64,000 nucleotides of DNA from positions 65,140 through 129,139 of the forward strand of contig CAZMIM010000001.1 in NCBI GenBank assembly GCA_964566505.1. The letters run 5' to 3'. The notes beneath the pieces are model-generated. The model searched no databases and had not been told where the DNA came from. It saw only the letters and a program-made list of their open reading frames with translations. This document shows, one piece after another, positions 1-64,000 of the stretch (its first letter is position 1; every line of letters starts with the position of its first letter). The translations under genes were made by a program, and so were the position numbers. The stretch comes from an uncultured Candidatus Saccharibacteria bacterium (GTDB lineage: Bacteria > Patescibacteriota > Minisyncoccia > Phycocordibacterales > PCTT01).

Positions 1-1115
1 GAGCGCAAATCATTTGCATGATTTAACAGAACAAAGATGGGTGTGTTAATTGCAGCCCATGAATATGCACCTCCTCTCTTTCCTTTTCTTGGGAAAAAGT
101 CTATTTGTCCATTTTTTAAAAATTCTTCAAAAACATCCTTGTATACTCCCCCCATTTTCTCTAGTGCATTTGAGAAAATTTTGATTGAGTCTTCTGCAGA
201 AAATTTTCTCTTGATTTTCCCGACTGGCGCATGTCTATCAACATAATAAAAATCTTTCAAACCAGTCATTTTCTTTTTCAGGCGGAAAAACTTTTTACTT
301 GCCGAGTAGTTACCAGCCACAGCATCTCGCAAAGCAAATACAACATCTTTGTCCATTTCATCCCCCTTCATTCTTTCTTCCAGAAGATAAGTATAACCTC
401 GTAAATTATCTTCAATTTTTTTGTTTGTTATAAGTGCATTTATTTCACTTTCAGCAAAATCAGTGGTTTCTTCCAACAAATTATCAAGGAGCTCTCTAAT
501 CTTTCTTCTATCTTTTGTATTCAATTTTGTGAGTTTAGAAGACGCTTCTGTTAAAGAGAGCTTCTCCCCTTTAAAAGTTATAGTTTTTTTGTGTAGAGAT
601 TTTTCTCTTCCTTGTGTCCACATACTACTACTTACGCCAGACTTTAGATTGAGAATCTTTTCTTCATCTTCAGACAAAAGATATTTTGTGTTTTCAAAAA
701 AGTTCTCAAGTAGATATTTATACTCTTTTAGATTGGGGTCTTTTAAAAACTTTTTCTGATTTGCTTTTGTTACATCTTTAAAAGACACGTTATAAAAAGT
801 AATATTGTTATATGCCTTGCGAAGCCGCTCGGAAAACAAATTGATTTTTGATTTTATTTTTGTATTAGTGCTGTCCAAATCCTCACTAAAATGTAAATAC
901 ATCATTGGACGTGGAAGTTCAAAATGTTTTTCTCTCTCTTGCATTACCTTTTTTAGCTCTTTTGCGTCTGTAAGATACTTGCGATTGTTTTTATACTTTT
1001 TCGCAAAAGATGAATATGCACGTTCAATTTTTTGTACATCTTTTTCGAGTTGTGGGTCATCTATTGATTTATACAACCGCTTAAGATCCCATTCTGTTTT
1101 GTAACCTTTTTTCAT
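1..1115 (-). CDS. pepF: Oligoendopeptidase F (M3B family), N-terminal part. The gene continues past the window start, which is why it is absent from the ORF track.
   Basis: Manual minus-strand translation from ATG at 1115..1113 gives an uninterrupted frame to position 1: MKKGYKTEWDLKRLYKSIDDPQLEK...GKRGGAYSWAAINTPIFVLLNHANDL, a PepF-like N-terminus with the GKRxGAYS motif. The plus-strand ORFs listed in this region are low-complexity antisense. Confidence 0.8.
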   Translation of the reverse strand, partial: MKKGYKTEWDLKRLYKSIDDPQLEKDVQKIERAYSSFAKKYKNNRKYLTDAKELKKVMQEREKHFELPRPMMYLHFSEDLDSTNTKIKSKINLFSERLRKAYNNITFYNVSFKDVTKANQKKFLKDPNLKEYKYLLENFFENTKYLLSEDEEKILNLKSGVSSSMWTQGREKSLHKKTITFKGEKLSLTEASSKLTKLNTKDRRKIRELLDNLLEETTDFAESEINALITNKKIEDNLRGYTYLLEERMKGDEMDKDVVFALRDAVAGNYSASKKFFRLKKKMTGLKDFYYVDRHAPVGKIKRKFSAEDSIKIFSNALEKMGGVYKDVFEEFLKNGQIDFFPRKGKRGGAYSWAAINTPIFVLLNHANDLR

Positions 1116-1116
1116 C

Positions 1117-1722
1117 TTATTTTTTCTTATTTTTAAAACGTTTTAGTAATTCAAAATCTTTTTCTAATACTGGTAGTTGCTTGCGATTATATATCGCAAC
1201 TGCCGGATGGTACAGAGGTAGAATATACATATCACCCCAGGACTGCTCTGTCTTAAAGAGTCTTCCTCGTCCTTGGCTAATCGGTAGCACTTCATCTGAA
1301 AGTCCAAACTGCTCCATAATATACTCCATTGAGTACCTACCAAGTGTAGCGATAACTTTTGGTTGGATGATTTCTATTTGCCGGAGAAGAAATGGGGTAT
1401 AGAGAGCTATTTCTTCTTTGCTTGGATCACGATTGTCTTGTGGGCGGTCTTTTACAATATTTGTAATATAAACATCTTCTCTATCGAGCTTTATATGCGC
1501 AAGTAGCCCATCAAGTACTTTCCCTGAAGCCCCACAAAATGGCCTTCCTGTTTGTGCTTCGTTTTTACCTGGAGCCTCACCGATAAAAACAATATCTGCA
1601 TCTGTATTTCCCTCACCTACTACTGGCACATAATCGTTTGAAACACGATATTCATAAAGTGGCGACTCTTTGAGAGCCACCAATTCATCTTTTATTTTCT
1701 CCATTTTCTTATCCTTCGTCAT
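1117..1722 (-). CDS. Uracil-DNA glycosylase, family 4
   Basis: GEAPGKNEAQTGRPFCGASGKVLD and HPAV motifs typical of family 4 UDG; stop abuts the pepF start. Confidence 0.85.
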   Translation of the reverse strand: MTKDKKMEKIKDELVALKESPLYEYRVSNDYVPVVGEGNTDADIVFIGEAPGKNEAQTGRPFCGASGKVLDGLLAHIKLDREDVYITNIVKDRPQDNRDPSKEEIALYTPFLLRQIEIIQPKVIATLGRYSMEYIMEQFGLSDEVLPISQGRGRLFKTEQSWGDMYILPLYHPAVAIYNRKQLPVLEKDFELLKRFKNKKK

Positions 1723-2380
1723 TTTCTTCCTCTACAAGTGGAACAAATACAAACCCTGGAAACTCTTCTGTATCAAACTCGTCGTTTTCTTTCTTTGTAT
1801 ATTTCCAAATTGAGTTATCGACTGGTGCCACAAGCACTCCTCCAACTTTTAACTGTCGTAGAAGCTCTTCTGGAAGTTCGCTTGTCGCAGATGCTGATAC
1901 CAAAATCCTATCGTATGGTGCATGCTCGGCGTTACCGACAATATCCTCTGCTTCTGTAAGCGTAACATTTGGATATCCTGAAAGTCTTTCTTTTGCTATA
2001 TCTAATAGCTCTTTCACCCGCTCTACACCTACCACATCGCCACTATCGCCCACCATCACAGAAAGAAGGGCTGCAGTAAATCCAGAACCAGCACCCACAT
2101 CAAGAACATGGTGACCCTCTTCTACACCCAAAAGCTCTAACATAAATGCCACTGTCGTTGGCTGAGAAATAGTTTGCCCATGACCAATAGGAATAGCGTA
2201 GTCTTCGTATGCTTCAAATTTATAATCCTCTGTTAGAAAGTCTTTTCTGTCTACTTCTGTGAATGCTTTTTCTACAAGCGGATTTTTAAACACACCACTG
2301 TTGTTTTTCAGATGTGCGAGTAAATCCTCTCGTGTAGAGAGTGGTGTATTTAGAATGTCATTTAAATCTTTGTTTTCCAT
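1709..2380 (-). CDS. pcm: Protein-L-isoaspartate O-methyltransferase
   Basis: GQTISQPTTVAFMLELL and VLDVGAGSGF SAM-binding motifs. Confidence 0.9.
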   Translation of the reverse strand: MENKDLNDILNTPLSTREDLLAHLKNNSGVFKNPLVEKAFTEVDRKDFLTEDYKFEAYEDYAIPIGHGQTISQPTTVAFMLELLGVEEGHHVLDVGAGSGFTAALLSVMVGDSGDVVGVERVKELLDIAKERLSGYPNVTLTEAEDIVGNAEHAPYDRILVSASATSELPEELLRQLKVGGVLVAPVDNSIWKYTKKENDEFDTEEFPGFVFVPLVEEENDEG

Positions 2381-2384
2381 TTTT

Positions 2385-2639
2385 TTAAATAGTTACTCCT
2401 TCTTTTTGTAATAATTCCCGCTTCTTTCCTTTCAGTCCATTGTATCCGCCCACTTTGCCATCACTTCTAATAACCCTATGACATGGCACAGAGCCATCTT
2501 TGTTTTGCTTCATTATCATTCCCACTGCTCGCGCTGCCCCCGGAGAGCCTGCGCGCTTTGCAACTTCGCCATATGAAAGCGTTTCACCTTTTGGAATATT
2601 TTGTACAACGCTTATCACGCGCTCTTTAAATAGTGTCAT
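2385..2639 (-). CDS. ogt: Methylated-DNA-protein-cysteine methyltransferase, C-terminal DNA-binding/active-site domain only (84 aa)
   Basis: PCHRVIRSDG active-site motif. Start taken as ATG at 2639 (MTLFKERV...) because the 140-aa ORF extension overlaps the upstream nuclease gene, which stops at 2641. Confidence 0.8.
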   Translation of the reverse strand: MTLFKERVISVVQNIPKGETLSYGEVAKRAGSPGAARAVGMIMKQNKDGSVPCHRVIRSDGKVGGYNGLKGKKRELLQKEGVTI

Positions 2640-2640
2640 A

Positions 2641-3441
2641 TTAAAAAAGTGTGTCTGGGCTACTCTCTTTGCTCTCATTTGAAGAGTCTCCGTTTTCCTC
2701 AAGTACAACATCAACAGCCTTTCTGTATGTACAATACTCACAGTCCTCGCCTTGCTCTGGAGCACTTTCTTTATCAAGTGTCTCTTTTGCACGCAAAAGC
2801 GCGTCATCTACCCATGAGTCGTCTCCTTCATAAGGGATAACCTTCATACGAAACTCGAGCACTCCTGAAAATGTTTCTTTATCACGCCGTCCATTTGCAT
2901 ACACAAAATACCCTACCGGTGAGACTTTGAATCCGTTTTGTCGAAGTAGCCATTGGTACACCTCCATTTGTCTTTTATATCCATCCTGCCAATCTGCATC
3001 TAGTGTTACTTCCTCGTCTTTTGATGTTGCTTTGTAGTCCACAACGATAAGCTCTCCATCTGGGTTGACCCACACATCATCGACTGCACCTGAAACGGTA
3101 AGACCTGTTGGTTTGTGAAATGTATCAACGCCCTTGAAGTTGTCGCGCCAAATATCCATGTCCTTGTGGGCAAATGGCACTGCATCAATACCAAAGCGTG
3201 TCATAAGTGGATGCGGACTCTGTGCACGACGATGTGCATCAAACTCTTTTTTGAGAAGCTCATCAACTGCACTGTTGAGGTTGAATGGATACCCACGAGG
3301 TCGTGCAGTGCCTAGCTTGTTGTCGATATAAAAACAGCGCGGGCACTCGATAAAAAGATCGAGTTTTGAACGTGAAAGTCGCCAATTTGGGCCACCATAA
3401 TTCCACTTTTCATTTCGGTGCGGTTTATAAAACGAAGCCAT
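2641..3441 (-). CDS. PD-(D/E)XK nuclease with Fe-S cysteine cluster (Cas4-like / DUF83-type); no CRISPR nearby
   Basis: N-terminal CPRCFY, central VVDYKATS (D..K nuclease motif) and C-terminal CEYCTYRK cysteines match the Cas4/AddB 4Fe-4S nuclease architecture. Confidence 0.6.
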   Translation of the reverse strand: MASFYKPHRNEKWNYGGPNWRLSRSKLDLFIECPRCFYIDNKLGTARPRGYPFNLNSAVDELLKKEFDAHRRAQSPHPLMTRFGIDAVPFAHKDMDIWRDNFKGVDTFHKPTGLTVSGAVDDVWVNPDGELIVVDYKATSKDEEVTLDADWQDGYKRQMEVYQWLLRQNGFKVSPVGYFVYANGRRDKETFSGVLEFRMKVIPYEGDDSWVDDALLRAKETLDKESAPEQGEDCEYCTYRKAVDVVLEENGDSSNESKESSPDTLF

Positions 3442-3483
3442 AATACAGACATTGTACCACGCACCCTAATAACCCAAAACAAA

Positions 3484-3510
3484 GTTTGGGAAGGTCAGAC
3501 CTTCCCAAAC
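3484..3510. repeat. REP-like palindrome, family 1 (GTTTGGGA-N11-TCCCAAAC)
   Basis: gtttgggaaggtcagaccttcccaaac; perfect palindrome. Confidence 0.9.
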
Positions 3511-3511
3511 A

Positions 3512-3550
3512 AAAACCAACGGCTCATATTCAAAATGAGCCGTTGGTTTT
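3512..3550. terminator. Hairpin family 2 (AACGGCTCA-loop-TGAGCCGTT); bidirectional terminator-like
   Basis: aaaccaacggctcatattcaaaatgagccgttggtttt. Confidence 0.7.
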
Positions 3551-3588
3551 AACTAATCGCTAGTGGCTAGTGATTAAAACCTAGCAAA

Positions 3589-4242
3589 CTATCGAGGTGT
3601 TCCTGAGAATGTTTGGAATGTTGTCATTACCTCTACAGCATCTGCTGTTTGGTATGGTACATCTTGAGTAAAATCAAACTCTCGATCTCCGTTGTCTGAG
3701 TGAAGCTTTACATAGTAAAGACTATCAGCAACGGTTCCGCGAAGAAGCGGTACATCTACATCCGCAAATTCACCTGCGTCATAAATGCGTGCCCCAAGAA
3801 TGCTTCCTGGTACTCCCTCGTTATCTTCAAATACTACTACCCATGATGTTCTATCAAGTGATAGTGCTGAGACAGCTACTGTGTCTCCAAAATTTTGATC
3901 TTCTACAGCTAGAACTACTTCTGTTTCAAGTGTTACTGGCTCTGCAGGAGTATCTGAGTGAGTATCTGCCATGTACTCATCCTCCATCATTGTGTCTGCG
4001 TCTTCAAGCGCCTCATCATTTGAACCTGCGTTTCCTGTACCAAATACAAGAAATCCGATTCCAAATCCGATAAGAACACCTAAGATTGCAACAACAATCA
4101 TTTTCTTTGTGTCATTTTGTGTATTATTTTCCATATCTTCTTCAATATTTATATCAGCGAGAGATGGTTCGTGATTGTTGTTATACTCCTCCTGAAGTGA
4201 ATCAACATCCTCATCATTTCCATCAAATGGGATAATTTCCAT
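3589..4242 (-). CDS. Hypothetical single-pass membrane protein
   Basis: One hydrophobic helix (VVAILGVLIGFGIGFLVFG); acidic termini; no recognised domain. Confidence 0.5.
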   Translation of the reverse strand: MEIIPFDGNDEDVDSLQEEYNNNHEPSLADINIEEDMENNTQNDTKKMIVVAILGVLIGFGIGFLVFGTGNAGSNDEALEDADTMMEDEYMADTHSDTPAEPVTLETEVVLAVEDQNFGDTVAVSALSLDRTSWVVVFEDNEGVPGSILGARIYDAGEFADVDVPLLRGTVADSLYYVKLHSDNGDREFDFTQDVPYQTADAVEVMTTFQTFSGTPR

Positions 4243-4358
4243 ACAAAATCTGATAAAACTTATAATTTTCCTAACAATCTGCCCTTATTATAGACCAAAG
4301 TACAAAAAAAGTGCAGAAATGCACTGTAATGATGAAAATTTCAAGAAAAGTCAATAAA

Positions 4359-5210
4359 TTAAACCTCCTTTCCAGCTTTGTAGAGCTGTTCTATTTCTTT
4401 TATAACTTTTGCTTGGTCTTCGTCTGAGAGACCAATATGAGAAAGAACCTGAGGTTTTTCTTTTACAGTTTTACACAAAACAATATCCTTTCCTAAAAGC
4501 CTCTTTTTATTTTCTTGTGAAAGAGTAGTAAGACATGTAATAGGTTGAAGACCACTTTCTTCTATCATTTCTTGTAGATTACCTTTATCAGGATATGACC
4601 ACCCAATAAGTGTAATACCGGCACATTTACCATACGCAATGGCGTTGTGAGTAAATTTTGTATTAGTCATTAACCAAAATGAATGCTTCTTACCGCATGA
4701 CAATATATCCTCACATTTTCCAATCATAAGATCGTCATATCGTGCCTTTACATAAAGTGCCACTTTCATGTCAGACTTCACACCAGGCTTGTTATGAAAC
4801 TTTGCCTCAATGGTTATATAGTTTTCATCATCTTCTGCCAAAATATCTATCTCATGTGTCGCACACTTTCCTTTTAGAATTTTTCCAATCTGTGTTGTAT
4901 AGCCACGTTCAGTAAGAACCCTTTCCATAAACTGCTCAAAAGGGAAACCACTTGGCCCCAAATCCATGATAGCCCTTCTTAGTGAATAGCTAGCTGCAAC
5001 TCCTGCCCTTAGATTGCTTAATTGTGCAAAAGCGGCTTTATATATTTCTTGTGTAGTATCTCCGTCAGATATCTCTTGATTCACAAAAGAAAGCACATCT
5101 GCGACCTCTGTTTCATTCGCACCTGATCTTTTTAAAGAACGCATGAGCTTCTCTTCTCGAAATGGCTCCTGCGTTCCGTCTGCTTTTGTGATTATCACCT
5201 GACGAGACAT
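4359..5210 (-). CDS. ATP-cone domain protein fused to an Mrr-like (PD-(D/E)XK) restriction-endonuclease catalytic domain
   Basis: N-terminal ATP-cone-like segment (ITKADGTQEPFREEKLMRSLKRSG), followed by GY...HEIDILAEDDENYITIEAKFH, which resembles the Mrr_cat D/E-K core. Confidence 0.55.
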   Translation of the reverse strand: MSRQVIITKADGTQEPFREEKLMRSLKRSGANETEVADVLSFVNQEISDGDTTQEIYKAAFAQLSNLRAGVAASYSLRRAIMDLGPSGFPFEQFMERVLTERGYTTQIGKILKGKCATHEIDILAEDDENYITIEAKFHNKPGVKSDMKVALYVKARYDDLMIGKCEDILSCGKKHSFWLMTNTKFTHNAIAYGKCAGITLIGWSYPDKGNLQEMIEESGLQPITCLTTLSQENKKRLLGKDIVLCKTVKEKPQVLSHIGLSDEDQAKVIKEIEQLYKAGKEV

Positions 5211-5213
5211 GTG

Positions 5214-5711
5214 TTATTGATCGTTCTCTGTTTCTTCTACGACCATCTCATCAACGTCTGTATTTCCATCTGCCGGCATTCCCATTGATGCGTCTCCATT
5301 AGACTCTACAATAATCAAATTGATTTTCTTTCCGTTATAAGTCGCATCTACTGTAGCTTGCTCACTAGCACCTACAAGAATACGAAATTCCTTAGGAGTA
5401 ATCACTTGTGCACACATTACATCTTCTGCTGGAGGTGTTACCACAAACGAAAGAGTGATTTGCTCTGGATATGACTCACGAACAAGAGCTTCTGTATAAA
5501 GCTCGTAACATGGGTTTGGAAATTCAATAACCCCTGAATATTCGTGCAAATTATCAGTATATACAAAATCAGCAACAATCTCTGCTGGCATGTATGACAT
5601 TTTGTCGTGATCTTTTTCGGCTTTATCTTCAAAACTCGTATCTGCAACAAGCATTCCGAAAATCACAACCAATACAATTATTAAAACATTTGTGAGTAAA
5701 GATGTTTTCAT
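5214..5711 (-). CDS. Hypothetical exported protein
   Basis: Signal-peptide-like N-terminus when started at MKTSLLTNVLIIVLVVIFG; no domain recognised. Confidence 0.45.
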   Translation of the reverse strand: MKTSLLTNVLIIVLVVIFGMLVADTSFEDKAEKDHDKMSYMPAEIVADFVYTDNLHEYSGVIEFPNPCYELYTEALVRESYPEQITLSFVVTPPAEDVMCAQVITPKEFRILVGASEQATVDATYNGKKINLIIVESNGDASMGMPADGNTDVDEMVVEETENDQ

Positions 5712-5760
5712 ACGTCCTCTCTTAAATAATAAAACCATCTTTAGTATATCACAGGATATA

Positions 5761-6816
5761 TTATGGAAGTATTTCCTCTATAATTCCCCCACCTACACAC
5801 TCATTATCTCGATATAACACCAGAGATTGCCCTACAGCAACAGCTTTTTGAGGTTCATTGAAAGTCGCTGTATTGCCATCAAGCTTGCATGGGAAAAGTG
5901 TTTGTCTATATCGAAGACGCGCCTGATATCCACCATCAGCATTGTCTTTGCGCATAACCATATCGCAAAGCTTTACAGACGATGCGTTGAATACCGGGTT
6001 GTCCTTTCCCTCTTTGTCAGACACGGTGATGGTGTTTTGCTCTATATCTTTTGAAACCACAAAATACGGCTTGTCATTTGGTGTCTTTTTTGTAATTCGG
6101 AAACCTCTTCGCTCACCAATGGTAAAAAATAATGCGCCGTCATGCTCACCAATCACAACACCCTCTTCATTCAAAACATTACCTTTTTCCTCTTTTATAT
6201 AGTGCGTTAGAAAATCCTTCATAGAAATATCTCCAAGAAAACATATTCCCTGACTATCTTTTTTAGAAGCAGTAGAAAGTCCTTCTTTTTCTGCAATGGC
6301 TCTTACTTCGCTCTTTTGGAGATGACCTACTGGAAAGAGAACGTGTGAAAGCTGTTCTTTTGTGAGTGTCCAAAGAAAATACGACTGATCTTTTCCTTCA
6401 TCTGCCCCCGCAACAAGAGCGTCGCCTATATTTTTTGCATAGTGGCCTGTAGCAACATAGTCTGCGCCATTTAGAAGTGCCCACTTTAGAAAACCTCCAA
6501 ACTTTACATATCTATTACACATCACATCTGGATTTGGTGTTCTACCCTTTTTATACTCAGAAATCATATAGTCTGCGACTTCCTCTTTATACTCTTTACT
6601 CAAATCAAGCTCATGAAATGGAATATCTAGATGTGCACATACACGCATTGCATCACGACGCTCTTCTTTCCAGTTACACTCCAAAAACTCCGGGTACCAC
6701 ACCTTTATAAAAACTCCTTCTACGTCGTAGCCCGCTTCTTTTAGTAGATGTGCAGACACAGAAGAATCTACACCACCCGAGAGACCTACATATACTTTTT
6801 TATTCGTGTTACTCAT
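5761..6816 (-). CDS. mnmA: tRNA-specific 2-thiouridylase
   Basis: PP-loop SGGVDSSV, conserved Cys and overall MnmA length. Confidence 0.9.
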   Translation of the reverse strand: MSNTNKKVYVGLSGGVDSSVSAHLLKEAGYDVEGVFIKVWYPEFLECNWKEERRDAMRVCAHLDIPFHELDLSKEYKEEVADYMISEYKKGRTPNPDVMCNRYVKFGGFLKWALLNGADYVATGHYAKNIGDALVAGADEGKDQSYFLWTLTKEQLSHVLFPVGHLQKSEVRAIAEKEGLSTASKKDSQGICFLGDISMKDFLTHYIKEEKGNVLNEEGVVIGEHDGALFFTIGERRGFRITKKTPNDKPYFVVSKDIEQNTITVSDKEGKDNPVFNASSVKLCDMVMRKDNADGGYQARLRYRQTLFPCKLDGNTATFNEPQKAVAVGQSLVLYRDNECVGGGIIEEILP

Positions 6817-6879
6817 AAAAAATAAATTCTAAGCACTAATTTCTAATAACTAAACTGTTTAGAGTTTAGATATTAGCAT

Positions 6880-7554
6880 TTAGGATTTAAGAAAATCATT
6901 CTTTGATTTTCGTTTATTCCATTCTTCTATTTCTTTGTGGTTACCTGAAAGTAATACTTTTGGAACTCTGTATTTCTTTTTCTTATACTCAAATACTTCT
7001 GGTCTGGTATATAGCTCGCTTGATGCATTTCTTTTCTCTTCTTGAGAATCACTGTTTCCAAGAACGCCATCAACGTGTCGAGACACCGCATCAAGTACCA
7101 CCATTGCTGGAAGCTCGCCTCCAGTAAGCACATAAGGGCCGATAGACACCTCTTCTGCATTGGTGATTTTCTTTACTCGTGCATCGATACCTTCATATCG
7201 TCCTGAAATCATTACAATATGATCGTACTTCGAAGCAAGCTCTCGTGCATACGCATTACTAAACTGCTTACCGCTCGGTGAAAAAATGAGTGTTTTTACA
7301 TTCTTTTTCTTTCCAACTGCTTTTTGGAATGCCTTTACGATAGGTTCTACCTGCATCACCATTCCAGGCCCTCCACCATATGGCTTGTCATCGACCTGCT
7401 TGTGCTTGTCGATAGAGTAATCCCGTGGATTATAGAAATTTATAGAAATCTTTTTGTTCTTTATTGCGCGAGCAATAATAGAATCGCCCAAATACGAATC
7501 AAACATTTTGGGAAAGAGTGTGATGATATGAAATTGTTTTTTCTTGTTTTTCAT
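6880..7554 (-). CDS. trmD: tRNA (guanine37-N1)-methyltransferase
   Basis: GGGPGMVM, ISGRYEGIDARV and SIGPYVLTGGELPAMV motifs; start chosen at MKNKKKQFHIITLFP. Confidence 0.9.
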   Translation of the reverse strand: MKNKKKQFHIITLFPKMFDSYLGDSIIARAIKNKKISINFYNPRDYSIDKHKQVDDKPYGGGPGMVMQVEPIVKAFQKAVGKKKNVKTLIFSPSGKQFSNAYARELASKYDHIVMISGRYEGIDARVKKITNAEEVSIGPYVLTGGELPAMVVLDAVSRHVDGVLGNSDSQEEKRNASSELYTRPEVFEYKKKKYRVPKVLLSGNHKEIEEWNKRKSKNDFLKS

Positions 7555-7598
7555 ATGAAAAAGTCGTGGCAAAATAATACCACGACTTTTTGAATTTG

Positions 7599-7817
7599 TC
7601 ATCGAAAGAGATCCAGCGGATAGCCTGGTAAAGACAGTATCTCAAGGGCTATGCCCAGCAAAGCAATCCAAACCCCTCTTCTTTGAAGTTTTTGTTCGCG
7701 CAACTTGCTGATATACAACTTTTTTCTTTTTACGTTAGCATAAACCAACAAAGATACTCCACTGAATAAAACTAAGACAGAAAATACTGGTATAACAAAG
7801 GGAAGAAGTGTCTGCAT
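7599..7817 (-). CDS. Small hypothetical membrane protein (73 aa)
   Basis: Start at ATG 7817 (MQTLLPFVIPVF...) with AGGAG RBS; the longer ORF upstream would run through the 7861-7887 terminator hairpin. Confidence 0.4.
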   Translation of the reverse strand: MQTLLPFVIPVFSVLVLFSGVSLLVYANVKRKKLYISKLREQKLQRRGVWIALLGIALEILSLPGYPLDLFR

Positions 7818-7860
7818 TTGTATCTCCTTTTTAGTGAACGTTTTATTTAATATAGCACAA

Positions 7861-7887
7861 AAGCCACGACGCGCGCGTCGTGGCTTT
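7861..7887 (-). terminator. GC-rich perfect hairpin
   Basis: aagccacgacgcgcgcgtcgtggcttt. Confidence 0.7.
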
Positions 7888-7903
7888 GATTTTAGTGTGG
7901 ACT

Positions 7904-8149
7904 TCAGAAGAAAATATATAGCGAGCAAAGCATTGCAAAGCCAGTAATGGTTGCCCGACGTGAGAAGCGCAAAACCCTTGTTTCTCTTTGAAGCTCAGAC
8001 CGCAGCCTTGCAGCCTGTGCTCCTCGTACTTCCAAACGAATCGCTCCCTCGAGCTCTTTGCAATTTCCTGACCACGCAATCCACATTACACCTCCTGCCA
8101 CAAGACCTATGGGGCCAAAAATAACAAACAAAGTGCTGAGAAGTTCCAT
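7904..8149 (-). CDS. Small hypothetical membrane protein (81 aa)
   Basis: AGAGGTG RBS before ATG 8149; one TM helix; followed by the strong hairpin at 7861-7887. Confidence 0.4.
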   Translation of the reverse strand: MELLSTLFVIFGPIGLVAGGVMWIAWSGNCKELEGAIRLEVRGAQAARLRSELQRETRVLRFSRRATITGFAMLCSLYIFF

Positions 8150-8250
8150 GATTCACCTCTTTTTGTATTTGTACAATCAAAAACATATTACCACACAAAA
8201 ACCACCTCGTAAATAAAGGTGGTTTTTGTTTAAGTTGTTTAAGGTTGTGC

Positions 8251-8595
8251 TTACGCGTCTCCCTTTAGCTCTTCCATTGCTTCGTCTACTGCAGAAGCTG
8301 GATCTGCTGCCTCAACTGCTGGTGCAGATGGTCGCTCGCTTGAGCGATATCCTCCTGCTGGCTCGTTGATTTTAAGATTCACACGCGCTTGGTTTTTCAT
8401 ACCAACAACTCGAAGTAGTGTTCGAATTGCCTTTGCTGTATTACCATTTCGTCCAATAATCTTACCCATGTCTTCTTTGTTAACATCGAGGGTAATGAGT
8501 ACTCCCATTTCATCAACAGTACGATCAACCTTTACGTCTTCTGGGTGATCTACCAATGACTTCACAACATACTCAAGAAAATCTCTATCTTCCAT
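8251..8595 (-). CDS. KH-domain RNA-binding protein (YlqC/KhpA-like)
   Basis: GKIIGRNGNTAKAIRTLL KH motif; lies downstream of rpsP as in conserved rpsP operons. Confidence 0.8.
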   Translation of the reverse strand: MEDRDFLEYVVKSLVDHPEDVKVDRTVDEMGVLITLDVNKEDMGKIIGRNGNTAKAIRTLLRVVGMKNQARVNLKINEPAGGYRSSERPSAPAVEAADPASAVDEAMEELKGDA

Positions 8596-8761
8596 GTTGA
8601 ATCAAGTATTAGTTTCTAACGTACAAACACGAAAAACCCGTGCTAGTAATGGTGATTATACAACAGATACGGCGAATCTCAAGGCAGCCTCGTGGAAAAC
8701 AAAAAGAGTGGCAAAACTTAATTTTGTAATTTTTAAATAACAAAATAATTCATAATAATTT

Positions 8762-8789
8762 CTTATTGTACGATGTATCGTACAATAAG
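8762..8789. promoter_or_regulatory. Perfect 12-bp-arm inverted repeat in the rpsP-KH intergenic spacer
   Basis: cttattgtacgaTGTAtcgtacaataag. Confidence 0.3.
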
Positions 8790-8858
8790 AACAATTTATT
8801 ATTTTTGTGTATTTTATTATTTTTTAGCAATAAAAAACGACCCGAGTGGGTCGTTTGT

Positions 8859-9350
8859 TTATTCTGCTGATTCTTCAGTTGGAGTTTCTCCAGTAGCCTC
8901 TTCTACTGGCGCCTCCTCAGCTGGTGTTTCCTCTACAGGATCTTCTTCTGCTGGCGCTTCCTCGGCAGGAGTTTCTTCTGAAGGTGTTTCCTCAGCCAGA
9001 CTCTCGTCCTGAGTAGCCTCTGGAGCTTCTGCTGGAGTCTCTTCTGCCGGTGTTTCCTCTGGCTTCTCGCTTACAATAGGAGATTTCTTTGGTAGAACAT
9101 TCTTGGCCTTTCCTTCGATGATTCCCTCTTTTACCAAAAGGTTGTGAACTGTATCAGAAAGCTGTGCACCTACTGACATCCAGTGCTTTACTCTATCACC
9201 CTTAATCTCACGCGTATCTGTTCGCGCATCATATGAACCAAGGTTCTCAATATATTTACCGCTCTTAGGACCACGATGTTTTTCTGTAACCACCACTCGA
9301 TATGATGGATCGTGCTTTCGCCCTACTCGCTTTAATCTAATTTTTAACAT
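8859..9350 (-). CDS. rpsP: 30S ribosomal protein S16 with a long acidic Glu/Thr/Pro/Ala-rich repetitive C-terminal extension
   Basis: MLKIRLKRVGRKHDPSYRVVV is the canonical S16 N-terminus; the C-terminus carries EETPAEE-type repeats encoded by an imperfect tandem DNA repeat. Confidence 0.9.
   Translation of the reverse strand: MLKIRLKRVGRKHDPSYRVVVTEKHRGPKSGKYIENLGSYDARTDTREIKGDRVKHWMSVGAQLSDTVHNLLVKEGIIEGKAKNVLPKKSPIVSEKPEETPAEETPAEAPEATQDESLAEETPSEETPAEEAPAEEDPVEETPAEEAPVEEATGETPTEESAE
8870..9012. repeat. Imperfect tandem repeat (period ~45 bp) encoding the acidic tail of S16
   Basis: Repeating units ctggcgcctcctcagctggtgtttcctc... / ctggcgcttcctcggcaggagtttcttc... Confidence 0.6.
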
Positions 9351-9419
9351 GGCGCACATAATAACAGAATAAAGATTACTACGCAATAGCACTCTCTTCT
9401 GTTACAATAGACAAACTTT

Positions 9420-11354
9420 ATGAGAGAAACTCCACATACTGGAAGCACAATAGAAGGCAAGCTACAGACCACGTCACGAGGCGTGGGCTATCTTTCTTAT
9501 GACGAAGAGGCAAAAGATATAGAAATCCCAGAAGACAAGACGTACACAGCACTTCACGGAGACACTGTCGTGGTGCGTATTACACACAGTGACAGTGAGC
9601 GTGTGTATGGAGAAGTAATAAAAGTATTAGAGCGTGGTGCAAAACTTTTCTCTGGAACACTTGAGCAAGAGGCTGGGCACTTCTTTCTAATGACAGACAA
9701 CCATCGAATTCACCGGGATATTCTTGTGGCACCAGATGAGCGACTAAAAGAAGGATACAAAGCAGTGGTACGCTTCCTTTCTTGGAACACTACACACGAT
9801 GACCCTAAAGGAGAGCTTGTGTCTATTTTGGGTAGAAAGGGAGAACACGAAGCAGAAATGCAATCAATTATCGTGGGGCGTGGGATTGTTTACGACTTCC
9901 CTGTTGAAGTAGAAAAAGAAGCAAAAGAAATCAAAGCAAACGAAGCAAAAATCTTTCAAGATGCAGAAAACGACCCTCGCCGAAAAGATATCCGAGACAT
10001 TCCTACATTCACCATCGACCCAGACAGTGCAAAAGACTTTGATGATGCTCTTTCTATTCGAACACTACAAAATGGAAACCTGGAGATTGGTATTCATATT
10101 GCTGATGTATCTCACTATGTACAAGAAGGAAGTGCGCTAGACCAAGAAGCACAATCACGAGGATTTTCTACATACCTAGTGGATAGAACCATCCCGATGC
10201 TTCCTGAAGTACTTTCAAACGACCTTTGTAGTCTCAACCCGCATGTCGACCGACTCGCCTTTTCTGCAATATTTGAAATGACTCATAGTGGACAAGTAGA
10301 GAGCTCTTGGTATGGAAAAACAATCATTCACTCAGACAAACGGTTTACATACGAAAATGCACAAGAACAGATTGACGCTGGAGATGGTGAATACTCAGAG
10401 CCACTAATAACTCTAAATGGAATAGCAAAAACACTGCGAGCACGAAGATTTTCAAAAGGTGCAGTGGACTTCTCTGATGACGAAGTAAAGTTTGAGCTCA
10501 ATGACAAGGGCGAAGTAATGCGTGTGTATAAAAAAGAGCGGCTTGATACTCACAAACTTGTGGAAGAGTTTATGCTTCTTGCTAACCGCTCTGTAGCAGA
10601 GAAAATAGAAAAACTGTGTGAAAACTCAGGCCACGATCACCTTTTTGTATACAGAATCCACGACCTACCAGATAGAGAAAAACTTTCCGAGCTTGGCACA
10701 TTTCTTAAAGCTCTTGGATACCGATTTGAGGTGCCAAATGAAGTAAGCGGAACAGACCTAAACAAACTACTAGAGCAAGTGAAGGACAAACCAGAGGAAG
10801 GTTTGGTAAATACAGCGCTTATTCGCTCTATGGCAAAGGCTGTATACTCTACCGCTAACAATGGACACTTTGGGCTGGCATTTGAGCACTACACACACTT
10901 CACATCGCCTATCCGTAGATACCCTGACCTTATTGTGCACCGACTTCTATTTGCACATCTTCATAACGAGAATATTACTCAAAGAGAGATAGACCTCTAT
11001 GAAAGCATTATCTCTAAATCAACTGACAAAGAGATTAATATTATGCAAGCAGAGCGTGAGAGTATTAAATACAAGCAAGTAGAGTTCCTAAAAGATCGTG
11101 TGGGTGAGACATTTGATGTATTAGTAACAGGAGTTTCAGACTTTGGACTCTTTGTGGAAGAGAAAGAAACACGAGCACAGGGACTCATTGCTATTAGAAA
11201 TCTAGGAAATGATTTCTTTGAGCTTCGAGAGAAACAATTTGCAATAGTTGGTAAAAGCAGTGGTCAAAAGTTTACACTCGGGCAAACACTCAAAGCAAAG
11301 CTCACTGGAGCAGACCTAGACAAGCGTCAGCTCGACTTCCGTCTCCAAAACTAA
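9420..11354 (+). CDS. rnr: Ribonuclease R (RNase II/R family, with C-terminal S1 domain)
   Basis: RNB-domain motifs (DPDSAKDFDDALS, HFTSPIRRYPDL) and a C-terminal S1-like region. Confidence 0.9.
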   Translation: MRETPHTGSTIEGKLQTTSRGVGYLSYDEEAKDIEIPEDKTYTALHGDTVVVRITHSDSERVYGEVIKVLERGAKLFSGTLEQEAGHFFLMTDNHRIHRDILVAPDERLKEGYKAVVRFLSWNTTHDDPKGELVSILGRKGEHEAEMQSIIVGRGIVYDFPVEVEKEAKEIKANEAKIFQDAENDPRRKDIRDIPTFTIDPDSAKDFDDALSIRTLQNGNLEIGIHIADVSHYVQEGSALDQEAQSRGFSTYLVDRTIPMLPEVLSNDLCSLNPHVDRLAFSAIFEMTHSGQVESSWYGKTIIHSDKRFTYENAQEQIDAGDGEYSEPLITLNGIAKTLRARRFSKGAVDFSDDEVKFELNDKGEVMRVYKKERLDTHKLVEEFMLLANRSVAEKIEKLCENSGHDHLFVYRIHDLPDREKLSELGTFLKALGYRFEVPNEVSGTDLNKLLEQVKDKPEEGLVNTALIRSMAKAVYSTANNGHFGLAFEHYTHFTSPIRRYPDLIVHRLLFAHLHNENITQREIDLYESIISKSTDKEINIMQAERESIKYKQVEFLKDRVGETFDVLVTGVSDFGLFVEEKETRAQGLIAIRNLGNDFFELREKQFAIVGKSSGQKFTLGQTLKAKLTGADLDKRQLDFRLQN

Positions 11355-11381
11355 GTTTGGGAGAGTCAGACTCTCCCAAAC
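11355..11381. repeat. REP-like palindrome, family 1
   Basis: gtttgggagagtcagactctcccaaac, between convergent rnr and the LOG gene. Confidence 0.9.
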
Positions 11382-11382
11382 A

Positions 11383-11417
11383 AAAACCAACGGCTCAAGA
11401 GTGAGCCGTTGGTTTTT
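11383..11417. terminator. Hairpin family 2
   Basis: aaaaccaacggctcaagagtgagccgttggtttttt. Confidence 0.75.
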
Positions 11418-11423
11418 TATATA

Positions 11424-12146
11424 CTATTCTTCTCGAAGTGGTGCGTTTTTGATTATTTCAAGCGCCTCCTCGTCTGTGTCTATGATGGTGTATAGATCTA
11501 TATCAGACTCATCAATAGTTTTGTAATCTTTTGCGAGTGTCTCTCTTATAAACCCATCAAGCCGTCCCCAATACTCTTTTCCTACAAGAATAATAGGTAC
11601 GCGAGGAATCTTTCTAGTTTGAACAAGTGTGAGAATCTCAAAGAACTCGTCCATTGTTCCAAACCCTCCTGGGAAATAGACATATGCCTCTGCTGAAAAT
11701 GTGAGAGTTACTTTTCGTGAAAAGAAATAATAGAAAGACATAGAGTCCTCTACATATGGATTCACTACTTGTTCAAAAGGAAGCTCAATATTGAGTCCAA
11801 GTGAATTACCTGGCCCATCCGCCTCTTTTGCTCCCCTGTTTGCACCTTCCATAATTCCAGGCCCTCCTCCTGTGATAACTGTGTATCCGAGCTCATCTAC
11901 AATCTTATAAGCAAGGTCTCGTGCTCTTTGGTAGTGCTCGTTATCTTCAGGAAATCGTGCTGAACCAAAAATAGTTACTGAACGAGGATGGTTTTTAATA
12001 AACTCAAATCCATCATGAAATTCTCTTGTAATGCGCCCCACGCGCTCATCGATTTCTTTTTGAACATCATCACGCTTTAGCGGTTCTGTATGAAGCTTTA
12101 CTGAAGGAACATTTATTATTTTTTTGTTTGGATCGATTGGTGTCAT
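11424..12146 (-). CDS. LOG family protein (cytokinin riboside 5'-monophosphate phosphoribohydrolase-like, TIGR00730)
   Basis: ITGGGPGIMEGANRGA and PGGFGTMDE motifs. Confidence 0.85.
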   Translation of the reverse strand: MTPIDPNKKIINVPSVKLHTEPLKRDDVQKEIDERVGRITREFHDGFEFIKNHPRSVTIFGSARFPEDNEHYQRARDLAYKIVDELGYTVITGGGPGIMEGANRGAKEADGPGNSLGLNIELPFEQVVNPYVEDSMSFYYFFSRKVTLTFSAEAYVYFPGGFGTMDEFFEILTLVQTRKIPRVPIILVGKEYWGRLDGFIRETLAKDYKTIDESDIDLYTIIDTDEEALEIIKNAPLREE

Positions 12147-12208
12147 TATATTTCTCTTAGGAACATAGTGAGTTAGAGAAATATAACCCGCTACATTTTT
12201 TAAATATA

Positions 12209-12463
12209 TTATTTTTTAAGTGTATCTTTTAGATTTTTATATAAAAATCTTCTACCCCATCCTGATTTTAAATATTTTTCTCTTCGCATAGCGTTAGATT
12301 GGGAAAGATACATTTCTAAGTATACCAGCTTCCAAGGTCTATTGCCTTTAGTTGATAAAACCTTACCTTCATTATGCAGTCTTAATCTTTCCTTTATATC
12401 ACTAGAATAACCAATATATAACTTACTATCTTTTTTACTTTTTAATACATAGACGCTATGCAT
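12209..12463 (-). CDS. GIY-YIG nuclease family protein (UPF0213-like)
   Basis: VYVLKSKKDSKLYIGYSSDIKERLRLHNEG matches the GIY-YIG core. Confidence 0.8.
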   Translation of the reverse strand: MHSVYVLKSKKDSKLYIGYSSDIKERLRLHNEGKVLSTKGNRPWKLVYLEMYLSQSNAMRREKYLKSGWGRRFLYKNLKDTLKK

Positions 12464-12613
12464 ATGTTTAAAAAATGAGGAGGGTATTTAGAAAATCCGC
12501 ACAAACTTTTAGCATACAAACAATCTACCAAATTTGAGATAATTCGCACAAACTTTTACTACGTAAAACTTAGGCAGATAAATAAAATATAGTCGCCTTG
12601 CTCCTTATTTTAT

Positions 12614-14779
12614 TTACTTCGCTACTTTCACCGCCTCATCAAACTCAATAGAAAGCAATCGTGAAATACCGTCATGTTGCATAGTCACTCCATATAGTAG
12701 GCCTGCTCGTGACATAGTCTCTCTGTTGTGAGTAATGAGAATAAGTTGTGAGTACTCTGAAAGAGAGTTGATCATATCTCCATATCTCTTTGAGTTTGCT
12801 TCATCAAGAGCTGCGTCTGTCTCATCTAGGATAATAAATGGAGGTGGATTGATTTGTGAAAGCGCAAATAGAAGTGCAATAGATGTAAGGGCCCGCTCAC
12901 CACCAGAAAGCATCTCTAGTGAGCGAATCTTTTTCTTTGGAAGATTTACATCTATCTCCACGCCCTCTACCACATCGTCCTCTTCATCTTCTGATGTCTG
13001 CTTTTTCTTCTCAAGGAAAAGGCTTGCATTACCTCCTCCGAACATCAATGAGAAAAATGAATCAAACTGTCCATTAATACGCTCAAGCCCTTCTTTGAAT
13101 CGGGTATCGAGTGTGTTGTCTATCTCTTTTATAAGCTCCTCCAGAGACTGCTTTGTACTCTTTAGGTCGGCAAGCTCTTTTGAAAGAAACTCGTCACGCT
13201 CCTCTACCTCTTTGTGCTCTGTGCGCACCTCGTTGAAAGAGCCAATACCAAAATCTTCAAGTTTTACCAAAAGTCTGTCTATCTCCTTTGAGCGTCTTTG
13301 CTGATCTCCCTCATCACCTGCCGGGTCTACATCTACATACATAGTAATCTCTCGCCCATACTTCATGCCTGCCTCCATAAGATCCTGCTCAAACTGTTTA
13401 CCGCGCTCGCGAAGAAGTGCCTTCTTTTGCTCCAAATCAGCAAGTGTCGCTCGCAATTCTTTTTCTCGAGACATTACCTTTACCAAATCACGCTCAGCTC
13501 GGTAAAACTCGCTTCGCTCTTCCTCTGCTTTGTGTGATATGTCTGATTGCTTTTTAAGAAGCTCTTCTTTTTCCATATCTAACGCCTCTATCTCTCGCTC
13601 TATCGCCTTTCGCTTTTCATCTAGAAGCGAAGTGTCTACTTCTTCGGCTGGTGCCTCTGTCTTTAGCTCCGTTTTTACATCTGCAAATTCCTCTTTTATA
13701 AATGAAAGAAGTGTTTTTACAGCGGTGGCATCAGAAAGTGTTGTGTTTTGGATTTTCTCTTCTATTTTTGTAATAAGCTTGAGAACCTTTTGTCCTGAGA
13801 TGGCTTTTCCTTGTGTGAGCTGTGTGTGCTTCATAAGTCGCTCCTGTGCCTCTATTTCTCCCTCTACACGCCCCAAATCACGCGTGAGTATGTTTCGCTT
13901 GTGTGAGATATCTTTTAGCTCTCGCCCAATACGGTTGAGCTCTTTGTGATGCTCTGACTCGTCCTGTGTATCATCGAGAATCTTTTGAAGTTCTTTTACT
14001 TCATTCTCAATATTTTTAAGCTCTCCACGCGGAACCGCAATTTTCCCATCAAGTCTTGCTTGCTCTGTCTCAAGATATTTCTCTTCGTATGAGAAATACT
14101 CTTTATAAAGTGTAATAAGCTCATCACGAAAAGCCTGAGCTTTCTCTCCCTTTTCTACCTGTTTTTTAAGAAATGTTAGGTGTGGCTTTATCTCTCTTCG
14201 GAGCGATTCTACTTCTTTGATGTTTTGCTCGGTGCGTGAGAGCTTTGAAATACTGTCTTTTCGTTTCAAATGATATACACGAAGCCCTAGTGCGTCCTCT
14301 ATCATTGAACGTCGCTCTTTTGGAGATACATTAAGTATTCTGTCTGCCTCTCCTTGAGAAATAATATGATGTCCAGTAGAGCCAATGTTTGCACGAGCCA
14401 GAAGCTCTGCAATATCTTTCCTGCGCACCTTTGAGTCGTTTATACGATACTCGTGTGTTCCGTCTCGGTGCACTACACGCTCTATCACTACATCGTCATA
14501 ATCAATATCAAAAAGTTTATTTCTGTTATCAAGCACCACTCTTACGCTTGCTCTATTTGAGCGCTGTCCTCCACCTGAACCATTGAAAATAAGATCCTCA
14601 CTTCGCTTTCCTCGAAGTGATTTCATAGACTGCTCACCAAGCGCAAATCGAAATGCCTCTGCTACATTTGATTTTCCTGAACCATTTGGTCCTACGATTG
14701 CAGAAATGGGAGTTTTAAAGTCGAGTTTTGATTTTTTACCGAATGATTTGAATCCGGCAATCTCGATAGATTTAAGCAT
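12614..14779 (-). CDS. smc: SMC-family ATPase, short (721 aa) and apparently hinge-less
   Basis: SMC_N head (FKSFGKK...IVGPNGSGKSNVAEAFRFALGE); C-terminal signature LSGGERALTSIALLFAL and Walker B ILDETDAALD; ~500 aa of coiled coil between them with no glycine-rich hinge motif. Confidence 0.75.
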   Translation of the reverse strand: MLKSIEIAGFKSFGKKSKLDFKTPISAIVGPNGSGKSNVAEAFRFALGEQSMKSLRGKRSEDLIFNGSGGGQRSNRASVRVVLDNRNKLFDIDYDDVVIERVVHRDGTHEYRINDSKVRRKDIAELLARANIGSTGHHIISQGEADRILNVSPKERRSMIEDALGLRVYHLKRKDSISKLSRTEQNIKEVESLRREIKPHLTFLKKQVEKGEKAQAFRDELITLYKEYFSYEEKYLETEQARLDGKIAVPRGELKNIENEVKELQKILDDTQDESEHHKELNRIGRELKDISHKRNILTRDLGRVEGEIEAQERLMKHTQLTQGKAISGQKVLKLITKIEEKIQNTTLSDATAVKTLLSFIKEEFADVKTELKTEAPAEEVDTSLLDEKRKAIEREIEALDMEKEELLKKQSDISHKAEEERSEFYRAERDLVKVMSREKELRATLADLEQKKALLRERGKQFEQDLMEAGMKYGREITMYVDVDPAGDEGDQQRRSKEIDRLLVKLEDFGIGSFNEVRTEHKEVEERDEFLSKELADLKSTKQSLEELIKEIDNTLDTRFKEGLERINGQFDSFFSLMFGGGNASLFLEKKKQTSEDEEDDVVEGVEIDVNLPKKKIRSLEMLSGGERALTSIALLFALSQINPPPFIILDETDAALDEANSKRYGDMINSLSEYSQLILITHNRETMSRAGLLYGVTMQHDGISRLLSIEFDEAVKVAK

Positions 14780-14841
14780 TATAAAGATAGTATACAGTAT
14801 TTAGTATTTGGTATGTAGTATAAAATAAAGCCCGTGAGAAC

Positions 14842-15132
14842 ATGATCTCTAACAAAATGTTTGGGAGAACCCGGTTCTCCCAAACATTGACAAAGGAACA
14901 TCGAAGTAGTAGTTTTTGGAAAACTGTACAAACCAAACAAACGGTGAATCAAGTGGCTAAAAGAAAAGGGCCGGGTAAAAGAAAGGGTAAGTCTTCCCGA
15001 CACCCTCGCAATGTGTCCAAAAAAGTCGAAAGATGGAGAGTCAATGTTAGTTATTATGGGAGCAGATATGATCCGATAAAAATTCAGCACGGCCACAATC
15101 CAAGACCTTTCAAAAAGAAGAGGAAAATCTGA
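14842..15132 (+). CDS. Possible small Lys/Arg-rich protein (96 aa); doubtful
   Basis: ORF overlaps the REP-like palindrome at 14859-14885 and is very basic; its stop TGA overlaps the next ATG (ATGA). No recognisable family. Confidence 0.2.
   Translation: MISNKMFGRTRFSQTLTKEHRSSSFWKTVQTKQTVNQVAKRKGPGKRKGKSSRHPRNVSKKVERWRVNVSYYGSRYDPIKIQHGHNPRPFKKKRKI
14859..14885. repeat. REP-like palindrome, family 1 (variant centre)
   Basis: gtttgggagaacccggttctcccaaac. Confidence 0.9.
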
Positions 15133-15271
15133 TGCCATCTCGTAGGAATCGAAAGAAGTCCAAAGCCGTTCGCGAACGGAACAATCGCAAAAGGCGTTTG
15201 AAAATCCTCAGAGAAACAAAAAACGATTATCGTGAGCGACGTCGTCGTGGGAAAAAATTCAACATCTACTA
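15131..15271 (+). CDS. Possible small Arg/Lys-rich protein (46 aa), translationally coupled to the preceding ORF; doubtful
   Basis: MPSRRNRKKSKAVRERNNRKRRLKILRETKNDYRERRRRGKKFNIY, followed by the family-3 hairpin at 15297-15335. Confidence 0.2.
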
Positions 15272-15296
15272 GAGTTGAATTTACTTCCACTAAAAA

Positions 15297-15335
15297 GCCC
15301 GCCCAAATTTCACATAGTGAAACTTAGGCGGGCTT
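15297..15335. repeat. Hairpin family 3 (AGCCCGCCTAAnTTTCAC-N3-GTGAAAnTTAGGCGGGCT)
   Basis: agcccgcccaaatttcacatagtgaaacttaggcgggct. Confidence 0.75.
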
Positions 15336-15353
15336 TATTGTTTATTTGCAAAA

Positions 15354-15380
15354 GTTTGGGGAAGTCAGACTTCCCCAAAC
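15354..15380. repeat. REP-like palindrome, family 1 (variant)
   Basis: gtttggggaagtcagacttccccaaac. Confidence 0.9.
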
Positions 15381-15406
15381 AAAAACTAACTCCTATTGGC
15401 TAGTCA

Positions 15407-16117
15407 CTAGTTGCTAGCATCATTCCATCCTTGATGTTCAAGTGCTTTTCTTGCTGCCTCTTGTTCTGCTTCTTGCTTTGATTTTCCAGCTCCTTCTGCA
15501 ACTCGCTCATTTTCAAAATACACCGCCACAGTAAAGTGCTTGTCATGGTCTGGCCCACGCTCTTTTACAGTATCGTATCGTGGTGTTACTGAGAGCTCTT
15601 CTTGAGCTTTCTCTTGTAGAAAGCTCTTTGCGTCTTGCCATAGTCTGTTCTCTACAATCTCATCTGTCAGGTCAAATAGTGTGTTTGAGATAAACTTCTT
15701 AGCATTTTCATATCCGCTATCAAGATAAATAGCACCAATAATTGCCTCAAAAGCATTTGCAAGAATATATTGCCGTGCACGCCCTGTGTCTTTTGACTCT
15801 CCCTTTGAAAGAAGTAGATAATCATTTACACCAAGCTTCCGTGCTGCTTCTGAAATAGTCTGTGTATTTACAAGCGCTGCTCGTACTGCTGTCAGCTCTC
15901 CCTCTGGCTTGTCTGGATACTTTTCAAAAAGATACTCTGTTATTACAAGCTCCAAAACTGCATCTCCAAGAAACTCAAGACGCTCGTTGTGCTTTATATT
16001 TTTTTGTTTGTGCTCATTTACATATGAGCGGTGCGTAAACGCACGACGAATCAAGTCCTCATTAGCAAATGTAATACCAATGTGTTCCTGAAACGCTTTA
16101 AAATCTTTTTCAATCAT
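15407..16117 (-). CDS. rnc: Ribonuclease III
   Basis: ERLEFLGDAVLELVITEYLF signature and a C-terminal dsRBD. Confidence 0.92.
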   Translation of the reverse strand: MIEKDFKAFQEHIGITFANEDLIRRAFTHRSYVNEHKQKNIKHNERLEFLGDAVLELVITEYLFEKYPDKPEGELTAVRAALVNTQTISEAARKLGVNDYLLLSKGESKDTGRARQYILANAFEAIIGAIYLDSGYENAKKFISNTLFDLTDEIVENRLWQDAKSFLQEKAQEELSVTPRYDTVKERGPDHDKHFTVAVYFENERVAEGAGKSKQEAEQEAARKALEHQGWNDASN

Positions 16118-16124
16118 ATTTTTA

Positions 16125-17030
16125 TTATTCCTTTTCTGGATGCAGGAGTAAGTCAGCTGCCTTTGTCACAATTGGGAAGATATCTTCATAAAAATTAAGA
16201 TGCACAATCTCCTCGAGTGGGAACCATCGAGAATCATCGAGTCCCGATTTGTCCTCAGTACTCTTTAGCGGGCTATATGGTGCTTCTGCAAGGAAGTACC
16301 GCACCTGCTTTCTGATTTTTCCTTTCTCTGGATGAGAAGAAATATATTCATTGTCTCCAAGAAGTGGACCTATAGTAATAGGTAGACCCATCTCCTCATC
16401 TATCTCTCGGATAGCTGTCTCTTCGAAACTTTCGTTTCCTTCTACCTTTCCTTTTGATAGTGTCCAGTGGCCAAAAATGTCATGAACAAATGCCATGTAT
16501 ATATTTTCTTCGTGACGTGCATATACCACCGCACCTGCAAGTTTTACTATTTCCATCTCTTCGTATGGAATATCTTTTTTCTTTGCGCTTTTTTCATCTT
16601 TCCCCGGCTCTCCTATCTCTCGATATACAGAACCTAGCACTCCGTTTACAAACTTACCGCTTGATTCTCCTCCAAAATTCTTTGCGAGCTCTATGGCCTC
16701 GTTGATAGCCACCTTTGGTGGAACATCTTTTCTGTCACCATACAAAAGCTCATATAGACCTATTCTAAGAATATTTCGATCTACATTTGCAATTTTTTCT
16801 ATTGGCCAATCTGGTGCGGCCTTGGAGATTACCTCATCGAGTTTGTCTTTTTTATCTATCACTCCTGTAAGGAGGCTATTCATGTACGCATCATCAGCAG
16901 TACCAGGAGCAAATTCTTCCTGATTCCGCTTTAATATTTCTTCAAGTGGTTCGTGAGAATCATTTTCTCGCAAATCCCACTCAAAGAGTGTTTGCATTAT
17001 TATTGAACGTGATAAATGTCTTCCTGCCAT
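16125..17030 (-). CDS. nusB: NusB (N-utilisation substance B) N-terminal domain fused to a C-terminal NUDIX hydrolase domain
   Basis: NusB core (SRSIIMQTLFEWDL...NVDRNILRIGLYELLY...PPKVAINEAIELAKNFGGESSGKFVNGVLG), then a Nudix box GHWTLSKGKVEGNESFEETAIREIDEEMGL. Confidence 0.75.
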   Translation of the reverse strand: MAGRHLSRSIIMQTLFEWDLRENDSHEPLEEILKRNQEEFAPGTADDAYMNSLLTGVIDKKDKLDEVISKAAPDWPIEKIANVDRNILRIGLYELLYGDRKDVPPKVAINEAIELAKNFGGESSGKFVNGVLGSVYREIGEPGKDEKSAKKKDIPYEEMEIVKLAGAVVYARHEENIYMAFVHDIFGHWTLSKGKVEGNESFEETAIREIDEEMGLPITIGPLLGDNEYISSHPEKGKIRKQVRYFLAEAPYSPLKSTEDKSGLDDSRWFPLEEIVHLNFYEDIFPIVTKAADLLLHPEKE

Positions 17031-17119
17031 GGGAAATAAAAAGTACGTTGATATGAGTTATACATATCATACTAGCATATACATCGTACACATCTAGTAC
17101 GCTATCTACACATCACATC

Positions 17120-17404
17120 TTATGAAGATTTCTCTTCTTTATCTTGTGAAGGAGCAGGTTTCTTATCCTCGATACCTAGCTCTCGGTTTTTTCGCTTGGT
17201 TCGCTCAGCCTTTTTCTTGTTGAGCGCATCCATATCTATAACAGTACGTCCCTTGTATGACCCACATGTATCACATACACGGTGTCGAAGGTGAAGTGAA
17301 CCACACTCTGTGCACGCAGAAAGACGCGGGCTCTTCAATGCATGATGAGCTCGTCTGTTTCGTGTATGACCATGTGTGTGTCGCATTCGTACTGACATAG
17401 ACAA
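17120..17404 (-). CDS. rpmF: 50S ribosomal protein L32
   Basis: SVRMRHTHGHTRNRRAHHALK and the CxxC...CxxC zinc ribbon. Confidence 0.85.
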   Translation of the reverse strand: MSMSVRMRHTHGHTRNRRAHHALKSPRLSACTECGSLHLRHRVCDTCGSYKGRTVIDMDALNKKKAERTKRKNRELGIEDKKPAPSQDKEEKSS

Positions 17405-17440
17405 GCATTATATGATAAATCTTTGAAAACGCAAGAGAAA

Positions 17441-17479
17441 AGCCCGCCTAATTTTCACGCTGTGAAATTTAGGCGGGCT
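17441..17479. repeat. Hairpin family 3
   Basis: agcccgcctaattttcacgctgtgaaatttaggcgggct, between rpmF and the upstream gene. Confidence 0.8.
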
Positions 17480-17503
17480 CTAATGAATGTCTCGAGAATT
17501 GGG

Positions 17504-18451
17504 TCAGGATTTGCTCCTTTCCTCATCCTCACGAATGAGCTTGTCTACTGCGTACGCAAGATCTCTAGGGCCAACCGCAGTTGGCTCTGTAGCAGGGAAT
17601 TTTCGTGTTCCATGAGAGAACAGATATCCACCCGGATGAGGAAACCAGGAGTTTCCACCACCTTCTTCTCGAATCAGCTCTCCAGCACTTCGAACAACGT
17701 CGCGAATAACGTCCTCGTCCATTCTCAAATGAGAGATTGAGCGAGCGCGTCGTACACCAACGTTATTTCCATCAACATACACTACGGCATCACAGCCATA
17801 GCGTCTTATGACAGCACGATTGATGCCGATACGCTTCTTATTCCAAACAATTGCTACACGTCCACCTGGAAGCAATTCTGCTTCTTTGGCTTCTTCGTAG
17901 GCCTGCTGTTTGGCGTAATAATCGTTGATTCGAGCAGACAGATACGAGCGAATTTCGTTGATCACAGCAATATCGTCCCTTTGAGAACGGTAGCGTGCCA
18001 TGGAAAGAGTAACGTGAGGACCATCTTCTGCGATAACCTCATATGCCTCTTCCGGCAAATGTTCATATGATTTGTAATACCCATAGGTATCCCAATCATC
18101 AACTTTTGTAATCAAGCGAGTGAGGTGCTCTTGAATTTCTTCGCTCGCAAATATTTGCATAATGAGCTTGAAGCAAGAATGTCTCACCCCCGCTGAGTCC
18201 TTTTCTCCTTTTACTCCTCTTCCTCCAACTCGCGCATCAAGAATGATTGCATTTTGAGGAATATCAGAGCCGTCAGAGCCTGGCGGGATTGTAAAAAATT
18301 GTGCACGCATACGCTTCGGTCGAAGCGCAAGCAAGTCGAATGCTGCACCAGAGAAAGCTGCGTCCAAGTCCACATATGGGTGAACATAGACAGGTACTAC
18401 CCCGTCTTTGTACGCACTCCTTTCTGGCACAACGAGTGTTGTTGGTTCCAT
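17504..18451 (-). CDS. Hypothetical protein with a possible degenerate DHH-phosphoesterase-like N-terminus
   Basis: VHPYVDLDAAFSGAAFDLLAL resembles DHH motif I (H..D.D...S), but there is no clear DHH triad. Function unknown. Confidence 0.35.
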   Translation of the reverse strand: MEPTTLVVPERSAYKDGVVPVYVHPYVDLDAAFSGAAFDLLALRPKRMRAQFFTIPPGSDGSDIPQNAIILDARVGGRGVKGEKDSAGVRHSCFKLIMQIFASEEIQEHLTRLITKVDDWDTYGYYKSYEHLPEEAYEVIAEDGPHVTLSMARYRSQRDDIAVINEIRSYLSARINDYYAKQQAYEEAKEAELLPGGRVAIVWNKKRIGINRAVIRRYGCDAVVYVDGNNVGVRRARSISHLRMDEDVIRDVVRSAGELIREEGGGNSWFPHPGGYLFSHGTRKFPATEPTAVGPRDLAYAVDKLIREDEERSKS

Positions 18452-18559
18452 ACTAGGATGGTGTAAGGTTCATATTATTTTTCGGTATAATAATACACCA
18501 TATTGGCTATATTGTCAATATTTATACACAATATAAAAAAGGCTCAACAGAGCCCTAGT

Positions 18560-18588
18560 GAACGGCTCATTTTCAAAATGAGCCGTTC
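18560..18588. terminator. Hairpin family 2
   Basis: gaacggctcattttcaaaatgagccgttc, downstream of rnhB. Confidence 0.7.
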
Positions 18589-18591
18589 AAT

Positions 18592-19167
18592 TTATAGATT
18601 TTTCAGAAAGCTTTTTCGGTGAATAGCACACTTTCCATGCTTTTTGACTGCTTTGAGGTGAGCTTTCGTGCCGTAGCCCTTATGAGTTTCAAATCCATAC
18701 TTGGGATACTTCTCCCCCATTTTCTCCATATATCTATCCCTGTGAACCTTTGCAACCACAGAAGCAAGCGATATGACTGGCTTCTTCTCGTCTCCTTTTA
18801 TAATAGTTTCTTGTTTTTTGAATCGTGCTGGCGCAGAAAGTCGCCCATCTAAAAATACTCCTGCATCTTTATCTACTCGTGAGAGTGTGCCACGAATCGC
18901 TTTTTTAATAGCACGCTCTATACCGTTTTTATCTATCTCTTTTGCAGAGACACTTCGAATATAAAAATTAATCAATCCTGACTTTCTCCACCCAACAGCT
19001 CGCTCATACCACTGCTCCCTTTTAAACTCCGTCATCTTTTTTGAGTCTTTTACTCCGCGAAGCAAATACGGAGAAAATCCCTTAGGAAGAACCACTGCAC
19101 ACACCGTAACAGGCCCCGCCACAGGACCTCTCCCTACTTCATCAATACCTACAACATATTTCGCCAT
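18592..19167 (-). CDS. rnhB: Ribonuclease HII
   Basis: VGIDEVGRGPVAGPVTVCAVV N-terminal motif. Confidence 0.9.
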   Translation of the reverse strand: MAKYVVGIDEVGRGPVAGPVTVCAVVLPKGFSPYLLRGVKDSKKMTEFKREQWYERAVGWRKSGLINFYIRSVSAKEIDKNGIERAIKKAIRGTLSRVDKDAGVFLDGRLSAPARFKKQETIIKGDEKKPVISLASVVAKVHRDRYMEKMGEKYPKYGFETHKGYGTKAHLKAVKKHGKCAIHRKSFLKNL

Positions 19168-19281
19168 ACTATTTCTACTATAGCATTAATACATCTCTGA
19201 TGTGCTCATGTATAATAGGTTCATCATGAGTCCCGATAGTGCTTGTTCTAAAAGAACATCGGGCATAGTTTTTCAATCTAA

Positions 19282-22200
19282 ATGACTCAAAAAACTCCAG
19301 AGAACAAACAAATAGAAAAAGAAAGTGGTTCGAACACTATCGGGATGAGCGGTTTTACTCACTTACACACACACTCACACTACTCACTTCTAAATGCGCT
19401 TCCCAAAATTCCGGAACTTGTAGCACGAGCAAAAGAAGAAAACATGACCGCTCTTGCTCTCACTGATGATGGAAATCTATACGGAGCAATACAGTTTTAT
19501 ACCGAGTGTAGAAAAAATGACATAAAGCCTATTATCGGTGCCGATATGTATATGGCGCTTCGCACACGTCACGACAAGCAAGCTGGTGTCGACAACAAAC
19601 GCTTCCGGCTTGTTCTACTTGCTAAAAATAGTATCGGCTATAAAAACCTAAAAGAGCTTGTGACTCGTGGATACACAGAAGGCTTTTACTACAAGCCCCG
19701 TATCGACCACGAGCTACTTTCAAAATATGGAGAAGGGATTATATGTATCGTTCCTTCATTTTCTGGAGAAATAATCGACAGGCTTAAAGTAAATGATGAG
19801 CAGGGCGCACTTGAAAAGCTTGCTCAATACAGCAATGTTTTTAAAGAAGGTGACCTTTACCTAGAACTCACGCACCATCCAGAAATCCCAGGCCACGAAG
19901 AAAACCAACAAAAACTCATATCTTTCGCACGAAAACACAATGTGCCACTGGTAGCGGCCCATGATGTGTATTACTTAGACCAAGATGATCGTTCTGCACG
20001 CGAAACTCTTGTATCAGTACAGTCTATGGGAAGCTTTTCTCGCAGTTCTCGTATTACAGACGGAGAAGAAGACTTTTCGTTCATATCACAGAGTCGTGCA
20101 AAGGAGCTCTTCAAACACACACCTGATGCACTTGAAAATGTAGAGAAAATCACCACCATGTGCGACCTAGAAATCACACTTGGTGAATGGGTATTCCCTG
20201 CCATTGAAACACCTGAAGGAAAATCTTATGACGAAGCACTTCGAGAGCTCGCGTACAACGGCTTTGAAAAAAGAGGTCTAGAAAAGACAGAAGATGCAGT
20301 AAAGCGACTTGATTATGAGCTTGGGATTATTAAAACAAAAGGATACTCACCATACTTTCTTATCGTTGCCGACTTGCTTCGATTTGCAGCAGAAAACAAA
20401 ATCCTTACAAACATTCGAGGTTCGGTTTCTGGTTCTTTGGTGACATATCTCTCAGGTATTACAAACATAAACCCCCTTGAATATAGAATTCCTTTTGAGC
20501 GATTCCTCAACCCAGATCGACCTTCTCCTCCTGATATCGATATGGACTTTGCCGATGATAGACGCGACGAGGTGATTGAATATGCACGAGAAAAGTACGG
20601 TCGCGACAAAGTTGCACAGATTGGAACATTTGGAACCATGATGGCGCGTGGTTCTGTGCGAGACACCGCACGAGCGCTCGGATATCCATATGATGTTGGT
20701 GACAAAATAGCAAAGCTCATCCCAATGGGCTCTCAAGGATTCCCAATGACCATAGAGCGTGCTCTTGAAATGGAGAAAGACCTCGAAGATTTGTATAAAA
20801 AAGATGCGGATGTAAAACGCATTATAGACATGGCACAAAAAATAGAGGGGTGTGCACGACATATTAGTGTTCATGCCGCGGGTGTTGTTATATCTCCTAC
20901 AGATATTACTGACTTCACTCCCCTTCAGGTTGATCCAAAAGGAGGAAAACTTATCACTCAGTTTGATATGCACGCCGTTGAGGACGCGGGCCTTTTGAAA
21001 TTTGACTTCTTGGGTCTGAAAAACCTAGCGATTTTGGCGAATGCAATGCGACTTGTGAAAAAATGGCGAGGAGTTGAAGTCTCTCTCGATAGCATTCCTC
21101 TTGATGATGAGAAAACATATCAAATGCTCACACGAGGAGAAACCATGGGGGTTTTCCAACTCAATGGACAAGGAATGACAAAGTTTCTAAAAGAGCTAAA
21201 GCCAACACGAGTGCAAGACATTCATGCAATGGTGGCGCTCTATCGACCGGGACCTATTCAATTCATCCCTCTATATATTCAGCGAAAACACAATCCGCAA
21301 ACAGTGACATACATGACACCAGAGCTTGAGCCTATCCTAAAGCAGACATATGGAGTGCTTGTGTACCAAGACGACCTTTTGATTATGGCTCATGAGCTTG
21401 CTGGATATTCATGGCTAGAAGTAGACAAGTTCCGAAAGGCTGTAGGTAAAAAGATTCCAGAGCTTATGGCAGAGCAAAAGGAAAAGTTTATTAAAGGGTG
21501 TATGGAAACAAGCAAATGGAGTCGTGAGAAGTCTGAAGAGATTTGGGCTTGGATTGAGCCATTTGCGGCATATGGTTTCAACAAAGCGCACTCTGTGAGC
21601 TATGGGCATGTGGCATACCAAACCGCCTACATGAAGGCGAACTACCCAGTGGAGTACATGACAGCTATCCTCACAGCAGACTCCGGAGATGTAGATAAAA
21701 TCCATGAGGCCGTAGAGGAATGTAAACGACTTGATATTGAAGTACTGCCACCAAGTATCAATGATAGTTTTGGAGCTTTCACTATTGTTCAAGAAGATGG
21801 AAAAGACAAAATCCGCTTTGGACTCTACTCTATTAAAAACTTTGGACAAGGTATTGGAGACACGATTATAGAAGAGAGAAAGCGTGGCGGGCAATTTACA
21901 TCTATCGCAAACTTCCTTGAGCGCATCACAGACAGGAACCTAAACAAAAAATCACTTGAGTCACTTATCAAAGCAGGTGCGCTAGATGCATTTGGTACTC
22001 GTGGAGAACTTCTTCACAATCTTGAAGGACTCCTTTTGTACAAAAAAGAGCACGAAGGTGGCACAGGAGCAGACACATCTCTATTCGCTCTTATGGATGA
22101 TACGAGCACGGTACCAACACTTAAGCTTGAGGAGGCAGAACCCGCACCACAAGAAGAAATGCTCGGGTGGGAAAAAGAACTCCTTGGTATGTATGTATCA

Positions 22201-22527
22201 GGTCACCCACTTGATCGCATAAGAGACAAACTCGAAAAAAGAGAGTTCACTATCGAGCGTATAAAAACAAAGATGCACAATGGCATGACAGTGGTAGCGT
22301 GTGGACTGGTAGAAGATGTAAAAGAAATACTTACCAAAAAAGGAGACCACATGGCATTTGTAAAAATCTCTGACTTCACAGGTTCAATAGAGATTGTGGT
22401 ATTTCCTGACACATACCAAAAATTCAAAGACATGTGCCAAACAGAGAAATGTGTTGCGATACGAGGAAAACTCTCTCATAGAAACGATACAGAGTCTGTA
22501 ATTGCCGATAGCATCAAAGAGATATAG
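19282..22527 (+). CDS. dnaE: DNA polymerase III alpha subunit
   Basis: PHP domain (HLHTHSHYSLL), polymerase core and a C-terminal OB fold; 1081 aa. Confidence 0.95.
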   Translation: MTQKTPENKQIEKESGSNTIGMSGFTHLHTHSHYSLLNALPKIPELVARAKEENMTALALTDDGNLYGAIQFYTECRKNDIKPIIGADMYMALRTRHDKQAGVDNKRFRLVLLAKNSIGYKNLKELVTRGYTEGFYYKPRIDHELLSKYGEGIICIVPSFSGEIIDRLKVNDEQGALEKLAQYSNVFKEGDLYLELTHHPEIPGHEENQQKLISFARKHNVPLVAAHDVYYLDQDDRSARETLVSVQSMGSFSRSSRITDGEEDFSFISQSRAKELFKHTPDALENVEKITTMCDLEITLGEWVFPAIETPEGKSYDEALRELAYNGFEKRGLEKTEDAVKRLDYELGIIKTKGYSPYFLIVADLLRFAAENKILTNIRGSVSGSLVTYLSGITNINPLEYRIPFERFLNPDRPSPPDIDMDFADDRRDEVIEYAREKYGRDKVAQIGTFGTMMARGSVRDTARALGYPYDVGDKIAKLIPMGSQGFPMTIERALEMEKDLEDLYKKDADVKRIIDMAQKIEGCARHISVHAAGVVISPTDITDFTPLQVDPKGGKLITQFDMHAVEDAGLLKFDFLGLKNLAILANAMRLVKKWRGVEVSLDSIPLDDEKTYQMLTRGETMGVFQLNGQGMTKFLKELKPTRVQDIHAMVALYRPGPIQFIPLYIQRKHNPQTVTYMTPELEPILKQTYGVLVYQDDLLIMAHELAGYSWLEVDKFRKAVGKKIPELMAEQKEKFIKGCMETSKWSREKSEEIWAWIEPFAAYGFNKAHSVSYGHVAYQTAYMKANYPVEYMTAILTADSGDVDKIHEAVEECKRLDIEVLPPSINDSFGAFTIVQEDGKDKIRFGLYSIKNFGQGIGDTIIEERKRGGQFTSIANFLERITDRNLNKKSLESLIKAGALDAFGTRGELLHNLEGLLLYKKEHEGGTGADTSLFALMDDTSTVPTLKLEEAEPAPQEEMLGWEKELLGMYVSGHPLDRIRDKLEKREFTIERIKTKMHNGMTVVACGLVEDVKEILTKKGDHMAFVKISDFTGSIEIVVFPDTYQKFKDMCQTEKCVAIRGKLSHRNDTESVIADSIKEI

Positions 22528-22561
22528 TAGAAGCTTCTATACTCTGATATGATAATCCTAT

Positions 22562-24295
22562 ATGAAAAAGAACACCGAACTTGAATACAAAAGACACACA
22601 CTCGCTCACCTATTGGCTGCAGCGGTAAAAGAGATGCACCCAGATGCAAAACCAACTATTGGCCCAGCCGTTGATAATGGTTTTTATTATGATTTTGAGT
22701 TTAGTACTCCTATAAAAGAGGAAGACTTGAAGAAGCTCGAGAAGAAAATGAAAAAACTTCTTCCTTCATGGATAGAATTCACACACAAAGAAGTTTCAGC
22801 TGATGAAGCTCGAGAATATTTCAAAGACAATCCATACAAAATTGAGCTTATAGATGAGCTTGAAAAAGAAGGTTCTACCATCACGCTATATACTTCAGGA
22901 GAATTCACAGACCTATGTCGTGGAGGACACTCAGAAAATCCATCAAAAGATATAGATGCTAATGCATTTACACTCTCACACCTTGCGGGAGCATACTGGA
23001 GAGGAAATGAGGAGAATACAATGCTTACACGTATTTATGGTGTAGCTTTTGATACTAAAGGCGAGCTAGAGGAATACCAAGAGATGCAAGAGGAGGCAAA
23101 AAAGCGAGACCACCGAAAGCTTGGTAAAGAGCTAGACCTATTTACATTCTCAGACCTTGTAGGGCCAGGACTCCCACTGTGGACACCGAAGGGAACGCTC
23201 ATGACTGATTTGATTATGGAGAAAATCATGGACATCCATAAAGACTACGGATATGAAAAGGTACGAATCCCCCACCTTACAAAACCAGACCTGTACAAAA
23301 CATCAGGACACTGGGACAAATTTGGAGATGAGCTATTTCATGTAACAGGAAAAGCTGGTGGTGAGTTTGTGGTAAAGCCTATGAACTGCCCACATCACAC
23401 ACAGATTTTTGCCTCACAACCACGAAGCTATCGTGACCTACCACAAAGATATATGGAGCTTGGAGTTGTATATCGAGACGAGCAAGCAGGAGAATTACTT
23501 GGACTTTCACGAGTGCGTTCTATAACTATGGATGACGCTCATGTATTTTGTCGTCCAGATCAAATAGAAGATGAAATCAAAAATATCGTAAAGGCAATCA
23601 AAGACTTCTATGGTGCATTTGGAATGCTTGAAGAAGGAAAATATTGGGTTTCACTATCTGTTCGTGACCCAGAAACAAAAGATAAATACCTTGGAGATGA
23701 TGCTATTTGGGAGCAGTCAGAAAAAGCTCTTGAAAAAATAGCAAAAGAAGAAGGGCTTGAGTACGAGCGAGTAGAAGGAGAAGCAGCGTTTTATGGTCCT
23801 AAGCTTGATTTTATGTTCTATGACGCACTTGGACGCCAACGACAACTTGGTACAGCACAGTTAGACTTCAATATGCCTGCTCGATTTGAGCTTGAATATA
23901 CAGATAGTGACGGTTCAAAGAAAACACCTGTGATGATTCACCGAGCAATTGCTGGTTCTATGGAGCGTTTTATGTCTGTAATGATTGAACACTTTGCAGG
24001 TGCATTCCCATACTGGCTCTCACCTGTACAAGTACATATTCTTCCTATTGCAGAAGCACATGAAGAATATGCTCATGAAGTACTAAAGGAGCTTGAAGAG
24101 AAAGGAGTACGAGCAGAAATCTCTACTGGAGACAGTCTAGGTAAACGAATCCGAAACTGGAATGTATCAAAAGTGCCATATGCATTTGTGATTGGCGACG
24201 CAGAAGTAACAGACAAAGAAATAACTGTCGAGTCACGAGACGATGGCAAGATTGGGTCTATGGATATTGAAGACTTTCTTAGTAAAGTTAAGTAA
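22562..24295 (+). CDS. thrS: Threonyl-tRNA synthetase (577 aa, lacking the N-terminal TGS/editing region)
   Basis: Class II core motifs and a C-terminal anticodon-binding domain; begins at the second additional domain (TLAHLLAAAVKEMHP). Confidence 0.9.
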   Translation: MKKNTELEYKRHTLAHLLAAAVKEMHPDAKPTIGPAVDNGFYYDFEFSTPIKEEDLKKLEKKMKKLLPSWIEFTHKEVSADEAREYFKDNPYKIELIDELEKEGSTITLYTSGEFTDLCRGGHSENPSKDIDANAFTLSHLAGAYWRGNEENTMLTRIYGVAFDTKGELEEYQEMQEEAKKRDHRKLGKELDLFTFSDLVGPGLPLWTPKGTLMTDLIMEKIMDIHKDYGYEKVRIPHLTKPDLYKTSGHWDKFGDELFHVTGKAGGEFVVKPMNCPHHTQIFASQPRSYRDLPQRYMELGVVYRDEQAGELLGLSRVRSITMDDAHVFCRPDQIEDEIKNIVKAIKDFYGAFGMLEEGKYWVSLSVRDPETKDKYLGDDAIWEQSEKALEKIAKEEGLEYERVEGEAAFYGPKLDFMFYDALGRQRQLGTAQLDFNMPARFELEYTDSDGSKKTPVMIHRAIAGSMERFMSVMIEHFAGAFPYWLSPVQVHILPIAEAHEEYAHEVLKELEEKGVRAEISTGDSLGKRIRNWNVSKVPYAFVIGDAEVTDKEITVESRDDGKIGSMDIEDFLSKVK

Positions 24296-24330
24296 AAACG
24301 CGGTGATTGTTTAAAACAATCACCGCGTTT
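24296..24330. terminator. Bidirectional terminator shared by thrS and the convergent hypothetical gene
   Basis: aaacgcggtgattgtttaaaacaatcaccgcgttt. Confidence 0.8.
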
Positions 24331-24344
24331 AACAAGATTGAGGA

Positions 24345-25403
24345 TTAACCGTTGTCCGACTGAAGCTGCTCTAGAGCAAACTGAGCGATACTCAAATTTT
24401 TTCGAATATCTTTCAGGTTTAACTCCGTGCGCTTTAGATCAAGCTCAACTTCCTTGTAACGACTACTAGCATGCTTCTCTTCTGTTTCCAGATTCAGTAT
24501 GTATTGCTTCAAATCCGCAATACTTGCACTGGAAAAGAATGGAAAAGGTCTGCCAGCATCTTCTGTAACCCTTTCTTGATCTTCGGTCTTTCTCTGAAAA
24601 TCATCTGATGAATCAGGAACGTCTGCAGGTCTCCATTTTTCAGGAGCCATAACCCAAATTTTTTGTCCTGACGTTCTGCCAGACAAAGAAATTTGACCAC
24701 CGCCAGCAAGACGTTTTTTGCTTTTGGAAACAACGGCTCTCATTGAAGCTCGAACACCTGAGATTATTTTCTTTTTCTGCAAATGTTCCAAGGCTAATGG
24801 AGTGATGTTGTAGGAATTTCCTACAAACCAAAAATACTCATCGCCTTTACGTTTCCATCGTTTTGTATCATCTTCTGAAAAAGACTCACAGGCCTTATCC
24901 CTAAGAAAATCTAACAACTCAGAATCGAGAGTATTCAAATTTACTTTGTTGTTAGATCCTTCAGGCTTATTACGTCTAAAGACTTCAGCTTGTTCGGCGA
25001 TATACTCAAGCAAATCAAAAGATTCACCAAGAACTTTTGACATGTCTTCATTTATTGCTTGAGCAAATCTGTTCTCTGATGGATTCAGAAGAATAACAAG
25101 CTTAAGTTTACAGGCAAAATTGGAGACCTCCTTATACTGTGAATCATTTTGGTCGGCGAAACCTCTGTTGGCTGAAGTTCGTTCACCATACACATGGTAT
25201 TGCAAAAATGGCCAAAGATGTTTCAAGTTGCCCCAGGGAGACCCGCCTCTTCCGCGTTTTGGTATAAGAGTGCTAGAAAGCTTGTCACAAAGCTTTTTTC
25301 CAGCATTTTCCCAGCTACCTCGAACTCCCTTTGTTCCATACAGCTCATCAAGTAATTCCCGATGCTCTGCAAGCAAAGAAGGTTTTGTGGGTATAATAGA
25401 CAT
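24345..25403 (-). CDS. Hypothetical protein (352 aa), no recognised domain
   Basis: Convergent with thrS and shares its terminator at 24296-24330; charged, with coiled-coil C-terminus. Confidence 0.45.
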   Translation of the reverse strand: MSIIPTKPSLLAEHRELLDELYGTKGVRGSWENAGKKLCDKLSSTLIPKRGRGGSPWGNLKHLWPFLQYHVYGERTSANRGFADQNDSQYKEVSNFACKLKLVILLNPSENRFAQAINEDMSKVLGESFDLLEYIAEQAEVFRRNKPEGSNNKVNLNTLDSELLDFLRDKACESFSEDDTKRWKRKGDEYFWFVGNSYNITPLALEHLQKKKIISGVRASMRAVVSKSKKRLAGGGQISLSGRTSGQKIWVMAPEKWRPADVPDSSDDFQRKTEDQERVTEDAGRPFPFFSSASIADLKQYILNLETEEKHASSRYKEVELDLKRTELNLKDIRKNLSIAQFALEQLQSDNG

Positions 25404-25469
25404 TGCTAACCTCTCTTGTTTTATGAATGTTCCTGTCTATAAAGTTTATAGCTTAAAATATGAATTTTG

Positions 25470-26195
25470 TCAATAATTAAATTTTAGAGTAGAACGAGCT
25501 TCTACTAAACCATTCTCCACGAGTACTTTTCTAATCTCTCGATACCACAGACCATAGCCATGGTCAGAAAGATGCAGACCATCTTCTGCATAAATACTTA
25601 TCTCATCAGGACGCGCAAAGATTTCTTTGCGCGTTTGGAATAGATCTACATAGTAGACATTTTCTTGTTCTGCTACTTGTGCAAATATATCGCGAGCATT
25701 TTGCGAGCGAACCTCATAGTATCTACTAATAGGCCATGGGAAGAACTCTACCCCGCCAATATTGCCCGAGGTCACCCACACCACACTATCAGCTAGCTCT
25801 TTTGCTCTTTTTATAGCTGTCTCTGCATCTTCTTGGAGAATTTCATACGGAGTGTGATATAAAACATCATTTGCACCAAGTTGTAGAACGATAATGTCAT
25901 AGTCTGTATCTAAATCGACTGTAGTGCTTATAAACTCAAAAAGCCGTAGACCATTTTCTGAAATATTTTCTATTGAAAAATCTTGGAACTCTCTTGCAAG
26001 CCTACCTGCTGTTGTAAATTTTGGACTACTTGCACCCGTTCCATACGCAGTAGAATCACCAGCAAATAAAACTTTCTGTTTTGGATTTTCTATAACACGC
26101 TCAAACGGCACAGCCTCTTGGGCTAGCCTGCTTCCTATCACATAATAAGTGGCAATTTGTGCAAAAAGAGCAACAGCCAAAAGTACTTTGAGCAC
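25470..26195 (-). CDS. SGNH/GDSL-family hydrolase, membrane-anchored
   Basis: Blocks GDSTAYG, LGANDV and DGLHLSDHGY; N-terminal TM anchor. Confidence 0.8.
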   Translation of the reverse strand: MLKVLLAVALFAQIATYYVIGSRLAQEAVPFERVIENPKQKVLFAGDSTAYGTGASSPKFTTAGRLAREFQDFSIENISENGLRLFEFISTTVDLDTDYDIIVLQLGANDVLYHTPYEILQEDAETAIKRAKELADSVVWVTSGNIGGVEFFPWPISRYYEVRSQNARDIFAQVAEQENVYYVDLFQTRKEIFARPDEISIYAEDGLHLSDHGYGLWYREIRKVLVENGLVEARSTLKFNY

Positions 26196-26230
26196 AATTA
26201 TCGCAATGATGCCCTGCTTGAGAGTAATAA

Positions 26231-26695
26231 TTAGTTAAGTAGAAAGATAGAGAAGTTGAGCACACTCGCAAATGTAATCCACAATAGATAAGGTATCAAA
26301 AGATACATGCTTGGCTTGTAGATGCGCCAAATCTGCTCCATAAGAACCACAAGTGTTGCAATCATAAGAATGATTATCATGAATGCTCCAAGGATGTTGT
26401 GCATTCCAAAAAATACAATAGACCAGAGCGCATTTAAAACCATGTGGAAGATAAATAGGTTGCGTGTAGTTTTGTATCGTTTGAATCCCTTATTCCACAA
26501 GAAAAAGAATGAGAGCCCTATTAGGAAATAGAGAATATTCCAAACAGGTCCAAAGACCCAGTTTGGTGGAGAAAACCATGGACGCACCAGAGTTTCGTAC
26601 CAAGTATCTATGTTTGGAAATGTAGCAAGAGAACCTATGGCTCCTGCTACATATGCAAATACCAATGAAAATAAAAATTTGAGACCATTAGACAT
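26231..26695 (-). CDS. tspO: TspO/MBR family tryptophan-rich sensory protein
   Basis: Five-TM Trp-rich pattern (WYETLVRPWFSPPNWVFGPVWNILY); start uncertain (MSNGLKF used). Confidence 0.75.
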   Translation of the reverse strand: MSNGLKFLFSLVFAYVAGAIGSLATFPNIDTWYETLVRPWFSPPNWVFGPVWNILYFLIGLSFFFLWNKGFKRYKTTRNLFIFHMVLNALWSIVFFGMHNILGAFMIIILMIATLVVLMEQIWRIYKPSMYLLIPYLLWITFASVLNFSIFLLN

Positions 26696-26765
26696 ATTCT
26701 CTATTGTATCGACTCGCATACAAAAACACCACCGCAAAAGGTGGTGTTTTTGTGAATTATTATAA

Positions 26766-26933
26766 TTATTGATCTTCCTTAGGAAGAATTCGATACATTC
26801 CTGTATCGCACTCTGCGCATTTACCTTTAGCTGCTTTTCTTCCGTTCTTCATAGTAACAATTTCTACGTTTACCATGTCTCGCCCAGCTTTATCTCGGCA
26901 CTTTACGCAATATCCTCGATATTGTTTATCCAT
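26766..26933 (-). CDS. Small zinc-ribbon protein (DUF5679-like)
   Basis: CVKCRDK ... CAECDTGM: two CxxC pairs in ~55 aa. Confidence 0.55.
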   Translation of the reverse strand: MDKQYRGYCVKCRDKAGRDMVNVEIVTMKNGRKAAKGKCAECDTGMYRILPKEDQ

Positions 26934-27027
26934 ATCATTCTTATACCACATATTTTTTATTCAAACAAGATATCCACAGAGTAAAACCGCCTGGTTTCCA
27001 AAGAAACCAGGCGGCCTATTTTTGAGA

Positions 27028-27768
27028 TTAGTCGAAGCGCCGAACAAGCTCAAGCTCGTGAAGTGGCTTTGTTGCAGACTCCACCACAGCGTCAGCTATC
27101 AACGACATAGGCGTAAATGAGGCAAACATTGCCTCAATTTTGTCAGGACTATCAGAATACTTTTTCTCAAGCCACTTACGCATAGCGGGTGTTTGCATTG
27201 CTCCTGGTTGGAAATCAACTAAACGCATTTTTTCATCACCCTTACTTCGAAGTTCGAAATCAAGGTTTTTCATAAACGCGCTTGCGCCATGCTTTACAGG
27301 AGCATATAGCAAATTTCCTTCCAAAAGCTTGTACACCACATGCGACGAGAAGTGAATTAGGGTCCCTCCTTCATCTTGCTTTTGAATATAGTCTTTAGCA
27401 ACAAGAGCTACATTAAAAAGAGCGTCGAGAAAAACCTTTCGATAAACATTATATCGACCCAGGATCTCTTCAAGAGACAAGTTATCTTCAAGTTCACTCC
27501 ATTCACCAGCACAAACAACAACGAGTTTAATATCACCAAGTATCGATGAGTATTTAAAGAGGTTCTTTACATCTTCAATTTCGCTGGAGTCACCTGAGAA
27601 CACATAAGTGTTCCCATCTGTGTCACTTGAAAGTGCCTCGAGTTTGTCTTTGTTTCGTGCAGAAAGTACGACGTGCATACCTTCTAAAGCGAGTCGCCGA
27701 GCAATAGGTTCACCGACACCGCCGGTAGCACCCACCACTATTGCAACTCTGTCTTTGATAGTTCTCAT
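27028..27768 (-). CDS. SDR-family oxidoreductase
   Basis: Rossmann VVGATGGVG, SS and YxxxK (YAPVK) motifs. Confidence 0.85.
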   Translation of the reverse strand: MRTIKDRVAIVVGATGGVGEPIARRLALEGMHVVLSARNKDKLEALSSDTDGNTYVFSGDSSEIEDVKNLFKYSSILGDIKLVVVCAGEWSELEDNLSLEEILGRYNVYRKVFLDALFNVALVAKDYIQKQDEGGTLIHFSSHVVYKLLEGNLLYAPVKHGASAFMKNLDFELRSKGDEKMRLVDFQPGAMQTPAMRKWLEKKYSDSPDKIEAMFASFTPMSLIADAVVESATKPLHELELVRRFD

Positions 27769-27864
27769 AGTTTCTTAAGAAGGTTTTACATTTAACTTCG
27801 CGCTATTATACCATCGCTTTTCATCCACAAAAGAAAAAGCTTGGTATGTATTTCAACACCAAGC

Positions 27865-28305
27865 TTATTTAAATGGAAGAATGTCTTTAAACAAATCTGT
27901 ATTTCGTGAAAGTCGAGATACTCCACATGAATCAAGTCCTGAAGAATTTTCTAAAGTCGGGTCTGCACCGACAGACAGAAGAAATTTTACAACCTCTACT
28001 CTGCCTTCATAGATTGCAAACATTAAAGCTGTCCATCCATTATAGCCTTGAATATTTACATCGGCACCAAGAGACAATAACTCTTCTGCAACACTCTGGT
28101 GAATTGCCATGAGCCAAGCAATCCAACCAAAACGCTCAGCAAGCTCTATGTCCACATAGTAGTGATACATAAGTCCTTCATAAATTTCTTCAAGTGTTGC
28201 CTCTCTGTTTTTGAAATACTGTTTAAATTTTGATTGTCCACCCTTACAGGCAGAATAATCTTCCAAGAAATCGCCTGTTATTTTCATGATGGTTATAAGG
28301 TTCAA
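27865..28305 (-). CDS. Ankyrin-repeat protein
   Basis: GADVNIQGYNGWTALMFAIYEGRVEVVKFLLSVGADP ankyrin repeats. Confidence 0.7.
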   Translation of the reverse strand: MNLITIMKITGDFLEDYSACKGGQSKFKQYFKNREATLEEIYEGLMYHYYVDIELAERFGWIAWLMAIHQSVAEELLSLGADVNIQGYNGWTALMFAIYEGRVEVVKFLLSVGADPTLENSSGLDSCGVSRLSRNTDLFKDILPFK

Positions 28306-28353
28306 TTTTTGTTTCTACACAAACATAAACGCTGGTCTATTTAATGTCAACAT

Positions 28354-28386
28354 TCAACGGCTCATTTTGAAAATGAGCCGTTGCTT
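28354..28386. terminator. Hairpin family 2
   Basis: caacggctcattttgaaaatgagccgttgctttt. Confidence 0.7.
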
Positions 28387-28421
28387 TTATTCGGTTTTTT
28401 AGTAGAATGTTTTTTATTGCT

Positions 28422-28495
28422 GGGCCTGTAGCTCACTTGGCTAGAGCGCCTCACTTGCACTGAGGAGGTAGCAGGTTCGATTCCTGTCAGGTCCA
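28422..28495 (+). tRNA. tRNA-Ala (anticodon TGC); CCA not encoded
   Basis: Cloverleaf folded by eye: acceptor GGGCCTG/CAGGTCC, anticodon loop CTTGCAC, T-loop TTCGATT; terminator at 28508-28546. Confidence 0.9.
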
Positions 28496-28558
28496 CATAA
28501 AATGAAAAAGCACCCTACTTACAATGTAAGTGGGGTGCTTTTTTTGAGATTATTAGTC

Positions 28559-28828
28559 TCAAGAGGGGTCTTCAATCTTATTTTGATATTCTACACGAGC
28601 CAACCATCCAGCAAACCCCCCAAAAACCAGAGAGCCTCCAATCCATACAACCAACATTAATGATGGAGTCATGATGGGATTAATACCGATATGGTCTGAC
28701 ATCATTAAGTCAAAAAAATATGTGACAGCCAAAACTATTCCTGAAAGAAAAAAGCAAAAAACAAGACGTCCGGCAAAGACTAAGAGAACATCATAAAGAA
28801 TGTCCTTCTCGTACTGTGTTTTAGGCAT
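28559..28828 (-). CDS. Hypothetical small membrane protein
   Basis: Three hydrophobic helices; no domain. Confidence 0.4.
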   Translation of the reverse strand: MPKTQYEKDILYDVLLVFAGRLVFCFFLSGIVLAVTYFFDLMMSDHIGINPIMTPSLMLVVWIGGSLVFGGFAGWLARVEYQNKIEDPS

Positions 28829-28904
28829 GGTGTATACCGTTTTAGTTTACATTTCCGAAAATATAATACCATATTTATGCAAAAAAGCAATCCCCCACCC
28901 TGCG

Positions 28905-29255
28905 TCATGCAGAATGAGGGATTTTGTTTTTACGGCGTACCATATATATTCCCGTATTGTTGGGAGTCAGAGAAAGCATTGCCGCAAATGAGATGATAAA
29001 CGAAAAGAAGCTTGTACCAAGAGCGGTAACTAGCATCTTTTCAGTTAGTCCTAAAGAAAACAACCACTCGGCACCCCATGTTCCTAAAAACAAAATAATG
29101 CTTACAGATATCATAGATAAAGTAAGCGCAAGGGCTGTAAGGATTGTGGTCATTTGGAACAGAAATCTCAAAAACTTCTTAAGAGAGTTCATATTAACCT
29201 CCGTTTGAATGTTCGTACTGTAAACCACAGTACGCCAAAAGAGTCTTTTTAGCAA
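28905..29255 (-). CDS. Hypothetical membrane protein
   Basis: Hydrophobic helices; stop abuts the ddl start. Confidence 0.4.
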   Translation of the reverse strand: MLKRLFWRTVVYSTNIQTEVNMNSLKKFLRFLFQMTTILTALALTLSMISVSIILFLGTWGAEWLFSLGLTEKMLVTALGTSFFSFIISFAAMLSLTPNNTGIYMVRRKNKIPHSA

Positions 29256-30227
29256 TTAGTTTTCCAGAGCAAGACCCACTATATGATCTACAAATTCATC
29301 TGCATTTGAACCCACAGCCTCAAGCCCTGTCATAAAAATGGATTTATTTCCCAAGTGAGGAAGTGCATTTGTCTCCAAAAGGTACACTCCGCGCTTTGGA
29401 GATATGATAAAGTCTGATTGCGAATAGTGCCTAAGCCCAAGTGCAACATGTGCAAGAAGTGAAAACTCCTGCACCTTTTTCTTTTCTTCAAGTGTTATAG
29501 ATGCTGGAACATTGTATGTGAGCTCATTTCTCCTCTCATAATCGAGAAATGCTTCACCTTTTGGAAGCGGTATCTCTACTGGTATAAGCGCATATAGCTC
29601 TTGGTCACGAAAATGCTCTATCACCCCACAAGACACCACTGTTCCCTGAATATATTCTTCAAGTAAAAGTTTGTCAGACCACCTAAATGCGCGCGTAAGA
29701 GCAGCTTCCAGTTCTGGGAAATCAAAAACCACTTCCACACCATGAGAAGCCATACCTGAAAGAGGTTTTATAATCATCGGCAAAGGCATTGAATAGAATA
29801 GATTCATTGCAATATTTGCTGGTGTATCATTTTTCTCTACAACCCTTGAGAAAGGAGTCTTTATGCCGTGTGCTTTGAAAAACTTTTTTGCAGCATGTTT
29901 ATTGAGTGACATCTGGCATGAAAAAGCTTCAGAGCCAGTGTATGGCACATGGTGTGCCTCAAATATCTTTTGAACTTCTCCACCCTCTCCATACTCACCA
30001 TGAAGCGCATTAAAAGCCACATCTATATCCCACAGAGCTTGCTCTGGGCGTACTCCTTTTCCATTTCGTATCCATCTACCCTCTCGGTCTATTAAGATGT
30101 CCTCAGGAGCTTCTGTGTCCTCGAGCTGCATCTTTACATAAGAACCAGTATCAAGAGAGAGGTCATACTCTTGCCCTGGACCTCCTCGTATTACACAAAT
30201 CTTATAAGGCTTTTTGCTCATGAGCAT
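29256..30227 (-). CDS. ddl: D-alanine--D-alanine ligase
   Basis: ATP-grasp motifs (HGEYGEGG, ETNALPHLG). Confidence 0.9.
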   Translation of the reverse strand: MLMSKKPYKICVIRGGPGQEYDLSLDTGSYVKMQLEDTEAPEDILIDREGRWIRNGKGVRPEQALWDIDVAFNALHGEYGEGGEVQKIFEAHHVPYTGSEAFSCQMSLNKHAAKKFFKAHGIKTPFSRVVEKNDTPANIAMNLFYSMPLPMIIKPLSGMASHGVEVVFDFPELEAALTRAFRWSDKLLLEEYIQGTVVSCGVIEHFRDQELYALIPVEIPLPKGEAFLDYERRNELTYNVPASITLEEKKKVQEFSLLAHVALGLRHYSQSDFIISPKRGVYLLETNALPHLGNKSIFMTGLEAVGSNADEFVDHIVGLALEN

Positions 30228-30247
30228 ATTGTATCACTTGAAGAGAT

Positions 30248-31459
30248 TTATTTTCTAAGTGTTTGTGAGCGTTTTTGTTGATGAAATGAAAGAGCAAAAC
30301 GGTGCGCCTCGTTGTTTACCATGAGTATTTCTTTTTCATATTCTTTTGTATTTTCTTTTTTGCCAAGAAGCTCTCGTGGCTGGTGCTTCTCATTTTTAAC
30401 CACAGAAACAACAGGTATTTGATACCCAAAAGAATCAATAACTTTTTCTGCTATATTTATCTGAGCCTTTCCTCCGTCTACAACAATAAGCCTTGGAAGT
30501 TGCCACTCGTCGTGTTTTAGCCTTCTCTCAAGTACTTCTTTGAGTGCAGCTGTATCGTTTGATGAAGATACACTTTTAATATTAAACTTTCTGTAATCAC
30601 TCTTTTTTAGGAAACCTCCCTCAAGCACTACCATCACACCCACCATGTCAGACCCACTTATATGAGCAACATCATACCCCTCGATGCGAATTGCTGAGTT
30701 TTCGTCTCGGTCACTGATAAGGGCGACATCATTTATATGCTCAAGCGCAAATATCTGACGCTTTATTTCTTCTGCTTTTTCAAAATCCTGCTTTTTGGCA
30801 TACTCTTTCATTTCTTTTTGAAGTAGTGTGAGTATCTTTTTCTTTTTGCCCTCAAAGAAAAGTTTTATGTTTCTTATAGTATTTGAATATTCCTTTTTAG
30901 ACACTGATTCGAAGTCGGGTACAATCCCAATCTCAATATTAAGTCGAGATTGTTTTTTCTTTGTTTTGGTTGTATCTTTTTTACCTTTGAAAGGGAAAAT
31001 CTTTCGTATAATTTTGAGCGCTATTTTTAGCGAACCACCTGAAGGATATGGGCCAAAAAGATATTTAAAGTCATCGGGGTCGTATGTAGTCTGGAGCTCC
31101 CCACCTCGCACAGTGAATACTCTTGGATATTCTTCTTTTGTAACTGCAACATAGTTAAAACTTTTTCCGTCTTTGTCTTTGCTGTTGTACGTAGGCTGAT
31201 ACTGCTTGATAAGGTTAGACTCCAAGATAAAAGCCTCCAGAACAGAGTCTGTCTGCGTTACCTCTATATCATCAGACTCCTCCACCATTTTCTCTATTAA
31301 AGGACTTCTTTTGATTCTGATATCTGGTGTGAAATAGCTTTGTACACGAGAGCGAAGCGATGTAGCTTTTCCAATATATAGAATATCTTTTCCACTCTTA
31401 AAATAGTACACCCCTGGTGCATCTGGTAGATTTTTGACTTTTTCTTTCTTGTATTGCAT
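30248..31459 (-). CDS. uvrC: Excinuclease ABC subunit C, short form (403 aa; GIY-YIG plus RNase H-like endonuclease domain, no C-terminal HhH)
   Basis: GIY-YIG (PGVYYFKSGKDILYIGKATSLRSRV) and RLIVVDGGKAQI endonuclease-domain motif. Confidence 0.8.
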   Translation of the reverse strand: MQYKKEKVKNLPDAPGVYYFKSGKDILYIGKATSLRSRVQSYFTPDIRIKRSPLIEKMVEESDDIEVTQTDSVLEAFILESNLIKQYQPTYNSKDKDGKSFNYVAVTKEEYPRVFTVRGGELQTTYDPDDFKYLFGPYPSGGSLKIALKIIRKIFPFKGKKDTTKTKKKQSRLNIEIGIVPDFESVSKKEYSNTIRNIKLFFEGKKKKILTLLQKEMKEYAKKQDFEKAEEIKRQIFALEHINDVALISDRDENSAIRIEGYDVAHISGSDMVGVMVVLEGGFLKKSDYRKFNIKSVSSSNDTAALKEVLERRLKHDEWQLPRLIVVDGGKAQINIAEKVIDSFGYQIPVVSVVKNEKHQPRELLGKKENTKEYEKEILMVNNEAHRFALSFHQQKRSQTLRK

Positions 31460-31525
31460 ATATACCTATGATAGTATCCTACATTAGACCCTTGCTCCAG
31501 TTCAAATAACGAAAAAGAGGAAAAC

Positions 31526-31933
31526 ATGAGTACACCTTCTTCCTTCACGGCAGAATCTGGCGACGGCTCAACCCATGCCGCAACACTCGCATGTGTGTCG
31601 GAGCTCTCTGATGTCATCAAAAACATCAACAAGACCGAGCATTTGCGACTGTGTGGTGCCACAAAGGCATTCTTCCAGAAAGTCCGAATCGCTTCTTCTG
31701 AAAAAGCGACTCTCGAAGATGTTGCAACGACATGCAATCAGTTGATTGCATTTTGTCCACTCCCTCCGAAACTTTCCAGTCAGTTTACCACGCTCCATCA
31801 AAGAGCTGCGGACAACCTTTTCAGAAAGGTCGGAGCGACCATGAGAGAAGAGAGTCCTGAAGAATCGGTTCGTGAAAACTGTCGCAAACTCATCGGGTTC
31901 GTGAAGGATCATTTCGTCAGGCAGGTAGCCTGA
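31526..31933 (+). CDS. Hypothetical protein (135 aa); lone plus-strand gene, GC ~50%
   Basis: Good AGAGGA RBS 6 nt upstream; followed by the bidirectional terminator at 31954-31986. No domain. Confidence 0.5.
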   Translation: MSTPSSFTAESGDGSTHAATLACVSELSDVIKNINKTEHLRLCGATKAFFQKVRIASSEKATLEDVATTCNQLIAFCPLPPKLSSQFTTLHQRAADNLFRKVGATMREESPEESVRENCRKLIGFVKDHFVRQVA

Positions 31934-31953
31934 CATCCACCCTCTCTTTCCTT

Positions 31954-31986
31954 GGCGGTGCGTATTTTTATACGCACCGCCTTTTT
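31954..31986. terminator. Bidirectional terminator between the 31526 gene and uvrA
   Basis: ggcggtgcgtatttttatacgcaccgcc + TTTTT. Confidence 0.8.
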
Positions 31987-31987
31987 G

Positions 31988-34591
31988 TTACTTCTTTTTC
32001 TTTCGAGACTTCGAAAGAATCTTTTTAAGATACGGCGCTGTAAACGAATCTTTAAAAGCTCCCGTCTTTGAAACCTCTTCTGGCGTACCTTTCGCCACCA
32101 CACGACCGCCATGCTCTCCACCTTCTGGCCCCATATCAATGATATAGTCTGCACACTTTATCAAATCAAGGTTGTGCTCAATCACCAAAACAGTGTTTCC
32201 CTGCTCAACAAGCTTTTGAAGAATCTCGATAAGCTTTTGTACATCTTCATAGTGAAGCCCTACAGTAGGCTCATCCAAAAGATAGATTGTCTTTTGTGTA
32301 TGTCTTCGGTATAGCTCTGATGAAATCTTTACACGCTGAGCCTCTCCACCCGATAGAGTCGTGGCAGACTGCCCAAGCTCTAGGTATCCAAGTCCCACAT
32401 CGTTGAGCGTCTGAAGTCTGTCGGCAATAGCTGGGATATCTCCAAAAAACTCAAGCGCTTCTTCTACTGTCATTTCAAGAACCTCAAAAATATTCTTCCC
32501 TTTGTATTTCACTTCAAGTGTTTCTTTAGTAAACCGCTTTCCATCACATACATCACAAGGCACATACACTGTTGGCAAAAAGTGCATCTCTACAGCCACC
32601 TCTCCTTTTCCTTGGCAGGCTTCGCATCGTCCTCCTTTTAGATTGAAACTAAATCGCCCCGGCTTCCATCCACGCACTTTTGCTTCTCCTGTCTCTGCAA
32701 ACAAGTCACGAATGTGGTTCCAAGCCCCTGTATATGTTGCTGGATTTGAGCGCGATGTACGACCAATAGGAGATTGGTCTATCAAAACTGAGCGTGAAAG
32801 ATATTCTGTTCCTGCAAATGATTTGCAATTAAACACCTTAGCGGAGCGGTATTTTCGGTCAAAACGTGCACGAAGGTTGTTGTATATAATCTCATATAGA
32901 AGTGAAGATTTTCCTGAGCCAGACACGCCAGTAATCACATTAAATCGCCCAAGAGGAATATCAAGATTAAGATTTTTGATATTGAAAGCTTTTCCTCCTC
33001 GAATCTTGAGCTCGCCTTTCTTTCTCTCTCGCCTGCTTGTCGGGGTCTCAATCTCTTTATTACCTCGAAGATAATCAAGCGTTACAGAACCTGATGGGTT
33101 TGTCTTTTGATCAAGAAGTTTTTGCAAATCATCAGCCACCACTATCTCTCCACCATGTACTCCAGCACCTGGCCCAATATCAATAATATAGTCTGCTGCA
33201 AAAATAGTGTCCTCGTCATGCTCTACCACTACAATAGTATTTCCCATATCACGAAGTGATGTGAGTGTTTTGATAAGTCTGTCGTTGTCTCTTTGGTGAA
33301 GACCAATAGTTGGCTCATCCAAAACATAAAGAGCACCCACAAGCTTAGATCCAAGCTGTGAAGCCAGACGAATACGCTGTGCCTCTCCTCCTGAAAGTGT
33401 ATTCGCGCGTCTATCGAGTGTGAGGTACTCAATACCCACATCCACCATAAACTTCAAACGATCTTCTATCTCTCGTAATATCACTTTTGCAATATCTTGC
33501 TGTTGCTCTGTAAGCTCTAGACTTCCTATTAGCTCATATGCATCAGATATTGAAAGCGCTGTGAAATCTACGATATTGTAGCGCTTGTTTTTATCACAAA
33601 GATATACAGAAAGCGCCTCTGGACGAAGCCTTTGTCCATTACACTCTGGACATGAATCATTTCCAAAGAAATGTTTTGTGCCAAGTCCATTACACTCTGG
33701 GCATGCTCCGTATGGTGAGTTGAATGAGAAAAGTCGTGGCTCTATTTCAGGAAAAGAGTACCCATCGTTTGGACATGTAAACTTTGAAGAAATAAGTGTT
33801 CCTATATCGTTTATCTTTTTCTCTGTCTTTCGCTTTTCATCTGAAAAGACATATCGCACAAGCCCATCAGCTTCATCTAGTGCTCGCTCTACTGCTTCTG
33901 AGAGTCGTTCCAAAGCAGACTGCTCGTCAGAGCGAAACTCTCCAAGATCAATACGATCTACCACTATATCTATTTCATGCTTTTTGGTTTTAGCAAGAAC
34001 AATCTGCTCTCGAAGCTTTTTGCGCTCACCATCAATCAATACCTCTGAGAATCCCTTTCCTAAAAGATCATATAGATATTGATAATACTCACCTTTTCGC
34101 CCGCGCACTACTGGCGCCATGATTTCAATATGCACAGCTGTTTTATGCTTTTTGGCTACTTCATCTAGGATAATATTCTTTATCTCATCGTGTGAAAGTC
34201 TGTGAATTGGAGTATCACATGTCAGACAATGTGGAGTACCCACTCGGGCATATAGAATACGCAAATAGTCATATATCTCTGTAATAGTCGCCACAGTAGA
34301 GCGGGGGTTGTTTGAGCGTGATTTTTGGTCAATAGAAATAGCAGGAGAAAGACCTATAATCTCATCTACATCAGGCTTTTGCATTTGATTTAAGAACTGT
34401 CGTGCATATGCAGAAAGTGACTCTACATACCGACGCTGTCCTTCTGCAAAAATAGTATCAAATGCCAAAGAAGACTTTCCAGACCCAGATAGTCCTGTAA
34501 ATACAATCATCTTATTTCGAGGCATTTCTACAGTTACATTTTTTAGGTTATGTGTTCGTGCCCCTTTTACTATAATCTTGTCTTCTGCCAT
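31988..34591 (-). CDS. uvrA: Excinuclease ABC subunit A
   Basis: Two ABC ATPase modules with zinc fingers; start taken at [16 protein letters not shown] (ATG 34591). Confidence 0.95.
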
Positions 34592-34592
34592 A

Positions 34593-34790
34593 TTATTTTT
34601 CTTTTTTGAACTCCTGATACTTTGAGCACCACGGACAATAAAAGCCACAATTTCTTGAGCTGTCGCCTGGTTTATCTTTGTCTTTTCCCTTTTCAGGATC
34701 ACCAATAGACCACCATCGTTTGCAGAAATAGCATTGATAATGGTGTAGCTGTTCTATGTATTCTTTTCCTTTTCGGTGATCTTCTTTCAT
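34593..34790 (-). CDS. Small Cys-rich zinc-ribbon protein (65 aa), translationally coupled to uvrA
   Basis: CYFCKRWW ... CGFYCPWC; its stop TAA (34595..34593) sits 1 nt before the uvrA ATG. Confidence 0.45.
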
Positions 34791-34806
34791 CCCGTTAGTA
34801 AAAAAT

Positions 34807-34830
34807 TAGTTTGATTAATTAAACAAACTA
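34807..34830. promoter_or_regulatory. Palindromic candidate operator upstream of the zinc-ribbon-ORF/uvrA operon
   Basis: TAGTTTG-attaattaaa-CAAACTA, 17 bp upstream of the small ORF start. Confidence 0.3.
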
Positions 34831-34888
34831 GTTTTAACACAATAAAATCTCTATATTCTGAATCTTTGAATAGGTGTAATTAATCTAT

Positions 34889-34914
34889 GTTGAAGTAGTA
34901 AGCACTACTTCAAC
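34889..34914 (-). terminator. Hairpin downstream of uvrB
   Basis: gttgaagtagtaagcactacttcaac. Confidence 0.6.
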
Positions 34915-35000
34915 GAACTAATTTATACTACGGGATTCATCATATATACACAAAGCCCCTGCGTGGTGGCAGAGGTGTATTGTATTGTTTGTCTATACTA

Positions 35001-37034
35001 CTACGCGTCTTTCTCCTTGTCCATTCTAGACTGAAGCTCCTTTATTTCATCACGAATAATGGCAGCAGTCTCAAAATCAAGCTCTTTTACAGCCTCATTC
35101 ATTTGCTTTTCCTTTTCTTTGATAAACTTCTTTGGATTCTTTTGATACAACTCCATATCAACATTAAGAAGTGTATTTACTGCTTTGTCGTGGTCTGTAT
35201 GAAGTTGATCAGTAATATCTTTGATTTGTTTTTTGATGGTTTGTGGAGTAATCCCGTGCTTTTCATTGTATGCAAGCTGAATCTCACGCCTACGATTTGT
35301 CTCTTCTATAGCGCGAGTCATTGAGCCGGTCATATTGTCGGCATATAGAATTACTCGCCCGTTCACATTTCGTGCCGCACGCCCAATGGTCTGGATAAGA
35401 GATGTCTCGCTTCTCAAAAATCCTTCCTTGTCAGCATCCAAAATACCAATAAGCTCCACCTCTGGCATATCAAGACCTTCACGCAAAAGGTTCACACCCA
35501 CCAACACATCAAACTCACCTCTGCGGAAGTTTGTAATAATCTCAATACGCTCAATAGTTTTAATCTCTGAGTGAAGATACTCTGTTTTAAGCCCCTTTTC
35601 CTTTAGATAGTCAGTGAGGTCTTCTGCCATTCGTTTTGTAAGCGTTGTCGCAATCACACGACCGCCCCTGTCTACTACTTTTTGTGTCTCATCAATAAAG
35701 TCATGTACTTGGCTCTTGTTATCATCATCTTCTTTAATAGGTCGCACATCAATCTCTGGGTCCACCAAACCTGTTGGGCGAATAATCTGCTCTACAATAT
35801 TTTCTTTTGTACTCACCTCAAGCTCATAGTCTCCTGGTGTAGCAGATGTAAATAGAAGCTGTCCTACTCTCTCATCAAACTCTTCAAAACGAAGAGGCCT
35901 ATTGTCTTTTGCAGATGGAAGGCGAAAACCATGTTCTACTAAAGTTTCCTTTCTTGAAGCATCACCTGCATGCATACCACGAAGCTGTGGTAGTGTTACG
36001 TGCGACTCATCTACAACTGTGAGAAAGGCTGGGCTTCCATCTGGGTTGTGTGGAAAATATGAAAGAAGAGTGTCGGGAGCCTCACCAGGAGCCTTGCCTG
36101 AGAAATGTCTTGAGTAGTTTTCGATACCGTTTGTATATCCAACTTCTCGAATAAGAGCCATGTCGTATTGTGTACGCCGTCTTAGTCGCTCTGCCTCAAG
36201 CATTTTCCCTTCTGACTCAAGAACCTTTAGTCTCTCATCAAGTTCGTCTTTTATTGTGGTAAGTGCTCGCTCTATATCTTCTTTTGCGGTAACAAAGTGC
36301 TTTGCAGGGAAAAGAAAGAATACATCCACATCAGATAGCTTCGCCTGACTCACTGCGTCCACTTTTGTAATATGCTCTATAACACCACCCTCAATGTCTA
36401 TACGGTAAATAACTTTTTCGTTTACGGGCATTATCTCAACACTGTTCCCAATAGCACGAAATGTTCCTGGTGTAAGGTCTGTGGTAGTGCGAGCAAAATA
36501 CATCCCTACTAACAAACGCAAAAAATCTCCTCTGGATATTTTTTGCCCCACCTCAATACGCATATTTTTCTTTTCATACTCATCTGGTGAACCAAGTCCA
36601 TAAATACATGACACAGACGCAACAATAATCACATCATCGCGCGTTAAGAGTGCTTGTGTCGATGCGTGCCGTAGCCTATCGATCTCTGCATTGATTTGTG
36701 CCTCTTTTTCAATATATGTATCAGTTACAGGTTTGTATGCTTCTGGTTGATAGTAGTCATAGTAAGAAACAAAGTAGTGTACAGCGTTGTCTGGGAAAAA
36801 TTCTCTATACTCTTGTGCAAGCTGTGCCGCGAGTGTTTTGTTGTGTGCAATCACAAGCGTTGGCTTACCAGTCTTTTCAATTACATTTGCAACTGTAAAA
36901 GTCTTTCCTGACCCTGTTACACCCAAAAGAGTCTGGTGTCTGTTGCCAGATTCTATTCTCTCTACCAGCTCCTTGATAGCCTTCGGTTGGTCACCTGCTG
37001 GTTTGAATTCACTGTTGAGTTTAAACTTCGCCAT
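35001..37034 (-). CDS. uvrB: Excinuclease ABC subunit B
   Basis: Helicase motifs and a C-terminal UVR domain; overlaps tgt by 14 nt. Confidence 0.95.
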   Translation of the reverse strand: MAKFKLNSEFKPAGDQPKAIKELVERIESGNRHQTLLGVTGSGKTFTVANVIEKTGKPTLVIAHNKTLAAQLAQEYREFFPDNAVHYFVSYYDYYQPEAYKPVTDTYIEKEAQINAEIDRLRHASTQALLTRDDVIIVASVSCIYGLGSPDEYEKKNMRIEVGQKISRGDFLRLLVGMYFARTTTDLTPGTFRAIGNSVEIMPVNEKVIYRIDIEGGVIEHITKVDAVSQAKLSDVDVFFLFPAKHFVTAKEDIERALTTIKDELDERLKVLESEGKMLEAERLRRRTQYDMALIREVGYTNGIENYSRHFSGKAPGEAPDTLLSYFPHNPDGSPAFLTVVDESHVTLPQLRGMHAGDASRKETLVEHGFRLPSAKDNRPLRFEEFDERVGQLLFTSATPGDYELEVSTKENIVEQIIRPTGLVDPEIDVRPIKEDDDNKSQVHDFIDETQKVVDRGGRVIATTLTKRMAEDLTDYLKEKGLKTEYLHSEIKTIERIEIITNFRRGEFDVLVGVNLLREGLDMPEVELIGILDADKEGFLRSETSLIQTIGRAARNVNGRVILYADNMTGSMTRAIEETNRRREIQLAYNEKHGITPQTIKKQIKDITDQLHTDHDKAVNTLLNVDMELYQKNPKKFIKEKEKQMNEAVKELDFETAAIIRDEIKELQSRMDKEKDA

Positions 37035-38220
37035 AATATGCTTTTAGAGTTTTTTCTTTGAACTCTTCGTATGTATCAGAAATAATAGCTTCTCTGATAT
37101 CTTTTACCAAATTAACTGCAAAAGAAAGATTGTTTTGTGTAGCAAGTGTTGATGCAAGTATCTCTTTTGCTTTAAAGAGGTGATGTAGGTACGCCCTTGT
37201 GTATGTGGTGCCCTCAAAAACTTTATTCCACTGTGAAAGTGGCGTGAAATCATCTCGATATTGTGCATTTAAAATATTTATACGACCCTCTGGTGTATAG
37301 AGTGTCCCATTTCGTGCCATTCTGGTAGGTGCAACACAATCAAATGTATCGCATCCATTCTCTACACCCACAAAGAAGTCAATTGGCTCACTCCCAATAC
37401 CAAGAAGATGTCTAGGTTTTTCTTCTGGTAAAAGAGTATTTACACTCACAAGTGCTTGATCAAGATCCTCTTTTGTAAATGAGCCCCCAATCCCAAAGCC
37501 ATCAAAATCCAACTCAGCAATAGTGCGAGCAGACTCTTCACGCATTTCTTTGCTATTGCCACCTTGTACTACACCAAAAAGTGCTTGTTTTGGACTTTCT
37601 CCACGTAGCGCTTTGTGTGCATCAAGACTTCGAACAGCCCAGCAGTGTGTGCGCTCCATAGCTTCATGAATATATTCAGGTGAATCATTTGGAGATGTAC
37701 ACTCATCAAATGCAAAAATAATATCTGCACCAAGATTGTACTGAATACGCATTGAATCCTCGGGTGTAATAAGGTGCATGCTCCCGTCTATGTACGACTT
37801 GAACTCTGCACCCTCTTCTGTGATTTTTGCGCGTTGTGATTCATCGGTTTCTGGTAGCTCACTCTCGGCTATTTTCCCAAACTTACTAATTCCCTTTCCT
37901 AGACCTGAGCCAAGAGAAAACACCTGAAATCCTCCTGAGTCTGTAAATATAGGCCCGTCCCAATTCATAAATGTATGCAGACCACCCGCTTTCTTTACCA
38001 TTTCATCACCCGGCTGAAGATAAAGATGATATGTGTTTGCAAGTACTGCTTCTGCCCCAAGTGCCTCCACACTCTCTGGAAGCAAGGCTTTAACGGTTGC
38101 TTTTGTTCCCACAGGAATAAAAGCCGGAGTATGAATCTCTCCGTGTGCTGTTTTCAAAACACCAGCTCGTCCGAGCTGGTGTTTCATCTTTTTTTCTATC
38201 GTAAAATCGATAGCGCTCAT
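37021..38220 (-). CDS. tgt: Queuine tRNA-ribosyltransferase
   Basis: DSGGFQV and zinc-site motifs. Confidence 0.9.
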   Translation of the reverse strand: MSAIDFTIEKKMKHQLGRAGVLKTAHGEIHTPAFIPVGTKATVKALLPESVEALGAEAVLANTYHLYLQPGDEMVKKAGGLHTFMNWDGPIFTDSGGFQVFSLGSGLGKGISKFGKIAESELPETDESQRAKITEEGAEFKSYIDGSMHLITPEDSMRIQYNLGADIIFAFDECTSPNDSPEYIHEAMERTHCWAVRSLDAHKALRGESPKQALFGVVQGGNSKEMREESARTIAELDFDGFGIGGSFTKEDLDQALVSVNTLLPEEKPRHLLGIGSEPIDFFVGVENGCDTFDCVAPTRMARNGTLYTPEGRINILNAQYRDDFTPLSQWNKVFEGTTYTRAYLHHLFKAKEILASTLATQNNLSFAVNLVKDIREAIISDTYEEFKEKTLKAYYGEV

Positions 38221-38257
38221 AGCCTTGAGAGTACCAAATCTGAGTGGTAATACAAGA

Positions 38258-38800
38258 TTATGCTTCGTCTTCTTCGTCGGTTGCGTCGCCCCCCTCTACT
38301 GCTGGTTGCTCAACTGAGATAAGCTCTACTTGGAATGTAAGTGTTGCGTTTGGTGGGATTGGCCCAATACCGTTCTCTCCATATGCAAACTCTGGAGCAA
38401 GTACAAGTGTTCGCTCTCCTCCCGCCTTCATTCCTCGAAGACCAAGATCGAATCCGTCTATTACTTCTCCTGAACCTACTGTAAATGAGAATTCTGCTCC
38501 TCGAGCTCGTGATTCATCAAATACTGTTCCGTCCTCTAGCATTCCAACGTAGTGAAGTGATACTACAGATCCTTCTGTAACCTCATCTCCCTCGCCTTCT
38601 ACTGTGTCAGACATCATTATTCCTCCATCAAAAAGCTCTTGCATTTCCATGTTTGTATCAAAATCAAGTGCTGACGCACCTTGTGATATTCCTAGTTGTG
38701 CAAAGAAACCACCAAATGCACCACCTGAAGCAAGCAATACACCTACAACAACAAACGCTGCAGCAACGGCAATTCCTTGATGTAATTTCTCTCGTTCCAT
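38258..38800 (-). CDS. FKBP-type peptidyl-prolyl cis-trans isomerase with an N-terminal TM anchor
   Basis: FKBP_C motifs (HYVGMLEDGTVFDSS, GSGEVIDGFD, LVLAPEFAYG); start at MEREKLHQ. Confidence 0.85.
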   Translation of the reverse strand: MEREKLHQGIAVAAAFVVVGVLLASGGAFGGFFAQLGISQGASALDFDTNMEMQELFDGGIMMSDTVEGEGDEVTEGSVVSLHYVGMLEDGTVFDESRARGAEFSFTVGSGEVIDGFDLGLRGMKAGGERTLVLAPEFAYGENGIGPIPPNATLTFQVELISVEQPAVEGGDATDEEDEA

Positions 38801-39136
38801 AATAAAAGTGTTTAATTTATAACTAATGTTATTGTACAACGCAAAAGCATATAAGCAAAAACCCTCTGGGGAAAAGAAAAAGACCGCCGAAGCGGTCCTT
38901 TTCAAGTGTACCTCTCAGATGTCCGGGGACATCAAGTTGTACAAGGGTTAGTATATAGATACTTAAAATAATGTCAAACCCTTATTTTCAAAAGACAACA
39001 TTCTTTATAAAAAGTCAAAATTTCTTCAGAAAATGAAAAACGCCACGAAAGTGACGTTTTTCAGTGTATTCCCCAGATGTCCGAAGACAACAAGGAATAC
39101 ACTGACAATTTATCAAAAGCCTATTCCCCTGTCAAG

Positions 39137-39449
39137 CAAAATATAAAAAACGCACCACGAGGACTTACAGGGCCCAAGTGGTGCGCGATTCCGTTACGCA
39201 CGTCGGCACCGGCTCGAAAGCCACTGCTGTCGTATGCGCCACGGGGTTTGCGCTCGGAGCTCCTTACGAAGCTGGCGCATATCCGTCGCACGCTGGTCAT
39301 GAAGAGTCTTCAAACGACTCGGCGTAGTTTGAAGAACTCCGGTTACTCCCTCAGCACCGTGACTAGAGCGAGACGGACGGTCGGTTTGGATTACGGCCTT
39401 CATTATCTTAGGTTTGTTACCTTAAAGAAAAACGAAGGCGATTTGTCCA
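39137..39449 (-). ncRNA. Candidate structured non-coding RNA (~310 nt) of unknown class
   Basis: Minus-strand consensus promoter TTGACA(39484..39479)-17-TATTAT(39461..39456); GC-rich (~52%) stem-rich body (UUCG tetraloop ggcTTTCGagcc, hairpin gaagaCtcttc); intrinsic terminator gcaccacN19gtggtgc plus T-run ending near 39137. The overlapping ORFs are low-complexity. Confidence 0.45.
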
Positions 39450-39455
39450 ATATTA

Positions 39456-39484
39456 ATAATATCATGTTTACTTGATTTTGTCAA
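39456..39484 (-). promoter_or_regulatory. Sigma70-like promoter for the candidate ncRNA
   Basis: TTGACA-17 nt-TATTAT on the minus strand. Confidence 0.45.
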
Positions 39485-39563
39485 TTTATAAAAATACAAA
39501 AAAGGCCCTCCAAGTAGTGTTGTAAACACTGCCTGGAGGGCCAAATGAAAAAGAACAATGAGA

Positions 39564-40556
39564 TCAAAGACGTGGGAACAAATCGAACTCGATATAGTCC
39601 GCCATTTCTTTAAACTCTGGTGTAAGGTGCACATCAGGAACCCATGCAATCCCCTTGTCGATGAGGTTTATTTCCTCAACAACTCGAGCGCCGGGAATGA
39701 GTGATCCATCTTCTGAATCACGCTCATGCCCCATAATGAGCAGTATGTCACACAGCCTAAGCATTGGTGACACGTCATGAGATATAACGAATATCGTATT
39801 ATGTGTATCGAGATTCGAAACCTCCCTGATGATTTCTACAGCCTTCGTGCGCGACAATGGATCAAGGTTGGCAAATGGTTCATCCATCACCATTACAAGA
39901 TCTTCACCGTGCGCAAGAATTTGCTGAAGAATTGCGGCTCTCTGTCTCTGTCCACCTGACAATTCTGCAGGATACATCTGAGTTGTGGAGCCGATTCCAA
40001 ATCGATCCATATAACTCAAAGCATCATTTTTTACAGCTGCACGAGCTCTTTTGTTGAATGATGCACGCTTAAACGGATTATATAATCCGGATACACGACT
40101 TCTCATTCGTTTTGCTCTTTGCATACCTGCGACAACTAAGTTGTCCAGAACTGTTCTGTGGTCAAACATCGGATATTGCTGTAAAACGAAACCTACTCGG
40201 CCTCGCTTGAGTGGAACATGGTCTGGACCATACGTTATGGAGCCAGAGTCATACCCAGTCAGACCAGCAACACGACGCATCATTTGAGTCTTACCTACAC
40301 CCGAAGGAGCAAGTATTCCTACAATCTGACCCTCTATCCGATTGTGACGTTCGATGTTTCTCACTTGGAAACTAGCGTCTCGCAAAACACTCTCGCCTCT
40401 ATAGCTGACATTGAGCCCTTCTACAGTGATGACAGGTTCTGCAAAGCGATATTTCCTCCCCTCATTTCCAAGGGGATATTGATTGACGTTCATAGTCATT
40501 ACCCCTTGAGCTTGAGAGTTGACCATCTGAAGCCTTTGGTTCGAATCTTTCCCCAT
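39564..40556 (-). CDS. ABC transporter ATP-binding protein (NitT/TauT family-like)
   Basis: Walker A GILAPSGVGKT, signature LSGGQRQR, Walker B LVMVMDEPFANLD. Confidence 0.85.
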   Translation of the reverse strand: MGKDSNQRLQMVNSQAQGVMTMNVNQYPLGNEGRKYRFAEPVITVEGLNVSYRGESVLRDASFQVRNIERHNRIEGQIVGILAPSGVGKTQMMRRVAGLTGYDSGSITYGPDHVPLKRGRVGFVLQQYPMFDHRTVLDNLVVAGMQRAKRMRSRVSGLYNPFKRASFNKRARAAVKNDALSYMDRFGIGSTTQMYPAELSGGQRQRAAILQQILAHGEDLVMVMDEPFANLDPLSRTKAVEIIREVSNLDTHNTIFVISHDVSPMLRLCDILLIMGHERDSEDGSLIPGARVVEEINLIDKGIAWVPDVHLTPEFKEMADYIEFDLFPRL

Positions 40557-41395
40557 AGATAATCAAAAAGAAGTCCTGCAAACAAAAGCAAAAACATGAT
40601 GGCAAACAAATTTGAAAGCTTCATGAACTTGTCTTCGATTGAGACAAGAACCCCTACTCCACCGCCACTGAGAACCAGTTTTTCTACTGATGTGAGCATT
40701 GCCCAACCAAATCCAAATACGGCACCAAAATTGGTAAGCGCAAGAGGAAATGTACCCAGAATAACGACTTCATAGAGAACTCTCCATTCACTCATTCCTA
40801 GAGTGTATGCGTGTTCATACAAATACTGAAACTGCTCGTCCACAACTCCATTCATTCCGTGTATGAAAAATACACTCAAAATGAAAGTCATGATAGAGAT
40901 TTTCAGTGACTCACTCCCCCCAAATTCAGTCATGAATATGAGGAGAAGAATTGCTATTGGTATGAAACGAAGAAGTGCGACAATCCTGCTTATAGGCCTG
41001 AATGCCGCAAGTCCTCTCAAGTACACAATGGAGAGCGAAAGGATGAAAGATATCACTGAAGATATGAACATGAGCTTGAAACTTTTTAAAAGATCCCATG
41101 CGAGACCTTTTTGAGTCCACAACTCAATTAGTCCATACCAAACGTCCAAAGGACGTGGGATTATTTGTGCCGCACCAAATACCCACCACAAACCAATCGC
41201 AAGAGCATACGAGAATGTAATACTCCATTCAACAGGTTTGGGTAAATCTTGGTTTGGAACAAACAACATCTTCAGAAGAGATATCACCCGATCAACAATC
41301 ACGGTTTTTTGCGGTTTTTTCATAACCACTCTCTCCTTTGAATAAGGGCCCGACTCGACTAATGTCTGAGTCGGGCCCTTGGTTAAAAAGAACAA
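40499..41395 (-). CDS. ABC transporter permease (BPD_transp_1; NitT/TauT-type)
   Basis: Six TM helices and an EAA-like loop; overlaps the ATPase gene start. Confidence 0.8.
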   Translation of the reverse strand: MFFLTKGPTQTLVESGPYSKERVVMKKPQKTVIVDRVISLLKMLFVPNQDLPKPVEWSITFSYALAIGLWWVFGAAQIIPRPLDVWYGLIELWTQKGLAWDLLKSFKLMFISSVISFILSLSIVYLRGLAAFRPISRIVALLRFIPIAILLLIFMTEFGGSESLKISIMTFILSVFFIHGMNGVVDEQFQYLYEHAYTLGMSEWRVLYEVVILGTFPLALTNFGAVFGFGWAMLTSVEKLVLSGGGVGVLVSIEDKFMKLSNLFAIMFLLLFAGLLFDYLWGKIRTKGFRWSTLKLKG

Positions 41396-41407
41396 ACGAC
41401 AGACAGG

Positions 41408-43345
41408 CTAGTTACCAATCCTGATTTCCACCCGACGATTCTTCGCCCGATTTTCAGCAGTGTTGTTATTGGCATTCGGATCAACCGGTTGCCTTTGGCC
41501 CATACCCGCAACACGAGTACGAGTAGTGTTGAAGTTCACTGGATCCTTGGTGTAGAACCACGCTTGGATAGTCTGCGCACGGCGCAGTGCCAAGCCGTCG
41601 TTAAATGCGGGATCACCAGTGTTGTCGGTATGTCCGACAAACTCAATCAAGTAACTCTGGTTCAAGCTCGTGAGCTGCTGATACAACCCATCGAGAACCG
41701 GAATCGATTCGGGCGCGAGCTCAGCGCTCCCAGACCGAAATTTGATTGAATCAAAATCACCACTCGCGCGAACGTTGGTAATGGCGGCATTCGGGTCATA
41801 ACTGCGCGACAACTTGACCGCAAGGTCAGGTCGTCGGTTTGCTACAGCTTCCAAATATCGTGTATTAACAGCTTCACTGTAAGGCACGTATTCTCCGTAT
41901 TCATTCGGATAGTTAAGTGCCAACACGTCACCATAACGTTCGTATGTGTTTTTATACAAACTCACGTTGTATCCAACACCAAAGAGCTCAAGCGTATGTG
42001 CAAGCGAGTGAACCTGTGATCCACCAACCGACACATTTTGACTCAATCGAGAATCAAAGATTTCTGTGCCTGTGTGCATTTCTGCCCAATAAGCACCGTC
42101 CTTCTGCTTGAGAACTTTTGCAGTAACTTCACTTGCCTCGAGCAAAGCTTCGCTGTTTGTTAGAACCTGATCGTTTGCTTCCGAAGAAGCTTCAATAATA
42201 GCTTCAATAACACCTGGGTTATCTCTCGCCCATCCACGATGCACAAGCAAAATGCTCGGCATCTGACCAGGATTGTCTCTTGTAGACCACATAGTCACCA
42301 CACCTCCACGCTGTTCAACAACGTTACGGTCTTCCGGTGTCCATACGGATACAGAGTCAACACAAACAGTCCGACGTTCTCCCGTCAACTCTGCTTCACC
42401 GGCAGAATTAACAGTTACAATCGGGCGCTCTTCGCAACGCTCCGAGACATAAGCCTTCGTAGCGTCAGAGTTTGAAGTTGTGGCATAGAAGTTGATACAA
42501 TCCGGATTGTATGTTTCAGGATCCGGGTTGATACAAACCCCATTGAGACTTGCCCAATCTACAACAATATTCTGATCATCGTCCATGATCACAGTTGCGG
42601 TGAGGAGGCCTCGCGCATTCCGTGAATCACGTAATACTTCAGGAGGAGCCATGAACTGATCTTCGCCATAGCTCCGTCCAAAAGAATGGACAATATCAAA
42701 ATTGTTTTCTTCAGGAAGTCTCTCAACTCCACCTGCGATTGCGGTTGTGTAGAAGGTTCCTCCTCCACCCATCACAACAATCGCAGCCGCTCCTTCGGTT
42801 GGATACATATCACCTTCGGCATAACGCTGAGCAAACAATACTGCGTTCTTGATCATCTGCGGTACATCATCAAGTACCTTGACTTCAAGACGAATATTGT
42901 CAGCACGGTTACGGCGAAGTGCCTGCTCCATCAAACTTCCACGAGCGGTAATAGCACCGCCATCACGTGATTCCTGGGCAGCACCATTGGCTGCAAAGAA
43001 GCCCTTCTGAGCCCCCCACGGAATCACCTCGATAGGCATTGTGTAATCTGCGCTCATGGGAGTAGTGCCTGTCCACAAAGAACGAGGTTCTACGGTATAA
43101 GGCACCGTGCTCACATCCTGGTTAATAACCTGGACTTCTTCATGAACACGGGAAGCCGCACGATTCTTCTCAGGCAACATCGACTTGGCAAAGCCAAGAA
43201 TGCTGTCACCAAAGAAAAAAGTGACGGCGACCAAAACCAGCAGTCCAAGGACTACTTTGGTTTTGGTAGGAATATCAACAGTGGTAGACATGTGAGTGTC
43301 CTCTTGTTTCGTGTGTGTTTCGTGTGTGCGACGTATATCAGTCAA
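41408..43345 (-). CDS. Membrane-anchored putative substrate-binding protein (~450 aa) fused to a C-terminal OmpA/MotB-like peptidoglycan-binding domain
   Basis: N-terminal TM segment; C-terminal ~110 aa FRSGSAELAPESIPVLDGL...IEFVGHTDNTGDPAFNDGLALRRAQTIQAWF...RRVEIRI is a canonical OmpA_C domain; sits directly upstream of the permease/ATPase. Confidence 0.55.
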   Translation of the reverse strand: MTDIRRTHETHTKQEDTHMSTTVDIPTKTKVVLGLLVLVAVTFFFGDSILGFAKSMLPEKNRAASRVHEEVQVINQDVSTVPYTVEPRSLWTGTTPMSADYTMPIEVIPWGAQKGFFAANGAAQESRDGGAITARGSLMEQALRRNRADNIRLEVKVLDDVPQMIKNAVLFAQRYAEGDMYPTEGAAAIVVMGGGGTFYTTAIAGGVERLPEENNFDIVHSFGRSYGEDQFMAPPEVLRDSRNARGLLTATVIMDDDQNIVVDWASLNGVCINPDPETYNPDCINFYATTSNSDATKAYVSERCEERPIVTVNSAGEAELTGERRTVCVDSVSVWTPEDRNVVEQRGGVVTMWSTRDNPGQMPSILLVHRGWARDNPGVIEAIIEASSEANDQVLTNSEALLEASEVTAKVLKQKDGAYWAEMHTGTEIFDSRLSQNVSVGGSQVHSLAHTLELFGVGYNVSLYKNTYERYGDVLALNYPNEYGEYVPYSEAVNTRYLEAVANRRPDLAVKLSRSYDPNAAITNVRASGDFDSIKFRSGSAELAPESIPVLDGLYQQLTSLNQSYLIEFVGHTDNTGDPAFNDGLALRRAQTIQAWFYTKDPVNFNTTRTRVAGMGQRQPVDPNANNNTAENRAKNRRVEIRIGN

Positions 43346-44432
43346 GGTGCTTTAGGTATTTACTACCCCCTTGACGATTACGCCCCTTGTTTTGGGTTTT
43401 CTGTTCATCAACATCATCAGGAAGAGGGATTTCAATCACTCCTCTAGAGGATTTGTCGATGGATATTGCTTTTTTCCCTTCTCCTCTTGCGATATCTGGA
43501 ATTTCCAGACCTGAATCCATCAGCATAGCAATCAAGGACGGGTCATCGTATGACATTGGGTTTTCAGCATTACCGAACCCTACGATAACCTTTTCTTGAA
43601 TACCAATGAGAGCTTCGATTTTTGCCGCATCAGCTTTAAATTGCTGAAACGCCATGTCCTCGGTAGCCATCAAAGACTGATTTTCACCCAGAGTATCAAG
43701 ATCGGGGTCTAATGATAATTCCCCAACGATGTCTTGAATTACGTCTTGTACCTCACCAGTGGTTTTTAAGCCACTAGCAGTTACCTTAAGTCCTTCAAGA
43801 GATACTTCTGTGTGAGTTTCGAGATGCTTGAGAAGGAGAAGCATATTTTCAATCTCCTCTTTTTTCTCCTCAAACCCACGAATAGATTCAACACGCGGCT
43901 GAAGTCGCCTTTTCAGGCTTTTGAGAACACTAGGATTAGCTTTTTCTTGCTTCTCCATTTCAGTCTTCAGTTCAAGGTATACCTCGTCCCGAACACTAAT
44001 GTCCTCCTTCAGCCTTGTGTTTACTTTTGTGAGAGCAACCTCCTCCAAACGACGAATACCTGAAGTGATTTTACGAAGTCGCTTTTCGTGCGCCTCAATA
44101 ATTTCATCAGGTGTTCTATTTGGTGTTGGTTTTTCTACAACTTCTTCCTCAGTAAGACCAGCGATTTTGCGAACAAACTGTAGATACAGCATCGCAAAAT
44201 GAGTCAGTGCATCTTGTGCACTGCCATGTTGTTCGCTTGTTCTCTGAAAGAAGTAGGTTGCAAGTGCAACAAGTAGGGTCAAAACTCCAGCGATCTGAAA
44301 CCCGGAAAGGCTCGCAACAAGAACCCAGAGTATCTGGATCATTACGAGCGGGAAAAGAATAGCAACACTGATCCCAACGTTTCGCTCCCGCTTATCACGA
44401 AAGACCCGCCGACGATCTTTTTTGCTACTCAT
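43338..44432 (-). CDS. Hypothetical membrane protein: basic N-terminus, two TM helices, long cytoplasmic coiled-coil domain
   Basis: ATG 44432 with GGAGG RBS, 1 nt after the stop of the upstream gene (translational coupling). Confidence 0.5.
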   Translation of the reverse strand: MSSKKDRRRVFRDKRERNVGISVAILFPLVMIQILWVLVASLSGFQIAGVLTLLVALATYFFQRTSEQHGSAQDALTHFAMLYLQFVRKIAGLTEEEVVEKPTPNRTPDEIIEAHEKRLRKITSGIRRLEEVALTKVNTRLKEDISVRDEVYLELKTEMEKQEKANPSVLKSLKRRLQPRVESIRGFEEKKEEIENMLLLLKHLETHTEVSLEGLKVTASGLKTTGEVQDVIQDIVGELSLDPDLDTLGENQSLMATEDMAFQQFKADAAKIEALIGIQEKVIVGFGNAENPMSYDDPSLIAMLMDSGLEIPDIARGEGKKAISIDKSSRGVIEIPLPDDVDEQKTQNKGRNRQGGSKYLKHLD

Positions 44433-44433
44433 A

Positions 44434-45270
44434 TTATTCCTCCGAATTTCCGAGGTTGAAGTCCGACTCAATCTCGTTTATACGAGCAGCCATGAGCTTT
44501 GCAGCTGCTTGGAATTGCATGCTCGTATTTACGGTATCAGCCTGGCGTAAAGAAAGTTCATCTTCGAGCTCAGGTAGCCCAGCGTCAATTTGTGACGCTT
44601 CAGCAACCAACTTTTCGGATGTTTTTTTCGCCTCATCAATCAAGCGCTTGGCTTCAGCTTCTGCCTCTGCCACAACCTCTTGCGCCCTGAGGCGCTTCGA
44701 TGACGCGTCTTCCTTTGCTCTTGCAATAGCTCGTTCCGCTTCTGCTTCACGTTTTGCAAGCGCTTTCAGTGCCTCATCACCAAAAAGAGACTTTTCTTGA
44801 TCCAAGCGCGCACGATGTGCGCCAAGATCTTCTGCAAGCTCCTTTTTGCCAATGTTTCGTTTTGCAAGCATCTTCATTACCAAGGCAACGAGTGCTTCTG
44901 GTCCAGCAGCAAGCTCTGCGAACTCCTTTTGCACATCAAGCAGTTGCTCGACAGGCGTTGGTGGAGTAGCGGGGTCAGATTCAAAAACAGTCTCCGCCAG
45001 ACTAACCAGCAAAGGATTGTTTTCGAGAACATTCCCCGCACCTTCAGCAAGCTCTGCATGTGTCTGTGTCAAAACTTCATCAGAAGAAGACGAGTCCACA
45101 CTCGGTGCTTTGTGCTGAAGATCTCGCAGTATCTGCTCAACCTCATCAGCTGCCGAAGAGGACTCTCCTCCAGCGGCATCTGGCTCCAGATTAGAACTTT
45201 CGTTCTCTCTGATAATAGTCGGTCCCCATCCTTCAGTGAGGAAAGAGACAAACTTGCTTTTTGGTGCCAT
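44434..45270 (-). CDS. Hypothetical acidic coiled-coil protein (278 aa) with EA-repeat region
   Basis: AEAERAIARAKEDA ... VVAEAEAEAKRLIDEAKK coiled-coil/EA repeats; GC about 55-60%. Confidence 0.5.
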   Translation of the reverse strand: MAPKSKFVSFLTEGWGPTIIRENESSNLEPDAAGGESSSAADEVEQILRDLQHKAPSVDSSSSDEVLTQTHAELAEGAGNVLENNPLLVSLAETVFESDPATPPTPVEQLLDVQKEFAELAAGPEALVALVMKMLAKRNIGKKELAEDLGAHRARLDQEKSLFGDEALKALAKREAEAERAIARAKEDASSKRLRAQEVVAEAEAEAKRLIDEAKKTSEKLVAEASQIDAGLPELEDELSLRQADTVNTSMQFQAAAKLMAARINEIESDFNLGNSEE

Positions 45271-45364
45271 TTCGATTTTGCGTTTGTGTTAAGTATTGCA
45301 CGAAAAAGTTTTCCGTAAGGTACTTAACTGTTTCGTGTGTGCTCAGTTCTCAATATTTAGAAGA

Positions 45365-45682
45365 CTAATCTTCATCAAATCTGAGATTTCTAGCACGATG
45401 TGCAGTCCAACCCTCCTTTCTTCTTTCAAATTGGGAGAGTACAACGAAACTTTTCTTTTCAGGCAACGGGGTTTTTTCATCATCAGGAAACCATTCCGAC
45501 GAAAGAAACGTGAGAGAACCGAGATGATTTAGGCTTGAATCTTCAGGCCAACAAACAAATCGTTTCTGTTCACCATCTTTTCCGTGAGGAAAAATATCTC
45601 CAATAACTGCTATTACCTCGTTACACGGAATTTCGTTGCTCTGCACATCATTAGCAGTACTTCTGCTAGCTTTATGCATCAC
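45365..45682 (-). CDS. Hypothetical protein (105 aa)
   Basis: ORF only; no domain recognised. Confidence 0.3.
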   Translation of the reverse strand: MMHKASRSTANDVQSNEIPCNEVIAVIGDIFPHGKDGEQKRFVCWPEDSSLNHLGSLTFLSSEWFPDDEKTPLPEKKSFVVLSQFERRKEGWTAHRARNLRFDED

Positions 45683-45852
45683 ATTAGTCCGTGGATTTTA
45701 GTGAAAAGTTTTGTGAAAGATTTTTTTAGGTTCAATATCCTCCTTTTTGTCAATAAACAAAAAACTAGTTATGTGATTGTCAATGAGCATCTTGATTTCT
45801 GAGTTTACAAGAACACAGAAAAAGATATTCGCGACAGTCTAACATAATAAAG

Positions 45853-45881
45853 TTGATATGTCAATATATGTGTGCTATAAT
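45853..45881 (+). promoter_or_regulatory. Near-consensus sigma70 promoter TTGATA-17-TATAAT
   Basis: TTGATA (45853-45858), 17-nt spacer, TATAAT (45876-45881), ~20 nt upstream of the ORF at 45902. Three TGTCAAT motifs lie between 45746 and 45865. Confidence 0.5.
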
Positions 45882-45901
45882 ACAGATAGAACAAAACAAC
45901 G

Positions 45902-46144
45902 GTGCTCCTTATGGAAATCATCTTCGGATTTGCAGTTCAGATACTCACCCTATGGCTTGCGATTTTTGCTATCTTTCTGTCGTTTCGCAAACATCAGTGG
46001 TTTCTGAATCAACACAAAAGATTCTTCAGATACCTCATGAGACGCTTTGGCACTTTCTTCAGAAAGCACCGAGCCATCATTCTAGCCTTCATTGCAGGAA
46101 TCATTTTTACCCTCTGGGTAATCCAAAACACCAACGTGCTTTAG
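45902..46144 (+). CDS. Small hypothetical membrane protein (80 aa, 2 TM)
   Basis: Promoter upstream; terminator hairpin 46123-46155 (aacaccaacgtgc...gtacgttggtgtt) immediately after. Confidence 0.45.
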   Translation: MLLMEIIFGFAVQILTLWLAIFAIFLSFRKHQWFLNQHKRFFRYLMRRFGTFFRKHRAIILAFIAGIIFTLWVIQNTNVL

Positions 46145-46164
46145 TACGTTGGTGTTTTCTCTTA

Positions 46165-46191
46165 GTTTGGGAGAGTCAGACTCTCCCAAAC
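46165..46191. repeat. REP-like palindrome, family 1
   Basis: gtttgggagagtcagactctcccaaac upstream of tonB. Confidence 0.9.
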
Positions 46192-46274
46192 TACTTCCCT
46201 TTTTAATATAAATAGGTGTATTCTATATATAGACGCACTCGCACAATCCATTCACTAAATACGTGAGGTATCTT

Positions 46275-46934
46275 ATGGCACTCAAGAAGTCGCCAAAAGC
46301 CGACCTTAAAAAACGTTATCCGCTTTTTCTGGAAATCGGCATAGTGTTCACTCTCGGTATCCTTATTGTTGCGTTTCGACTCGACATGAGTGCTGAGAAC
46401 GATTTCAACATCGACCTTCCTGATCAGGAAGTGGTTCAGATGGAAGAAATCACCCAAACAGAACAGGTACAGAAGCCACCGCCCCCGCCACGTCCGCCAG
46501 TACCTGTAGAGGTTCCCAATGACGAGGTGCTCGATGAAATCGAGATTGACCTGGGTGATATCTTTGACCTTGATGAAGAACTACCGCTTCCGCCCCCTCC
46601 TCCACCCGCAGTGGAAGAAGAGGAAGAAGAGCCGGAAATCTTTGTCATCGTCGAGCAAATGCCCGAACTGATTGGAGGTCTTGCAGAACTCCAAAAAAAG
46701 ATTACCTATCCAGAAATCGCCAAAAAAGCTGGCGTGGAAGGTCGGGTATATCTTCAGTTTGTGGTAGATGAACAAGGCAATGTCCAAGACCCTGTGGTTA
46801 CTCGTGGCATCGGTGCAGGATGTGATGAAGAAGCAATCAAGGCAATCCTGACTGCAAAGTTCAAACCGGGCATACAGAGAGGAAAGGCCGTTAAGGTCAA
46901 ATACAGCCTTCCTATCACCTTCAAGCTCAAGTAG
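46275..46934 (+). CDS. tonB: Energy transducer TonB (N-terminal TM anchor, Pro-rich spacer, TonB_C domain of the FCB/Bacteroidota type)
   Basis: IFVIVEQMPELIGGLAELQKKITYPEIAKKAGVEGRVYLQFVVDEQGNVQDPVVTRGIGAGCDEEAIKAILTAKFKPGIQRGKAVKVKYSLPITFKL; PPPPPRPPVPVEVP linker; AGGT RBS before ATG 46275. Confidence 0.85.
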   Translation: MALKKSPKADLKKRYPLFLEIGIVFTLGILIVAFRLDMSAENDFNIDLPDQEVVQMEEITQTEQVQKPPPPPRPPVPVEVPNDEVLDEIEIDLGDIFDLDEELPLPPPPPPAVEEEEEEPEIFVIVEQMPELIGGLAELQKKITYPEIAKKAGVEGRVYLQFVVDEQGNVQDPVVTRGIGAGCDEEAIKAILTAKFKPGIQRGKAVKVKYSLPITFKLK

Positions 46935-46959
46935 CAGGAGCTACTCCACTCTCACAATC

Positions 46960-46998
46960 AAACGGCTCAGGAGTTCAAAACCTGAGCCGTTTTTTGTT
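46960..46998 (+). terminator. Hairpin family 2; tonB terminator
   Basis: aaacggctcaggagttcaaaacctgagccgttttttgttttt. Confidence 0.8.
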
Positions 46999-47019
46999 TT
47001 TCTAATTTTAAACCCTAGA

Positions 47020-47076
47020 GTTTGGGAAGGTCTGACCTTCCCAAACTAAGAGTGTGAGAGTCAGACTCTCCCAACC
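47020..47076. repeat. REP-like palindrome, family 1: one full copy plus an adjacent half copy
   Basis: gtttgggaaggtctgaccttcccaaac, then gagagtcagactctcccaac. Confidence 0.85.
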
Positions 47077-47077
47077 T

Positions 47078-47482
47078 TTATTTGTTTCGGATTGAGGAGA
47101 TTGTAATGATTATCAAGCTGATGATTACATAAAGACCAAAAAGCCAATGAGTGAAGTGATATCTGTCTGGACCAAAGAATGCACCGCTCCATGAGTCTCC
47201 CCAACCAAGTATAAAAATATATACAAGAGGCACATGCCAAAGCGCAAATCGTGCCCAAGCTTTAAGAACAGCTAATTTTCGGGTGTATAAAATTAGTGAG
47301 ATAAATATTAAATATAAGGAAGAGTAAAATAAAACCCAACCAGGTTCATTCCACAATTTTAAACAATCTCTATTGTCTATACTGCAAATACCAAAAGAAA
47401 CTGAGTTGGATAATAAATATCCAATAATCAAAATTGCAAAAGAAAATATAAAAATATTTCTCCTTAAGGTTTGTACATTCAT
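47078..47482 (-). CDS. Hypothetical membrane protein (AT-rich gene)
   Basis: Multiple TM helices; GC ~30%. Confidence 0.4.
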   Translation of the reverse strand: MNVQTLRRNIFIFSFAILIIGYLLSNSVSFGICSIDNRDCLKLWNEPGWVLFYSSLYLIFISLILYTRKLAVLKAWARFALWHVPLVYIFILGWGDSWSGAFFGPDRYHFTHWLFGLYVIISLIIITISSIRNK

Positions 47483-57526: not shown

Positions 57527-59719
57527 ATGAGCAAACTTTTAATCGTTGAGTCGCCAGCAAAGGCGAAGACAATTTCAAAATACCTAGATGATGAATACAC
57601 CGTAAAAGCGAGTGTAGGACACATTAGAGATCTCCCAAAGAGCAACAAAAACGCTATCGATATCGATGGTGGTTTTATTCCGCAATATGAAGTTTCTCCC
57701 GGAAAGGAGAAAGTTATAAAAGAGCTAAAGAAGCTGTCAAAAGACGCAGAAGAAATTGTACTCGCATCTGACCCCGACCGAGAAGGAGAAGCTATTGCGT
57801 GGCACTTGGTAGAGGCACTCAAACTAAAAGACGACCCACGCGTAAAGCGAATTACATTTAATGAGATTACAAAAGACGCGGTAAAAGAGGCAATGAACCA
57901 CCCTCGTTCTATTGATGACGACCTAAGACGCGCACAAGAAGCACGGAGAATACTTGATAGGCTCGTAGGATACGACCTTTCAGGACTTATTTGGAAAAAG
58001 GTTCGATACGGACTATCTGCAGGACGGGTGCAATCACCTGCACTTCGAATCATTATGGAAAGAGAGCGAGAGATTCGCGCATTTGTACCTGAAGATTATT
58101 TTGTACTAAAGGCAGAGCTTTCACACAAAAATGGAGAATTTCTAACAACATGTGTAGAAGAGCCAAATGATAAAGCTGTTGCAGAAAATATTGTCTCACT
58201 TGGAGAAAAGGGAGAATGGATTGTATCTGACATAAAAGAAACAAATGCTACAAGAAAGGCATATGCACCATTTAAAACTTCAACACTACAAGCTACTGCC
58301 AGCACACGACTAGGATACTCTCCATCACGAACAATGCGTGCAGCGCAAAGACTATATGAGGCTGGACTTATCACATACATGCGAACAGACAGCCCATCAC
58401 TCTCACCTACTGTACTAGGGCCTATCGCCTCTTTGATTGAAAAAGAATATGGAAAAGAGTATGTACAAACAACTGTATACAAAACAAAAAGCAAAGGTGC
58501 TCAAGAAGCACATGAAGCGATCCGACCAACAGATGTTACAAAAATAGATGCTGGTACAACAGACGAGCAAAAGCGTCTTTATAACCTCATTTGGACACGA
58601 ACAATTGCGAGCCAAATGGCACCTGCAAAAATATTGCGAACAAAATACATCACAAACATAAAAGACACCGATACTCCAGCCTTTACTGTAAATGGTTCAC
58701 GAACACTGTTTGATGGATGGCTAAAGGCAGACCCAGCGGCTCGAGGTGAGGATGTGGAGCTTCCAGAAGTTTCTGTAAATGACTCACTTACACTCAAGAA
58801 AATGGATATGGAGGAGAAGCAGACGCAACCGCCAAACCGATATACAGAAGCGGGACTTATTAAAGAGCTTGAAAAAAGAGGTATTGGTCGTCCGAGTACA
58901 TACGCAAGTATTATGAATACACTTGCGCAACGACATTATGTAGAAAAAGAAGGAAAAACACTTATTCCTACAGACACAGGTGATGTTGTGAGTACATTTA
59001 TTGAAGACAACTTCTCTCAATACATTAGCGACACATTTACTGCTGAGATGGAGCGAGAACTCGATGAGATTGCACAAGGAGAGCGAGACTACGCAAAGAC
59101 TCTTAAAGATTTCTACAGTGAGTTCCAAAAAGCAGTTGAATCAAAGGCAGACATTCCAAAAATTACAAACCTAGGAAAAGCAGACGACAAACACAAATGC
59201 CCTACATGTAATAGCGGTATGGTGATAAAACTTGGCAAAGGAGGAAAGTTCCTTTCATGCGATCGGTTCCCTGACTGTGAAGGTGCACGAACAATTGACG
59301 GAGAAGAGATTACACCTGATGAGCCAATCGGTGTAGACCCTGAAAGCGGAGAGGATGTGTATGTACTCAATGGACGATACGGTCCGTATGTGCAACTAGG
59401 TGAAAAGACCAAAGAAAATAAGAAGCCAAGACGAGCAAGTATTCCAAAAGATATAAACCCTGACGATGTTACTCTCGAGTTTGCACTAAAACTGCTATCA
59501 CTTCCCCGACTTCTTGGAACACACCCAGAAACAGGAAACGACATTATGGCAAACATTGGACGATTTGGTCCATACATCGCACACAACACATCTCCAAAGC
59601 CAGATTTTCGTTCTATTAAAGAAGACGACCCATACACCATTACATTTGAGCGAGCTCTTGAAATCCTAAAAGAAGAAAAGAAAACACGCCGAGGACGAGC
59701 CAAAACAAAGAAAGTGTAA
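57527..59719 (+). CDS. topA: DNA topoisomerase I
   Basis: TOPRIM LLIVESPAKAKTI and a C-terminal zinc ribbon CPTCNSGMVIKLGKGGKFLSCDRFPDCEG; start at MSKLL. Confidence 0.93.
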   Translation: MSKLLIVESPAKAKTISKYLDDEYTVKASVGHIRDLPKSNKNAIDIDGGFIPQYEVSPGKEKVIKELKKLSKDAEEIVLASDPDREGEAIAWHLVEALKLKDDPRVKRITFNEITKDAVKEAMNHPRSIDDDLRRAQEARRILDRLVGYDLSGLIWKKVRYGLSAGRVQSPALRIIMEREREIRAFVPEDYFVLKAELSHKNGEFLTTCVEEPNDKAVAENIVSLGEKGEWIVSDIKETNATRKAYAPFKTSTLQATASTRLGYSPSRTMRAAQRLYEAGLITYMRTDSPSLSPTVLGPIASLIEKEYGKEYVQTTVYKTKSKGAQEAHEAIRPTDVTKIDAGTTDEQKRLYNLIWTRTIASQMAPAKILRTKYITNIKDTDTPAFTVNGSRTLFDGWLKADPAARGEDVELPEVSVNDSLTLKKMDMEEKQTQPPNRYTEAGLIKELEKRGIGRPSTYASIMNTLAQRHYVEKEGKTLIPTDTGDVVSTFIEDNFSQYISDTFTAEMERELDEIAQGERDYAKTLKDFYSEFQKAVESKADIPKITNLGKADDKHKCPTCNSGMVIKLGKGGKFLSCDRFPDCEGARTIDGEEITPDEPIGVDPESGEDVYVLNGRYGPYVQLGEKTKENKKPRRASIPKDINPDDVTLEFALKLLSLPRLLGTHPETGNDIMANIGRFGPYIAHNTSPKPDFRSIKEDDPYTITFERALEILKEEKKTRRGRAKTKKV

Positions 59720-59732
59720 TACTATATCTACT

Positions 59733-61223
59733 ATGAAAGGGCTTGCGGAACTCACAAAAAAAATACAACCACTTTCAAAAAAAGATGAAAAGCGTTTGGC
59801 GCAGAGCTATAGCTTTGCAAAGCAAGCCCACAAAGGACAAACACGATATTCAGGAGAACCATATTTCAATCATGTATATGAGACGGCTTCACTTCTTGCA
59901 GACATGGGAATGTCTGTAGAGACAGTGATAGCTGGACTTTTGCACGACACAATAGAAGACGCAGAAGTAACAGATGAAAGTATCTCATCACTCTTTGGAG
60001 AGGAGGTGCTTTTTTTGGTTAAGGGTGTAACAAAGCTTGGAAAGATTCGCTATCACGGTGTAGAACGACACGTAGGAAGCCTTCGTAAACTATTTCTTGC
60101 TACATCTTCTGACCTTCGTGTTCTCATAATTAAACTTGCCGATAGGCTCCACAACATGCGCACACTCGAGCATGTTCCAGAAGAAAAACAAAGAAGAATC
60201 GCTCTTGAAACAATGGAGGTGTACGCACCTATTGCCCACCGACTCGGTATGGGAAAGCTTATGGGAGAGCTACAAGACCTTTCATTTCCATATGTATATC
60301 CAGAAGACTATGTGAAAGTAAAAGAGCTTGCTGAGCAAAAGAGAAAAGAAAAGACAGCAAAGCTCAAAGAGCTATATAAAGAACTTGAGAAATCGCTTAA
60401 AAAAGAGAAAGTGTCTGACATCACTATCGACTACCGACTCAAGCATATGTACAGCATTTATGAAAAGCTGAAAAGAAAAGACTGGGACATTAACAGGGTG
60501 TATGACATTTCTGCGCTTCGTATTATTGTTCCTACTGTTAGTGACTGCTACAAAGTACTTGGTGTGGTTCATGGAATATGGCGACCACTTCCTGGGCGCA
60601 TAAAAGACTATATTGCATTTCCAAAACCAAACGGATACCAAAGCATCCACACTACTATTTTTACAGGAGACGGAGACATTGCAGAGATACAAATACGAAC
60701 CGCAAAAATGCACCAAGAGGCAGAATACGGAGTGGCATCTCATGCAAACTATAAAAAAGATGGTGGTGGTTTGATGTCGCTAGAATGGTTTGGAACACTT
60801 CTAGGTCAAAAGCCAACTCAGCATGATGAAGAAGAAAAAGAGGCGCCAGAGTGGATTAAAGAACTTGCAAACACACAAGAATACACCGATGAGCCAGATG
60901 AGTTCCTAAACAATCTAAAGACAGACTTCTTTAGTGATAGGCTTTTTGTATTTACACCACTTGGAGATGTTATCGACCTTCCACAGGGTTCTACTCCAAT
61001 TGATTTTGCTTATCATGTTCACACACATATTGGAAACCATACTTTTGGTGCAAAAGTTAATGGGAAGTTTACCTCACTTGAGAGTGAACTTAAAAACGGT
61101 GACATTGTAGAGATTATCACCAAAGAAAAAAGCCACCCGACAACCAAGTGGCTCGACGCTGCAAAGACAACTCTTGCACGACGACATATTAAAAGTTATT
61201 TGCAGTCACAAAAATCTAAATAG
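59733..61223 (+). CDS. rel: (p)ppGpp synthetase/hydrolase RelA/SpoT family (short: HD, synthetase and TGS domains)
   Basis: HD motif (LLHDTIEDAEV), RelA_SpoT synthetase motifs and a C-terminal TGS; 496 aa. Confidence 0.88.
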   Translation: MKGLAELTKKIQPLSKKDEKRLAQSYSFAKQAHKGQTRYSGEPYFNHVYETASLLADMGMSVETVIAGLLHDTIEDAEVTDESISSLFGEEVLFLVKGVTKLGKIRYHGVERHVGSLRKLFLATSSDLRVLIIKLADRLHNMRTLEHVPEEKQRRIALETMEVYAPIAHRLGMGKLMGELQDLSFPYVYPEDYVKVKELAEQKRKEKTAKLKELYKELEKSLKKEKVSDITIDYRLKHMYSIYEKLKRKDWDINRVYDISALRIIVPTVSDCYKVLGVVHGIWRPLPGRIKDYIAFPKPNGYQSIHTTIFTGDGDIAEIQIRTAKMHQEAEYGVASHANYKKDGGGLMSLEWFGTLLGQKPTQHDEEEKEAPEWIKELANTQEYTDEPDEFLNNLKTDFFSDRLFVFTPLGDVIDLPQGSTPIDFAYHVHTHIGNHTFGAKVNGKFTSLESELKNGDIVEIITKEKSHPTTKWLDAAKTTLARRHIKSYLQSQKSK

Positions 61224-62265
61224 AGAAATTGCTGATTGAGTATAGATCCTCTTCCCCGCTCTCTTCCTCTTTTTGCTCTTCTTTGGCTGGCAAATCACCG
61301 AGCGCATCAGATGCAGAGAGAACTGTTTTTTGCTCTGACACATAGTAGAGCTTTGGCTCATACATTCCTACTTTATCTGGTGTAGTGCCAGACTCTTCTA
61401 TAAATCTATCCATCATTGCTGATGTAGATTTTTTCTCGTCAGTACTTTTTACCAAATCCAAAATACTCTCAAGGTCTTGTGGTGAGAAGAAGTCGATAAC
61501 AATACGCCCACCAATATCTTTTTGTTCAATCTGTACTCGAGTACCAAGAGACTCTGCGAGCTTCTCCTCCATCTTTATTATAGTTGGATCAACTGTTCGC
61601 TCTTTCTTTCGCACCTTGTCATAGGCAATACGGCGCGCAATAGACTCTGCCTGGCGAACTGTTAGCTTTTTGTATACAAGCTCTTTAAAGAGTGTTTTTT
61701 GCTGTTCTGGACGGTCATCAAGCATGAGTAGTGGTCGTGCATGACCTTCTTTTATGCGTCCTTGGATAATGGCATCCAAAACATCTTCAGGCAAAATAAG
61801 AAGCCTGATAGAGTTTGAAACATACTCTCGTGAACGACCCACCTTTTCTCCGATTTGTGCATGTGTGAAGTTAAACTCTTCTGCAAGTTGTTTGAATGCT
61901 CGGGCGCGGTCTATTGGGTTTAGGTCTTCTCGTTGGAGGTTCTCGATAATAGCAAGCTCGAGCTTTTCACGAGCGCTTTGTTGTCCGCTTCTGATGATTA
62001 CCGGCACTTGAGAAAGGCCTGCGATTTGTGATGCTCGGTGTCGTCTCTCTCCTGCAATAAGCTCATATTCAACACTAATACCACCGTCTTCATTTACGAT
62101 TTCATTTCGTGTTACCACAAGAGGTTGAAGCACTCCATACTGACGAATGGAATCTGCCAAATCATTGAGTCGCGCCTCGTCAAACTCTTTTCGTGGCTGA
62201 TATGGGTTGGGAACTATCTTTGTTACTTCCACCCAAAAAATTGCATTTTCGTGAAAATTTGCCAT
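61216..62265 (-). CDS. parB: ParB/Spo0J-family partition protein (no adjacent parA)
   Basis: ParB box GERRHRAS and an HTH; 3' end overlaps rel by 8 nt. Confidence 0.85.
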   Translation of the reverse strand: MANFHENAIFWVEVTKIVPNPYQPRKEFDEARLNDLADSIRQYGVLQPLVVTRNEIVNEDGGISVEYELIAGERRHRASQIAGLSQVPVIIRSGQQSAREKLELAIIENLQREDLNPIDRARAFKQLAEEFNFTHAQIGEKVGRSREYVSNSIRLLILPEDVLDAIIQGRIKEGHARPLLMLDDRPEQQKTLFKELVYKKLTVRQAESIARRIAYDKVRKKERTVDPTIIKMEEKLAESLGTRVQIEQKDIGGRIVIDFFSPQDLESILDLVKSTDEKKSTSAMMDRFIEESGTTPDKVGMYEPKLYYVSEQKTVLSASDALGDLPAKEEQKEEESGEEDLYSISNFSI

Positions 62266-64000
62266 ATACACCTATACTTATAGTGATATTGTAGCACAGA
62301 TGAAAATTGGGAGTGTATGTGCATATTGCACAAAAGTGCGAGTTGCAGTACGCTTCTTGTATGTGCATGCCGCGGTGGCGGAATTGGTAGACGCGCACGA
62401 CTCAAAATCGTGTTCCTTACGGAGTGAGAGTTCGATTCTCTCCCGCGGCACAAGGAAGGAATGATTAGAGCAAAATCAGTGTTCTGTATCGAGCAGTCCT
62501 CAACATCCTGAGGTTCGACCCTGGAGTTTTTCTTTCGGGCTCTGGCCAGCATCTCAGTGAATGCCTGGATGGGTTTCGTGTTGTAAACACGAAGTGATTG
62601 GCCATCCAGAACCAGGTTCGACCCCCAAGCGGTCAACGATCCCCGCTTATCGCGAGGCGTCCCCTTAGCGATCACCTTGGATAGGTCGTGGGCCAGGTTT
62701 GCTAATTCTGCAGCTTTGTCGTACCACACCCCTTTCTTTTGATTTGAGCGTAGCGAGCGCTCCCGTTGGTCTAGCTCGGCTGTCATTTCGTTGAACTCAG
62801 TGTCATCAATCATCGCTTTTGAACGCATGATGACGACCTCCTTGCGCTGGCTTTTTAGATCAGCGATGGCATTAAGACGACAGTTGTCAACAGATCGGCT
62901 AGCCTCGATTTCTTCATCTCGTAGGTGAGTAAGATGCTTGAGGATCCAGTCTCTTAGGGCGGTAGAAATCGCCAGGTTCTGCCTGATATAGTCCAAGAGG
63001 AATGCCTCGACCTTTCTTTCCTCTATTGCAGGCGCCCTCACCCCAATCATCTTCCTTGCTCGGCTGCTACGATAGTACACGTAGTGCCTGAATGTTGGGC
63101 TCTTCATGTGACTTATCGCCAGGCTACACTTAGGACAGTGCTCTCTAGTAGCGTATGAAAACTTGTGCCTGCAGCCCGAACACACAACGTGGTCTTTGAA
63201 GTCGGCTACCACCCCGCAATCATATTGAGCGCAGCGAATAAACCCTGTGTATACGGCTCTGGGCCTTGCGTTGTGTCTCCTTCGACCGAGTCTACCCAGC
63301 ATCTTCTGAATGCGCCAGTATTCATCCTCAGAGATCGCTCGTGGAAGTGCTTGATCCATTTCATATCTCTTTCCCTCATAAAAGAAGAAGCCTGCGTAGT
63401 ACGTGTTGGCAAGAAGCTTGTAGAAGTTGGTCAGCGTGACTGGTTTGCCTCCAGATCTTTTTCTTATCGGCGTCCTTAGACCCAGCTCATTGCATGCATG
63501 CTCCCACACCTCTCGAACCGAAAACCTTCCACAAAGAATCCGACGAAACACCTCCTCGATGATGGGGAATCGCTCTTCGTCGACTTGCCACCTTTTTGCT
63601 CCTTTTTCCCCGGATTTGTCATTCTTATAGCCAATAGGCGCTAGTCCGTGTGGGATGCCAAGTGACGCTTTTCGCCGTTGTCCCCGCCTTACGTTCGAGG
63701 AAAGGTCGCGAATAAATTGGTTGGCCATCCCAAATTCAACAGCAAGAACGATGACGTTGGTCTCTGGGGTATAGCGAGATGTTGGCGTTCTGATTTCCTG
63801 GAGTACTCCTCGTTGAAGAAGGTCCATTATCCGACCGCCATCAATTGGGTTTCTGGCAAGCCGGTCTAGCTTCCAGCATATAATGGCGTTTGCATCCCCT
63901 CGTTCGACTCGTTCGAGCATTGCATTGAATGCCGGACGACCAACAGCTTTCGCAGATCGCTCCTCAGTGAATGGGGCGCCTGCGACAAAGAGTCCCCGCG
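62223..64000 (-). CDS. Large serine recombinase (integrase), partial: the N-terminal catalytic region runs past the window end. The C-terminal ~80 codons read through antisense tRNA-Leu and into parB, so the true stop is uncertain.
   Basis: The frame stays open to 64000 (…LFVAGAPFTEERSAKAVGRPAFNAMLERVERGDANAIICWKLDRLARN is a resolvase-domain motif); zinc ribbon CSGCRHKFSYATREHCPKCS and a coiled coil follow; GC ~55%. Confidence 0.75.
   Translation of the reverse strand, partial: RGLFVAGAPFTEERSAKAVGRPAFNAMLERVERGDANAIICWKLDRLARNPIDGGRIMDLLQRGVLQEIRTPTSRYTPETNVIVLAVEFGMANQFIRDLSSNVRRGQRRKASLGIPHGLAPIGYKNDKSGEKGAKRWQVDEERFPIIEEVFRRILCGRFSVREVWEHACNELGLRTPIRKRSGGKPVTLTNFYKLLANTYYAGFFFYEGKRYEMDQALPRAISEDEYWRIQKMLGRLGRRRHNARPRAVYTGFIRCAQYDCGVVADFKDHVVCSGCRHKFSYATREHCPKCSLAISHMKSPTFRHYVYYRSSRARKMIGVRAPAIEERKVEAFLLDYIRQNLAISTALRDWILKHLTHLRDEEIEASRSVDNCRLNAIADLKSQRKEVVIMRSKAMIDDTEFNEMTAELDQRERSLRSNQKKGVWYDKAAELANLAHDLSKVIAKGTPRDKRGSLTAWGSNLVLDGQSLRVYNTKPIQAFTEMLARARKKNSRVEPQDVEDCSIQNTDFALIIPSLCRGRESNSHSVRNTILSRARLPIPPPRHAHTRSVLQLALLCNMHIHSQFSSVLQYHYKYRCIWQIFTKMQFFGWK
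62370..62451 (+). tRNA. tRNA-Leu (anticodon CAA), type II with long variable arm
   Basis: Acceptor GCCGCGG/CCGCGGC, anticodon loop CUCAAAA, 13-nt variable arm, T-loop TTCGATT. Confidence 0.88.
62452..64000. mobile_element. Edge of an integrated element (prophage/ICE/genomic island) inserted at the 3' end of tRNA-Leu(CAA)
   Basis: Abrupt GC rise to ~55% exactly after the tRNA 3' end; serine integrase gene oriented with its 3' end toward the tRNA. Confidence 0.6.

Follow-up and report, generated by a model that had tools for sequence, protein, structure and literature searches.

The five genes at positions 39564-45270 of the window (the whole 64,000-nucleotide stretch of DNA analysed here) form a trimmed member of the known 'PspA-associated PBP+OmpA ABC transporter' operon class, present as a horizontally inserted module in a Parcubacteria (Patescibacteria) chromosome. 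On balance we favour a reading in which the cassette joins a cell-wall-pinned ABC importer to a PspA/ESCRT-III-like membrane-maintenance protein in one envelope-maintenance module. PspA and Vipp1 are now recognised as bacterial ESCRT-III. A cassette in which a PspA-like protein goes together with an ATP-driven transporter anchored to peptidoglycan bears on their recruitment and regulation in settings other than the classical Psp and Lia systems. The module is compact, with five genes, and very widespread: dozens of huge phages have it, as do 561 or more bacterial species.

The wall-anchored transporter

The ORF list confirmed an earlier sequence-only reading in that five ORFs run in one direction on the minus strand, in the order A-B-S-P-N. 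Of their products, S faces the wall and P lies in the membrane, while N, B and A are placed on the cytoplasmic side. Gene S (41408-43294, minus strand) encodes a 627-aa membrane-anchored solute-binding/OmpA fusion when started at the NCBI position 43294; the ORF itself extends to 43345 and 645 aa. Its N-terminal transmembrane anchor, VVLGLLVLVAVTFFFGDSILGF (43181-43249, minus strand), was read from the sequence, and the AF2 model has a helix at residues 9-38 of P0001. At the other end of the protein, the predicted canonical OmpA_C domain (41453-41740, minus strand) was recovered by PF00691 at residues 536-631 of the 645-aa ORF (E 1.9e-12, 47.8 bits against a cut-off of 27.2), with PA0833, TagL, YiaD and OmpA as sequence matches in the PDB. 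The GHTD...N..L..RA residues of this domain are invariant across the family, and D556 and R571 (P0001 numbering) do not vary among 26 sequences. In OmpA and Pal the conserved Asp and Arg are the diaminopimelate ligands. S is held by its N-terminal helix in the cytoplasmic membrane and pinned by its C-terminal OmpA-like domain to peptidoglycan.

Between these anchors lies a TauA/SsuA/NrtA-like solute-binding domain (NMT1-superfamily, type II; 41792-43045, minus strand). The domain had been proposed to resemble a substrate-binding protein (SBP), and it indeed has the NMT1/TauA/NrtA fold, TauA and SsuA being the closest folds. No match to NMT1, TauA or NrtA was seen at the sequence level, and a profile of the domain found nothing among PDB sequences. 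S-type proteins already carry the NCBI label 'substrate-binding/OmpA family protein'; where the label reads 'phosphate ABC transporter substrate-binding/OmpA family protein', the substrate class it gives is probably wrong. MotB/PomB, TagL/TssL and Pal likewise combine an N-terminal membrane or lipid anchor with a C-terminal OmpA_C domain that has the conserved peptidoglycan-binding residues, but what lies between the anchors in S is a solute-binding protein, and S is partnered with an ABC importer instead of a stator, T6SS or Tol.

The assignment of the last two genes to a TauC/SsuC-like permease and its ATPase also held. Gene P (40499-41395, minus strand), which adjoins S in 69 loci, matched PF00528 (BPD_transp_1; 41.1 bits against a cut-off of 26.4) and, weakly, the NCBIfam models SaoP and TauC; its true start is probably an internal Met at ORF residue 25. 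Gene N (39564-40556, minus strand) matched PF00005, with NCBIfam matches of the CysA, PhnT, TauB and SsuB types below cut-off, and likely starts at 40496 as judged from homologues beginning '..YSYG..'. With Walker A (GVGKT), Q-loop, LSGGQ, Walker B (DEP) and H-loop (SHD) all intact in its translation, N is predicted to be a catalytically intact ABC ATPase. No equivalog-level match to a characterised importer was obtained, all NCBIfam scores lying 3- to 10-fold under their cut-offs, and we infer the import direction of S-P-N from family membership only. The cassette thus resembles TauABC, SsuABC and NrtABCD-CmpABCD (NitT/TauT, TC 3.A.1.16-17) in its BPD_transp_1 permease with weak TauC/SaoP matches and in a nucleotide-binding domain nearest the CysA, PhnT, TauB and SsuB types. 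It differs from them in the transmembrane anchor and OmpA_C domain of S, and in its linkage to PspA-like genes.

On another reading the complex is no importer. It would instead be a wall-sensing or force-transmitting device, in which the SBP-OmpA protein signals the state of the peptidoglycan or envelope, or binds a ligand from the wall, and P2N2 hydrolyses ATP to drive or gate the assembly of a PspA-like polymer, by analogy with FtsEX-type mechanotransmission. Fixation at both ends is odd for a shuttle protein, and the conserved residues of the SBP domain, which may line the pocket, include many Trp, Tyr, Asp and Glu where an oxyanion site would typically have Arg, Lys and His. The obligate link with ESCRT-III-like proteins, joined in the long forms of the operon by an AAA+ ATPase, points the same way. 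However, P has the classical BPD_transp_1 domain of type-I importers and is not of the FtsX/MacB type, and membrane-anchored SBPs are normal in bacteria that lack an outer membrane. We consider such a device unlikely.

Coiled-coil genes and the published operon class

Gene A (44434-45270, minus strand) encodes a 278-aa acidic soluble coiled-coil protein and gene B (43338-44432, minus strand) a protein of 364 aa. As had been reported, a single nucleotide separates the A stop from the B ATG, with GGAGG 7 nt before the ATG; the ORF of B reaches 44471, and the start at 44432 agrees with that of the NCBI protein P0027. The same reading had found neither gene assignable to a family. This stands for the window copies, which matched no Pfam or NCBIfam family above threshold, but not for their relatives, where the two positions can be assigned to PspA/IM30 and to its partner family.

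For gene A, Pfam and the PDB returned only generic coiled-coil matches. A profile built from the positional equivalents in other loci nevertheless found it at E 5.7e-19, and BLASTP related it to its equivalent in locus L156 (E 4e-4). The A family in turn aligned with the gene 5' of acidobacterial PspA (hhalign 96.4%, E 1.3e-9). By these sequence comparisons gene A belongs to a conserved PspA-partner family, 'X', that has no Pfam model.

Sequence comparison likewise identifies the proteins at the B position in relatives as PspA/IM30 (ESCRT-III superfamily). The acidobacterial gene there is a bona fide PF04012 member (57 bits), to which the phage-type B family aligned at 96.6% (hhalign). PspA_IM30 is the top Pfam family among B-family members, and against the PDB Vipp1/PspA ranked first (E 4.9e-5), in register from the DP motif.

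The window copy of B is far more divergent. It has a basic N-terminus, two transmembrane helices and a long cytoplasmic helical hairpin, and among 1.84 billion representatives searched its sole relative was P0061 (E 2.3e-4), which is encoded at the B position of the L156 copy of the cassette. A two-sequence profile of B and P0061 gave a weak match to the B family (hhalign 81%, E 1.2e-5, 137 columns in register), whereas B as a single sequence was not significant against the PspA/B family (1.3%) and had no match to PF04012 at E ≤ 0.1. The AF2 model was poor (pLDDT 47), with helices at 108-160 and 167-220 (pLDDT 70-85) followed by 225-238 and 256-285; a Foldseek search with it returned nothing significant (best E 0.07), and Vipp1, PspA and CHMP structures were frequent among the top matches. 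Its position, its one distant relative and the 81% profile match link gene B to the PspA-type family: it is the positional equivalent of the TM-anchored PspA/IM30-like protein and probably a homologue that has diverged far from it. The B family shares with PspA and Vipp1 (IM30) the alignment from the DP motif through helices alpha-1 to alpha-4 and a predicted site on the cytoplasmic face of the membrane. In contrast to these proteins, gene B is anchored by a transmembrane hairpin, its basic N-terminus and two hydrophobic segments standing in place of the N-terminal amphipathic helix alpha-0; the cassette lacks PspB, PspC, PspF and LiaI partners; and the window copy is not detectably PspA from its sequence alone.

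The arrangement is one already described by comparative genomics, as a PspA/Snf7-associated ABC operon with a PBPB+OmpA protein (Ravi et al. 2024, PMC11237479); in the literature the operon type has been described this once, with no experimental study. The window reproduces the published order of X-like partner, PspA-position gene, PBP+OmpA fusion, permease and ABC ATPase, and two acidobacterial loci (L090 and L097) match the published layout and are tied to the window families by profiles. The window differs in lacking the downstream TM-anchored divergent Snf7 and the double AAA+ ATPase, and in a PspA-position protein that has two transmembrane helices instead of alpha-0 and has lost direct PspA similarity. 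Downstream (3') of gene N a non-coding stretch leads directly to FKBP, with no TM-Snf7 or AAA+ gene; both are missing from the phage-type five-gene form as well. The fusion had been called unusual, which does not hold given its occurrence in at least 561 GTDB species, its existing NCBI name and the published operon type.

In the module that we favour, S would capture a small solute at the wall/membrane interface and hand it to P2N2 for ATP-driven import, while A and B would form a membrane-bound PspA-like scaffold beside the transporter that preserves or remodels the bilayer during envelope stress. With the scaffold adjoining the transporter, we propose that solute uptake and membrane maintenance would become one unit.

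Distribution in bacteria and huge phages

The S-type fusion was found in at least 561 GTDB species and on 69 IMG/VR contigs. Synteny of all five genes, which had been put forward as a check on the cassette, was found in several bacterial genomes and in about 60 of 70 viral-collection loci, where the A-B-S-P-N order is kept over a GC range of 27% to 67% and no further neighbour is conserved. The flanks of the viral loci carry T4-type portal, clamp loader, NAMPT, RNA and DNA ligase and RNR genes, so these are real large phages; the curated 462-kb phage LR756500.1 has the complete cassette. This strong presence in huge phages was not reported by Ravi et al. (2024, PMC11237479). Cassettes in phages of 150-580 kb suggest that giant phages manage host membrane integrity via a borrowed ESCRT-III system, presumably keeping the host membrane energised and intact through long infections.

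Among bacteria the gene order is X-PspA-S-P-N-TMSnf7-AAA in Acidobacteria and S-P-N-TMSnf7-X-PspA-AAA in Armatimonadota, so the association of A/PspA with the transporter survives rearrangement. S-P-N stands alone in 13 of 35 well-flanked bacterial loci, mostly Bacteroidota, which implies that the transporter can work without an adjacent PspA. Both states occur in cultured Bacteroidota, Parachryseolinea silvisoli having the full cassette and Fibrella aquatilis the transporter only, so that a natural with/without comparison is available for experiments.

These solitary transporters bear on a rival account, namely an ordinary NitT/TauT-family nutrient importer (for sulfonate, nitrate, a pyrimidine-like or another small solute) whose wall anchoring is incidental and whose A and B are passengers or structural accessories with no part in membrane repair. 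S-P-N alone in ordinary chromosomal settings, in Fibrella and many other Bacteroidota, would fit it, as would the closeness of the S fold to TauA and SsuA and the absence of a direct PspA signal in the window copy of B. It sits poorly with the constancy of A and B/PspA beside S-P-N across phyla, phages and rearrangements while all other neighbours vary, and with the single nucleotide between A and B in the window. We regard this account, too, as improbable.

Insertion site, composition and flanking elements

The proposal that the cassette was acquired as a unit is borne out by the locus in close relatives. Between TonB_C and FKBP, where the window carries the cassette, relative L158 has nothing, the two genes adjoining directly, and the Parcubacteria relative L157 has YqiJ_N and Band_7. 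Since this slot is empty or otherwise filled in close relatives, the cassette was inserted as a unit, horizontally. The YqiJ/NfeD-like and Band-7/flotillin module uses the same slot and has likewise been discussed as a PSP-associated membrane-organisation system, but its proteins are unrelated and it lacks a transporter. The three slot states present a clean case of modular exchange of envelope-maintenance functions in Parcubacteria.

A variable slot and an abundance of copies in huge phages could also indicate a moron of phage origin, with a role in conflict between phage and host (superinfection exclusion, defence or anti-defence), now lodged in a variable island of the Parcubacteria host, the more so as phage copies sit among NAD-salvage and RNA-repair genes, which are often counter-defence. 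Several observations speak against this, and we think it very improbable: PADLOC-DB 2.0 gave generic MotB-like, ABC and AAA domain matches only, the core trio has been found in 561 bacterial species or more, a cultured Bacteroidota chromosome has all five genes set between trpBA/aroG/pepN and TPR genes, and no integrase or phage structural gene adjoins the window cassette. A bolder extension of the envelope-maintenance module, which we rate as rather doubtful, would make it a self-contained, mobile membrane-integrity machine. Here the complex of wall-pinned SBP and ABC transporter would import or detect a ligand derived from the wall or from stress, and would spend ATP on controlling a TM-anchored, PspA-like ESCRT-III polymer assembled with A. 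Huge phages would have acquired the machine on repeated occasions so as to keep the host membrane together, or to remodel it, during lengthy replication. In Parcubacteria it would belong to a set of several exchangeable membrane-maintenance modules using one slot, with YqiJ/flotillin as the alternative.

No other part of the window of this length (5.7 kb) is as rich in GC as the cassette, which falls in the top 0.2% of sliding windows; this too speaks for insertion as a unit. The elevation is real but smaller than the roughly 50-60% first estimated: GC is 0.462 (46.2%) against 0.408 (40.8%) for the remaining window, and 300-nt windows within the genes reach 0.527 at most. GC3 is 0.38-0.445 in the cassette genes and 0.29-0.37 in housekeeping genes.

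Directly 5' of the cassette lies a 105-aa ORF (45365-45682, minus strand; ORF list) of uncertain status and cassette membership, which had no Pfam family and did not convincingly resemble the small ORFs that relatives have there. Upstream of both, a consensus scan gave a sigma-70-like site, TTGACA-17-TAGACT with TG (45836-45864, minus strand), which stays a candidate promoter because matches in the region were no more numerous than in shuffles. On the 3' side, the non-coding stretch at 39136-39456 (minus strand) is GC-rich (0.55) and structured (z = -7.1), with a separate promoter-like site at 39484-39456. Neither L157 nor L158 has this stretch, which is specific to the window's genome; it arrived with the inserted DNA and is a candidate ncRNA.

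The five-gene cassette and its fusion protein

The five co-directional minus-strand ORFs proposed from the sequence alone were present exactly at 39564-45270. Pfam identified BPD_transp_1 in the 298-aa permease ORF (P), ABC_tran in the 330-aa ATPase ORF (N) and, in the 645-aa ORF of the solute-binding/OmpA fusion (S), the OmpA_C domain (PF00691, residues 536-631, E 1.9e-12), all as first assigned, with zero matches for the 278-aa (A) and 377-aa (B) coiled-coil ORFs. NCBIfam matches of N to CysA, PhnT, TauB and SsuB-type ATPases, and of P to SaoP/TauC, were all sub-threshold. The ATPase motifs of N are intact. The NCBI gene model starts B at Met14 of its ORF, giving a protein of 364 aa (P0027), and S at Met18, giving 627 aa (P0001). 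With the Met14 start, the single nucleotide claimed between the A stop and the B start was confirmed, as was the GGAGG ribosome-binding site, which lies 7 nt upstream. A 105-aa ORF upstream of the cassette was considered as a sixth conserved gene and dropped, since it displayed no convincing homology to the ORFs found in the same place in relatives.

The binding domain of S matched no Pfam family, and its profile (40 sequences) retrieved nothing significant from the PDB sequences (THI13 at E 1.8). A confident AlphaFold2 model of S based on 26 homologues (pLDDT 84.5, pTM 0.78) begins with a helix that contains the hydrophobic anchor, continues as an alpha/beta domain of two lobes and ends in an OmpA-like domain. 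Foldseek placed TauA, NrtA, CmpA and SsuA at the top of the PDB matches (E 6e-10 to 1e-7, target TM-score 0.6-0.72); OmpA_C, TagL and Pal domains came next. On the modelled fold and these matches, the N-terminal domain is SBP-like, as had been supposed. In the OmpA domain the GHTD…N..L..RA residues are invariant across the family. In NCBI the family goes under the name 'phosphate ABC transporter substrate-binding/OmpA family protein' (Fibrella aquatilis WP_207335400.1; locus L075, 7749-9533). The 'phosphate' label is probably unfounded, since in the fold comparison TauA, SsuA, NrtA and ThiY rank well above PstS-like proteins.

Relation of the coiled-coil genes to PspA

The two coiled-coil genes had been described as lacking an assignable family. 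This holds for Pfam and the window proteins themselves, but relatives show that both genes make up the PspA part of an operon type already described, a connection that the sequence-only reading missed. For gene A, a family profile found the window protein at E 5.7e-19, and the A family aligned with the gene upstream of an acidobacterial PspA (hhalign 96.4%). Beyond generic coiled-coil matches, gene A returned nothing from Pfam or the PDB. Neither A nor B nor the SBP domain has a family in PHROGs, and pairwise BLASTP of window A and B against their equivalents at the huge-phage locus L001 was not significant.

Members of the B family carry a 'DPIGIL' motif resembling the PspA N-terminus. The first matches of the B-family profile were Vipp1/PspA structures (8qhv, E 4.9e-5), in register from DPIGIL, and no Pfam family ranked above PspA_IM30 when the 57 members were searched (5 matched it, best E 1.8e-6). 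At the B position Acidobacteria have a genuine PspA_IM30 protein (57.4 bits, cut-off 33.9), which hhalign matched to the B family at 96.6% (E 5.8e-10, 203 columns). Window B itself gave no direct match to the B-family or acidobacterial PspA profiles, no hhalign signal with the TM-Snf7 family and, in a single-sequence word-indexed search, only itself. An exhaustive search of 1.84 billion representatives yielded one relative, P0061 (E 2.3e-4), which occupies the B position of an identical five-gene cassette in another bacterium (L156); the fusion protein of that cassette has weak Pfam matches to NMT1, NMT1_2 and Phosphonate-bd. When window B and P0061 were combined into a profile, it aligned in register with the B family (hhalign 81%, E 1.2e-5, 137 columns). 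The AlphaFold2 model of window B is poor (pLDDT 47) and contains a hairpin of two ~53-residue helices (pLDDT 70-85) with shorter helices after it; Foldseek returned nothing significant, with Vipp1, PspA and CHMP structures numerous among the matches. We treat window B as the positional equivalent of a TM-anchored PspA-like protein, of which it is probably an extreme divergent.

In Candidatus Handelsmanbacteria the operon reported by Ravi et al. 2024 (PMC11237479) reads X → PspA → PBPB+OmpA → permease → ABC-ATPase → TM+Snf7 → AAA+AAA, and these authors proposed a tie between membrane remodelling and solute transport. In contrast to that operon, the window cassette lacks both TM-Snf7 and AAA+, and its PspA-position protein bears TM helices; it is therefore a trimmed version of a known, experimentally uncharacterised operon type. 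Our literature search found no experimental work on this operon type and no mention of the cassette in phages; a pspA-like gene beside terD has been reported in Jug phages. The cassette is nothing categorically new: it is a compact, widespread ESCRT-III/ABC module common to bacteria and giant phages, which is experimentally untouched and has cultured carriers.

Conserved linkage and mobility in bacteria and huge phages

The fusion had been called unusual, which its distribution contradicts. A word-indexed search for S found 26 relatives and pattern scans many more, with 69 loci in IMG/VR, many of them on contigs of 150-580 kb, and at least 561 among GTDB species representatives using a pattern built from 6 sequences. 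GTDB carriers among the matches listed include Cytophagales, Saprospiraceae, Chitinophagales, Acidobacteriota, Armatimonadota, Myxococcota and Patescibacteria. The flanks of the viral-collection loci are of genuine large-phage type, with genes for a T4-type portal, clamp loader, NAMPT, NAD synthase, RNA and DNA ligases, RNR and PARP, and the whole cassette is present in the curated 462-kb phage LR756500.1. These observations led us to reject mis-called CPR genomes as the source of most IMG/VR contigs; one, L005, is bacterial. In the reading that we favour, phages would use the cassette to maintain a working host membrane. The cassette could instead be a moron serving phage conflict, which we consider very improbable; PADLOC gave no defence-system match for the cassette.

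Several huge-phage loci carry the cassette beside NAD-salvage genes (NUDIX/NMNAT-like, NAMPT) and near RNA ligase and Tpt1 (for example L001, 11480-13829). Extra genes often interrupt phage copies: gaps of 0.7-1.7 kb occur inside the cassette in L006, L013, L029, L035, L044 and others, and in L003 P and N are separated by a gene with Endonuclease_7 and HTH domains (12629-13348) that resembles a homing-endonuclease insertion. Four MAG contigs labelled Candidatus Saccharibacteria (L078, L092, L093 and L096) have a phage-type A-B-S-P-N arrangement and may derive from phages whose contigs ended up in CPR bins, not from Saccharibacteria.

Using profiles built from cassette loci, we recovered the order A-B-S-P-N in ~60 of 70 viral-collection loci, bearing out the expected synteny. 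In these loci A measures ~220 aa, B is ~340 aa long with two TM helices and a coiled coil, GC varies between 27% and 67%, and none of the genes surrounding the cassette is conserved. Bacterial chromosomes have it as well: that of Parachryseolinea silvisoli contains all five genes, flanked by trpB, trpA, aroG and pepN at one end and by TPR genes at the other, and Fibrella has S-P-N only, amid ordinary genes. Among 35 adequately flanked bacterial loci with S-P-N, a PspA-like gene was adjacent in 12 and a gene of the A/X family, the coiled-coil partner accompanying PspA, in 16; a TM-anchored Snf7-like gene stood beside the trio in 17 and a ~575-aa AAA+ ATPase in 8. The order is X-PspA-S-P-N-TMSnf7-AAA in Acidobacteria and S-P-N-TMSnf7-X-(PspA)-(AAA) in Armatimonadota. 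The cassette is mobile, and its linkage to PspA-family proteins is conserved. Because this linkage persists through rearranged gene orders, it is good evidence that S-P-N and the PspA side are functionally coupled. In 13 of the 35 loci, mostly Bacteroidota, the trio occurred alone; the transporter can therefore stand alone. This would also suit a plain importer with A and B as passenger genes, a reading that we find improbable next to the persistent linkage.

In the predicted topology A, the coiled coil of B and N are cytoplasmic, and the binding and OmpA domains of S lie outside. Patescibacteria have no outer membrane, and therefore S would link the cytoplasmic membrane to the wall, much like MotB. 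Such a link could belong to a wall-sensing or mechanotransmitting ABC device that controls PspA assembly, which strikes us as unlikely. In the import reading that we favour, S would bind a small solute and hand it to P2N2 for import, and A and B would build a PspA-like scaffold on the inner side of the membrane, which it would protect or remodel together with the transporter.

Host, insertion slot and neighbouring elements

The bacterial-chromosome genes of the window (DnaE, ThrRS, SerRS, UvrA, UvrB, UvrC, SMC, RNase R and TopA), together with a UvrB that shares 71-77% identity with proteins labelled Paceibacterota, Parcubacteria or Patescibacteria, rule out that the window is itself a phage. 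Two relatives, L157 and L158, share the backbone TonB_C … FKBP–TGT–UvrB–UvrA–UvrC–Ddl. TonB_C adjoins FKBP in L158, leaving the slot empty, and in L157 (5106-7853) the slot is filled by YqiJ_N (235 aa) and a Band_7/flotillin-like protein (666 aa). The slot thus seems to collect alternative membrane-organisation modules. GC in the cassette is 46.2% against 40.8% in the rest of the window, and no 300-nt segment within the genes is above 52.7%, so that the ~50-60% first estimated is too high; the cassette is nonetheless richer in GC than any other segment of its length (5.7 kb) in the window (top 0.2%), and its GC3 is 0.38-0.445 against 0.29-0.37 for housekeeping genes. Since slot content varies in relatives and GC shifts at the cassette, the proposed acquisition as a unit is supported.

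Between the ATPase stop and FKBP lies a non-coding minus-strand stretch (39136-39456, ~320-400 nt) with a GC of 0.55 against a background of 0.41. It has a strong sigma-70-like promoter candidate (TTGACA-17-TATTAT with TG, 39484-39456), no plausible ORF and a predicted RNA fold much more stable than shuffles (z = -7.1). Nothing was found for it in Rfam, and it is absent from L157, L158 and all fetched loci, making it a candidate novel structured RNA or decayed gene remnant that came with the cassette. Directly upstream of FKBP, a minus-strand element of ~100-120 nt (~39034-39135) is conserved in three Parcubacteria genomes (L157, ~8090-8200; L158, ~7700-7830). With its GCTTGACA promoter box, short transcript and strong hairpin terminator (GGAAGACGTCACTCTCGGGTGGCGTTTTCC), it is likely a small RNA or leader.

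A minus-strand serine-recombinase ORF (62223-63920; Resolvase and Recombinase domains) overlaps or abuts a plus-strand tRNA-Leu (62369-62451), and GC climbs to 0.48-0.51 at 62-64 kb, the window end. This region may mark where an integrated element ends. A low-GC stretch (0.32-0.38) holds a minus-strand gene (47509-50220) for a secreted-looking 903-aa protein with an LCAT/DUF676 alpha/beta-hydrolase (lipase/acyltransferase) and a C-terminal lamin-tail domain.

Follow-up and report, generated by a model that had tools for sequence, protein, structure and literature searches.

The span 46165-47076 of the window (the whole 64-kb stretch of DNA that was analysed) contains an intact TonB gene, which lies in the open reading frame 46263-46934 on the plus strand. 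Translation probably begins with the ATG at 46275, preceded by a GAGG Shine-Dalgarno sequence at 46265-46268, which gives a tonB coding sequence of 219 amino acids at 46275-46934 (+). Its product comprises a cytoplasmic tail (residues 1-14), a membrane anchor (15-36), a spacer (37-66), a Pro/acidic linker (67-121) and a TonB_C domain (approximately 122-219). This domain was recognised both by Pfam TonB_C (PF03544; E-value 3.2e-21, 76 bits against a cut-off of 24.6, 78 of the 79 profile positions covered) and by NCBIfam tonB_Cterm (TIGR01352; 4.7e-14, 52.5 bits against a cut-off of 27.1), and residues 143-217 align with the TonB chains of PDB entries 6i97, 2k9k and 6fip. Read straight from the translation, the anchor segment (residues 14-36) is RYPLFLEIGIVFTLGILIVAFRL and the Pro-rich spacer is visible as KPPPPPRPPVPVEVP (67-81) and PLPPPPPPA (104-112); as in the TonB family, a single N-terminal anchor is followed by a Pro-rich spacer and the protein ends in the TonB_C domain with its YP...G.EG.V motif. 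The window tonB is a real, intact gene. In its three-part layout and in the fold signature of TonB_C the protein resembles the canonical Ton system (TonB-ExbB-ExbD plus transporters of E. coli and Pseudomonas; PDB 6i97, 6fip, 2k9k), whereas identity to canonical TonB in the C-terminal domain is only about 25-30% and the anchor, as read from its residues, lacks the canonical SHLS-type His.

The 5' region of the gene (46194-46274, +) is AT-rich and without a Bacteroidota-type -7 box, unlike that of the Rhodothermales copies described below. Besides the GAGG, it holds a 25-nt element, AGGTGTATTCTATATATAGACGCAC (46214-46238), which is common to the sister copy on contig L040, and approximately 75 nt of the region are conserved with L040 and not with Rhodothermales upstream regions. 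The element was considered as a shared regulatory motif and rejected, as it occurs in a single copy in the window and otherwise only in L040. When metagenomes were scanned, the conserved 21-nt element upstream of the gene had no match, and a search for a strict sigma-70 consensus promoter for tonB found none. Downstream, an intrinsic terminator (46960-46997, +) is legible as a stem-loop and T-run, AAACGGCTCAGG...CCTGAGCCGTTTTTT, and the RNA fold of 46935-47000, made up of the stem-loop at 46960-46992 and a weak upstream hairpin, reaches -26 kcal/mol (z -6.4). The neighbours are an 80-aa ORF upstream, with a terminator hairpin at 46125-46158, and a convergent 134-aa gene downstream (47078-47482, -); both were discarded as candidate conserved TonB partners, being without a homologue in any related locus. 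The GC content of tonB, put at ~55-60% by the first-pass annotation, proved lower, at 48.6% for the gene and 46.7% for the whole span, with 52-58% reached only in the Pro-codon linker (46400-46700). Its GC3 is 47%, against 25-41% in the host.

The gene had also been described as lying exactly between two palindromes. It is indeed flanked by members of one REP family, but the coding sequence begins 82 nt after the upstream palindrome and ends 85 nt before the downstream one, and to that extent the flanking is not exact. The upstream REP (TAGTTTGGGAGAGTCAGACTCTCCCAAACTA, 46163-46193) is an exact family member that directly follows the hairpin terminating the 80-aa ORF, and its RNA hairpin has a folding energy of -21.6 kcal/mol (z -6.2). 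The downstream REP (47019-47047) carries the stem variant GGGAAGG/CCTTCCC and stands in tandem with a truncated second copy (47053-47073) that abuts the stop codon of the 134-aa gene. Further copies are found at 3484-3510 (intergenic), at 11355-11381 (between convergent genes), at 15354-15380 (with the compensatory stem variant GGGGAAG/CTTCCCC) and at 50281-50319 (with an extended 19-bp stem), which brings the family to seven intergenic copies in the window, compared with none in shuffled sequence. The stems GGGAGAG, GGGAAGG and GGGGAAG each have a matching partner, that is, the changes are compensatory, as expected of a REP family.

Both this stem covariation and the tandem doublets are common to the REPs of Proteobacteria, whose REP/RAYT (REPIN) systems likewise consist of a palindrome of ~27 nt repeated in intergenic 3' regions. 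A metagenome scan for the REP yielded five contigs, none from the window's organism, and on one of them (L050) a copy of this same palindrome borders a gene of the Y1_Tnp family (PF01797, 1.2e-10) at its 3' end, with a second REP-like copy, read from the translation GRSDLP, at the other end; this arrangement would resemble the REP-flanked, IS200-like Y1_Tnp genes of Proteobacteria. Unlike those systems, the window family sits in a CPR genome, and no RAYT (Y1 transposase) gene lies inside the 64-kb window. The family is absent from the tonB-bearing relatives L046 and L047 and from L048, in the sequence available, and was not found in Rhodothermales tonB loci. In relative L043 a single palindrome shares the GTCTGAC core and has other stems, and the sister copy on L040, whose tonB 5' region is the same, has no REP. 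RAYT systems are not known to mobilise cargo genes, and nothing here suggests that a RAYT moved tonB. As judged from these sequences, the REPs do not define a tonB cassette and are a host-specific family.

The host belongs to the Patescibacteria/Paceibacteria (CPR), given that the best named UvrB matches (71-74%) are all Paceibacterota, Parcubacteria or Patescibacteria. An exact search with the proteins encoded in the window found them on a single NCBI contig, of 283,212 bp. The host genome has a GC content of 41%, and the genes around tonB are CPR-style housekeeping genes, with FKBP-tgt-uvrBAC on one side and miaA/murA-parB-relA-topA on the other. A tonB adjoining FKBP-tgt-uvrB at the same locus is present in three related CPR assemblies (L046 and L047, with UvrB identities of 77% and 76%, and L043-45), while more distant CPR relatives (UvrB 73-75%) have no tonB at the shared locus. 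L046 corresponds to JGI contig Ga0136261_1000165, and L047 and L043 to contigs k141_1082159 and k141_106894 of ENA ERZ27293400. Conserved synteny in relatives, which the first-pass annotation had named as the observation that would speak against its reading, is therefore largely what was found. On a fourth, CPR-like contig (L040) tonB adjoins serS, off the shared locus. The flanks of tonB vary among the CPR relatives, and the gene is monocistronic in every CPR carrier.

That this TonB is of the FCB type had been proposed from its C-terminal domain, and the similarity turned out stronger than stated, with 74-81% full-length identity to TonB proteins of Rhodothermales/Bacteroidota metagenome-assembled genomes. 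The window TonB is 81% identical over 219 aa to P0002 and L008, compared with at most 52% for Balneolales and 31-38% for Bacteroidia. The best 120 TonB matches are 62-80% identical, and all the named ones among them are Rhodothermales or Bacteroidetes; the homologues number roughly 4,900 in total. Scanning a collection of representative genomes, which does not include the window's own, gave 35 TonB loci, none from Patescibacteria and 33 from Bacteroidota, Rhodothermota or Ignavibacteriota. The closest proteins are solitary TonBs of 217-220 aa (P0002, P0009 and P0010, annotated as 'energy transducer TonB [Rhodothermales bacterium]', and L008 from Bacteroidetes bacterium casp15), which share with the window TonB the anchor motif ADLKKRYPLF.E.G..TL..LIVAFRL and have a linker, PPPPPRPPVPVEVPNDE, and a C-terminal domain, EQ.PELIGGL...YPEIAKKAGVEGRV, identical in type. 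These donor-type genes are, like the window tonB, monocistronic without adjacent exbBD, and no ExbB/D occurs in their annotated flanks. The host genomes differ, being 41% GC Patescibacteria for the window and 53-71% GC diderms for the Rhodothermales.

In a neighbour-joining tree, the window TonB falls inside the Rhodothermales clade, and all CPR copies nest there in 179 of 200 replicates when four copies are used and in 95 of 200 when five are used. Full-length collinear similarity and this placement assign the window TonB to the Rhodothermales-type solitary group. The CPR copies never formed a single clade (0/200), and a search among them for a CPR-wide synapomorphy found none that was convincing. 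Each is 69-81% identical to Rhodothermales sequences and 57-77% to the other CPR copies, with terminal branches 1.5-5 times longer than those of Rhodothermales TonB. The window TonB and L040 share 13 lineage-specific substitutions, while the TonBs of the sister hosts L043 and L047 are sisters in only 7 of 200 replicates. Moreover, an 11-12-aa Cys-loop indel, near residues 128-140 of the window TonB, is distributed in a way that fits neither the gene tree nor the host tree, as the homologous insertion is common to some CPR and some Rhodothermales-like copies. With the nearest relatives of tonB in the FCB group and no tonB at the locus in CPR relatives whose UvrB is 73-75% identical, as for a xenologue, the evidence supports a TonB of FCB (Rhodothermales) type that is foreign to the host lineage.

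Synonymous sites are saturated between the window tonB and its relatives (pS 0.79-0.85, against pN 0.13-0.18), and the transfer is therefore old. As dN/dS is not computable with saturated dS, selection was measured by pN and pS, giving a pN/pS of ~0.17 at a pN of ~0.14. Of 107 sites with a conservation of 95% or more among Rhodothermales, the CPR TonBs have altered 6-14 and thus retain 87-94%. TonB evolves approximately 1.5 times faster in CPR than in Rhodothermales, and the acceleration is roughly uniform over anchor, linker and C-terminal domain; zero to three of the nine conserved anchor positions are changed, and divergence is greatest in the short cytoplasmic tail. Judging by these substitution patterns, tonB is under purifying selection over its whole length.

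TonB is normally a component of an outer-membrane uptake machine. The first-pass annotation had noted no exbB/exbD or TonB-dependent receptor nearby, and this holds for the whole window, as no ORF scanned across the 64 kb gave a domain match to ExbB, ExbD, MotA, Plug or TonB_dep_Rec. Nor were exbB, exbD or a TonB-dependent receptor found in ~170 kb of related CPR sequence, according to the Pfam lists of these loci. No outer-membrane biogenesis genes are present in the 64-kb window, and no Bam, Lpt or LPS genes turned up in the sequence that could be inspected. The window does carry a peptidoglycan-binding domain of the OmpA/MotB type, whose presence is not proof of an outer membrane. The 244-aa protein at 52648, previously labelled an OMP barrel, was modelled by AlphaFold from an alignment as an outer-membrane-type beta-barrel (pLDDT 92.5) matching porins, in agreement with that label; the single-sequence model was unusable (pLDDT 34). 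This protein is conserved in a CPR relative, is too small for a TonB-dependent transporter, and its first strand belongs to the barrel. The diderm envelope that the first-pass annotation read from tonB, this barrel and the OmpA domain is at most a possibility. A canonical Ton system, in contrast, has ExbB, ExbD and a receptor, none of them seen in the window, and the host group has been described as lacking both TonB-ExbB-ExbD and an outer membrane (PMC6744442), the latter also in a further report (PMC7137472).

We consider it probable that the ancestor of a small Paceibacteria (CPR) subclade long ago acquired a functional tonB from a Rhodothermales-like (FCB group) bacterium, and that the gene has since been inherited under selection. 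As tonB is already solitary and monocistronic in the donor-type genomes, it would have moved alone. Within the CPR lineage it would then have gained its AT-rich 5' region and passed down the generations in a single chromosomal neighbourhood, flanked by FKBP-tgt-uvrBAC and by miaA/murA-parB-relA-topA, and the host-specific REP family, RAYT-associated elsewhere, would have colonised intergenic hairpin sites later. Against this explanation stand the partners that were not found, the surveys that report CPR to be without TonB-ExbB-ExbD and an outer membrane (PMC6744442, PMC7137472), the lack of CPR monophyly (0/200), the Cys-loop conflict, the locus of L040 and a GC3 above that of the host. Because the Cys-loop indel conflicts with both trees and the CPR copies form no clade, a single acquisition rests on synteny and not on the tree. 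Several acquisitions of Rhodothermales alleles or patches, through Rhodothermales-like hosts or recombination between CPR species at the shared locus, would accommodate these tree conflicts, including the failure of L043 and L047 to carry sister TonBs and the fact that CPR TonBs are as close or closer to Rhodothermales as to each other. We nevertheless regard repeated transfer or allele exchange as unlikely, since slowly evolving donors and a fast, star-like divergence of the CPR copies produce the same pattern on an alignment of 219 columns, synonymous saturation indicates no recent exchange, and several insertions at one locus are unlikely without flanking homology.

The view of the first-pass annotation, a recent or mobile cassette bounded by REP palindromes, retains only its acquired half, in that tonB is foreign to the host. 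The REPs within ~85 nt on both sides (three of the seven copies lie no more than 0.9 kb from the gene), a tonB GC 7 points over the window mean and the differing flanks among relatives could be taken to favour mobility, but tonB occupies the same locus in three other CPR assemblies, its relatives carry it without the REP family (L040 even with the same 5' region), and its synonymous sites are saturated against every relative. No integrase, recombinase or transposase lies within ~15 kb, there are no phage copies, and plasmid matches occur only below 60% identity. Furthermore, GC is equally raised in all CPR tonB copies (45-50% against 37-41%) and therefore reflects the Pro/Glu/Gly-rich composition. 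A mobile cassette is thus largely refuted and very improbable. Repeats on both sides are also classic misassembly points, and a TonB 81% identical to Rhodothermales could in principle betray a fragment joined to a CPR contig by chimeric assembly or bin contamination. This is the least probable reading of all, given that five independent assemblies (NCBI, JGI, ENA, Logan) place tonB in CPR-type contexts of 37-42% GC, that no Rhodothermales TonB exceeds 81% identity at the protein level, with synonymous sites saturated, and that neither the AT-rich 5' region nor the REPs are those of Rhodothermales loci. A decaying passenger without function in the CPR cell might be suspected from the lack of known TonB partners in otherwise streamlined genomes, yet such a genome would have lost tonB, and the ORFs are intact in five genomes despite divergence that saturates synonymous sites, with the low pN/pS and the retained invariant positions given above; we find this barely credible.

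As for function, TonB would be anchored in the cytoplasmic membrane via residues 15-36, its rigid Pro/acidic linker would span the wall and its C-terminal domain would capture a beta-strand of a partner (the 'TonB box'). Because constraint persists in the anchor, the linker and the C-terminal domain alike, the likeliest role, which we hold tentatively and at somewhat less than an even chance, is that TonB continues to act together with a motor of the ExbB/ExbD type and a partner of the barrel type, which would be encoded outside the window. Somewhat unlikely is a motor-independent role as a membrane-anchored, wall-spanning tether or adhesin; the ligand of the C-terminal domain would then be peptidoglycan, a surface-layer protein, the barrel of the lineage or an envelope component of a diderm host. 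This would fit the lack of exbB/exbD in the sequence seen (the window and related CPR loci), the monocistronic tonB of every carrier, the divergence of the short cytoplasmic tail and the reports of CPR without a Ton system and outer membrane (PMC6744442, PMC7137472). However, a mere anchor would not need its conserved positions, which are largely kept, the whole TonB follows Rhodothermales constraints, and the sequence inspected amounts to ~10% of any one genome.

The absence of TonB-ExbB-ExbD has been used as genomic support for CPR without an outer membrane (PMC6744442). A Paceibacteria subclade that keeps a full-length, strongly constrained Rhodothermales TonB together with an outer-membrane-type barrel is a concrete, testable exception. 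We put forward, as a speculative and rather unlikely reading, that this subclade has long maintained a diderm-type envelope kit, consisting of a Rhodothermales-derived TonB and an outer-membrane-type beta-barrel family. If so, the lineage may itself possess an unrecognised outer-membrane-like layer together with a functioning Ton-type system. Alternatively, the symbiont may place the proteins on, or insert them into, the envelope of its host, a diderm that could be Rhodothermales-like, and a TonB mimicking that of the host could there interact with the host's TonB boxes. The donor lineage may also hint at the CPR host. Whether it turns out that some CPR possess an outer-membrane-like layer and transport energised by a Ton-type system, or that TonB can be selected for a role independent of its canonical partners, either result would bear on CPR envelope biology and on the interaction between symbiont and host.

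The span 46165-47076 does contain a real gene, a single one on the + strand. Its open reading frame, taken mechanically, runs from 46263 to 46934 (223 aa); translation probably begins with the ATG at 46275, 6 nt past a GAGG at 46265-46268, giving a product of 219 aa. Residues 146-222 of the 223-aa frame match Pfam TonB_C (E 3.2e-21, 76 bits, cut-off 24.6), NCBIfam tonB_Cterm is matched as well (4.7e-14), and residues 143-217 align with the TonB C-terminal domain structures 6i97, 2k9k and 6fip. In the translation a basic tail leads into a single hydrophobic anchor (residues 15-36), after which come two proline runs with an acidic stretch between them and then the C-terminal domain. By sequence the protein is an ordinary TonB family member. 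The gene is monocistronic, because it has its own 3' terminator (46960-46997, + strand, a strong stem-loop with a T-run; the fold of 46935-47000 is -26 kcal/mol, z -6.4) and the upstream 80-aa ORF is separately terminated (46125-46158). The first-pass annotation, largely right in its observations, overestimated GC content at about 55-60%: measured values are 48.6% for the gene (GC3 47%) and 46.7% for the whole span, against a window mean of 41.3% and a GC3 of 25-41% in neighbouring genes, and 52-58% is attained only in the proline-codon linker (46400-46700). GC is raised in every CPR copy of tonB (45-50% vs 37-41%), and is therefore owed more to amino-acid composition than to a recent arrival.

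The gene content of the window is that of ordinary chromosome (uvrA/B/C, tgt, ddl, dnaE, dnaX, thrS, serS, topA, relA, parB, rnc, a nusB-NUDIX fusion, trmD and rpsS16), with many housekeeping genes short in the CPR style. The 120 matches listed for its UvrB are 70-77% identical and those named are Candidatus Paceibacterota, Parcubacteria or "Patescibacteria group", except one called just "bacterium". The host is a CPR bacterium. NCBI taxonomy assigns the groups matched by UvrB to Minisyncoccota (kingdom Bacillati) and Rhodothermales to the FCB group of Pseudomonadati. A chimeric assembly is ruled out because five independent assemblies, four of them clearly CPR, carry tonB in low-GC contexts. 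The window also encodes an ankyrin-repeat protein (27865-28305, - strand; Pfam Ank, 2e-12).

The TonB itself is of Rhodothermales type, which bears out the FCB-type C-terminal domain recognised at first pass. Its best database matches share 74-80% identity with it along 100% of the length, and those with names belong to Bacteroidetes MAGs or carry the label "energy transducer TonB [Rhodothermales bacterium]". Searching GTDB with one genome for each species gave 35 TonB loci, none from Patescibacteria, with identities of 60-80% in Rhodothermales/Bacteroidetes MAGs, ~50% in Balneolales and 31-38% in Bacteroidia and Cytophagia, and neighbour-joining (NJ) trees place the window TonB deep within the Rhodothermales clade. 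The contigs that carry the closest relatives have 53-71% GC, except for one with 48.6%. Gene order there is YjeF - VanZ - tonB - 249-aa protein, with exbBD absent too, so the donor tonB was already solitary. Two Rhodothermales-like contigs (L041:252-1658 and L042:129-2122) carry two to three tandem TonB_C genes (140, 172 and 230 aa), the last being the Cys-loop variant discussed below.

The first-pass annotation proposed a mobile or acquired cassette, a reading at odds with conserved synteny in relatives, and conserved synteny is what we found: in the closest CPR relatives by UvrB, tonB lies beside the same backbone. L046 (a 64.8-kb JGI contig, 40.5% GC, UvrB 77% identical) has uvrB-tgt-FKBP, then ~4 kb, then tonB; L047 (ENA, 39.9% GC, UvrB 76%) has topA-relA-parB-murA-miaA-tonB-FKBP-tgt-uvrB-uvrA-uvrC-ddl; and L043/44/45 (ENA and JGI, 37% GC, UvrB absent from the contig) have tgt-FKBP-84aa-tonB-miaA-murA-murB-parB-relA-topA, with ParB, RelA, TopA and Tgt 66-71% identical to those of the window. 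The frame is the same in the window, with additional genes inserted to either side of tonB. At the shared locus, tonB was found in none of three more distant CPR relatives (L048, L057 and the P0133 contig; UvrB 73-75%). A fifth copy, in L040 (Logan, 42% GC), lies after serS. Its 5' region matches that of the window over ~75 nt, AGGTGTATTCTATATATAGACGCAC among them, and this stretch is in no Rhodothermales copy. A 25-nt element upstream of tonB (window 46214-46238; L040:255-279), containing the perfect palindrome TCTATATATAGA, is identical in both despite saturated synonymous sites, has no further copy in the window or other loci, and is probably a promoter or operator. The two TonB proteins have 13 derived residues in common and pair in 200/200 NJ bootstraps.

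FKBP and tonB are nearly adjacent in L043 and L047, and therefore the GC-elevated block at 39564-45270 (43-48% in 1-kb windows, 40 to 45 kb) is an insertion relative to these; its products are an ABC ATPase, a permease, a membrane-anchored protein of 645 aa whose C-terminus is a peptidoglycan-binding domain of OmpA/MotB type, and two further proteins that match no family (377 aa, and 278 aa with a faint DivIVA-like match). The gene adjoining tonB at 47509-50220 (- strand) is very low in GC (35.5%, GC3 25%) and encodes a 903-aa protein whose N-terminus has a hydrophobic, signal-like segment and which also contains LCAT/PGAP1-like lipase and lamin-tail domains; this protein could be a symbiont's membrane-attacking enzyme.

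Synonymous differences between the window tonB and those of L040 and Rhodothermales affect 79-85% of sites, which is saturation, and non-synonymous differences in the same pairs just 13-18%. TonB identity among CPR copies is 57-77% (63-72% among the four at the shared locus), similar to the values for Tgt (68-81%), RelA (66-78%) and ParB (71-78%) from these genomes. Among 138 Rhodothermales-type sequences, 107 alignment columns reach a conservation of at least 95%; at these the CPR copies have 6, 6, 12, 14 and 14 changes, and their divergence is raised ~1.4-1.7-fold, alike in anchor, spacer, linker and C-terminal domain and higher only in the 14-residue tail. Because of this saturation, the few non-synonymous changes, the conserved columns kept and the uniform divergence, we conclude that tonB is old in the CPR lineage and constrained along its whole length.

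The CPR copies form a clade in 0/200 NJ replicates and have no derived residues common to all, and none of them is closer to another CPR copy than to Rhodothermales sequences. A homologous 11-12-residue insertion with two cysteines (MPCLLDNxGxCDxxx), replacing "ELIGG" at about window residues 128-140 (TonB alignment, P0046, P0248 and P0245-P0247), is present in L040, L043 and some Rhodothermales-like copies (P0245-P0247) and absent from the window, L046 and L047, a distribution in conflict with both gene tree and host tree. These patterns could have arisen because the donors evolved slowly and the CPR copies diverged rapidly in a star-like manner, or through repeated exchange or recombination of tonB alleles. 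Synteny favours a single entry into the CPR lineage; a choice between single entry and repeated exchange would need a longer alignment than TonB gives and a finer method than NJ.

The palindromes flanking tonB, also reported at first pass, are real and of one family. Seven copies of the pattern GTTTGGG-RRR-GTCWGAC-YYY-CCCAAAC start at 3484, 11355, 15354, 46163, 47019, 47053 and 50281, with none in shuffled sequence; exact GTTTGGGAGAGTCAGACTCTCCCAAAC occurs at 11355, 46165 and 50287, stem variants at 3484, 15354 and 47019, and a truncated copy at 47053. All seven are intergenic, most directly 3' of a gene, with hairpins of -19 to -29 kcal/mol and compensatory stem variants (GGGAGAG/CTCTCCC, GGGAAGG/CCTTCCC, GGGGAAG/CTTCCCC). 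They are a true REP family, spread within the host genome. L046, L047, L048 and L040 contain no copies, and L043 has a single palindrome with an identical GTCTGAC core and different stems. A metagenome scan found the REP sequence in five contigs. In L050 (54% GC), a REP at 1173-1199 abuts the 3' end of a gene (1204-1896, - strand, 230 aa) with an HUH motif and a Pfam Y1_Tnp match (1.2e-10), and a second REP-like copy, read from the translation, lies at the opposite end, an arrangement of RAYT type; L049:9224-9324 has three tandem copies. No RAYT gene is present in the window.

Three of the seven copies adjoin tonB, above chance expectation (P ~0.01, rough and post hoc), and synteny with relatives breaks at the two REP-bearing intergenic regions beside it. 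Our interpretation is that the REPs came later to points of rearrangement, or brought the rearrangement about, and do not mark the ends of a cassette. No recombinase lies nearer to tonB than one at ~62 kb of the window, tonB was found on no phage contigs, and plasmid matches are below 60% identity and in Bacteroidota only. Of the proposed cassette, then, acquisition stands, but as an ancient event, and given the synteny and the saturated synonymous sites tonB is neither mobile nor REP-delimited. The recombinase is a large serine recombinase ORF (62223-63920, - strand, 50% GC) that overlaps tRNA-Leu (62369-62451) and the start of parB; its Resolvase domain begins at profile position 55, it looks N-terminally truncated, and the region, where window GC climbs to 48-51%, may be what is left of an integrated element.

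As regards the envelope, the OmpA match at 41408-43345 is the peptidoglycan-binding domain of the 645-aa protein, which adjoins ABC-transporter genes; OmpA/MotB-type domains are found in monoderms too, so it decides nothing on a diderm envelope. More telling is a 244-aa protein (52648-53382, - strand) with a signal peptide and the C-terminus ...GFGLSNLF (terminal Phe). Pfam Gcw_chp is matched by 23/40 of its homologues, AlphaFold from the alignment predicts nearly all beta-strand (pLDDT 92.5, pTM 0.86), and the best Foldseek matches of the model in the PDB are all outer-membrane barrels (NanC, KdgM, OmpG, porins and autotransporter domains; probability 1.00). In the CPR relative L054 the gene is conserved (9680-10315), again flanked by dus and dnaX; homologues lie at L055:440-1075 and, at 32% identity, in a sequence labelled Candidatus Paceibacterota. 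An outer-membrane-type barrel family, as predicted by this model, is unexpected within CPR, which have been reported to be without TonB-ExbB-ExbD, PilQ and an outer membrane (PMC6744442; also PMC7137472).

In the CPR lineage tonB is shown to be intact, with its own expression signals, full TonB architecture and purifying selection, and a functionless remnant is unlikely. The lack of exbB/exbD in the window, seen at first pass, was confirmed: none of MotA_ExbB, ExbD, Plug or TonB_dep_Rec was found by Pfam across the 64 kb (all ORFs of at least 120 aa and plausible shorter gap ORFs). TonB would be inserted in the cytoplasmic membrane, its linker would span the wall and its C-terminal domain would bind a partner strand. 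Such a protein might serve as a motor-independent tether or adhesin, which we consider less likely; because the conserved anchor positions are retained (0-3 of 9 changed in CPR copies), our tentative preference is that TonB still works with a motor of the ExbB/ExbD type and a barrel partner whose genes lie elsewhere. What is unusual in this TonB is the place where it is found and the length of time for which it has been kept.

Follow-up and report, generated by a model that had tools for sequence, protein, structure and literature searches.

Why does the reading frame of a recombinase gene run on through the antisense strand of a tRNA gene and into the start of parB? The question is raised by the right-hand end of the window (the whole 64,000-nucleotide stretch of DNA analysed here), for which a preliminary description offered three alternatives: a genuine overlapping C-terminus, a fusion associated with an attachment (att) site, or an assembly artefact. 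The att-site-associated fusion is the best supported of the three, by the junctions, by a 5-bp offset of the zinc-ribbon-domain (ZD) box and by the presence of both ends in relatives. It is very probable that bases 62448–64000 belong to a mobile island, at its integrase-proximal end, and that this island was placed by serine-integrase insertion at the 3' end of tRNA-Leu(CAA); the evidence supports the junction being a P-O-B' integration junction.

The tRNA-Leu locus and its recombinase gene

The locus comprises the following features.

61216–62265, minus strand: host parB (Pfam ParB_N, HTH_ParB and ParB_C; an exact 349-residue protein is on record)
62369–62450, plus strand: intact tRNA-Leu(CAA) (ARAGORN; full-model match to Rfam RF00005, 60.1 bits)
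62223–62447, minus strand: non-native read-through of 74 codons and a stop, in place of the native tail GGIEIIRTSIIEDLRENSP of the related protein P0001
62448–64000, minus strand: element-derived part of the large serine recombinase (LSR) gene, 517 codons (Pfam; 96% amino acid identity to P0001; structure and fold matches)

The full Rfam match ends at 62450 and we therefore take this base as the discriminator; the ARAGORN boundary (62369–62451, plus strand) lies 1 nt beyond. The GC content is 0.40–0.46 to the left of the tRNA and 0.50–0.525 to its right, and the step falls at the junction at the tRNA end. The jump noted in the preliminary description is thus present, though at a level of about 51% and not ~55%. 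A replacement terminator was sought behind tRNA-Leu in the window and was not found, unlike in most relatives, and a search for further att remnants elsewhere in the window found none.

As had been stated, the minus-strand frame has no stop until 62223: the ORF is open from 63998, at the window edge, to a stop at 62223–62225. The window ends (at 64000) before the N-terminal ~37 codons, among them that of the catalytic serine; this serine (S15) is present in P0001 and invariant in the family. Pfam finds Resolvase (PF00239, 5e-11) and Recombinase (PF07508, 4e-5) domains in the window protein, the family alignment shows no variation at the zinc-ribbon cysteines C273, C276, C288 and C291, and the AlphaFold model has long coiled-coil helices at 385–484. 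In Foldseek the model is matched best by four serine integrases, those of SPbeta, phiC31, Bxb1 and LI (E 6e-18 to 1e-8). With its catalytic, Recombinase, zinc-ribbon and coiled-coil parts the ORF is a large serine recombinase, which bears out its initial assignment. Its closest relative, P0001 at locus L001, is 96% identical in protein sequence with dN/dS of 0.08, and the gene is under purifying selection. Upstream of the LSR, some elements have conserved ORFs of two types, unrelated to each other.

The junction and the architecture of the att sites

Comparison with L001 places the junction. The two loci are 93% identical in nucleotide sequence up to TTGTGC and diverge from 62447; L001 matches the window through the TGC codon (62448–62450) and then continues into a native tail of 19 codons. 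The family alignment gives the same position, the conserved block ending at the junction codon (...PSLC). Three features can be placed around it.

62448–62451: inferred crossover window, spanning the discriminator, the two acceptor bases before it and the base after it (L001 divergence; cores of relatives)
62429–62437, minus strand: candidate B'-arm ZD box AATCGAACT, antisense to the T loop (read from the sequence)
62448–62472, minus strand: P arm, the last native LSR codons (...ALIIPSLC; 93% nucleotide identity to L001; the family conserved block ends here)

Element DNA lies to the right of the crossover window and host DNA to its left. The junction cores common to the relatives L012, L014, L070 and L080 intersect at −4 to +1, and the exact crossover dinucleotide presumably lies within the 4-nt window.

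The candidate ZD box sits at +11 to +19 from the junction codon, in agreement with the attB ZD-motif position of 11–19 (Rutherford 2013). In the LI integrase sites this motif is at 11–19 in attB versus 16–24 in attP, a shift of 5 bp (PMC3783163). The same shift is found here: the tail DNA of L001 copies the T-arm box of the tRNA 5 bp further out, with TCGAAC of the window T loop at +13 to +18 and ACGAAC of L001 at +18 to +23. It is plainest in L045/L046, where GGAC-TCGAAC is matched by GGAC-GATGT-TCGAAC, and it runs through the family, the box being at +11 to +19 in 43 tRNA-fused copies and at +16 to +24 in ~17 tail-bearing ones. No obvious ZD box was found in the P and B arms; it is clear in only one arm per site, and the attachment sites are more asymmetric than textbook LSR sites.

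L001 itself is not free. It lies within a composite island, beside an AcrB gene of 60% GC and with another P' arm 5.7 kb downstream; its "attP" is therefore a P-O-P' junction in an array.

Relatives and complete islands

Dozens of relatives have an intragenic insertion of this kind, mostly in candidate-phyla (CPR) bacteria. In an HMM-anchored census the alignment extended as far as the junction codon for 74 family copies. An antisense T-arm hairpin is present at +6 to +22 in 43 of them, all with a register shift of 0, and a native tail with a P'-type box at +16 to +23 is kept in ~17. Of 80 genome loci, 36 have an antisense tRNA by plain ARAGORN and 8 more an intron-split tRNA-Asn. The tRNAs at fused junctions are mostly Asn, with Trp, Ser, Tyr, Gln, Leu(TAA), Leu(CAA) and Arg also represented (six to seven non-Asn anticodons). 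Each tail-bearing copy has a tRNA-fused relative at 53–96% identity, compared with a typical family identity of 33–40%, and the fused and tail-bearing states are therefore interleaved. Many related contigs break near the tRNA. The best relative found in JGI metagenomes is only 40% identical, and one family member was found in IMG/VR.

In L012, L014, L070, L080, L081 and L148 a single contig holds the two junctions, which enclose islands of 7–11 kb. In silico recombination of L012, L014, L070 and L080 restores both the tRNA with native host trailer DNA (with a terminator-like hairpin in L014 and L080) and an LSR ORF with a conserved tail. An attP within the integrase gene is thus seen both in these four and in the comparison of the window with L001. 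The second att site had been expected as a direct repeat of the tRNA 3' end, which for tyrosine integrases would be long. This is not what the relatives have: their distal and tRNA junctions share a core of only 6–11 nt, which is followed at the distal one by a P' arm that resembles the tRNA but has 5 bp inserted.

The cargo of the complete relatives scanned includes restriction-modification, Shedu, Avs-like NACHT and nuclease genes, with defence genes in all four islands checked. In view of this cargo and of the lack of any structural PHROG match in the complete relatives scanned, a prophage identity was rejected. The fetched loci have no terminal overlaps and none is a circular contig; hence no excised form was seen among them.

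A model for the insertion

These observations, together with the divergence from L001, the common register and the ZD offset, bear out the earlier suggestion of an element integrated at tRNA-Leu whose LSR frame reads through the antisense tRNA. We propose that the island entered a CPR (Paceibacteria-like) host right at the 3' terminus of tRNA-Leu(CAA), the insertion being catalysed, presumably, by the window LSR itself. The attP would lie inside the 3' end of the integrase gene, with the last conserved codons (...PSLC) as P arm and a P' arm that encodes a short native tail; the attB would take its B' arm from the T arm and the 3' acceptor strand of the tRNA and its B arm from the trailer. Strands would be exchanged within ~4 nt around the discriminator base, and the tRNA would therefore stay intact. 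The integrase gene would lose its native tail to the far end of the island, and the truncated gene would read into the antisense tRNA, to stop after 2 codons in most relatives.

The far junction of the window's element would then lie beyond 64000. This B-O-P' junction is predicted to consist of the native tRNA-Leu trailer, TTGTGC and a GG..ATAGAAATAATACGAACC-like arm encoding ..IEIIRTSIIE..; ACGAACC should stand ~17 nt after TTGTGC there, encoding ..GGIEIIRTSIIE...

Native tails and internal boxes

The native tails are 14–55 codons long. They carry conserved protein motifs (..VRTWI......[YF][IV]P[DS][LF] and ..RAAALIYAHF[KR]KEF) that extend well past the ~25-nt P' arm, they are predicted by AlphaFold to be helical with pLDDT >90, and the orphan tails at far junctions retain the entire motif. 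With an attP inside the gene, the enzyme is altered at every integration, and we have considered whether the exchange of tails is a built-in switch, the full-length (free) and tail-less (integrated) enzymes differing in activity or direction. The conservation, the predicted helix and the intact orphan motifs all speak for such a switch, as does the precedent of the Mx8 integrase (PMC6070905); against it, part of the tail conservation (VRT = GTTCGAACC) is explained by the constraint of the DNA box, and tail length varies over the whole range given above. A switch is thus possible, but we regard it as the less likely outcome.

Two internal boxes occur further upstream in the LSR gene.

62615–62622, minus strand: internal GTCGAACC box encoding the conserved GSNL motif (sequence; family codon test)
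62512–62519, minus strand: second internal GTCGAACC box, encoding VEP, 103 nt from the first

In the family codon test TCG encodes the Ser of GSNL at 69 of the 70 sites found, its background frequency being 11%. The VEP of the window is FEP in the rest of the family, and GTTCGAACCT is present at 34 of 54 FEP-type sites matched by pattern, most of the other 20 looking like false matches. We considered these boxes as the missing P-arm ZD box and rejected them: they lie 72–82 nt and ~175 nt from the crossover, at varying distance, and are therefore outside a canonical 50-bp attP. The idea, prompted by the repeated TCGAACC boxes, that the 3' coding region of the LSR derives from captured tRNA fossils is likewise unsupported; no tRNA-like signal was found with Rfam in L014 11250–11515 or in the window at 62452–62720.

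A broader, and tentative, reading is that this mostly CPR clade packs its integration apparatus into the last ~110 codons of the LSR gene, loss of the tail acting as a directionality switch that needs no additional factor. The apparatus would comprise a tRNA-mimicking P' arm (the tRNA 3' end with a 5-bp insert) together with the crossover codon, a bidirectional terminator hairpin that in most members may substitute for the displaced tRNA terminator, and the two further in-frame TCGAACC boxes as putative accessory binding sites; integration at the tRNA end would detach the conserved C-terminal helix.

Alternative origins of the junction

A different recombinase encoded beyond the window, such as a tyrosine integrase, might have inserted the island with the LSR as a passenger. 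Tyrosine integrases classically insert at the 3' ends of tRNA genes, the TIGER survey places just 14 of its 297 serine-integrase islands at t(m)RNA genes, and the window shows only the integrase-proximal end of the element. Against this, the crossover is always at the same LSR codon, the LSR's own displaced tail sits at the far end and the arms obey LSR ZD-box geometry; moreover, a scan of large ORFs in L012, L014, L070, L080 and L081 revealed no Phage_integrase domain, and a long tRNA-derived direct repeat is absent from the relatives' junctions. We consider a passenger LSR very unlikely.

The junction might instead be a metagenome assembly chimera of host and foreign contigs meeting at the tRNA, as the exact coincidence of the GC step with the tRNA end and the contig breaks near the tRNA would allow. 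The identical single-nucleotide register is, however, found at 42 other junctions, mostly in different genomes, and relatives show both junctions with host genes on either side. In addition, the element has no more than ~6 nt and some scattered matches in common with the tRNA, which would not suffice to produce a k-mer chimera, and we give the artefact hardly any credence.

There remains the 74-codon extension as a genuine, selected C-terminal domain overlapping the tRNA and parB in antisense. In its favour the frame stays open for 74 codons beyond the junction and the AlphaFold model of P0001 shows a confident helix spanning it, from which it follows that the C-terminal segment matters to the native protein. 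The extension itself is entirely accounted for by host sequence: its 74 sense codons (62226–62447) are antisense tRNA-Leu, the intergenic spacer and the 5' end of parB, whose ATG is at 62265 and whose first ~14 codons are covered. The preliminary description was therefore right as to the composition of the terminal codons, but their number is 74 and not ~80. Neither the family alignment nor the homologue comparison found any similarity of the extension to the tail of a homologue, and P0001 departs from the window exactly at the junction. Among 39 integrated relatives the read-through has a median of 2 codons, the 74 of the window being the maximum. Since a stop is missing from 15% of 76-codon windows when the host part is read in all six frames, with true genes counted, an open run of this length is not rare; it is probably due to chance, and the extension would seem to have no function. 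A genuine overlapping C-terminus is thus barely credible.

Significance and relation to known systems

Serine integrases are the main tools for the insertion of large DNA, and protein genes are regarded as their targets in nature; the mobile elements of CPR bacteria are poorly known. Here a whole clade uses the near-universal acceptor and T-arm end of tRNA as one half-site, which suggests integrases whose half-site occurs in every genome. The element arm, recognisable as a tRNA copy with a 5-bp spacer, is a natural and many-fold replicated example of attB/attP discrimination, and the editing of the enzyme makes the control of directionality directly testable with tail-plus and tail-minus proteins. 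With these islands a carrier of defence genes in CPR bacteria is identified. In genome annotation, an ORF that reads through an antisense tRNA, or a "pseudogene" adjoining one, should be treated as an attL/attR junction. We found no earlier description in the literature of an intragenic attP with tail loss for serine integrases, and according to a 2020 survey the use of tRNA genes by serine integrases had not previously been reported.

The Tycheposons of Prochlorococcus (preprint) are similarly small cargo-carrying integrative elements, with tRNA and partial tRNA genes drawn in their maps and a large serine recombinase in 27 of 937 elements. Their hosts and integrase lineage may differ from those here, and we found no report of an intragenic attP or tail exchange in the preprint. 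Islander/TIGER-type tyrosine-integrase islands share insertion at the tRNA 3' end with preservation of the tRNA, an integrase gene adjoining the tRNA, and accessory or defence cargo. The present islands differ in that the large ORFs scanned in five complete relatives include no tyrosine integrase and in a flanking identity of 6–11 nt instead of a tRNA-length repeat.

The protein and its sites resemble those of phage serine integrases (phiC31, Bxb1, A118/LI, SPbeta), with catalytic and recombinase domains, a zinc ribbon with inserted coiled coil, and short att sites, the ZD box of attP being displaced outward by 5 bp relative to that of attB. Unlike in those systems, insertion is at a tRNA gene, at its 3' end, and not at a protein gene, the attP is within the integrase's own coding sequence, a clear ZD box is seen in only one arm per site, and the relatives checked are 7–11-kb defence islands and not phages.

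A recombination site within the integrase ORF is known from the SSV-type "suicidal" integrases of archaeal viruses and plasmids (PMC7253208). Those are tyrosine recombinases whose gene is split into two large fragments and inactivated, whereas here only a tail of 14–55 codons is detached and the catalytic and DNA-binding domains are left intact. The Mx8 integrase is likewise a tyrosine recombinase, with other chemistry and site architecture than the serine recombinase described here, but it too has its attP within int, and integration replaces the 3' end of the gene, converting IntP to IntX with a reported change in activity (PMC6070905).

The recombinase gene and its native C-terminus

The gene adjoining tRNA-Leu(CAA) had been described from the sequence as a minus-strand large serine recombinase (LSR) with a frame open to 62223, and this is borne out by the stop, by the Resolvase and Recombinase domains of the product (Pfam) and by its four zinc-ribbon cysteines, all invariant in the family alignment.

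62369–62451, plus strand: tRNA-Leu(CAA), ARAGORN
62369–62450, plus strand: tRNA-Leu(CAA), Rfam tRNA model, full match, 60.1 bits
Window end to stop at 62223–62225, minus strand: LSR ORF, a single open frame

The full match to the Rfam model makes base 62450 the discriminator. GC content rises at the end of the tRNA from 0.40–0.46 to 0.50–0.525; the step reported earlier is real, but the ~55% given for the DNA beyond it was too high.

The nearest relative, P0001 (contig L001), shares 96% aa identity with the LSR of the window over 517 aa (dN/dS 0.08), and therefore both genes are under purifying selection. Its structure model has long coiled-coil helices and matches best the serine integrases of SPbeta, phiC31, Bxb1 and LI (E 6e-18 to 1e-8). 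In the best 120 homologues (540–630 aa), the common block ends ...FEP..(12–15 aa)..VF.SV.PTLL, at the junction codon (the last native codon before the read-through). Beyond it, one group stops two residues later (LLRG-stop), a second runs on as RGQDSNLRP.., the translated antisense acceptor stem and T arm, and a third bears the ..D.VRT.. motif in a longer tail. The DNA of L001 and the window matches at 93% as far as CCTTCCTTGTGC and diverges beyond. The last matching codon, TGC (62448–62450 in the window), comprises the discriminator and the final two acceptor bases, so that the following 74 codons (62226–62447), where P0001 ends in GGIEIIRTSIIEDLRENSP, are not native. The preliminary description was thus right to derive the last codons from antisense tRNA-Leu and the 5' end of parB, but its ~80 codons were too many.

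The protein collection searched has the exact TopA, RelA and ParB of the window, as NCBI sequences of a single 283-kb contig, whilst the LSR is absent, its best match there being P0001 at 93% identity. The abnormal 3' end has probably led the depositors to annotate the LSR as a pseudogene or to leave the gene uncalled. The best named relatives of TopA are from Zambryskibacteria and Paceibacterota (~65% identity), and by sequence the host resembles a CPR bacterium of the Paceibacteria type.

Two states of one family

The family alignment, cut off at the junction codon, was turned into an HMM and run over loci from 80 GTDB genomes and 79 metagenome contigs, together with L001, one viral contig and the window. 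The alignment reaches the junction codon in 74 copies. Numbering from the first base after this codon, 43 of the 74 show, at +6 to +22, a T-arm hairpin with a 5-bp stem and the T-loop consensus; the register shift is 0 in all 43. The tRNAs at these junctions are mostly Asn(GTT), with Trp, Ser, Tyr, Gln, Leu(TAA), Arg and, in the window, Leu(CAA). About 17 of the 74 have an attP-type box at +16 to +23 and 4 terminate at a contig end.

Plain ARAGORN places an antisense tRNA at the end of the LSR ORF in 36 of the 80 genome loci. Eight apparent misses are intron-split tRNA-Asn genes of CPR genomes (L002, L006, L018, L052, L059, L065, L070 and L074), overlooked because the anticodon loop is interrupted. 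Rfam identifies the insert in L002 (11618–11907, minus strand) as a group I intron (RF00028, 65.5 bits), and the other split loci bear the same GATATAGTCC signature. Every copy with a native tail has a tRNA-fused relative at 53–96% identity, where 33–40% is typical of the family; the tRNA-fused and native-tail forms thus represent two states within the same lineages rather than distinct clades.

Attachment sites and mechanism

The read-through in the window is an ordinary consequence of a tRNA-targeting serine-integrase variant with intragenic attP. The insertion is best read, from sequence comparison, as recombination of the canonical serine-integrase kind, unusual in two respects: a tRNA gene supplies attB with its 3' end, and attP lies inside the integrase gene. 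On this reading the tRNA stays intact because strands are exchanged at the discriminator, and on integration the integrase sheds its native tail and acquires whatever the antisense tRNA encodes. The lost tail is 14–55 codons long (median 34); the gained read-through has a median of 2 codons in 39 integrated copies, the longest being that of the window (74), followed by 72 at tRNA-Leu(TAA) and 55 at tRNA-Tyr. Since 15% of random 76-codon windows are stop-free (host part of the window, six frames, true genes included), the 74-codon length needs no selective explanation.

In the window the junction codon is followed by CGCGGGAGAGAATCGAAC, in which TCGAAC of the T loop falls at +13 to +18; in L001 it is followed by GGGGGGATAGAAATAATACGAAC, and the box falls at +18 to +23. 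This 5-nt offset between tRNA-fused and native-tail copies recurs across the family, most clearly in L046 (fused to tRNA-Gln, GGGGACTTGGAC-TCGAACC) and L045 (native tail, GGAGGACTGGAC-GATGT-TCGAAC), which share 82% aa identity. The element arm reproduces the tRNA end, with a five-base insertion ahead of the T-loop box.

The search for far junctions looked on the same strand, upstream of each tRNA-fused copy, for the junction core followed by an attP-type box. Orphan tails lie 7–11 kb off in L012, L014, L070, L080, L081 and L148. Joining the outer halves in silico for the first four gives the tRNA and then host trailer DNA, a terminator-like hairpin in L014 and L080 (rebuilt site of L014, ...GGAGC/GATTAAAATACCCTTATTTTACAAGGGTTATTTTTT); joining the inner halves gives the LSR ORF with its conserved tail (for example ...STLLRTWDDVRTEIINAE-stop). 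Only 6–11 nt are common to both junctions, and the intersection of the junction cores, together with the point of window/L001 divergence, confines the crossover to four bases (62448–62451 in the window). No tyrosine integrase was found among the large ORFs scanned from five two-junction elements (L012, L014, L070, L080 and L081), and no excised circle was seen among the fetched loci.

Islands and their cargo

Recognisable defence genes occur in four of five scanned two-junction elements and in the L001 island; examples are listed with two other features of L001.

L012, 1739–7358: type III restriction-modification and Schlafen/AlbA_2 ATPase
L014, 3261–7407: Shedu SduA and PDC-S02 nuclease (PD-(D/E)XK nuclease)
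L070, 3279–7925: 1548-aa Avs-like NACHT protein
L001, 16289–17923: OLD-family nuclease
L001, 1–1712 (contig start): AcrB-family transporter gene, 60% GC against 41% in the CPR host of the window
L001, 16086–16140: second P'-like arm, TTGTGC/GCAGGATTAGAAATAGTACGAACC, 5.7 kb downstream

The cargo of these four small islands is predicted from its sequence to be anti-phage defence; ten ORFs of L014 and L080 gave no phage structural matches against PHROGs. The LSR of L001 sits inside its island, beside the AcrB gene. The most apt term for its 'attP' is a P-O-P' junction, of the kind that tandem insertions are expected to have between them. The AcrB gene and the second arm suggest a composite island, possibly with transfer between very different hosts.

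Two unrelated conserved ORF types of 265–298 aa directly precede the LSR on its own strand, in different elements, and tandem orphan P' arms (..GCTC/C.GACTTGGGA.GATGTTCGAAT.., 0.5–1.1 kb apart) lie upstream of resident elements.

ORF type one (39% pairwise identity): L081, 8371–9219; L070, 8526–9323
ORF type two (31% pairwise identity): L012, 8230–9126; L148, 6131–6979
Orphan P' arms: L006 near 840, 1862, 2933 and 3450; L015 near 97 and 880; L017 near 804, 1923 and 2636

Neither ORF type has a Pfam match; both are candidates for replication or directionality functions. The arrays are either what earlier insertions left behind or tiny non-autonomous cassettes that use the same site.

Conserved DNA features within the gene

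The T-loop-like palindrome (G)GTTCGAACC(T) occurs twice within the gene, and the VRT tail motif is the same 9-mer read in the third frame.

62615–62622, minus strand: palindrome encoding GSNL (L014 ~11343)
62512–62519, minus strand: palindrome encoding FEP, VEP in the window (L014 ~11446)

The boxes are 103–105 nt apart. Ser is encoded by TCG in 69 of 70 GSNL-type sites found (11% elsewhere in these genes), and the wobble position ahead of TTC is G irrespective of the amino acid, a codon bias that points to selection at the DNA level. In most of the family an A-tract, a covarying 6–14 bp hairpin and a T-tract lie at −42 to −10 from the junction codon, within the last LSR codons (..EKT..F..VFST; L014 ~11476–11506, also L010, L017, L019, L102, L104, L148 and others); this structure is absent from the window and L001. 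In tRNA-fused copies its median dG is −10.8 and median z −3.65, and it resembles a bidirectional intrinsic terminator, which would stand in for the displaced one of the tRNA.

Comparison with known systems

The literature searched yielded no account of serine integrases forming a tRNA-targeting clade, nor of one with an intragenic attP. Mageeney et al. 2020 place 14 of 297 serine-integrase islands at t(m)RNA genes, and a few Tycheposons bear an LSR. The 5-nt offset obeys a rule worked out on LI integrase, whose 9-bp zinc-ribbon-domain (ZD) motif occupies half-site positions 16–24 in attP and 11–19 in attB (PMC3783163), numerically the same as the boxes of the window LSR family.

The native tails are conserved as protein far past the ~25-nt P' arm (for example ..VRTWI........[YF][IV]P[DS][LF] and ..RAAALIYAHF[KR]KEF), and AlphaFold predicts a helix straight across the crossover (P0001 residues 546–573, pLDDT about 94). 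Tail conservation, the model and analogy make a regulatory role of tail exchange plausible, if rather doubtful. In Mx8, attP likewise lies inside int, and the new 3' end that integration creates there has altered properties (PMC6070905); the 'suicidal' integrases of SSV (PMC7253208) offer a looser likeness.
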